Assembly (NCBI GenBank): GCA_964440045.1
Contig: CAYTQR010000004.1
Span: 1 to 32,084, forward strand
DNA: 32,084 nt
Reading direction: 5' to 3'
DNA from: an uncultured Planctomycetaceae bacterium
Lineage (GTDB): Bacteria > Planctomycetota > Phycisphaerae > Sedimentisphaerales > UBA12454
Part shown: positions 1-32,084 of the stretch, piece after piece
Numbering within the stretch: position 1 is the stretch's first letter
How the letters are laid out: each line of letters starts with the position of its first letter
The notes under the pieces: generated by a model
The model's input: the letters and a program-made list of their open reading frames with translations, nothing else
Database searches by the model: none
Told to the model about the DNA's origin: nothing
Position numbers and translations under genes: made by a program

Positions 1-277
<277 letters not shown>

Positions 278-351
278 TATCAATCATTGGTTGATATTTT
301 CGGTAGTATAAATGACGTAATCAAATCGAGATATCTACACTATAAATATTC

Positions 352-407
352 AGCCACAAAGGCACAAAGAAAAAAACAAAATTTTGTATTTTTGTGAATT
401 AGTGGCT
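352..407. repeat. Imperfect palindromic repeat (AGCCAC...CACAAAG / TTTTGTG...GTGGCT) in the 23S-5S spacer
   Basis: AGCCAC 352-357 pairs with GTGGCT 402-407, and CACAAAGA 363-370 with TTTTTGTG 389-396. A related left arm recurs at 603-630. Confidence 0.6.
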
Positions 408-448
408 ACAAGTTTGAATTTTTCAGGCTTTGCCTGAAAAAATAAACT

Positions 449-557
449 TCCTGGTGACCATACCAGCGGGGAAACGCCTGATCCCATTCCGAACTCAGAA
501 GCTAAGCTCGCTGGGCCGATGGTAGTCTTTCGAGGCGAGAGTAGGTTATCGCCAGGA
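449..557 (+). rRNA. rrf: 5S rRNA (short, ~109 nt)
   Basis: TCCTGGTGAC...GATCCCATTCCGAACTCAGAAGCTAAG...GCCGATGGTAGT...GAGAGTAGGTTATCGCCAGGA. Terminal stem TCCTGG/CCAGGA. Confidence 0.97.
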
Positions 558-561
558 TTAT

Positions 562-600
562 GAGCCTCGGTACTGAAAAGTGCCGAGGCTCTCCTTTTTT
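562..600 (+). terminator. Rho-independent terminator of the rRNA operon
   Basis: GAGCCTCGGTACT (562-574) / AGTGCCGAGGCTC (579-591) hairpin followed by TCCTTTTTT. Confidence 0.9.
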
Positions 601-602
601 AT

Positions 603-704
603 AGCCACAGAGTTCACAGAGGACACAGAGATACATAAAAATCCTAAGCACTAAACCCTAAATCCTAAACAAATCCTAATTATCAAAACTCAAATGCTCA
701 AAAC
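603..704 (+). repeat. Short tandem repeats: 3x CACAGAG at 9-nt period (603-630), then a degenerate AAATCCT heptamer run (639-704)
   Basis: agccacagagttcacagaggacacagag and aaatcctaagcactaaaccctaaatcctaaacaaatcct are seen directly. Confidence 0.7.
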
Positions 705-762
705 ATGTTATCGCCGGTGCTTTTGAAATATAATCCATTCATTAACAATGCTTAGTTTTTCA

Positions 763-790
763 TTGATTTTTAGCAATTGTCGGATATAAT
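763..790 (+). promoter_or_regulatory. Putative sigma70 promoter of the 837..2222 gene
   Basis: TTGATT (763-768), 16-bp spacer, perfect TATAAT (785-790). Purine-rich GAGAAGG precedes the ATG at 837. Confidence 0.55.
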
Positions 791-836
791 CTATAAGCAC
801 ATTATCATGCTCTATAAAATAGAGAAGGCAAATAGA

Positions 837-2222
837 ATGATAAGATTTGAATGCAGTTCCTGTGGCTATACCAAAGACATAGCCGACAAATATGCTAACA
901 AAAAAGTCCTCTGTCCCAAATGTAATGCCCCTAATCTTGTTCCAAATCAAAAATCCCCACAGGCGGAAAAAGCCAATAATATCATTAAAGTTCGCTGTCC
1001 ACAGTGCAATAAAAAGATTGGCGTAACGGCCGAGTATGCGGGACGCCGAGTAAGATGCGCCAACTGTAAAAGCCCTATTACAATTCCAATCCCTTCACAA
1101 CCACAAGACAGCACAGACAAAGTACAGTCTAAATCTGAAGCAAAGCAAGCTGACAAATCAACGCAACAGGCACCTGATAACATGTTCGCTGACACACAAG
1201 ATTTACTTAACATGGAACAGCAAGCGAAGACCGTCTATATGCCGGAATTGGCAAAGCCGTCGACGTCTGTTAAAGCGGAAAGAAAAACAGAAGGCAGTAT
1301 AAGCAGCGAAGCTGAGCCGGAAACAAAAAAGCGTAAAGAAAAACCTTCAAAAAAGAATATGTTAGTCGGTGCTGTAATAGCTGGGTGCGTGATAGTTGCT
1401 GCAGCTATCATGTTAATCGGATTTCCAAAAACCCTTAAAAAAGAAAAAGAATCCGCCATTAATCAAACTCAAATCACTGATGCTAATAACTTTGCATTAA
1501 AATGCCTCGGTATACTGGCAAAAGGCGAGGTAAATGATGTTTCTTTACTGCTTACGTCAGAACTGCAAGCCAAAGACGGCAAGACGATATTGAAGGAACT
1601 CTCTGAACAAATAAACAAAACCTGGACGGACAATTACACGGCAACAGAATCCCATGCTCAAGAAACCACTCAAGGCAATATCTACTGGTTTAACTATAAT
1701 CCTGAACTTAAGGAGTCACAGAACATTAGAGTATTTGTCCGGGATGACGTAAGCACTAAAGTGCTCGAGGGGATAGTATTGGCCGATTCTGAAAGTAATA
1801 GCTGGCCAATATTTTTGCAATCTGAACTCTGCATTAAGGCTCAGACAGAGGCTGTTTTCACTGTCGCGGCTCCATTTCTTAAATGGGGAATGAAGCTTTT
1901 TGCCATACTGTTAGTATTGAGTATCTTAACGGTTGTATCAATGGCAATTGTATTTTACAAAGCAGATGAGCCGGCGTGGGCAGTTATCATACCAATTTAC
2001 AACTGCTGGGTACTGGCAAGGGTTGGGGGCAGACCCGGCATATTAGGTCTTGCCTTATTTTTTGTGTCATTTGTTCCTTTGGTCGGACCAATTATTTCTA
2101 TAGCCTTAATGATTTATATCCATATTGGGGTAGCTCATAACTTCGGCCGGGGCATACTATTCGGACTCGGACTTTGTTTTCTATCCTTTATCTTCTGGCC
2201 CATCCTAGCCTTCTCAGCCTAA
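837..2222 (+). CDS. Membrane protein with two N-terminal zinc ribbons, a central TM helix and a C-terminal DUF5684-like multi-TM domain
   Basis: CSSC..CPKC and CPQC..CANC pairs, low-complexity linker, TM MLVGAVIAGCVIVAAAIMLIG, C-terminal KADEPAWAVIIPIYN...HNFGRGILFGLGL..FWPILAF. Start placed at ATG 837 (MIRFEC) because of the RBS; the ORF track starts at 777. Confidence 0.8.
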   Translation: MIRFECSSCGYTKDIADKYANKKVLCPKCNAPNLVPNQKSPQAEKANNIIKVRCPQCNKKIGVTAEYAGRRVRCANCKSPITIPIPSQPQDSTDKVQSKSEAKQADKSTQQAPDNMFADTQDLLNMEQQAKTVYMPELAKPSTSVKAERKTEGSISSEAEPETKKRKEKPSKKNMLVGAVIAGCVIVAAAIMLIGFPKTLKKEKESAINQTQITDANNFALKCLGILAKGEVNDVSLLLTSELQAKDGKTILKELSEQINKTWTDNYTATESHAQETTQGNIYWFNYNPELKESQNIRVFVRDDVSTKVLEGIVLADSESNSWPIFLQSELCIKAQTEAVFTVAAPFLKWGMKLFAILLVLSILTVVSMAIVFYKADEPAWAVIIPIYNCWVLARVGGRPGILGLALFFVSFVPLVGPIISIALMIYIHIGVAHNFGRGILFGLGLCFLSFIFWPILAFSA

Positions 2223-2258
2223 GCCTTGTATCTGAAAAAAGCTCCTCGCTAAAAATAC

Positions 2259-2345
2259 GTTATCGCCCCTTCTTCGCCCTGCGGGCTACGCAGGGCAGGC
2301 AGGATTATGAGCCCTGATACTTTACGATATCGGGGCTCTCCTTTT
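2259..2345 (+). repeat. Diverged duplicate of the 5S rRNA 3' end plus terminator, split by a ~33-nt REP-like hairpin
   Basis: GTTATCGC(C) 2259-2267 plus CAGGATTATGAGCC 2300-2313 matches 545-566. GGCTCTCCTTTT 2334-2345 matches 587-598. Confidence 0.85.
2309..2345 (+). terminator. Rho-independent terminator (paralog of the rRNA operon terminator)
   Basis: GAGCCCTGATA (2309-2319) / TATCGGGGCTC (2328-2338) stem followed by TCCTTTT. Confidence 0.75.
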
Positions 2346-2376
2346 GGGCTGAATTCCGCATGAAGACAGAAAAGTA

Positions 2377-2405
2377 TTGATGTGTAAAGGAATTATCATT
2401 ATATT
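2377..2405 (+). promoter_or_regulatory. Putative sigma70 promoter of the 2432..3673 gene
   Basis: TTGATG (2377-2382), 17-bp spacer, TATATT (2400-2405). RBS AAGGAG at 2421-2426. Confidence 0.5.
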
Positions 2406-2431
2406 CATATAAAAATTCAGAAGGAGATAAA

Positions 2432-3673
2432 ATGAAAATACTACATTGTATTTCAATTTTATGTGTTTTAACGTGCAGTTGCCATGCTGATTCGGAGCCG
2501 ATATTCGATGTAATGCTCGTACCATCCATAGCTGATAAGGAGCTGGATTTTTGGTATTATACAGCATCGGCTCATGGCCCTCATATCCCAAGCGTAAAGA
2601 AAGTCTATCAGGAACAGATGTTTATGCTCCTGATGTTTTCAAGGACATATCCGGTCGAATCACAAACTGAGGTGGATATAACCTATGATTTAAAAGTCAC
2701 ATCTCCGCAAAAAACGATTACACTGGAAGAGAAGAATATACCTTATTATAAAGGTAAGCACATATCTAAAGTATTTCATCCAAGTAATGTAATAGATGTA
2801 GGATTTGACAAAAAAGAATCTTTTGGGACGTATCATATCGAAGCTGTATATTATGAAAATGTTTCCAAACGAAGCTTTATCGCGACAGCTGAAATAGAAC
2901 TTGTTCCGTTCGAGCAGCCTAAATCTTTTGCTTCTAAGGAAGAATATGGCAAATGGGTAATGGAATATCATCTCAGGCCAGATCCTGTAAGGTCGTTTGC
3001 AGCCATATTATATTATATACAGCCGGACCCAAATTGGATCGAAGAAAACTACGCTACACTAGCATTTCACCGCCGGGTCTTTATGGACAATCCCTTTTTA
3101 TGGGAATATTACACTCAACTATATCAAACTGTTTCAGAAAACGACAAGAAAAAGATGCTGTTAGCTGCAGCAGTAGTTCCATCATCAAAAGAAAAGGAAA
3201 AGATGTTTGTTGAAAAAATTGAACCGGCCATGTTGTCATCTTACAAAGAATTTTCCAAAATTCGTATTCTAAATACAGATAAGGAGCTAACTACCGGGGT
3301 TCAGCTTGATATTTTGTGGGTAGAGTTTTTTGCCTCGGGGAAATATCAGCCTATCAAAAGACTGGTCAGTTCTTTAGCTCTGCAAAAACATATGGGTACT
3401 ATAGACAAAGTAAAAAATAACGAAATTAAAGAATTAACCAAAGAGGTTGAAGAAAAGGTCATGCTGGAAGCCGTCTACCGGTCTGCTATTTGGTCACTAA
3501 CTTCAAACTGCCTAAGCGACCGTCTGGTTCATCAGTATTGTCAGACAATATATGAACATGAATCTTTAAGCCCAGAAGTCAAGAAATCGCTTGCCACTGT
3601 TCTTGCTGTAGTAGAGGAAAAACAGCAGGAAGAAAAGAAAGAAAAAACACTTAAAAAGATTAAAATAAATTGA
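2432..3673 (+). CDS. Hypothetical exported protein (signal peptide)
   Basis: 413-aa ORF with a strong RBS and N-terminal MKILHCISILCVLTCSCHA signal-like segment. The C-terminal half looks helical (LDILWVEFFASG). No family recognised. Confidence 0.75.
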   Translation: MKILHCISILCVLTCSCHADSEPIFDVMLVPSIADKELDFWYYTASAHGPHIPSVKKVYQEQMFMLLMFSRTYPVESQTEVDITYDLKVTSPQKTITLEEKNIPYYKGKHISKVFHPSNVIDVGFDKKESFGTYHIEAVYYENVSKRSFIATAEIELVPFEQPKSFASKEEYGKWVMEYHLRPDPVRSFAAILYYIQPDPNWIEENYATLAFHRRVFMDNPFLWEYYTQLYQTVSENDKKKMLLAAAVVPSSKEKEKMFVEKIEPAMLSSYKEFSKIRILNTDKELTTGVQLDILWVEFFASGKYQPIKRLVSSLALQKHMGTIDKVKNNEIKELTKEVEEKVMLEAVYRSAIWSLTSNCLSDRLVHQYCQTIYEHESLSPEVKKSLATVLAVVEEKQQEEKKEKTLKKIKIN

Positions 3674-3683
3674 CGTTATCGCC

Positions 3684-4005
3684 CTACCTCTGACCCCGCC
3701 AAGGTGTTGGCGGGGCTAACCAAACCTGCCGTGAAACGGCAGCGGTGCGGGACAGGTGGCAGTTGCCTATTTAGTGCGGGACAGGCTGTTGCGGCTCTGT
3801 TTTTTATTTGTGTTATTATCCCTGCGCTATCGCTTGGGCTCTGTAGCGTCGCCGTCCGCCTTCGTTAAAACTTCGTCGAAACAAGCCGGCGACGGCTAAA
3901 CAACCCTGCCATCACAAAAAATAAACCCCGACCTCATGGGTCGGGGCTAAACAATGAAAACACTCGGTAAAACCACGACAGAACGGGACAGGCCGGGGGC
4001 TAAAT
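3684..4005. repeat. Cluster of GC-rich REP-like palindromes between convergent genes
   Basis: Hairpins at 3694-3715, 3726-3742, 3847-3894 and 3926-3946. GTGCGGGACAGG at 3745 and 3774, CGGGACAGG at 3984. GGCTAA follows the stems at 3714, 3894, 3945 and 3998. Confidence 0.75.
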
Positions 4006-4020
4006 ATTCTGTGGAATACC

Positions 4021-5157
4021 TTATTTTATAGCAATATTACAATAGTAATCTATCAATAATTTTGTGCAAATTTTTCTATCGAAGTAGTTTTCGATATCCA
4101 GCCGGGCGTTTTCGGCAAGTTCAATTCGCAGTTGCGGCTGCGTATATAATAGATTAAAGGCCTGGGCAAACTCGTCCGCTACTTTAGGTTCGGCGAGGAG
4201 GCCTGTTTGATTATGTTTTATGAGTGAATTTATGCCGGGGATATTCGAGGCTACGACAGCTCTTTTTGCGGCTGCTGCTTCAAGCAGTGAATAAGGCATT
4301 CCTTCATGCCAGCTGGGCAAAGTAACGATATTACAGGCTGCGTAGTATTGATGTATATCTGTTACATAACCGAGCGGGAAGATTGTCGCCGGGCAGGAGC
4401 CTTTTGATTTAACAATGTCGGTCAAATCACAGCCAGCGGTTAACAGGACCTTTTCAGCGGCCGGCTGCATTTGGCAGAAAATTTCCCAGGCCTTTAGCAG
4501 TGTATTAAATCCTTTACGTATGAAGGGTCTGCCAACATAAAGAACTACAAAGGCGTTTTGGGGGATATTAAGCTTTTGGCGTTGAGTGTTTTGTGCTGTA
4601 TCGCTGAATTTTTCGATTTTAAACTCATCAAGGTCAATCCCGCAAATTGAGCCGGAGCCAAGGCATAAGACTTTTTTTTCGGAGACGATTTTGTCTTCAA
4701 TCATTTTTTTTCTGATTGTTGGCGCAACCGTTAAAACATTCGTGGCCAGGAGGCAGTTTAAAAATTCGAGCAACCAAAGGCCCCATTTTTTCACTCCCCT
4801 ATGGCCGAGATATGGAGCGCCGTGGTTATGATAAATTCTAATCGGCACTTTGGCCAATAATGCGGAAAGCAACGGTATAAAAGAGGCACGGCTCTGGTGA
4901 GAGTGAATTGCCGAGGGTTTTACGGATTTTAACTGCAGAGTGAGGTTGAAGATATTCCTCACGGCTGCGAAAGGATTGGGGCTGATATCAAATTTTGCAA
5001 ACTGTTTGGGGCAGGTAATCGCGGAGGTGAAATCGGCCAATTGGCTTCTATTTTCGAGCCATAGTTCGGCACCGAAGCCTGCATTATTCAAAGCGTTTAC
5101 AAGCGGCTCAATGAAACGTTTGGCACTTACCGGATAATGGATAAAATGAATTATCAA
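4021..5157 (-). CDS. Glycosyltransferase family 4
   Basis: YVGR...RKG and LPSWHEGMPYSLLEAAA (EX7E) motifs. Confidence 0.9.
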   Translation of the reverse strand: MIIHFIHYPVSAKRFIEPLVNALNNAGFGAELWLENRSQLADFTSAITCPKQFAKFDISPNPFAAVRNIFNLTLQLKSVKPSAIHSHQSRASFIPLLSALLAKVPIRIYHNHGAPYLGHRGVKKWGLWLLEFLNCLLATNVLTVAPTIRKKMIEDKIVSEKKVLCLGSGSICGIDLDEFKIEKFSDTAQNTQRQKLNIPQNAFVVLYVGRPFIRKGFNTLLKAWEIFCQMQPAAEKVLLTAGCDLTDIVKSKGSCPATIFPLGYVTDIHQYYAACNIVTLPSWHEGMPYSLLEAAAAKRAVVASNIPGINSLIKHNQTGLLAEPKVADEFAQAFNLLYTQPQLRIELAENARLDIENYFDRKICTKLLIDYYCNIAIK

Positions 5158-5160
5158 TTT

Positions 5161-5922
5161 TTATACCTCGTTGCCATGCCGGCAACGGCTAAACAAGATT
5201 TTAAACAGAGAAACAATAAAACCGGCAAATAATCGAGGTGATTTTTGGATAAGGGTTTCTTTGAAAAGCTGGCTGGAATTTATAATAAAACATTCACGAG
5301 AGCCTTTGGCCTGGTCTGAATGCACCCTGTAATCAAGCAGGACATTCGGCAGGTTTGCAAATTTTATGTTTTTGTCCCTGCTTAATCTGAGCCATAAATC
5401 AACGTCCTGGCAGAATTTGTTTCCCTGATAACCACCGGCGTCGAGAATTGTTTTTCGTCTGAACATCACGGCCGGGTGACAGAAGCAAAATCGGAAAGGC
5501 AGCTTTCGGCGGATTTGTTTATCGGTTTGCGGCATTTGGACAATTTTATTTTTCTCTCCAAAAAACTCAAATGCCGAACCAAGTATATGGACATCCGGAT
5601 GAGAATCAAGGAATTCTACCTGGCGGGCAAGTCTTTGCGGTCTTGCGATATCGTCTGCATCCATCCGCGCTATATATTCGGCTTCTGTTCGGGCCATACC
5701 GAAATTGAGATTAAAGGATAATTGTTTAATAGGCGTTTGAAACGCTCTTATTCGCGTATCATCATAGGATTGTATGATTCCCCATGTTTTGTCCGTTGAA
5801 GCATTTTCGACGATGATAAACTCAAAATCCGTATAAGTTTGCGCGAGAATACTATCAATTGCCTCTTTTATATACCTTTGGCCGTTGTGGGCACATAAAA
5901 GCACAGCCACCTTAGCACTCAT
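5161..5922 (-). CDS. Glycosyltransferase family 2
   Basis: AIDSILAQTYTDFEFIIVENASTD, ARMDADD, HPAVMFRR, QDVDLW. Confidence 0.92.
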   Translation of the reverse strand: MSAKVAVLLCAHNGQRYIKEAIDSILAQTYTDFEFIIVENASTDKTWGIIQSYDDTRIRAFQTPIKQLSFNLNFGMARTEAEYIARMDADDIARPQRLARQVEFLDSHPDVHILGSAFEFFGEKNKIVQMPQTDKQIRRKLPFRFCFCHPAVMFRRKTILDAGGYQGNKFCQDVDLWLRLSRDKNIKFANLPNVLLDYRVHSDQAKGSRECFIINSSQLFKETLIQKSPRLFAGFIVSLFKILFSRCRHGNEV

Positions 5923-7054
5923 TTTTTACTCTCTCCAGCAATTTGGAATATTTATCAATAACACATTCGAGTGAATATTTATTTTTAATAGTTTCAATGG
6001 CTGAGTTGGAAATCGGGTCGGGCTGATTACTTTTGGCTTTTTCAATAGCCTCAAAAATACTGTCCGAATCGGTGTTTTTGGCGAGATAGCCGTTGACGCC
6101 GTCTGATATTACTTCGTTTATTCCAGTTACATCGGTGCCAACACATATAAGTCCGCAGGCCATAGCTTCAAGCAGACTTTTTGGAAGCGACTCGTGCAAT
6201 GACGGCAGAACAAAAAATCTGTATCTATTCATTATCTGCGGCAAAAGATTATTGGCTATCGTGCCCTTAAAGGTAAGTTTGGCACCGGTTTGCTGAGCAT
6301 AATGTTTAATGTCCTGCGTCAAAGTCCCGGAGCCGTATATATCAAGCTGCATATCGGCTTTCGCTGCGGCGGTTGTGAGATTAAATAAATTTTTCTCTTT
6401 GCTTATCCTGCCGACATAAAGTAATCTGTCCGGATATTTTTCGACTGAACTGTCAGGCTTGAATAAATTTATATCAACGAAGTTGGGTATAATAAAAACA
6501 TTTTTTTCTGCAACAGAGAATCTGTCTTTAATAAATTCGGCCTGGCTTTGCGTACTTACTACTGCAAAATCGGCATTTTCATAAGCAAAAACTTCAGCTT
6601 TTCTGATAAAGGTTTTTTTTAATACTGAAGTTTTTTGTGAATCTTTGAGTCGAGACCAAGTATAACCTGTTCGGACAATTAGAGGTTTTTTTGTGATTTT
6701 TTTTGTTAAAACAGCCGGCCAGCTTCCGGACATTTGATTAGTCATTAAGGCATCGACACTTTGCAGAAAATCTTTCATTAATCCGGGTATCAGCAGACTG
6801 TAGAGATATTTCCCGCAGGGTATGTTGAAAGACGTTGGGATTTGTATTACTTTGATATCATTATGCAGTTTACCCGCTTGCTTTAATTGTTCTGCAATTT
6901 TGTTATCTTCGGCGCCGTAAGTAAACCATAATACCTTTGATACTATTTCTTTTCGCAGAAGCTCTTCGTAAAGCAGTTTTTCCCTGTCAAACAGGCCGGT
7001 ATCGAGCCATTGTTCAAGAGAGAGACCGAAAGTAAAAAAAAGTGCGAGTTTCAT
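5912..7054 (-). CDS. Glycosyltransferase family 4
   Basis: YVGRISKEKN and LPSLHESLPKSLLEAMACG. ATG at 7054 overlaps the upstream stop. Confidence 0.9.
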   Translation of the reverse strand: MKLALFFTFGLSLEQWLDTGLFDREKLLYEELLRKEIVSKVLWFTYGAEDNKIAEQLKQAGKLHNDIKVIQIPTSFNIPCGKYLYSLLIPGLMKDFLQSVDALMTNQMSGSWPAVLTKKITKKPLIVRTGYTWSRLKDSQKTSVLKKTFIRKAEVFAYENADFAVVSTQSQAEFIKDRFSVAEKNVFIIPNFVDINLFKPDSSVEKYPDRLLYVGRISKEKNLFNLTTAAAKADMQLDIYGSGTLTQDIKHYAQQTGAKLTFKGTIANNLLPQIMNRYRFFVLPSLHESLPKSLLEAMACGLICVGTDVTGINEVISDGVNGYLAKNTDSDSIFEAIEKAKSNQPDPISNSAIETIKNKYSLECVIDKYSKLLERVKNEC

Positions 7055-7737
7055 AAGCACTGACAGAGGGCGTAGATTTCGCCAAATTCGATTTCCATCC
7101 GAACCAGCTTTATTTGTGCCTGGGCAAGTTCCGATACAAACTCATCATTGGTATATTCGATGCAGTGTGTCCGATCGAGACGGTATTCGATTCCAAGATT
7201 TTTTTTATAAACAGTAATCCAATCCCTTTGAAGTGTGGGAACTCGAATCAAAAATATCCTTTTTGTTTTTTCCGTCCAGTTGACGTTATGGACCAGCTTT
7301 TTCAACAAGCCTACTCTGTTTTCTATATGTTCGAGAAGATTCGACATTACAATACAATCTATGCCTCTTTCGGTTTTACAGTCGAAAGAATTAGCATCTG
7401 CACAGATATACTCAATATTGTCAGCGGGATTATTTTTGCGAGCTTTCCGTATTAAATCAGGATTTATATCTATGGCATAAACGAACGAGGCTCTTTGTGC
7501 AATTTTTCCTGCGAGTATCCCCGTATTGCATCCGATATCCATTATACACCAGCCCGGTTTAATGTTATCACAGAACCACTTTTCATAGTTGATTATAGAA
7601 TGTTTTGGATGAATGCCGTTGTCCAGTGCTATTGCAAACCGGCTAATCCACCTGTAACAAGCTGAATGGAGTGAAAGACAAGGTTTTAAAAATAACTTTG
7701 CAGTTATTTTATTTATTATTAGAGATTTCAGGAACAT
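7051..7737 (-). CDS. Class I SAM-dependent methyltransferase
   Basis: MDIGCNTG motif I, YAIDINP, SNLLEHI, IRVP. Confidence 0.85.
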   Translation of the reverse strand: MFLKSLIINKITAKLFLKPCLSLHSACYRWISRFAIALDNGIHPKHSIINYEKWFCDNIKPGWCIMDIGCNTGILAGKIAQRASFVYAIDINPDLIRKARKNNPADNIEYICADANSFDCKTERGIDCIVMSNLLEHIENRVGLLKKLVHNVNWTEKTKRIFLIRVPTLQRDWITVYKKNLGIEYRLDRTHCIEYTNDEFVSELAQAQIKLVRMEIEFGEIYALCQCL

Positions 7738-8726
7738 TGAATTTTATTGACTGTCTTCCAGAATAATATTTCTGTTATCAGACGCAGATAGGCAATTTTG
7801 CCAAACTTTTTACGCGGCGATTTATCACATACCTTCTGCATAAAATCATAATATGCCTTGCCGACTTCTTCAATAGATGGGACTTTTATAGAAGAAGTAT
7901 AATCAGAATAATCATTTACGATTTTTTCAAGCAAAAGCGGTATGTCGGACGGTTTATCAAAAAGCTGACCGCCTTTTGCGACTATTTCCGGGTTGCTGCT
8001 TGAATTTGGCGCGATGGCAGGCAGGCCGCAATGCAACGCCTCGAGGAGCAGGTTTGAACAAGCTTCTATAGGCGAGGCAAAAATAAAAATATCGTCTTGC
8101 TTAAACTTTTCTGCGAGTCGGCTGCTGTTCAATGGCAGCAGATGCTGTATGTTTTTAAACTTGATGGGACTGTTTCCGATGAAAGTCATTTGATATTTTG
8201 AAAAATCCAGATTTTCATCGAGCCATTTATAAGTTTTAAAACCTTTATTCCAATTCGCCGACCAGCTCGCCGCAATTAATTTGATTTTTCGCGTCACTGA
8301 AAACTGCAACCTGCCATTCCTGTTGAAAACTTCTTCATCTGTCGCATTGTGTATAACAGTTTCGAAAGATTTTTCGGATAGTTTCAATTCATGGTTTTTC
8401 TGCTGCGACCAGTTAGACTGAAATATAGTTGCATCGGCAAGTAATTTATTAGCTGAAAATACCATATCATCACGTTTATCCGAAGGGCTATTGTAAATCT
8501 TCATCGGCCCGTCTATTCGATGAACAAATACCTTATCCGGAAATTTGAGTTTAAGTTTTGCTACTTCTGTAATATGATGATGGCTATTAAAAAGGATAAC
8601 ATCTGCCAGGGAACAATCCTCTTCATAAGTGCCAATGGATTGAAGATAATTTTTCAGGTATTTGAGGAACTGATTGCCACCGCCAGCAGGAGAAGAAACA
8701 GATTTGAATAAAATACAAATCTTCAT
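7728..8726 (-). CDS. Glycosyltransferase, GT4-like
   Basis: GGGNQF N-terminal loop, HRIDGP, WNKG, ASPIEACSNLLLEALHCGLP. Confidence 0.85.
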   Translation of the reverse strand: MKICILFKSVSSPAGGGNQFLKYLKNYLQSIGTYEEDCSLADVILFNSHHHITEVAKLKLKFPDKVFVHRIDGPMKIYNSPSDKRDDMVFSANKLLADATIFQSNWSQQKNHELKLSEKSFETVIHNATDEEVFNRNGRLQFSVTRKIKLIAASWSANWNKGFKTYKWLDENLDFSKYQMTFIGNSPIKFKNIQHLLPLNSSRLAEKFKQDDIFIFASPIEACSNLLLEALHCGLPAIAPNSSSNPEIVAKGGQLFDKPSDIPLLLEKIVNDYSDYTSSIKVPSIEEVGKAYYDFMQKVCDKSPRKKFGKIAYLRLITEILFWKTVNKIQCS

Positions 8727-9700
8727 TGCGATTGTTTTTTTTGCACTATAGTCAAATGCATATCACTGTCTTTGGTTAACTGACCCTCGATAAGTTCAAA
8801 ATTATCTCCGATAAAATCAAGAACAGAACCCCTCTGTCTGACTGCGTGCTGAGTATCAAGGCCTTTGCCTGAGCCTTTAATATAATCAAAAAACAAAAGG
8901 CCGCCCGGATTGAGCAGGTTATAGAAAATTTTTACTGTTTCGAGAGGCTGGTTAAGATGTTCAAAAACTGTAATACAGAATATCACATCGAGCTTGTCTG
9001 GTAGTTTTAATATAAAATCATTCTCAGGCTTGAGCAGAATTGGTATTACATTGGAACAATACCTGAACCTGTATGCGGCATAATGAAAAGCAAGAGTCGG
9101 TATGTCCGATACATACATTTTAAACTGCGATTCGGGTCTGTAAAATTCATAGAGCGAAGCGGTAACCGGTGCCGTGGCGCAGCCGAATTCAAGCATTTTA
9201 AGTTTTTTAAAATCAGCTCTGAGAACTGAAAGTTTTTGCAAAATTTTCAGCTGGTCTATAACTGTTTCTCTGCAAACCAGATGCAGTAACTGATAGATAA
9301 CTTCCGGACTTTGCCACGCCTGACAGTGCTCCTTCGAGTCATTGGTGTCACAGAGATGACTGCTCTGAAATTTAATTCTGTAAAGATTCTTCAGGAAATA
9401 CAAATCGTCAACGCCCCATAAAGGTCTGCCTTTTAAACAATCGGACCAGTATTTTCTGAACTCAAGAAACCAGCCCTGGTCAAGTCTTACCTGTCGAAAT
9501 CCTCTAAGAGCCAGACTGCGATATTTTGCCGGTATAAGGGGGCAGCGATAAATACGATGCAGGAAATCAGATGCAAAAGAAACTTTGTTGCAGGAATACT
9601 CGGGCTCTTTGACAAGCGGAAACTGGTCATAAAGCTTGGCGACATCAACTGCCATATTGTCGAAAAAATTCGGCTGCCGATTGCCTGATAACATATCCAT
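8723..9700 (-). CDS. Class I SAM-dependent methyltransferase (C-terminal domain)
   Basis: LEFGCATAP, VSDI, ITVFEHL, LLNPGGLLF. Confidence 0.8.
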   Translation of the reverse strand: MDMLSGNRQPNFFDNMAVDVAKLYDQFPLVKEPEYSCNKVSFASDFLHRIYRCPLIPAKYRSLALRGFRQVRLDQGWFLEFRKYWSDCLKGRPLWGVDDLYFLKNLYRIKFQSSHLCDTNDSKEHCQAWQSPEVIYQLLHLVCRETVIDQLKILQKLSVLRADFKKLKMLEFGCATAPVTASLYEFYRPESQFKMYVSDIPTLAFHYAAYRFRYCSNVIPILLKPENDFILKLPDKLDVIFCITVFEHLNQPLETVKIFYNLLNPGGLLFFDYIKGSGKGLDTQHAVRQRGSVLDFIGDNFELIEGQLTKDSDMHLTIVQKKQSQ

Positions 9701-9706
9701 TATTCT

Positions 9707-10801
9707 TCAGTCTCTTTCAGAATCAACAAACCCATTGAAAAAATCCCGCCACAATGGGATATGAGCGGTATAAGTATTTACTTTTGCAGTTTCAGCGGCA
9801 TTTACAATTATTTTTCTGCGAAGGTGTTCATCGCTCAAAACTTTTTTGCACGAACACGCAAGTGCTTCAGTATCTTCAACGTCCACTATCATGCCATTTT
9901 GTTCATTCTGAACCAAATCCACAGCCTGCCCGACACGAGTCGTAACCAGAGGCACACCGCAAGCCATTGATTCGAGCACTGATTTCGGTCCCCCTTCCTG
10001 CCTCGATGTAACCATATACAAATCAAGGCAATGATATAAGCTGCCTATTTTTGAATAGTCCTCAAGAAACACATGCTTATAGGGTACGGATAATTCTTCC
10101 AAACCTTTTTTGACATATCCCCTGGCAGGACCGGAAAGAATAACAAAAATCTCAGGTACAGAATTTTTTAATATTGATATGGTATTTAAAAATACATCAG
10201 GCCCTTTTACCATTTTAGGGTTAAGTCCCTCTCCCCAGCCGTCGCCGTCTTTTTGAAACGACCCAATCACAACGGCACTTTGCGGAATTTTCAATGTTTT
10301 TCTTGCCTGGCTTTTTAATTCAACCGTCTGGATAGAAAAATACTCGCCCTTAATCGCTATTGGTATCAGAAAAACTTTTTCAGGTTCAATACCGCTGTCC
10401 AGTATCAAATTTCTCATATAAGAATTAGAAGTTTGTATTCGTGTTACTTTATGATGATATTTTCTGAGATTGTTAAAGCAGACTTCAAACAGCTTTTTCC
10501 CAGAGCCGGGATAACCATGATAATAAGGAAAGGCTATACGGCATTTCGGCAATAGATACCTGCGAGGACGTCTCAAAAAATAAACGGACGGATAAAATAT
10601 CGCCTGTCTTGGAAAACCAACCGGTATTGGCCCTGATATGCGCCGTTTTATACCCAGTTTTTTTAATACCTCGGCCAGAGACTCAATTTCGCCGCTTGTA
10701 ACCCATTTGACCCCTTCCGTAACAAACAAGACATCTTTGTACGGTCTTGCAGAAAGACTTGCAAGAATATTTCTCAAAGTGGTAGGTTTTAGATTTACCA
10801 A
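9707..10801 (-). CDS. Glycosyltransferase family 4
   Basis: GSFQKDG..KGPD and TSRQEGGPKSVLESMACGVP. Confidence 0.88.
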   Translation of the reverse strand: MVNLKPTTLRNILASLSARPYKDVLFVTEGVKWVTSGEIESLAEVLKKLGIKRRISGPIPVGFPRQAIFYPSVYFLRRPRRYLLPKCRIAFPYYHGYPGSGKKLFEVCFNNLRKYHHKVTRIQTSNSYMRNLILDSGIEPEKVFLIPIAIKGEYFSIQTVELKSQARKTLKIPQSAVVIGSFQKDGDGWGEGLNPKMVKGPDVFLNTISILKNSVPEIFVILSGPARGYVKKGLEELSVPYKHVFLEDYSKIGSLYHCLDLYMVTSRQEGGPKSVLESMACGVPLVTTRVGQAVDLVQNEQNGMIVDVEDTEALACSCKKVLSDEHLRRKIIVNAAETAKVNTYTAHIPLWRDFFNGFVDSERD

Positions 10802-10808
10802 AGTCTTA

Positions 10809-12248
10809 TCAAGCCTTATTCAGCTTCCATTTCCCCGGTAAAAATCTTTTTATTTGTTTGGATAAGATAGATGTGCTGCGCTCAAGGAAGTAGGCAGGGC
10901 TGAGCAGGAAAAAAATCAAAGCCGATTTAATTAAACTATACTGCCTGAATTTCGGACTTATTATATTGCCGACTAAATCTCTTTTTGCAGAATATCTGTC
11001 ATTAAACTTAAAATCTTTGTTGCTTATCCATTCGTAATCTGGATTAAGTTCCAGAAATTCAGCACATTCTTCTGTACCGGGATAAATATCAATACCGATA
11101 CCCATATAATATTCACTGCGTTTGAGTTTGAGTTTTTTAATCAGTCTTACTGTTTTTAAGGTATCAAAAAAAGTTTCACCCGGCGTAGAAGACATAAAAG
11201 ACAGACGAAAATTAATACCGTATTTCCTCAAAAGCTCAAGATTAGGCGCGAGTTTCCCAAGTTTTATTCCTTTTTTAAGATTCCTGAGAACTTTTTCACT
11301 GCCTGATTCAACCCCGATAAACAATAGTTTAAAACCTGCCTTTGCAAGGGTTGCTATGAGTTCTTCATCTAGGCCATCGAGCCTTGAATGCGCAGAAAAA
11401 TCAAGCTTTATGTCATTATCAATAATTGACCTGCATAAATTCATGCAATACTGTTTTTTAAGGGTAATTGATTCATCTCTGAACCTCACACTTTTGATAT
11501 CAGGATTGGCACCTATCAACAAAGTCAATTCTCTTACAACCGATTCTACCCCGCGAGTCCTGTGAGTCTTTTGCCAATAATGATTACAATCGCAGAAAGT
11601 ACAGTGAAATGGACATCCCCTTGCACTAATAATATCAGCGTGAGTAAGGGATTTAGCAGCTTGCTGTGATGCGAAATAAGCTCTGTTAATAATTGGCAGA
11701 GATTCGAGATTATCGAGAAGGACAGTTTTCTGATTTTCTATTATTTTGCCGTTTTTCCGCCAGACAAGATTCGGCACATCTGTAAAGTCCGAATTTCCTG
11801 TGAGACATTTTTCACAAAGCATTTTAAATGGTATCTCGCCTTCGAACTTCACAACAGCATCAATTGCACTGCATTTTGAAAGGCACTCTTTGGCTATATA
11901 AGAGACATGATTACCGCCGGTAACGATGAAGCAATCGGATAGTTCCCGTTTTATTGCCTCAGCCCAGAATAAACAATTGTACATATTCGAGGCATAAGTA
12001 CTCATTGCTACCATATCAGGCGAAAAATCCAGAATTTGTTTCAAAATCTCATCATCAACCTTCAAATAACGCTGCAATATTTTTTCAGCAGGCTGGTTTA
12101 ATTCAATCCCCCTGATCTGGTAATCAGGCCAATCCACAAAAGAAGCAAGGCTTACAAGTCCAAATGGTATAACAACCTGGTCATAGAAGAAGGAAGTTGA
12201 ACTGACACTCAATAGTAAAATTCTGAATTTTCTATTTTTATAGTCCAT
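10809..12248 (-). CDS. Cobalamin (B12)-binding radical SAM protein, class B methyltransferase-like
   Basis: N-terminal B12-binding domain (PFGL..LAS, GGNH, FEGE), SARGCPFHCTFC (CxxxCxxC), GVESGS. Confidence 0.9.
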   Translation of the reverse strand: MDYKNRKFRILLLSVSSTSFFYDQVVIPFGLVSLASFVDWPDYQIRGIELNQPAEKILQRYLKVDDEILKQILDFSPDMVAMSTYASNMYNCLFWAEAIKRELSDCFIVTGGNHVSYIAKECLSKCSAIDAVVKFEGEIPFKMLCEKCLTGNSDFTDVPNLVWRKNGKIIENQKTVLLDNLESLPIINRAYFASQQAAKSLTHADIISARGCPFHCTFCDCNHYWQKTHRTRGVESVVRELTLLIGANPDIKSVRFRDESITLKKQYCMNLCRSIIDNDIKLDFSAHSRLDGLDEELIATLAKAGFKLLFIGVESGSEKVLRNLKKGIKLGKLAPNLELLRKYGINFRLSFMSSTPGETFFDTLKTVRLIKKLKLKRSEYYMGIGIDIYPGTEECAEFLELNPDYEWISNKDFKFNDRYSAKRDLVGNIISPKFRQYSLIKSALIFFLLSPAYFLERSTSILSKQIKRFLPGKWKLNKA

Positions 12249-12283
12249 TTGATTTCAGGGAATGTCAACGATAAAGCAGTAGA

Positions 12284-13270
12284 TTATAACGACACTTTCT
12301 TTTTGGATAGATATTCGATATCGTGGTCGACCATTTCAGTAACCAGTTGCTCAAAGGAAATGGTCGGCTCCCACCCGAGAATTTTTTTTGCTTTAGAATA
12401 ATCGCCTTGCAGAACATCCACCTCTGCCGGCCTAAAAAATTTCGGATCGCTGGCGACATGTTTTTCGTAATCCAGTCCGACATAAGAAAATGCTTTTTCG
12501 CAAAATTCTTTGACCGAATGCGTTTTGCCCGTACATATCACAAAATCATCCGGTTTTTTATATTGAAGCATCATCCACATCACCTTTACATAATCTTTTG
12601 CGTGCCCCCAGTCTCTTTTTGCTTCGAGATTTCCAAGCAAGAGTTTATCTTTAAGTCCAAGTTTAATCATTGCAACATGCGATGTTATCTTTCGAGTAAC
12701 AAATTCAAACCCTCTTCTAGGCGATTCGTGGTTATATAAAATACCGCAACAGGCGAAAAGGTTATAGGCCTCTCGGTAATTTCTTGTAAGATCAAATCCT
12801 GCGCTTTTTGAAATACCGTAAACACTTCGAGGATGAAAAGGTGTTTCTTCGTTTTGTGGTACTTCATGAACCTTTCCAAACATTTCGCTCGAGGCAGCAA
12901 AATAGAATTTGGCGTTTGGTGCAATATCGTGAACTGCGGAGAGAAGATAATGGCTACCGCTTATATTCGACTGCAGTGTTGAAAACTCGTCCTCGAAGCT
13001 GTATGAAACAAAACTCTGTGCGGCAAGATGATAAACCTCATCCGGTTTGATGGAAGAAACAGCTTTATAAACCGACGGATAACTTTCGAGCGAACCTGAA
13101 ACAAGCTCTATGTTATCCAGCAGATGTATAATTCTGCTCATCCTGTGCTCAGCATCTTCGAGGGCAACACGCCGCACTAAACCATAAACTTTATATCCCT
13201 TCTCGAGTAGCAATTCTGCAAGGTAGGAGCCATCCTGACCTGTAATACCTGTTATAAAAGCTTTTTTCAT
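12284..13270 (-). CDS. gmd: GDP-mannose 4,6-dehydratase
   Basis: KAFITGITGQDGSYLAELLL, HLAAQSFV, ASSEMFG, YGISK, NHESPRRG.EFVTRKI, RDWGHA. Confidence 0.95.
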   Translation of the reverse strand: MKKAFITGITGQDGSYLAELLLEKGYKVYGLVRRVALEDAEHRMSRIIHLLDNIELVSGSLESYPSVYKAVSSIKPDEVYHLAAQSFVSYSFEDEFSTLQSNISGSHYLLSAVHDIAPNAKFYFAASSEMFGKVHEVPQNEETPFHPRSVYGISKSAGFDLTRNYREAYNLFACCGILYNHESPRRGFEFVTRKITSHVAMIKLGLKDKLLLGNLEAKRDWGHAKDYVKVMWMMLQYKKPDDFVICTGKTHSVKEFCEKAFSYVGLDYEKHVASDPKFFRPAEVDVLQGDYSKAKKILGWEPTISFEQLVTEMVDHDIEYLSKKKVSL

Positions 13271-13272
13271 AA

Positions 13273-15108
13273 TCACACCTGCACATTCTGAAGTTTGAGA
13301 TAATTTCTAAACGTTTCACTTTCAGCCAACAACTGCTTGAAGGATCCTTTTGCCTTTATTTGGCCATCCTCAATAAAGTAAAGGATATCCGCATCTCTAA
13401 CAGAAGACAAACGATGAGAAATATTAATAATTGTTTTGCCTTCATTCTTTAACCGGCTTATTGTGCCAGCGATTAGTTTTTCGCTTTCGAGGTCAATGGA
13501 GCTTGTCGCCTCATCAAGGACAATAACTTGAGGATTTCTTGACAATGCTCTGGCAATGGCGATTCTTTGTCTTTGCCCACCTGAAACAGAATAACCCAGC
13601 GAACCAACCCGGGTCTCATAACCAGCAGACAGTTTATTTATAAATTCATCGGCATTGGCCATTTTAGCTGATTTGACAACATCCTCCATAGATATATTAT
13701 CAACTCCATAAGCAATATTAAATTTTATACTTTCATTGAACAATGCCGTACTTTGGTCGACTAAGCCGACAAGGTCTCTCCACGAATAAATGTCATAATC
13801 TTTTAAGTTGTCCGCATCAAGAAATATATTACCACTGCTTGGAGTAAATAATCTTATGATAAGGCCAACTACAGTGCTTTTTCCTGAGCCCGATGGGCCG
13901 ATAAATGCCACATGCTGGCCAGCATTGATTTCAAATGAAACATCCTTGAGGACAGGGGTGCCCTGCTCGTATTCAAAATTAACTTTATCAAATATTATTT
14001 TGTGGGGAGGATTCTTAAGCTTAATACTGCCATTTTTCTGTTCGTATTTGCTGAACTTGCTCAATGAGCTTTTTATCAGCAATACACTTCCATATACTTT
14101 ACTTATGGTCGAGAATGCGGTACTTATACTTTGCGATATCGGTGCAAGTCTGACAAAAACTATGACAAAAAGCAGAATCCATAGCGGCTTCGCATCGGCA
14201 TCTTTATGCAAATACAGGCCTATAAATATCACTACCAGAGGCAGTATTATTCCTATTACACGGTTCAAGGGACCTATAAGTGAATTGCATTTCAGCATTT
14301 GCCATTCTTTTTCGTAGACATTATCTATGCTCTGTTTAAACCGCAAGGTTTCAAAATCGAATGTCTTGAAAAGATGAATAATTTTTATCGAATTCAACAC
14401 TTCCACTATAATTGAGCCGAGAAATGCACGTGACTGTGCTCTGCTAAAACTCGTGTGCCTGATAAATTTGATGAGCTTGTAAACAGGTATTAAAGTAACT
14501 ACCAATAAAATAAGCACTATGCACGTTAACCTGGCTGATATCATCGAAAGGAAAAAGATATATACCCCTCCCATAACTACTGCTGTTATAAGCTGCAGCG
14601 CTCCCCTATAAAGAAATCTTATATTCCCGCATTCAACAACAATAAGATTTTGAAGATAACCTATCTTGTATTGAAACACCTTCGTTATGTCCGCAAATAT
14701 AATGTTGCGAAACAACTTTTCCTTCCAATGATTGCTTAGCTTCAGAGAAATCGATTCTTCCGTCATTCGCTTTATTACTGTCAAAACTGCACTAACCAAA
14801 CCGCAAATACTCAGAAAAAGCCCAATCATAATAAACTGCCTGTATCCCTGCCATTGGTTAATCCAATCCTGAAATGGTTTTAAGGCCTGAACAGGAATTG
14901 TTATGCCGCCTTTAACCCCTCCAACCACTTTTTGCAATATTGGAATCAGCATAGAGATACTGATGCTTTCAAATAAAACCGTCAGAATCCCCAAAAAAAC
15001 CAGAAACCAGACCTTAAGCAGCGGATGCGGCGTGCCTTCAGAAAATACCTCCACAACATTTCTTGCAACAACAAGTTCTTCTTTAAATTTCGAAATAATT
15101 TTTTTCAT
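13273..15108 (-). CDS. ABC exporter, fused permease/ATPase (MsbA/PglK-like glycan flippase)
   Basis: N-terminal TM helices, Walker A GPSGSGKST, signature VSGGQRQR, Walker B VLDEATS, ISHRL. Confidence 0.92.
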   Translation of the reverse strand: MKKIISKFKEELVVARNVVEVFSEGTPHPLLKVWFLVFLGILTVLFESISISMLIPILQKVVGGVKGGITIPVQALKPFQDWINQWQGYRQFIMIGLFLSICGLVSAVLTVIKRMTEESISLKLSNHWKEKLFRNIIFADITKVFQYKIGYLQNLIVVECGNIRFLYRGALQLITAVVMGGVYIFFLSMISARLTCIVLILLVVTLIPVYKLIKFIRHTSFSRAQSRAFLGSIIVEVLNSIKIIHLFKTFDFETLRFKQSIDNVYEKEWQMLKCNSLIGPLNRVIGIILPLVVIFIGLYLHKDADAKPLWILLFVIVFVRLAPISQSISTAFSTISKVYGSVLLIKSSLSKFSKYEQKNGSIKLKNPPHKIIFDKVNFEYEQGTPVLKDVSFEINAGQHVAFIGPSGSGKSTVVGLIIRLFTPSSGNIFLDADNLKDYDIYSWRDLVGLVDQSTALFNESIKFNIAYGVDNISMEDVVKSAKMANADEFINKLSAGYETRVGSLGYSVSGGQRQRIAIARALSRNPQVIVLDEATSSIDLESEKLIAGTISRLKNEGKTIINISHRLSSVRDADILYFIEDGQIKAKGSFKQLLAESETFRNYLKLQNVQV

Positions 15109-15127
15109 TGTTTCACGGAAATATTTA

Positions 15128-16561
15128 CTAACCTGATTTAGCCGGCAATAATAATTCTTGAAGGGCTTCGATTATCCTCTGCTGAGCCTTTGCGTCTGAG
15201 CATTCGGCAATATTATTACCTATCAATCTTAATTCCTGACTGTATCTGCTTAAGTCTCCCGAAAGCAGCATATTTATCCCATTAAAAAATTCATTAAAAT
15301 TGTTTGCTAAAAAGTTACCATTGGTTTTTAACAGGGGCACCAAATGAATATTAGTTCTTATCCATTCGTTTTTACCCGGCATTTCATTGCCGTTTTTATC
15401 GCATCCAAAATTAATCAGAATGGAAGGTTTACCCTGCAATGAAGCTTCAAGAACCATAGTAGAATAAACTGAAACCGTTCCGTCTGCTGCATTTACAAGA
15501 GAAGGAAAAAACTCCAGCATCTTTTTGTCAACTGAAAACCCAAACTTGCGATGACTAATTAATTCTTTGACCATATCATCTACATAAACATTCAAACAGT
15601 TATCGAAAGCAGGAGAAGTCAACCGTTCGGACCACATTGCTCGGGGATGAGGCCGATACCAGATTAAAACGTTGGGGTATTTGTCTCGAAGGAATTGAGC
15701 CATTTTTATGACAATTTCCGGTTCTTCTGCAAATTTATTGAACGAAGTTCCCGCAAAAAGAATCATCCTCTTTGACGGGTCGATGGATCTTTGAGACAAA
15801 AATTCATCTCTCTTAACTATAGACGCAGGATTAAAATACTGATCAAAATGAGGAGGACCTGTTACAATAATATTCTCCATGGAAATATTGTGCTCTTTCT
15901 GTGCTATCGGAATATCTTCTTTGCCCCAGACAAAAATCTTATCCGGCTCAAAAAGGAACATGCCTTTAGATGTCAGGTTGTCCCAGCTGGCCACAAAATT
16001 CACCACGGTTATCCCCCTTGCCCTGGCAGCTTTTATCAGTTCAACATCCTTTTGCTCATGTATCAGTGTAGGACAAAATACAAGTGCCGGTTTTTTGCTT
16101 TCGATAAAATCTGCCGCTTTTTTGTTTTCCGGTATATGTTTTTCGATAAACCGTGAAATCTTTTCAAGATTCAGAAACAGCCCCAAAAATCCATAAAAGA
16201 TATACTTGGGCGCAATAGACAAATATCTCTTCCATGAAAGACTCATATAATTAAACATTACAGAATAGTATCTGTTTTTGTAGGTTTGGTTAAATCGACA
16301 ACGATACACCATGGAAGCTGTTCTATAACTATTCAAAAGCCAATGGCGAAATTTTCCTTTCTGGAAAAATTCCAATGAATGAAGCTCATAATTCGTCCGA
16401 TTTGCCGCTTCTGCTCTTATAAAATCAAAATAGCCGTCATGAACAACAATTACCAGATTAACTTTTTCAAGCAGCTTTTTTAAAAAGCCGGACGATATGA
16501 AGTTGCGAACATGTAAGGGGCCCTGCAATATAAATAATATAGTCGGCAAATTATCATTCAT
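15128..16561 (-). CDS. Putative CMP-nonulosonate transferase or CDP-glycerophosphotransferase-like GT-B protein
   Basis: SWDNLTSKG, VTGPPHFD, RPHP, STMVLEASLQGKP. Lies directly after the NeuA fusion. Start placed at ATG 16561 (ORF track 16573). Confidence 0.6.
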   Translation of the reverse strand: MNDNLPTILFILQGPLHVRNFISSGFLKKLLEKVNLVIVVHDGYFDFIRAEAANRTNYELHSLEFFQKGKFRHWLLNSYRTASMVYRCRFNQTYKNRYYSVMFNYMSLSWKRYLSIAPKYIFYGFLGLFLNLEKISRFIEKHIPENKKAADFIESKKPALVFCPTLIHEQKDVELIKAARARGITVVNFVASWDNLTSKGMFLFEPDKIFVWGKEDIPIAQKEHNISMENIIVTGPPHFDQYFNPASIVKRDEFLSQRSIDPSKRMILFAGTSFNKFAEEPEIVIKMAQFLRDKYPNVLIWYRPHPRAMWSERLTSPAFDNCLNVYVDDMVKELISHRKFGFSVDKKMLEFFPSLVNAADGTVSVYSTMVLEASLQGKPSILINFGCDKNGNEMPGKNEWIRTNIHLVPLLKTNGNFLANNFNEFFNGINMLLSGDLSRYSQELRLIGNNIAECSDAKAQQRIIEALQELLLPAKSG

Positions 16562-16626
16562 GGTATTTCTCAAATTTTATCGCGACATGAATACATCATA
16601 TGAATCTTAAAACCAGGAAAAGTTTT

Positions 16627-18075
16627 TCAGTCCTCTCTAAAAAAATGATAAATTCCCTTGGAACCGTTAAAAAGCTGGTCGGAATGAAAACAGGAAATAT
16701 TTTTTAACCATACGAGCAACTCATCAACTTTATCATTTCTAAGCCCGGCATCTCCAAGAGCATTATTCAGTCTCCTCTGCATATCGATTATCATATCTTC
16801 TCCATGCGCCAAACTGTGCCTAAAGGTACGCCACTTTAACTTCAGTCCCAGCTGCCCGGCCCACTGGGTCATATCAAAAGGACACAAAAAGTGCTTGTCA
16901 GTAAGCGACATCGGTACATCAAGAAGTGTTTTCAACGTCATCCACACTATCCCTCTGATATTTATAAATGAAGGACATGTTACAATAATATGACCTTCGT
17001 TTTTAATATGCCTGCTCAGGTTTGAAAGAACTCCAAACGGGTCTTCCGTATGCTCAATCACTTCCTGTAAAACAATACAATCAAACCTGTCATGAATATC
17101 TTCAAAAGTTCCTTCCTTAAATTCCAGATTTGCCTTTTTGTGTTTCGCTGAAGCTATTTCTATTGCATTTTTACTGAAATCCATTGCCAAAACACTATCG
17201 GCTCCGGCATCAGCTATGCAACTGGCGGTTTCACCGGTGCCGCAGCCGATTTCAAGTACCTCAAGCCCTTTCCAATCTAACTCAGACAATACTTCTTTTG
17301 TCACATCCAAAGTATCAAAGCTGAAAAATTTTTCTTTGCCGTCTTTATAAACGTCTTCATAAAGAGATTTCAACTCGCTACTTTCTTTTTTCCGGCACAG
17401 GAAATATTCTGCCGTCACAAAATCCGCCTCAGTATCAATATTCACAGACCTTTGTGGCGGCATAATATAACTGAGACATTTGCGGCCTTTGAAACTGCCC
17501 TGATTCATCAGTACATCTCTTCTGGTGGCATAAATTGCGCCATTAACCATATATACTTTCGGTAAAAGCTGCCGAGGCGGGTTTTCTACCGGCGGCGGCT
17601 GATAGTCGACTAAAAATCCATTTTCAATCTTTTTCATTTTCATCGGATGCCAGTTATCAACATCAACTACGCTGATAACACTATCAGCTTCCGACTCGAT
17701 GAGCATGTTAAGGGCTTCGGTTAAATCCCGGCTTGTTTTTAAGGGGGTTGTAGGCTGAAGCATTATAATATAATCATACTTAATTCCCTTAAGCTGTTCC
17801 ATTTCTCCTGCAGCATGCTGAATCGTGGGAACGGCCAAAGCTGTATCTGTTGCCAATTCAGCCGGCCGAAGAAAAGGAGCCTGTGCACCATTTTCCAGGG
17901 CAATTTTTCTAATTTGCTCATTATCTGTACTAACAACCAAATCTGTGATTAAGGTGCATTCACGAGCCGTTTGCAACGTATAAACAATTAATGGTTTTGA
18001 AGCCAGCGGACGTATATTTTTCAATTTTATGCCTTTTGAACCACCTCTGGCTGGAACAACACCAAGTATCTTCAT
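16627..18075 (-). CDS. neuA: Acylneuraminate cytidylyltransferase (NeuA family) fused to a C-terminal class I SAM methyltransferase
   Basis: VPARGGSKGIKLKN, LQPTTPL, NGAIY, NIDTEADF in about the first 228 aa, then LEIGCGTG, MDFS, EVIEH, EGHIIVTCP. Confidence 0.88.
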   Translation of the reverse strand: MKILGVVPARGGSKGIKLKNIRPLASKPLIVYTLQTARECTLITDLVVSTDNEQIRKIALENGAQAPFLRPAELATDTALAVPTIQHAAGEMEQLKGIKYDYIIMLQPTTPLKTSRDLTEALNMLIESEADSVISVVDVDNWHPMKMKKIENGFLVDYQPPPVENPPRQLLPKVYMVNGAIYATRRDVLMNQGSFKGRKCLSYIMPPQRSVNIDTEADFVTAEYFLCRKKESSELKSLYEDVYKDGKEKFFSFDTLDVTKEVLSELDWKGLEVLEIGCGTGETASCIADAGADSVLAMDFSKNAIEIASAKHKKANLEFKEGTFEDIHDRFDCIVLQEVIEHTEDPFGVLSNLSRHIKNEGHIIVTCPSFINIRGIVWMTLKTLLDVPMSLTDKHFLCPFDMTQWAGQLGLKLKWRTFRHSLAHGEDMIIDMQRRLNNALGDAGLRNDKVDELLVWLKNISCFHSDQLFNGSKGIYHFFRED

Positions 18076-19016
18076 ATTTTTTCCCAGTTGTAAACTATTT
18101 TAGAGTCCTTTTTCGTCGCAAATCTGCCGCGGTAATAATCTCTGTTCAGCAACTCTTCTTTAGATAGAGGTCTATTCGGAATTCCAATCATTATCTGAAA
18201 CTCAGGTATATTTTCTAAAACATACTGTTTCTGCTGTTCTTTATCAAGTGCGGCAAAAGAGACCAACTCCTTCAGCTGTACCGGATTAATAGAGACAGGT
18301 CCATCTTTTGTTTTGTCAGAGGCAAGTACTGTAAAATGCCTCTCGATTACATCCGCTCCATAATAAATCGCCGCAAATGAAGCTTTAAGCCCGTCTCTGG
18401 CGACAAGGCTGTGGTCGCTAAACCCGACGGAGTTTGTAAATTTGGAAAGCCAGTTCATTCTGGCAAGATGAACCTGATTCAAAGGTGTTGGATAAATGGT
18501 GACACAGTGCAGAAAGGTATATGAAAATTTATCCAGGATTTCAGCTGTCTGTATTATTTCTTCATCGTAACTTGCACCCGTAGAAAGATAAAGATGCTTA
18601 AAATGCATCTTGAGTCTTTCTATCATTTCAATACTTCCACAATCATAACTGGCAAGTTTTATCTCATTCCAATCCAAGCTTGCCAGAAAAGGTATTCTGC
18701 CATTTGAAAAAACGGTTGTTAGAGGCTTAATTTTTGTCTTTCTGCATTCTTCGATAAACCAATAATGCGATTGGTCATCAAGGTCGAGCTGCTTTAATCT
18801 TTCGTATTCAGTCTTATACGGGCGATTCATTATTTTCGTAACACTATTTTCCACAAGGCCTTTTTCGAAGCGTTCTCTAAAAGTTAAATTATCCGAAAGC
18901 ATGGATTGAATCTTAACGTAATCCGCTCCAGCTTCAGCTGCGGCCCAAATCATATCCTTAAGAATATTAAGGTCGCCATTATGGTTTTGACAACATTCAG
19001 CAATTATCTTCGGCAT
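18072..19016 (-). CDS. neuB: N-acetylneuraminate synthase family (NeuB-like), short form without the C-terminal SAF domain
   Basis: IIAECCQNHNGD, ADYVKIQ, KLAS, LHCVTIYPTP, GFSDHS, IERHFT. Start placed at ATG 19016. Confidence 0.88.
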   Translation of the reverse strand: MPKIIAECCQNHNGDLNILKDMIWAAAEAGADYVKIQSMLSDNLTFRERFEKGLVENSVTKIMNRPYKTEYERLKQLDLDDQSHYWFIEECRKTKIKPLTTVFSNGRIPFLASLDWNEIKLASYDCGSIEMIERLKMHFKHLYLSTGASYDEEIIQTAEILDKFSYTFLHCVTIYPTPLNQVHLARMNWLSKFTNSVGFSDHSLVARDGLKASFAAIYYGADVIERHFTVLASDKTKDGPVSINPVQLKELVSFAALDKEQQKQYVLENIPEFQIMIGIPNRPLSKEELLNRDYYRGRFATKKDSKIVYNWEKI

Positions 19017-19030
19017 AGTAAAAGCCTGAA

Positions 19031-20080
19031 TTATTCGGCACAATTTTCCATGTACATCTGACGCATTTTATCAACTTCATTAATCATGCTTCTATGACAA
19101 ATCATAAGAACATTTTTGGTGTCAATGACAGCATGATTTTCAACTCCGATTAAAACTATCGGTTTGCCGCAAAAATGCACGATATTATTGGATGAGTTAA
19201 GAACCATCAATTTTCCATTCGCACTATTATCATATTTATCTTTAGGCCACAAAGAGGCTATATCCTTTATATTTCCCATGTCCATTCTTTCTATTCCGGA
19301 TTCTGCCACTATAAAACTTTCAATTCTTTCAGTAACACCCTTGTCGAAGGATACACTATCAAAGTTGGAATAGATCTCCTGAAAAGATGCGGAATTGCTG
19401 TAAAATTCGTTCACTTTCCCGAACATCTCAGGCATTGTTTTTTTAAATTCATCTTCAAATACACTAATTTTCCCAATATAAATGCCGCAATTCCACAATG
19501 ACATATTTGCTGCTATAAGTTCCCTGGCTTTCTGTAACAACGGTTTTTCAAGAAATCCTTCTCCCGCAAAAAACTTCAAATCATTATCAACTGAAACACA
19601 CTTTCCTTTTTGTATATATCCATAGCTCGTAACGGGAGCTTTAGGCAACAATCCTGCCAAAATAAGGTTGTCGCTTACAGCAGCCTGCCTACAGCACTTT
19701 TTTACAAAATCTGAAAAATACCTTTCATCTAATATTAGATGATCAGCAGGAAATATACCTATTATCGCATCTTCATTCATGCACCTGATATTACAAACTG
19801 CCAATGCAACTGATGCCGCAGTATTCCGGCAACAAGGCTCGATAATATAATTTTCCTCCGGGAAATGGGGAAGCTCTTTCCTGATTTCAATCGCTAAGTC
19901 CCTGGTTGTTGAAATAAATATTTTGTTCCTATCCGTAAACAATGAAAGTCTGTTTATTGTTAATTCAAGCAGCGTTTTTTCACCAAAAGGCTTCAACAGG
20001 GGTTTTGGCAAATTTTCCGTTATGGGCCACAACCTTGTTCCATGACCACCAGCAATAATAACACTATACAACACAGACAA
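19031..20080 (-). CDS. manC: Mannose-1-phosphate guanylyltransferase family (no cupin/PMI domain)
   Basis: IIAGGHGTRLWP....PKP, EPCCRNTA, PADH, YGYI, FLEKP, WNCG, SFDKGV. Confidence 0.8.
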   Translation of the reverse strand: MSVLYSVIIAGGHGTRLWPITENLPKPLLKPFGEKTLLELTINRLSLFTDRNKIFISTTRDLAIEIRKELPHFPEENYIIEPCCRNTAASVALAVCNIRCMNEDAIIGIFPADHLILDERYFSDFVKKCCRQAAVSDNLILAGLLPKAPVTSYGYIQKGKCVSVDNDLKFFAGEGFLEKPLLQKARELIAANMSLWNCGIYIGKISVFEDEFKKTMPEMFGKVNEFYSNSASFQEIYSNFDSVSFDKGVTERIESFIVAESGIERMDMGNIKDIASLWPKDKYDNSANGKLMVLNSSNNIVHFCGKPIVLIGVENHAVIDTKNVLMICHRSMINEVDKMRQMYMENCAE

Positions 20081-20729
20081 CTTTCTTTAACTCCTCAAGC
20101 TTTTTAATAACAAAATCCGGAAATTCATTGGCAAAAAACTTCCTGGGCTTATCCTTACAAACTGCGGCCGTTTGTACACCAAGCTTGCCTACCAGTTTTA
20201 CATCTTCTTTATCATCTCCGACAAATATTATCTGCGAACTTTGCAATTTATATTTCTCTCTAATGTATGAAATGTGGTCTCTGCCTTTTTTAAAGCCGGG
20301 CCGAGACCCTAATATTTCCAAAAAATATTCTTTTATACCAAGCATCTCAGCAAGTGTTTCTATTTCCTGTTTAAAACCCGAGCTTGATACAAACAATAAA
20401 ATATCCCGATCTTTGAGCCATTGCAAAAAAACCTTATTCCTGTCATCAAAAACATCGGCGTTCCTGAAAACCGATATATTCTTTTCAGTAAAAGCAAGAT
20501 TTAGTCTATTGAACTCAATATTTGACAGACTTCTGCCGATATTTTCCTTTGCGATAATATCAAACAGCTCTCTTCTTGAAATACCGGAATATCTTTTATA
20601 GCTTTGGATAATTTTCTGAGGGTCGGTATCGTAATGCTCCGCAAAAAGTTTTGCGGCATTAGACAACTTCAGATGCATTGTATCTACTATCGTTCCGTCC
20701 CAATCGAAAATCACAGCTTTAAATTTCAC
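20064..20729 (-). CDS. HAD-superfamily phosphatase
   Basis: Motif I FDWDGTIVDT, motif II VSS, motif IV VGDDKED. Confidence 0.88.
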   Translation of the reverse strand: MKFKAVIFDWDGTIVDTMHLKLSNAAKLFAEHYDTDPQKIIQSYKRYSGISRRELFDIIAKENIGRSLSNIEFNRLNLAFTEKNISVFRNADVFDDRNKVFLQWLKDRDILLFVSSSGFKQEIETLAEMLGIKEYFLEILGSRPGFKKGRDHISYIREKYKLQSSQIIFVGDDKEDVKLVGKLGVQTAAVCKDKPRKFFANEFPDFVIKKLEELKKVVCVV

Positions 20730-22440
20730 CGCTTAATCCCCCGTAAATAATCCCTTCTACCCGTTCAATTTCCTCCTTTGGGAAAAGATTCCAGCAGTCA
20801 AATAATATCGCCGGCTTATTCATCGATCCTAAAAGTCCCAGGATATCCATATCCTCATAGGAGCAATGGTTATTCATTATCAAAACACAATCTGCGTTCT
20901 TAAACCCTTCTGCCAGACTGCAGCCTATCACACCCTCTTTTTCAACCTCCTTACGACTGACAATCGGGTCATAACCATACAATCGCCAATTTTTTCTTCT
21001 CTTCAATAATTTTATAAGATCAATAGTCGTCGAACCTCTCACATCAGAGGTTTCAGGCTCACCTTTGAATGAAAACCCTATAACGAATATTTTAACCCTT
21101 TTTCTGGGTTTATGAGTAATGGTAAATTTATTTACCTTATTAAAAACAAAAGTAGGCATATATTCATTGACCTTCCTTGACAAAAGAGAAAGACTGGCTT
21201 TGCAGTTCACCGTCTTAGCCGAATATATATATATATAAGGGTCCTTTTTAAGGCAGACGCCGCCAACCCCGGGACTCGGCCGGGATATAATATTTCTCGG
21301 ATAACCTTCATTCGCAGCCTGAATTACACGATGTGCATTAAGTCCCCATTCGCTGCAAATCAAAGCTAATTCATTCGCAAAACCGAAAGTCACGTCTCTG
21401 AACGCATTATTCGCAAGTTTAATCATCTCAGCCGCCTCAAGCGAATCAACTCGAACCACTGTACTGGTAACACCGGAAAAAAAGTTTGATACAACATCAC
21501 AACTTGTTTTGTTAAAACCTCCGATCACCTGTGGCAAAAATCTCAATTCCTCCAGAGCTTTACCTTCTACTGTTCGTTCGGGTGCGAATGCGATATAAAA
21601 ATCCTCGCCGGCTTTTAATCCTGATTCCTTCTCAATAATCGGAATAATTACTTTTCTTGTGGTTCCAACCGGTACAGTAGACCTCAATATAACGACATTT
21701 CGCTTTCTTAATATTCTGCCGATTTGTTGTGCTGATTTCTTAATAAAGTCCAGGTTTGGCTTCAAGTTCTTGTGTAAAGGTGTGCCGACGCTAAGTATAT
21801 AGATATCCGCAAAAGCTTTGTCCAGCTTATCCACAGCTTTTAGATTGCCTTCATTGACGTGAAATTTCAACAGTGATGCTAATCCTTTTTCATGAAAAGA
21901 AGCCTTTCCTCTATTTACCATATTTACAATTTTCTTACTGATATCAAAGCCAATAACTTTAAATCCCACATCAACAAGAACGGCAGCCAATGTCAACCCC
22001 ACAAAACCAAGACCAACAACACAAACTTTTTTACTTTTTTGGTCGGCACTTTTCCACAGTTCGAAGAAGTCGATAACATCATCTACCCTGCCTTTCGCAT
22101 CAACAACAATAACATGATTAACTTTAATATCCCTTATCCTGCCGCTTGAAAGAACTTTGCGAGTTACCTCACTTAGCATTTCCGATTCAGACATACCCCT
22201 ATGTACAATTACAGGATTCTTTATCATTATTTTTTCAACCGACATATCGATGCTCATACCGGACACAATGGCTCTTCTTATGTCACCGTCCGTAACAACC
22301 CCCAATAATTTCCTATCTTTGCCGACGATTAACGCTATGCCGGTGGGAGCTCCCTTCAGAGCTGCCGAGTTAATAACACGCATGGTATCTTTTATACTCA
22401 GTTTACCCGAAATACATATTGGTGCTATAGTTACACTCAT
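20719..22440 (-). CDS. Nucleotide-sugar dehydrogenase (UDP-glucose/GDP-mannose/UDP-ManNAc dehydrogenase family) with an N-terminal CBS pair
   Basis: CBS: LLGVVTDGDIRRAI. Dehydrogenase: GLGFVG, RSTVPVGTT, PER, EMIKLANN, catalytic GGVCLKKD, SFKG..SDVRGS. Confidence 0.9.
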   Translation of the reverse strand: MSVTIAPICISGKLSIKDTMRVINSAALKGAPTGIALIVGKDRKLLGVVTDGDIRRAIVSGMSIDMSVEKIMIKNPVIVHRGMSESEMLSEVTRKVLSSGRIRDIKVNHVIVVDAKGRVDDVIDFFELWKSADQKSKKVCVVGLGFVGLTLAAVLVDVGFKVIGFDISKKIVNMVNRGKASFHEKGLASLLKFHVNEGNLKAVDKLDKAFADIYILSVGTPLHKNLKPNLDFIKKSAQQIGRILRKRNVVILRSTVPVGTTRKVIIPIIEKESGLKAGEDFYIAFAPERTVEGKALEELRFLPQVIGGFNKTSCDVVSNFFSGVTSTVVRVDSLEAAEMIKLANNAFRDVTFGFANELALICSEWGLNAHRVIQAANEGYPRNIISRPSPGVGGVCLKKDPYIYIYSAKTVNCKASLSLLSRKVNEYMPTFVFNKVNKFTITHKPRKRVKIFVIGFSFKGEPETSDVRGSTTIDLIKLLKRRKNWRLYGYDPIVSRKEVEKEGVIGCSLAEGFKNADCVLIMNNHCSYEDMDILGLLGSMNKPAILFDCWNLFPKEEIERVEGIIYGGLSGEI

Positions 22441-22774
22441 TTGCTAACCTCAAATAAAAATATTGTTCTGTTTACCACTATTATTTTAAAAATCCATCCG
22501 CCAAACAACTCGACGGACAACGAAATCCTGTAAAAACAAATATAATTGTTAAATTAAAAATTACAAAAATGATATTTTGTTTTAAGCCAACCCGAAAGGA
22601 AATAAATGTACCCGGTTTTATCTAAAAAACAAGCATAGAATATTTACATGAATTATTTAAAAAAGTCAGTCTTTTTACTGATTTGTGCGAAATTATCCAG
22701 GAATTCCAAAAAGATTTTGACTCCATTTTTAAGCAAATACAAGATGAAACATTTGAAGGATTAAATATACATTA

Positions 22775-23473
22775 TTACTCGTTTCTGATAATTCCTTCGC
22801 TGTAATTATTTTCACTGCCCTGATACTGATAACAAAGCAATTCCCCGGGAAATAATAACCTGATATCTTCAAGAGAAATCATTCCTACGGGGTCGTGGTT
22901 GGAAACCTGCTGATTGTGATTAACGGCTATTATCAACAAACCACCCTTTTTAAGAACCTTGCGCCACTGACCAGCAGTCTTATATGGGTCCTGCGATTGG
23001 TCAAAAGAATTAGAATATATCACATCAATACTACCCTCCCACTGGGGAGGCAATTCATCAAAAGAACCGATATAAACATCTTTTCTCTCTGCCATTGGGT
23101 TTATTTCCACTCCGAAAACTCCGCCCTCTTCGAATCTGGCCAAGTCAGACCTACCGATGGACAAAAATAACTTGTCTAATACTGAATGAAATCCAGATTT
23201 GTGCCATTCTACAGATTTAAGAATTTTCATAAGAATAAAGTGTTTAAAAGCCAATCTAAACAGGTCGATTTCACGTCCGTTCCTTGTTCCCATACACACA
23301 AGTTTGAATGAATTTTTGTTTGAATTATTTATCGGTAAATACTTTTGTATCACTGAAGCATATTTAATCGCATCCGCTACAGACACTTTACAAAATCTAA
23401 ATTTAGTCTGTGACCTTTTGATCTGGATTTGAAAATATTGCTGTCGTGACTGTTTTGCCTCATAAATTTTCAT
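22775..23473 (-). CDS. Putative class I SAM-dependent methyltransferase
   Basis: CMGTRNGRE, GVEINP, DVIYSNSFD, LKKGGLL. GGAGG RBS precedes ATG 23473. Confidence 0.7.
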   Translation of the reverse strand: MKIYEAKQSRQQYFQIQIKRSQTKFRFCKVSVADAIKYASVIQKYLPINNSNKNSFKLVCMGTRNGREIDLFRLAFKHFILMKILKSVEWHKSGFHSVLDKLFLSIGRSDLARFEEGGVFGVEINPMAERKDVYIGSFDELPPQWEGSIDVIYSNSFDQSQDPYKTAGQWRKVLKKGGLLIIAVNHNQQVSNHDPVGMISLEDIRLLFPGELLCYQYQGSENNYSEGIIRNE

Positions 23474-23542
23474 AGATCCTCCTTGGCACAACCAAATTAA
23501 TTTTTACCTGTCAGCCATATAACATACGCTATAAAGATTTAC

Positions 23543-24214
23543 CTACCGGGGCTCTTTAAAGAAACTATTTTCCAAAAAGTACGATTCATCTTTGGTCTTT
23601 ATTGCCAGTTTCGGCGAGGTGCCGAAGACAAGTGAATTCGACGGTATGTCCTGGTCTTTTACAAAAGTCTTGGCGGAAATAATACAGTTATCCCCTACTT
23701 TGCAGTTTCCAATTACCATAGCACCTGCCAGAAGGGTTACGTTTCTGCCGAAACTTGGATACAGGCCGTGATTATTTCCAACAGTGCAATTCTGTGAAAA
23801 ATAAAAAAAGTCGGAATACTTAGCTCTGCCCAGAACCGTTCCTATCGGATGGTCAAGGCCGAAGATTTCCGGCAGTTCAATCTCATGATATAAATCGACG
23901 CCGTTCAGCGCCTTGTTAAGACAATAAACCTTATCTGCAAGTACCAACCTGCTCTGCAGGAATAACATTCTTGAAAGTAAATACAAAAAAATCGTGTATT
24001 GACCCGAATGAAACGGATGAAAATAGACTTCGTTTTTCTTGTGATAATATTTGTTTTTATTAAAAGAAAAACAATGCTTCGTTTTCACCAGGACTTCTTC
24101 AAGTAAATCAGATATAATCCAGCCCTCGGATTTTCTGTCAAGCCCGAACAGGCTCTCAAGTTGGCCGATGAGCAAATCAAGTAATTTTTCTTTTGATATT
24201 GAAATTATCACCAC
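23543..24214 (-). CDS. Serine acetyltransferase-like hexapeptide-repeat acyltransferase
   Basis: DHPIGTVLG, QNCTVG, hexapeptide repeats GRNVTLLAGAMVIGNCKVGDNCIISA, VFGTSP. Confidence 0.82.
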   Translation of the reverse strand: MVIISISKEKLLDLLIGQLESLFGLDRKSEGWIISDLLEEVLVKTKHCFSFNKNKYYHKKNEVYFHPFHSGQYTIFLYLLSRMLFLQSRLVLADKVYCLNKALNGVDLYHEIELPEIFGLDHPIGTVLGRAKYSDFFYFSQNCTVGNNHGLYPSFGRNVTLLAGAMVIGNCKVGDNCIISAKTFVKDQDIPSNSLVFGTSPKLAIKTKDESYFLENSFFKEPR

Positions 24215-24228
24215 TTCAAGTCCTTGTG

Positions 24229-25491
24229 TTATTCATTCAATCGTCGTTCAATATCTTCATATACTCTGTTGCAGCCGTTCAAATCATCAAATCCCAGAAA
24301 TTTTTCCATAAATTCTGATTTTTCTGCTGGTTTTATAGTATAATCCTCAAAACTTTTTTCAGCAAAGCTCTCGGCAAAATCATCTACTGATTCATTATAA
24401 CTAACCGAGCCGAAATTATAATAACTCGGCTCGATTGGCGAAAACTCTTCGAGGAAAAATCGCTTTGCATAGCATTCCCAGTCATTTGGATTCGTCGGCC
24501 CCAGACAAATTGAAGGAGTATTCGTCGCAACACATTCCTTTACTGCGTCACTGTAAAAATGAATACACAAATCAGCAACAAACAAAAGCTCCATAATGGT
24601 ATAAGGATAGAAACTACCATCAAAAATAACCTTGTCGGCAACCTTCGCAAGGTAGGCCGGCACTTTGTTTTTCAAACGTCCCTTTACAATAAAAAACGCA
24701 TCATTTTTATCAGCAAATCGTCGTATTGCCGCCGTAATCTTCCTGTCGTCAGCCATTGTAAAAACTTCCGCCATTTTTGACCATTCCCGCATAACTGCAA
24801 GTCTTAAAAGTTTTAAAAGTTTGTTTTGCGGCTTATAAATTATATGGCTCCATACACAGAACGGCACCCGCCAGGGAAAAGGCAGCAAGACCAGAATTTT
24901 TTTGTCCCGCGGCAGACCATACTTCTCACATATTTCCTTACGGTTAAATCCTTTCATCTGGTCAATCTGAGGAAAACCGGTTATAATGGTTCTGTTATCA
25001 ATTTTTTCCAACAGCTTCTTAGCCTTTTCTGACTTGCCCTCTTGATGAATCAATGCTTTCTTCCAGCATTGCCGCCACAAATCAGAAAAGATATACACAA
25101 CATCGGAAGAAAAACCCATAACACCACAATAAATCATATCAAAGCCTGTCTGGACGTATGCGATGAGCAGCTCGTCGCTGACATTACCCGTTGCCCTAAT
25201 ATCATCTGCTATTTTATCAAAAGTGAGTGAAAAAATTACTCGAATTCCGTTTTGCCTGATTATCTCGGCAAGTTCGGCATTGCTCCGATAACTAAGGACG
25301 GTCTCTGATGAAAAAATTCCCTTTACTTTATCTTTATATGGATACAAATATGCTTTATAACCATGTTTCCGCGGATTTTGACTATGACCACACAGTAAAA
25401 TTATCTTGGCACCTTTTTCTCGGAAACACTCAATAAGCGGGCCAAAGCTGCCTATATAATTCGTTCTTCGAATACAGAATGCTACATTCAT
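24229..25491 (-). CDS. Putative GT-B-fold (nonulosonate) transferase, hypothetical
   Basis: ITGFPQID, ADLCIHFYSDAVKEC, C-terminal FLGFDDLNGCNRV. Similar in layout to 15128..16561 and follows a cytidylyltransferase. Confidence 0.5.
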   Translation of the reverse strand: MNVAFCIRRTNYIGSFGPLIECFREKGAKIILLCGHSQNPRKHGYKAYLYPYKDKVKGIFSSETVLSYRSNAELAEIIRQNGIRVIFSLTFDKIADDIRATGNVSDELLIAYVQTGFDMIYCGVMGFSSDVVYIFSDLWRQCWKKALIHQEGKSEKAKKLLEKIDNRTIITGFPQIDQMKGFNRKEICEKYGLPRDKKILVLLPFPWRVPFCVWSHIIYKPQNKLLKLLRLAVMREWSKMAEVFTMADDRKITAAIRRFADKNDAFFIVKGRLKNKVPAYLAKVADKVIFDGSFYPYTIMELLFVADLCIHFYSDAVKECVATNTPSICLGPTNPNDWECYAKRFFLEEFSPIEPSYYNFGSVSYNESVDDFAESFAEKSFEDYTIKPAEKSEFMEKFLGFDDLNGCNRVYEDIERRLNE

Positions 25492-25576
25492 GCTGTCACC
25501 TTAGCTGATATTTCCCATATTAGATGTTCGACTACGCAACTAAGCTTTCCAATTCCAATCTAACCGCAAAAAAACT

Positions 25577-26452
25577 TTATTCAAATAAATCCTTCATCTC
25601 CGGAAACAATATTTTAAGCTCTTTTGCAAACTTTATAGGCGATATTTTCCGTTTCTGTTCATCCAGAATCACAAACTTATTACCTGAGGGAACAATTGAA
25701 TATAAGATCGTGTCAAGCAAATTTGCTGCCAGCTGATTGCACCCTTTCGTCCCTACATGCATATTCAATTCCGCTACTTGAGGATTGTCATCCAGCCATA
25801 TATAAACATCATGAAGGTTGAGTAGATTGCCTTTGTAAAGAGCCTCATAAATTCTGGTAATAACCATTAGATCCGGAGGCTCATCAACTGTCAGGCGGTA
25901 TTCCGGCCGACACAAGTCCTGCTCTATCTTAATTTCCAAAGTATTAAAATCATCAATATGTTCTTTTATGTACATAGTTATGGCAGGACCTCGATAATGC
26001 TTATGTACTTCCAAAAGAGCTTTGTAAGAAACGAGTTCAGAGAGCGTTCCACATATTAGCGTCATATTAGACACATAGATATAGTCCCTATATTCTTTCT
26101 TAAACTCTTCCACAAAATGCGATGCACTTCTGAAATCAAATAGCGGGCAGTCCCCTGTTACACGTATTACTGCATCTGCATTTTCACGCTCACAAAGTTT
26201 AATATGTCTGTCAACCACATCCTGCTCTGCCCCCGCATACCATCCACATCCATACTTTTCTGCTTCTCTGATAAGTTCTTTATTACGAGGATCTTCAGAG
26301 GTTGCCAAAAAAACACCATCAAGTCCCTTTACATTCTTCATACGCTCTATATGATGTGCAAATAGTGATTTTCCTGCCACCCTCTGCAATACTTTACCAG
26401 GCAGTCTTGTCGACCCCATTCTCGCAGTGATTACACCAATTATCCTATTCAT
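25577..26452 (-). CDS. SpsF-type cytidylyltransferase (probable CMP-pseudaminate synthetase role)
   Basis: ARMGSTRLPGKVL, GAEQDVVDR, RVTGDCPL, RLTVDEPPD. Confidence 0.85.
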   Translation of the reverse strand: MNRIIGVITARMGSTRLPGKVLQRVAGKSLFAHHIERMKNVKGLDGVFLATSEDPRNKELIREAEKYGCGWYAGAEQDVVDRHIKLCERENADAVIRVTGDCPLFDFRSASHFVEEFKKEYRDYIYVSNMTLICGTLSELVSYKALLEVHKHYRGPAITMYIKEHIDDFNTLEIKIEQDLCRPEYRLTVDEPPDLMVITRIYEALYKGNLLNLHDVYIWLDDNPQVAELNMHVGTKGCNQLAANLLDTILYSIVPSGNKFVILDEQKRKISPIKFAKELKILFPEMKDLFE

Positions 26453-26490
26453 TACTTCACCAAAAATTGCTGTTTAAAAATTAATAAAGT

Positions 26491-27978
26491 TTATTTAAAT
26501 TGTTTCTCTTTCTCTTCCTTCCTTTTGTAAAAATTTGTCAGAAATTTTTTATAAAGTTCTTTATCAAGCGGAAGATTATAAAATAGAATTTTATTTCTGA
26601 TTTTTGCAAAAAACATAAAAATATTATTTTTTATCCTACAAACCTTACTGTTTATCTGGTAATTCCCCAAACGAACCGCCGATTCCATATTCAGATAATA
26701 AGCCGCATTTTCTGAATATTTACCTTCCACCTGCCATGGACGTTTATATTCTACCGATGTATACATCGCGATAATATCTTTATTAGTCCAGCCTTTAAGG
26801 TCATTTGGCTCAGTCAAAACTCCGTCTTCCAACAGCTTCCTTGTTAATTCACATTTAGGATACGGCCTGAAAGTACCCACCCCACAGGTAAAGCCTGGGA
26901 ATTTTCTTAATTTATTGACAAACCGAATTGTCTGTTTGATATCAGATAAAGTTTCTCCAGGCACCTCAAGCATAAATGAAGATCTTGCTATTATGCCAAA
27001 TTTATCGCATTTTTCTACTGCGAATTCCGCCTGGGCAGTTGTTATGTTTTTTTTCATTATTTCCAGAGTATGGGAAGAACCTGATTCAATGCCTAAGGTT
27101 AATTGTACTAAGCCGGAACGCTTCAAGAGTTCTAACATCTCGTCACTAAGCATCCTGTCATTAAAATAGTCACATCTACACTCTCCATCCCACGTAATAT
27201 TCATCCCTTTGTGTAAAATGCCTTCACAAATTGCTCTTACCCTGTTGACATCAACAAAAAAATTGTCATCTATAATCTTTAGGTGTGTAAGCTGGTATTT
27301 ATTGACTATATATTCAATCTCACTTAATACTTTTGACGCACTCTTTTTTCGGTAATGTTGATTGTCTGTTACTACGTTAATGCAAAATGTACATTTGGAA
27401 GGGCATCCCCTACTGCTCTCATAGGGAAGCCATCGCATTGGCTTTTTGACATACTCTGCCAACTTATCTGTAAGATAACTGCTGATAAATTGCTCAATAT
27501 CATCAACCAATGAATAATCCGGCATAGGGAGCATTTCAATATCTAATAGTTGTTTGTGGAATATCTTTCCATCGCTTTCCTTGCTATTTTTTATCATCTC
27601 TGCTGCCTGAAGAATATGCTCTTCTCCCTCACCGGCTATTACATAATCCACATACTCGCACATAGCCGTTTGTTCAGGAAATAATGTACAATGAACTCCA
27701 CCTGCAACAATCGGGACCGTTGAGTTTTCCTTGATAAATTCTACAATGCTATAAGCATCAGCTACTTCAGACGTAAGCAAAGATATTCCTACAAATAGAG
27801 CGCCTTTTATTTCTCTCTCAATCACCTTAAAGGGTGTTTTCTCCAAAGCACAGTTGGTTATTTTCACTTCATAACCGGCTTTTTTTAGTTGCGAACCCAA
27901 ACATATGAGATTCAAGGGCGGATAATTGTTGTAGTGATATATATTTTGAGGTCTTATTAATACAACTTTATTTGACAT
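26491..27978 (-). CDS. Cobalamin (B12)-binding radical SAM protein, class B methyltransferase-like
   Basis: PPLNLICL, GGVH, GEGE, SSRGCPSKCTFC (CxxxCxxC), DDNF, GIESGS. Confidence 0.9.
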   Translation of the reverse strand: MSNKVVLIRPQNIYHYNNYPPLNLICLGSQLKKAGYEVKITNCALEKTPFKVIEREIKGALFVGISLLTSEVADAYSIVEFIKENSTVPIVAGGVHCTLFPEQTAMCEYVDYVIAGEGEEHILQAAEMIKNSKESDGKIFHKQLLDIEMLPMPDYSLVDDIEQFISSYLTDKLAEYVKKPMRWLPYESSRGCPSKCTFCINVVTDNQHYRKKSASKVLSEIEYIVNKYQLTHLKIIDDNFFVDVNRVRAICEGILHKGMNITWDGECRCDYFNDRMLSDEMLELLKRSGLVQLTLGIESGSSHTLEIMKKNITTAQAEFAVEKCDKFGIIARSSFMLEVPGETLSDIKQTIRFVNKLRKFPGFTCGVGTFRPYPKCELTRKLLEDGVLTEPNDLKGWTNKDIIAMYTSVEYKRPWQVEGKYSENAAYYLNMESAVRLGNYQINSKVCRIKNNIFMFFAKIRNKILFYNLPLDKELYKKFLTNFYKRKEEKEKQFK

Positions 27979-28133
27979 AAATACTTTTCATTAGTATTGA
28001 TTGTATTTCTTATCAGCCTTATATCTTCACCCGATTAGGTTGCCGCAGAGATTTTGTATGTCTTATTTTGTAATTCTTTTGCTGCCGCTACAGTCGGGTA
28101 TAATTACTTATCATAAAAACCCTCCTGCAATGT

Positions 28134-29183
28134 TCAATCAATCATGTCCCACTTTAACGGCGTTCCGCGGGAAATATCTGTTTTGGCTTTCTTTCCAATT
28201 ATTTCATTGAGATATTCGGGCGCAAGGCCACCTGATGGTCTTATGGAGCGTACGTTCTGGCTGGTAAACTTTTCACCAGTTTTAATATCTTCCACAACAA
28301 ATAATGAACGGGCGAATTTTCTATTCGATTGAATCTTTTCAGACAGTCGATATGTTGCCTGGCCAAGCATTTTTTCCGTATTTCTAATGTTGATTGCCAT
28401 TCGCCTGAATTCATCCGGTTCAAGAGAAAATGCTGCATCAGGCCCACCCTGACTCCTGGCAAGAGTCAGATGTTTTTCGATTATGCATGTGCCCAGTGCA
28501 ACCGAAACCGAAGCAACAAAAGTATCCAGCGTATGGTCGGAAAGACCTATTAAAACATCAAATTTTTTCTGAAGGTCGGGGATCATCCGCAAATTCATCT
28601 GGTCCAGTGAAGCGGGATAACTACTCGTACATTTAAGCAGGACTATTTGATTATTACCGACACTTTTACAGACAGATACGGCTTGTTCAATTTCCTCCAG
28701 TTTCGCTATACCAGTTGATATTATTACAGGTTTTTTCCTGGATGCTGTGTATTTAATAAACGGGATATCTGTAATTTCAAAAGAAGCTATTTTATATGCC
28801 GGCACATCAAGCTGTTCGAGGAAGTCAACTGCCGATTTATCAAAAGGCGTGGAAAAAAAGATTAGTCCCATATCTTCAGCCAGTTTTTTCAGCTCCCCAT
28901 GCCACTCCCACGGCATATAAGCTTCTTTATATAATTGATATAGGATTTTGCCATCCCAGATAGTGCCGTGTTTTATCTGAAAGTCTTCCTTTTCACAATT
29001 AATTGTCATTGTATCCGGTGTATATGTCTGTACCTTTACTGCATCCGCCCCGCTTTTGCTTGCGGCCTTTATCAGTTCAACAGCAACATCTAATTTTTGA
29101 AGATGATTTGCCGATAATTCTGCTACAATGAAGGCAGGTTTGTCAGTTCCGATTTCTTTGTCAGCTATCTTAATTACAGACAT
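28134..29183 (-). CDS. pseI: Pseudaminic acid synthase
   Basis: FIVAELSANH, KVQTYTPDTMT, AYMPWEWH, KIASFE, GLSDHT, EKHLTL, GGPDAAFSLEP, C-terminal SAF domain (RSIRPSGGLAP). Confidence 0.93.
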   Translation of the reverse strand: MSVIKIADKEIGTDKPAFIVAELSANHLQKLDVAVELIKAASKSGADAVKVQTYTPDTMTINCEKEDFQIKHGTIWDGKILYQLYKEAYMPWEWHGELKKLAEDMGLIFFSTPFDKSAVDFLEQLDVPAYKIASFEITDIPFIKYTASRKKPVIISTGIAKLEEIEQAVSVCKSVGNNQIVLLKCTSSYPASLDQMNLRMIPDLQKKFDVLIGLSDHTLDTFVASVSVALGTCIIEKHLTLARSQGGPDAAFSLEPDEFRRMAINIRNTEKMLGQATYRLSEKIQSNRKFARSLFVVEDIKTGEKFTSQNVRSIRPSGGLAPEYLNEIIGKKAKTDISRGTPLKWDMID

Positions 29184-29694
29184 TTATCAGTTCTTTTCTG
29201 TATTTATTCCAGTCTTTAGCGGAAAAAGAAAAGGTTAGGATATTCTCTTTTTCGTTGTATTTTTCCGTTCCGGTCGGCCTAAATTTGAATTGGGTGTACA
29301 AATGTATCACTCTCAGGTTCGCTGACAGCACTTTTGTTATCAGCTCATCATATTTCATGAAATCGAAATAAAGCATCAGAAGTTTACATATCATTTTTCG
29401 TCCCAATCCCTTACCGAGAAAGGAATCCTCGCCTATATAAAAACCCCATTCTGATGTCCGCCTAACAGCGTCAATATTACTTAAAGAAACGATTCCGAAT
29501 GGTGTATCGTCAAGAAAAACTACCCATAATTTCTGGGTATCACCGGTTGTAAGCTTCTCCAGCCATGTTTGATGTTCCTGTGAACTGATTACATGCTGGG
29601 TCAACATACATTTCCTGACGCGTTCCTCATTCCGCCATATCCGGACCTTTTCCTTTAATTCATCATCTACATCAAGAATATTAATAAGCTTCAT
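29170..29694 (-). CDS. pseH: UDP-4-amino-4,6-dideoxy-AltNAc N-acetyltransferase (GNAT)
   Basis: VRIWRN..VR..M...ISSQEH..W, EWGFYIG, GKGLG. Lies between pseC and pseI. Start placed at ATG 29694 (track 29721). Confidence 0.82.
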   Translation of the reverse strand: MKLINILDVDDELKEKVRIWRNEERVRKCMLTQHVISSQEHQTWLEKLTTGDTQKLWVVFLDDTPFGIVSLSNIDAVRRTSEWGFYIGEDSFLGKGLGRKMICKLLMLYFDFMKYDELITKVLSANLRVIHLYTQFKFRPTGTEKYNEKENILTFSFSAKDWNKYRKELINVCN

Positions 29695-29732
29695 TTGTTC
29701 CAATAAATAAGTCATAAGCATTAGGCTGCAGA

Positions 29733-30893
29733 TTAAAAATCTTTAAGGACCTCATTCAGCAAAGCAATGACATTCTGCGCATCTTTATCACTCATCATCG
29801 GGTAAATGGGAATGCTGATTTGCCTGCTGTAAAAGTCCTCTGCAACCAGGCAAAGACCTTTCCTGAAACCTGACTTTTGATAAAATGGTTGTAAATAAAC
29901 CGGTATATAGTGAACCTGAACCCACAGACCTTTTTGGCGAAGCTTGCTGAAAATTTCAACCTTTCGCTGAACATATTTATCTTTTAGTCTTATTGGATAT
30001 AAATGCCACGCGCTATCGGTATAATTCTTTCCAACAGGAACATCAAAATAACTGCTCCCGCTGAAAACTTTGGCATATTGCAAGGCAATCTCTTTACATC
30101 TATTGATGAATCGGTCAATTTTTTTCAGCTGGGAAATACCTAATGCCGCCTGAATATCTGTTATGCGGTAATTAAACCCGAGATAATGCATTTCATAATA
30201 CCACGCCCCTGCCTGCTTAGCGGCTTTTGTCATAAACTTTTCATCTTTTGTAACACCATGATGCCTGAACATCACAAGTTTATTATAGTATTCTTCACTG
30301 TTTGTCGTTACCGCCCCCCCCTCTCCTGTTGTAATGCTCTTTACCGGATGAAAACTAAAGACAGCCATATCCGAAAATCGACAATTACCAATAGCTTGGC
30401 CTTTATACTTTGCCCCAAGCGCATGGCAGGCATCTTCAATAAGGATGAGATTATGTTTTTTTGCAATTCTGGATATCTTGTCCATATCTGCCGGTAATCC
30501 GCTATAATGTACAGGGATAAGTAATTTTGTTTTTTGGGTTATCGCTTTTTCAATCAAATTGGCATTTATATTGCCCGTATCGGGCTCAACATCGACAAAA
30601 ACAACCTTTGCCCCCAGATACAATGCTGCATTTGCTGTCGCAAGAAATGTTATCGGCGAAGTTATGACCTCATCGCCGCTGTTCAGCCCAGCCGCAAAAT
30701 ATGCTCCGTGTAATGCAGCTGTGCCGGAAGAGAAAGCAACCGCATATTTTGTGCCGCAATATTCAGCCAGGGCCTTTTCAAATTCGACAATTTTAGGTCC
30801 CTGCGTCAGAAAATCAGACTTCAAAACCTCTGTCACAGCCTGAATGTCGTCCTGTTCTATACACTGCCTGCTGTAAGGCAAAATCTTACTCAA
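29733..30893 (-). CDS. pseC: UDP-4-amino-4,6-dideoxy-AltNAc transaminase (DegT family)
   Basis: LPYSRQ, LTQGP, SSGTAALH, EDACHALG, SFHPVKSITTGEGG, GFNYRITD. The likely TTG start at 30893 overlaps the pseB stop, with AAGGAA upstream. Confidence 0.92.
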   Translation of the reverse strand: MSKILPYSRQCIEQDDIQAVTEVLKSDFLTQGPKIVEFEKALAEYCGTKYAVAFSSGTAALHGAYFAAGLNSGDEVITSPITFLATANAALYLGAKVVFVDVEPDTGNINANLIEKAITQKTKLLIPVHYSGLPADMDKISRIAKKHNLILIEDACHALGAKYKGQAIGNCRFSDMAVFSFHPVKSITTGEGGAVTTNSEEYYNKLVMFRHHGVTKDEKFMTKAAKQAGAWYYEMHYLGFNYRITDIQAALGISQLKKIDRFINRCKEIALQYAKVFSGSSYFDVPVGKNYTDSAWHLYPIRLKDKYVQRKVEIFSKLRQKGLWVQVHYIPVYLQPFYQKSGFRKGLCLVAEDFYSRQISIPIYPMMSDKDAQNVIALLNEVLKDF

Positions 30894-31878
30894 GCTTAAA
30901 TTCCTTAACCATTTCCTCCATCTGGTTTCTATCAATCCAGTTTTCATTTATATCGCTTTGAAAAACGAAATCTTTAGGCACTGCCGGACAATTCCTATAC
31001 GCTTCAAGCGTTTCGTCGCAGACAAAAAATTGAGGCATAATCACATAAATGCCGTCAAACATCAGGGTATTTCTTGTCTCATCACAGGAAACAAGAACTT
31101 CGTGAAGTTTTTCTCCAGGCCGAATGCCGGTAAACCTGAATTTGCACCTTGGTTCTATGGCCTTTGCAAGGTCGGTTATCTTCATCGAAGGTATCTTTGG
31201 CACAAAAGTCTCACCACCACAGGAACATTCGAGAGCTTTTAAAACAAGGTTAACGCCCTGGTCAAGCGTAATCCAAAATCGTGTCATTCTTTCGTCCGTA
31301 ATAGGAAATTCTTTTTGCCCCTGTTTTTTTAACTGCATAAAAAATGGAATCACGCTCCCACGCGAGCCAACCACATTGCCGTATCTAACCACGGAGAATT
31401 TTACTTTTGTACCGGCATAGGCATTGGCGGCTACAAAAATCTTCTCAGCGACCAGTTTACTTGCCCCATAGAGATTAACCGGATTGACAGCTTTATCTGT
31501 CGAGATGGCAACAACTTTTTTTACATCTCTGTCGATAGCAGCATCAACGATATTATCTGCCCCTATTACATTTGTTTTTACCGCTTCGGTCGGATTATAT
31601 TCCAGTGCCGGCACTTGTTTTAAGGCCGCGGTATGGATTACATAATCAACCCCTTCAAAGGCTCGGTAGAGCCTGTCTTTGTCTCTTATATCACCGAGAA
31701 AGAAACGCAGTTTGTTAGAGTATTTCAACATCTTCTGTCTCATAATGTACTGTTTATATTCGTCTCGTGAGTAAATAATAACTTTGCGAGGCTTAAACTC
31801 ACTCAGCACCCTCCATGTGAAGCGATTGCCGAAAGAACCTGTTCCTCCCGTTATCAGAATGGTCTTGTCATTAAGCAT
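30886..31878 (-). CDS. pseB: UDP-N-acetylglucosamine 4,6-dehydratase (inverting)
   Basis: ITGGTGSFG, SRDEYKQ, AALKQVP..EYNP, STDKA.NP.NLYGASK, RYGNVVGSRGSV, TRFWI, GIRPGEKLHE. Confidence 0.95.
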   Translation of the reverse strand: MLNDKTILITGGTGSFGNRFTWRVLSEFKPRKVIIYSRDEYKQYIMRQKMLKYSNKLRFFLGDIRDKDRLYRAFEGVDYVIHTAALKQVPALEYNPTEAVKTNVIGADNIVDAAIDRDVKKVVAISTDKAVNPVNLYGASKLVAEKIFVAANAYAGTKVKFSVVRYGNVVGSRGSVIPFFMQLKKQGQKEFPITDERMTRFWITLDQGVNLVLKALECSCGGETFVPKIPSMKITDLAKAIEPRCKFRFTGIRPGEKLHEVLVSCDETRNTLMFDGIYVIMPQFFVCDETLEAYRNCPAVPKDFVFQSDINENWIDRNQMEEMVKEFKLE

Positions 31879-31996
31879 TTTCTTTTCCTTAAATACCTGC
31901 CCGATATTCCAATTGCCTCAATCTGTTTAGACTCCGTCCCTGTCGGTTGTACACAATACCGCGATAAAAAAGCCTCCTTTGCATACATGCCTGTAA

Positions 31997-32079
31997 ACCC
32001 CGTTAGAGAATTTCGTTTTCATTTGTTCTCTAACAGTTTTAATCCATTGCCAGCTTTAAGCTTTTTTCTCTAACGGGGT
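31997..32079. mobile_element. Small MITE/REP-like element with 14-bp perfect terminal inverted repeats
   Basis: ACCCCGTTAGAGAA (31997-32010) and TTCTCTAACGGGGT (32066-32079), with an internal partial copy TTCTCTAAC at 32026-32034. Confidence 0.65.
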
Positions 32080-32084
32080 AAATA

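Follow-up and report, generated by a model that had tools for sequence, protein, structure and literature searches.

Repeats of the 5S rRNA 3' end bound a probable array of small gene units behind rrf in Sedimentisphaerales

Background

Chromosomal integrons combine an integrase (IntI), an attI site and arrays of attC cassettes, and the integrase gene lies beside the entry point. Genomic islands and prophages take the 3' ends of tRNA and tmRNA genes as integration targets, as any textbook relates. In staphylococci, SCC elements occupy the rlmH 3' end, and in Prochlorococcus, tycheposon arrays are found at tRNA genes; some members encode the recombinases involved, Ccr in the former and tycheposon integrases in the latter. 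IMEX elements and Xer-dependent dif or pdif modules have no recombinase of their own, while IS200/IS605 elements and their non-autonomous derivatives are characterized by subterminal hairpins and a strict orientation. In our search of the literature, we came across no account of 5S rRNA anchoring accessory genes or serving as an integration target.

In this report, we analyzed a 32,084-nt stretch of DNA (hereafter the window) from a 1.80-Mb Sedimentisphaerales assembly (G000), together with genomes of its family and order, the latter made up of sediment bacteria, and with metagenome contigs. An initial annotation of the window had proposed that the 5S rRNA gene, rrf, serves as an att site collecting single-gene cassettes. 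We find that the repeats of the window very probably belong to a real array of units anchored at rrf, and that units of this kind are gained and lost as wholes in relatives.

Results

A 9-bp core marks the unit borders of the window

The features of the locus are listed in Table 1. An exact count confirmed that the 9-mer GTTATCGCC occurs four times in the window, always on the + strand and thus in direct orientation: one copy resides in the 5S tail, and three lie at unit borders such that the copies bracket the two genes, the last beginning one base past the stop codon of gene 2 (3671-3673). Shuffled windows contain 0.19 copies on average, and none of 100 had at least four. The rate of one copy per 260 kb assumed at first proved too low, as G000 holds 30 copies on both strands, compared to 11 expected from base composition. 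Clustering remains improbable at the corrected rate (by our own arithmetic, Poisson P of about 2e-6 for three extra copies in 3.1 kb, given some 13 per strand elsewhere), but the bare statistic is weakened by a look-elsewhere control: in 59 regions of G000, a span of 3.2 kb has at least four same-strand copies of some 9-mer, and many of these are A/T-rich or real repeats. Since such clustering is common in this genome, the weight falls on the identity of the word with the 5S tail, its placement at unit borders, and the relatives.

Membership of an abundant REP or BIME family, which had been named as a refuting possibility, was not borne out. The remaining 26 copies in G000 share no flanking repeat and do not lie in repeats, and copies of the unit 1 filler repeat on contigs C140 and C68 stop short of the 9-mer. 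The extended word GCTCCAATCCGGTCATCGCC, with at most one mismatch, is restricted to the region downstream of rrf and was found there in two family genomes out of 26. Across sites, the 9-mer is the minimal part held in common, in agreement with the core of about nine nucleotides first suggested, and its general form is GTNATYGCC.

Table 1. Features of the locus, with positions in the window
Positions	Strand	Feature	Evidence
1..278	+	3' end of 23S rRNA, cut by contig start	Rfam RF02541, 125.5 bits, model 2742-2925
450..557	+	5S rRNA gene (rrf), full length, array anchor	Rfam RF00001, 80.8 bits, model 1-120
545..553	+	Core copy 1, GTTATCGCC, 3' strand of 5S helix I	Sequence match
554..598	+	AGGA (last 5S bases), TTATGAGCC, hairpin, GGCTCTCCTTTT: rrn terminator (type A)	Terminator-like stem 562-591
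599..706	+	Unit 1 filler: two dispersed intergenic repeat modules, 9-mer outside them	Many matches in relatives (query 166-276)
707..715	+	Core copy 2, before gene 1	Sequence match
837..2222	+	Gene 1, 461 aa, zinc-ribbon repeats and DUF5684 membrane domain	Pfam DUF5684, 7.9e-12
2248..2258	+	GCTAAAAATAC, putative degenerate counterpart of left arm GGATAAAATCCG	Own comparison
2259..2267	+	Core copy 3, after gene 1	Sequence match
2268..2300	+	33-nt G+C-rich hairpin module between core and AGGA	Also in second 5S copy of G017 and many sites of relatives
2301..2345	+	Second AGGATTATGAGCC, hairpin, GGCTCTCCTTTT: displaced 5S end and terminator	Matches 554-598; stem 2309-2338
2432..3673	+	Gene 2, 413 aa, signal-peptide protein	No Pfam or PADLOC family
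3675..3683	+	Core copy 4, one base past gene 2 stop	Sequence match
3684..4010	+	REP-like G+C-rich hairpin modules behind copy 4	G000 copies on C15, C43, C123, C21

At copy 3 the repeat is longer than the 9-mer: a 33-nt insert is followed by AGGATTATGAGCC, a hairpin with compensatory changes and GGCTCTCCTTTT. Both words, a 13-mer and a 12-mer, occur just twice genome-wide, in the first rrn terminator segment (554-598) and in this second one (2301-2345). The succession of core, hairpin module and AGGA also exists in the second 5S copy of G017 and in many sites of relatives. The left flank of copy 2, GCTCAAAACAT, bears a weak likeness to the left arm conserved order-wide, and within the modules behind copy 4, a segment around 3760-3790 resembles the post-core module of contigs L091 and L109 and of genome G290. 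A strain variant is devoid of 3722-3885, and every core copy of the window is bridged by other contigs.

Both genes had been credited with a sigma70-like promoter of their own, and promoter-like hexamers do precede gene 1 (763-790, 10/12 matches) and gene 2 (2377-2405 and 2404-2433, 9/12 each), as consensus matches alone; the terminator-like hairpins are likewise consensus-type matches. Gene 2 belongs to no Pfam or PADLOC family. The expectation that homologues of both genes would be flanked by the core failed: among 25 family genomes, full-length homologues of gene 1 (37-39% identity) are present in three, away from rrf, and a homologue of gene 2 in one (G002, 56% identity), with no core or rrf nearby. 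Nor did the predicted empty-site and excision junctions turn up at this locus, where no contig skips a unit, no relative offers an empty site, and the same-genus genome G001 is not syntenic.

Arrays behind rrf recur in relatives

In relatives, which are non-independent samples, pieces of the 5S 3' end, 9-104 nt long, are found again at distances of 0.1-11 kb downstream of rrf. The units that they bound are arranged head to tail, with a copy of the 5S tail at each border, and carry toxin-antitoxin, restriction-modification and hypothetical genes, the first two classes being enriched; the functional 5S is intact. That the 5S 3' end anchors small tail-bounded units, as first proposed, is seen both in the window and in numerous genomes and metagenome contigs from its order. 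Within the family, the genome's own 5S tail recurs downstream on the + strand at 5 of 19 loci, the other 14 having no extra copy; at the order level, seven genomes have two to three tail copies within 0.4-6.6 kb on a single contig. An Rfam scan of eight loci detected one full 5S in seven and two in G017. The fragments range from 19 to 104 nt, and five show 100% identity with the resident 5S. The left borders of 5S fragments vary (positions 1, 28, 42, 49, 61, 66, 73 and 83-85). In the window too, the 3' part of the gene is directly repeated at the distal border while the gene itself is intact, as expected of integrative elements at RNA genes.

Whole units are gained, lost and shuffled

Empty and occupied sites with breakpoints in the repeat were found in four same-genus pairs and two strain-level pairs of relatives. 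The same-genus pairs differ by 1.09 kb between 25-nt repeats (G305/G125), 0.49 kb between 36-nt repeats (G349/G149), 0.74 kb (G300/G360) and about 0.75 kb (G167/G326). Contigs L116 and L071 are 99.9% identical, L116 having an additional 792 nt that correspond to two units, and the junction is a recombinant within 24 identical nucleotides ending in the core. The comparison of regions downstream of rrf that had been called for yields whole-unit variation with breakpoints at the repeat in relatives, but no informative relative for the window.

The same cargo genes recur in differing order and with differing neighbors. In G305, cassette C is the only one behind the 5S, in G290 it lies between B and D, and in L116 B is followed by D; only the ORF part of cassette C is common to G305 and G290, its flanks not being conserved with it. 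Cassette B is followed by either a plain or a hairpin form of the site, which fits frequent homologous exchange between sites.

The site is structured and its core follows the resident 5S

Many sites of relatives show the same order: a piece of 5S, a hairpin, GGATAAAATCCG, the core, AGGA and a terminator. Similarity to 5S resumes at the identical nucleotide in about 60 sites, and the non-5S arm GGATAAAATCCG, together with a covarying hairpin, is conserved across three families of the order. Hairpin cells are paired in 84% of cases, compared to 37-53% when slid, and double changes number 31 versus 14 in shuffles (none of 500 reached the observed value). This order-wide hairpin was not seen at the three downstream copies of the window, and copies 2 and 4 are devoid of both arms. 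The description of the system as lacking attC hairpins is consequently limited to this worn copy, as the better-kept sites of relatives carry a conserved one.

A 21-mer of the site was detected in 65 metagenome stretches, no viral stretch and 19 genome stretches, 14 of the latter from this lineage; a full 5S lies upstream on the same strand at 23 of 64 metagenome loci. Sites that could be placed are located downstream of rrf, and the copies at many genomic targets typical of IS200/IS605 were not found. The core is GTTATCGCC in the window and of GTC, GTG or GTA type in relatives. Its two variable bases agree with the resident 5S at 46 of the 50 sites downstream (permutation mean 29, maximum 39, n=5000), and are not constrained by helix I.

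Arrays carry no integrase

Among 93 array ORFs, 75 are co-oriented with the array and none is an integrase (PF00589), which, with the two window genes, upholds the early remark that the array has no integrase. The further prediction of a tyrosine recombinase next to a 5S-tail copy found no support, as array contigs of G021, G137, G042, G290 and G233 have no recombinase. Neither an integron-type tyrosine recombinase next to the entry site nor an element-encoded integrase beside the att site was detected. The tyrosine recombinases of G000 are XerC and XerD alone (TIGR02224, 345.3 bits; TIGR02225, 333 bits), and both PF00589 genes score far below the cut-off of the integron-integrase model (136.6 and 134.2 bits versus 265). 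A dif-like candidate, found by a motif search, lies on contig C25 (about 1446-1473); compared by eye, its arms differ from those of the array sites. A Y1_Tnp gene (114.6 bits) resides inside the G021 array, and Y1_Tnp matches are present in all five array genomes, as well as in G000 (three, weak, 27-32 bits).

Discussion

A possible cassette system and its alternatives

Positions 545-3683 may be read as a worn array of three units, belonging to an integron-like cassette system that is anchored at rrf and driven by a tyrosine-type enzyme, a reading to which we give even chances. More tentatively, and with the balance somewhat against it, Sedimentisphaerales could possess a gene-capture platform in which the 5S 3' end acts as attI, the 5S-derived hairpin site acts as attC, and a trans-acting recombinase moves promoter-carrying defence, toxin-antitoxin and surface cassettes; a requirement for core identity would then account for sites that follow the 5S tail of their own genome. 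Under the first reading, circular units would be taken up and released through Campbell-type recombination inside the core, catalyzed by a conservative site-specific recombinase, presumably of tyrosine type and encoded in trans. At well-kept sites, this core would lie between imperfect inverted arms (ATAAAATCCGG / TNATYG / CCAGGATTTAT) with the conserved hairpin on the left, and the 5S copy would be the insertion point of new units, older ones being pushed downstream. In G000 the arms appear degenerate (copies 2 and 4) or split by the hairpin module (copy 3), and this, with XerC and XerD alone in the genome, makes the array probably a fossil. As to 5S as an att site for single-gene cassettes, tail-bounded units and their whole-unit presence or absence in relatives speak for the original proposal; the window itself offers no empty site or excision joint.

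The alternative that survives best, although we hold it to be unlikely, is a passive hot spot in which duplicated 5S 3' ends allow loss by slippage or RecA and gain by homologous recombination (Campbell or double-crossover) on the 5S tail, with no dedicated recombinase. Indeed, many repeats are 25-104 nt long and some are 100% identical to the resident 5S, deletion between direct repeats of 24-100 nt requires no dedicated enzyme, and the L116/L071 junction falls within 24 identical nucleotides; the variable left borders, the interchangeable plain and hairpin sites, and the arrays and surroundings devoid of recombinases point the same way, and a core identical to that of the resident 5S is compatible with gene conversion. 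However, minimal sites (G000 copies 2-4, G018, L073) have 9-16 nt in common with 5S, too short for RecA-mediated insertion. Moreover, the restart of 5S similarity at one nucleotide tells against such a process, and decay would not preserve GGATAAAATCCG and its covarying hairpin across three families.

It is conceivable, but quite improbable, that a Y1 (HUH, IS200/IS605-type) transposase acts in trans by single-strand 'peel and paste', non-autonomous units with subterminal hairpins inserting 3' of ...AGTAG in 5S and bringing their own 5S tail. A hairpin does lie some 10 nt ahead of the right junction, and the distance from the left junction to the next hairpin is 9-21 nt, although this geometry argument is built on figures for IS608; the Y1_Tnp genes described above add to it. 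Such a transposase is nevertheless a single one of the 93 array ORFs, the sites are confined to the position downstream of rrf and not dispersed, and the mechanism gives no reason for neutral core bases to equal the resident 5S.

Very improbable is an RNA-level element, a 5S-tail mimic with hairpins that would serve as a signal for processing or stabilizing mRNA 3' ends behind the rrn operon, kept by selection and not by recombination. The site is always positioned where co-oriented genes end, immediately ahead of a terminator, and this, the covariation of the hairpin and, in our own reading, arms that could pair around the core are all in keeping with it. It explains neither unit-level gain and loss nor why neutral core bases agree with the resident 5S, and the Rfam scan gives no family at the site. 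Slighter still are the chances of target-site duplication by a DDE transposase repeatedly inserting into one 9-bp target in the 5S tail. This would copy the resident core automatically and accounts for a minimal repeat of exactly 9 bp in G000 and G018, and for imperfect inverted repeats at unit ends (AGGATTTAT... and ...ATAAAATCC); against it, arrays contain no DDE transposase, many repeats far exceed 9 bp (25-104 nt), copies at other targets were not found, and the left 'inverted repeat' is the native 5S end plus flank. Least probable, and largely refuted, is chance recurrence of the 9-mer or an abundant REP family unlinked to 5S, for which the 59 clustered regions and the REP-like modules behind copy 4 can be invoked, and which is contradicted by the shuffles, the 26 copies outside repeats, the dispersed repeat ending before copy 2, the extended homology at copy 3 and the same pattern in relatives with each genome's own tail variant.

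Significance

If a site-specific enzyme runs the arrays, they represent a second cassette platform, independent of integrons, in a phylum that has received little study; if homologous recombination acts alone, the tail of a universally conserved RNA provides portable homology for gene exchange between species. The site is, besides, a simple sequence marker by which variable genes can be located beside rrn operons in metagenomes, at places where an assembly usually breaks off.

Comparison with known systems

With IS200/IS605 elements the arrays share strict orientation and, in relatives, subterminal hairpins, and Y1 transposase genes exist in these genomes, one of them within an array and the matches in G000 being weak; unlike these elements, the units occupy a single target locus, with long direct repeats and a core matching the resident 5S. 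As in IMEX elements and Xer-dependent dif or pdif modules, units have no recombinase, XerC and XerD are present in G000, and the array site can be parsed as two arms around 6 bp, but it lies at rrf, not at dif, and its arms bear no likeness to the dif-like candidate of G000. SCC and tycheposon arrays are likewise composite tandem arrays at one conserved gene end, with borders marked by repeats of the target's end and recombinase-less members presumed to move in trans; their recombinases are nevertheless known in some members, whereas the 93 ORFs contain none.

Islands and prophages at tRNA and tmRNA genes likewise leave a second copy of the 3' portion of a stable RNA gene at their distal end, element sequence restores that gene, and their tandem insertion leaves repeated cores; here the target is 5S rRNA, and units of 0.1-9 kb have no integrase of their own. 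Chromosomal integrons differ in several respects: entry here is the rrf 3' end and not an attI beside intI, no integron integrase adjoins the array, the borders show no attC site of the integron core consensus, their own core being GTNATYGCC, the site is 5S-derived and terminator-bearing, and the window genes have their own promoter-like sites. The likeness to integrons lies in head-to-tail small units, mostly co-oriented (75 of 93 ORFs), in a cargo rich in toxin-antitoxin and defence genes, in a structured site, seen in relatives, at the 3' end of units behind one fixed entry point, and in an identical short core at the borders of cassettes that are shuffled between genomes.

The core repeat in the window

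The nine-base core GTTATCGCC, which comes from the tail of the 5S rRNA gene (rrf), is present four times in the window, on the + strand only (see table), against 0.19 copies expected in shuffled sequences; four copies were reached in 0 of 100 shuffles. Counting both strands, the whole genome (G000; 1.80 Mb in 172 contigs) has 30 copies where composition predicts 11, a higher background than the initial annotation had assumed; for this 9-mer, the Poisson probability of three further copies on one strand inside 3.1 kb is about 2e-6. Since some 9-mer is found four or more times within 3.2 kb in 59 regions of G000, clustering of the 9-mer by itself would not carry the case for an array.

Features of the array and its surroundings in the window
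Feature	Position	Strand	Remarks
23S rRNA gene end	1-278		upstream of 5S
5S gene, full length	450-557	+	Rfam 80.8 bits
Core copy 1	545	+	helix I 3' strand of the 5S gene
Core copy 2	707	+	upstream of gene 1
Gene 1	837-2222		zinc-ribbon and DUF5684 membrane protein
Core copy 3	2259	+	downstream of gene 1
G+C-rich hairpin, 33 nt	2268-2300		directly after the 9-mer of core copy 3
AGGATTATGAGCC, terminator hairpin, GGCTCTCCTTTT	2301-2345		after the 33-nt hairpin; counterpart of the 5S end plus rrn terminator (554-598)
Gene 2	2432-3673		no family assigned
Core copy 4	3675	+	begins 1 base past the gene 2 stop

At copy 3 the repeat exceeds nine bases: the stem of its terminator hairpin differs from the counterpart behind the 5S gene by compensatory changes, and AGGATTATGAGCC and GGCTCTCCTTTT are found in only these two places in the genome. 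Copies 2 and 4 have only the 9-mer in common with 5S. The left flanks of copy 2 (GCTCAAAACAT) and copy 3 (GCTAAAAATAC) weakly resemble the conserved left arm of sites in relatives, and a module similar to the ones found after the core in those sites is present behind copy 4. Promoter-like and terminator-like sites, as consensus matches only, lie where the initial annotation had placed them. Against PADLOC, gene 1 gave only a weak match (E 3.4e-4) and gene 2 none.

The earlier suggestion that the 9-mer might belong to a REP family, and the possibility of an assembly artefact, are largely ruled out by unshared flanks and by contigs bridging all copies. The 26 other genomic copies have no flanks in common with those of the window, and a dispersed repeat that ends beside copy 2 stops short of the 9-mer elsewhere in G000. 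Separate assemblies of three runs (Logan contigs of depth 3-6) span all core copies with no differences (481-1239, 662-2413, 1821-2729 and 2781-4048); these runs may be the window's own source, as may X1-X4.

Several neighboring features were recorded. The 23S 3' end spreads 184 model positions over 278 nt; the approximately 95 extra nucleotides, in the region 61-181, are rich in A/T, with a 13-bp inverted repeat (CCCGCACCTACTT ... AAGTAGGTGCGGG) closing them off in the manner of an expansion hairpin or intervening sequence. Two intergenic repeat modules at 595-705, of CACAGAG and AAATCCTAA types, have tens of copies in 40 of 40 relatives searched and a few in G000 (contigs C2, C140 and C68). 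A run of REP-like G+C-rich hairpins occupies 3684-4010 (54% G+C versus 39% for the window), with copies on G000 contigs C15, C43, C123 and C21; contigs of two runs show a variant with 9 letters in place of 3722-3885. Four glycosyltransferase genes and one methyltransferase gene (4021-8726, - strand) converge on the array, a cluster present in none of the rrf-downstream loci of 18 relatives.

A conserved site downstream of 5S rRNA genes

In 18 family relatives the 5S tail reads GTCATCGCC, GTTATTGCC, GTGATTGCC or GTGATCGCC. The genome's own variant is repeated downstream on the + strand at 5 of 19 loci (G000, G018, G021, G017 and G036); the other 14 have no such repeat in the 0.9-13.8 kb examined. 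G021 shows the order 5S, terminator A, 5S piece with hairpin, GTCATCGCCAGGATTAT with terminator B, IS200-like gene and repeated site, A and B being two terminator types; about 3.3 kb is missing at this position from G020, a close relative of G021. With at most one mismatch, the G021 20-mer that precedes and includes the core occurs, among 26 family genomes, only behind rrf in G021 and G017. In the latter, a 35-nt hairpin separates GTCATCGCC from AGGATTATGAGG in the tail of a second full 5S, an arrangement identical to that of window copy 3. The two 5S genes of this locus (contig C10, 10439-10546 and 13675-13782) lie 3.2 kb apart with a BsoBI-type restriction-modification pair between them, and the hairpin sits ahead of the last four bases of the second.

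Order-wide, the 5S tail pattern was matched in 180 of 401 genomes and, among the matches listed, at least seven genomes have two to three same-strand tail copies within 0.4-6.6 kb on one contig, which in one case is 7.5 Mb long. Rfam scanning of eight loci found one full 5S in seven and two in G017; the additional copies are pieces of the 3' part, 19-104 nt long, and five show 100% identity with the resident gene, the array genome's own rrf. Many borders share one architecture: a 5S piece to GGCGAG, then TCC, a stem-loop, GGA, TAAAATCCG and the core GTNATYGCC, followed either by AGGA(A/T)TTAT and a terminator or by a second hairpin module to GGCAGGC before AGGA. As a gapped pattern this site was found 14 times in 13 of the 401 genomes, nine times at 80 nt to 11 kb downstream of an identified 5S on the same contig and strand, and otherwise on short contigs or at contig starts. 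A 16-mer gave 23 matches in 216 genomes versus 3 for the reversed control.

The 21-mer GGATAAAATCCGGTNATYGCC occurs in 65 metagenome stretches, in none among viral contigs, and in 19 stretches from a set of 185,579 species with one genome each; 14 of these are titled Planctomycetota, 'Pirellulales' or Sedimentisphaerales, the other five being single matches outside the lineage. Among 64 metagenome loci, a full 5S lies upstream on the same strand in 23 and partial pieces in 12 more; no 5S was within reach in 7 of the 15 loci that extend 3 kb or more upstream. Two of the 64 matches (L082 and L128) were set aside as unrelated, being inside a cytochrome b gene, and four more (L122, L119, L103 and L134) were dropped by eye on their flanks.

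Pairing in the site stem is kept through changes, the fourth pair being CG, GC or UA. Stem cells are paired at 84% versus 37-53% when slid, and double changes number 31 versus 14 in shuffles (0 of 500), figures that relatedness inflates. The hairpin corresponds to no Rfam family at the scanned loci, and a role of the site as RNA is among the less likely explanations. Near the array site of metagenome contig L077, a '23S rRNA intervening sequence protein' family gene and a PD-(D/E)XK gene (4401-4769) adjoin a V-type ATPase operon.

Gain, loss and shuffling of units

Variable gene content, which the initial annotation had proposed to look for, was found among relatives with breakpoints in the repeat, in same-genus and strain pairs; the window itself has no empty-site relative. 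G305 carries 1.09 kb with one 309-aa gene between 25-nt repeats, and the flank after its second repeat is the one directly after 5S in G125, of the same genus. Three further same-genus pairs are likewise occupied versus empty: G349 and G149 (0.49 kb between 36-nt repeats), G300 and G360 (0.74 kb), and G167 and G326 (about 0.75 kb).

Some arrays have three to five sites, for example at 496, 867, 2243 and 11662 in G042, at 1161, 3956, 8381 and 12177 in G137, and five in metagenome contig L071. Cassette C stands alone behind 5S in G305 and between B and D in G290; B, found in six contigs, directly precedes D in L116. L116 and L071 are 99.9% identical except that L116 has 792 extra bases, amounting to two units. 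At the corresponding junction in L071, the left flank comes from one of these L116 sites and the right flank from the other, and the two meet inside a stretch of 24 identical bases that has the core at its end. Homologous exchange between repeats, the main rival to a site-specific enzyme, accounts for deletions and part of the shuffling, and we hold it to be the less probable of the two. Between L073 and L133 (98.7% identical) one segment is replaced, and the cassette common to both closes in L073 in a minimal site (...AATAG, core, AGGATTATGAGG) like the bare G000 copies.

For the window, the exact 30-mer joining the G000 5S end to the terminator was absent from metagenome contigs, and same-genus genome G001 had no 5S match in the stretch examined and no synteny with the window. 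The empty-site or circle junctions proposed earlier did not appear: no contig skips a unit, at a depth of 3-6 that cannot reveal rare circles. X5, which comes from a separate study, reaches parts of gene 2 and of 4113-4254; that it lacks gene 1 reflects uncovered sequence and does not point to absence. Homologues occur in 1 (gene 2) and 3 (gene 1, full-length) of 25 family genomes, none with core or rrf nearby, contrary to the core-flanked homologues envisaged. The arms of the G000 sites are degenerate, and the window array is probably a fossil of the system rather than an active member.

Core identity with the resident 5S gene

Across 36 loci with a resident 5S, some of them representing one organism sampled twice, the resident GTNATYGC is matched exactly by 46 of 50 downstream sites, whereas permuting the residents 5000 times gave 29 matches on average and at most 39. 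Where the resident is a non-majority variant, 9 of 12 sites match, and G000 adds 3 of 3 (T variant). 5S function does not explain the match, because helix I leaves both variable bases free: the first has no covarying partner in the 5' strand, and the second is C or U, each of which pairs with G7. Whatever the mechanism, it has to copy the core identity or depend on it.

Cargo and candidate mechanisms

The arrays hold 93 distinct ORFs of at least 70 aa, 75 of them co-oriented with the array. Their products include DUF4160/DUF2442, HepT/MNT and BrnT/BrnA pairs, BsoBI and Eco57I-like restriction-modification proteins, DNA methylases, CHAT, HNH, SIR2-like and metallo-beta-lactamase-fold proteins, retropepsin-like proteases, and very large LTD/CotH proteins. 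Among the commonest cassettes is one that encodes a small aspartyl protease of retropepsin-like type (Pfam gag-asp_proteas, about 120 aa; L032, L052, L090, L094, L116, L121 and L124). None of the 93 ORFs is a tyrosine or serine recombinase, in agreement with the initial annotation, or a DDE transposase.

Viewed as DNA, the well-kept site may be read as two imperfect inverted arms, ATAAAATCCGG and CCAGGATTTAT, around six bases, TNATYG, which include both variable core positions; this would be the core layout of tyrosine recombinases. Such enzymes would need identical overlap regions, which would account for the match with the resident 5S. We give an even chance to a site-specific enzyme acting in trans, favored because of the arm layout, the fixed point where similarity to 5S begins again in about 60 sites, the minimal sites of 9-16 nt and the conserved non-5S arm. 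Beyond XerC and XerD, as which its two PF00589 proteins score, G000 has no PF00589 recombinase (94%-complete assembly); five array-bearing genomes have 3-9 each, 0 on array contigs.

Single-strand transposition by a Y1 enzyme is less likely. Y1-type matches occur in all six genomes (G000 and the five array-bearing ones), and one of the 93 ORFs, in G021, is a Y1 transposase. Duplication of a 9-bp target is also less likely. Xer recombination is a weak candidate, and unlikely on arm sequence, the arms being unlike the dif-like candidate of G000. An integron is ruled out on the core and the absence of intI.

Comparison with known systems

A full-text literature search, with subscription journals mostly outside its coverage, turned up no description of 5S rRNA serving as a site for integration or for cassettes. 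The closest systems are integrons, islands at tRNA and tmRNA 3' ends, SCC and tycheposon arrays, and Xer-dependent modules. The 5S array resembles these systems in its working, yet departs from each in the tests that define it.
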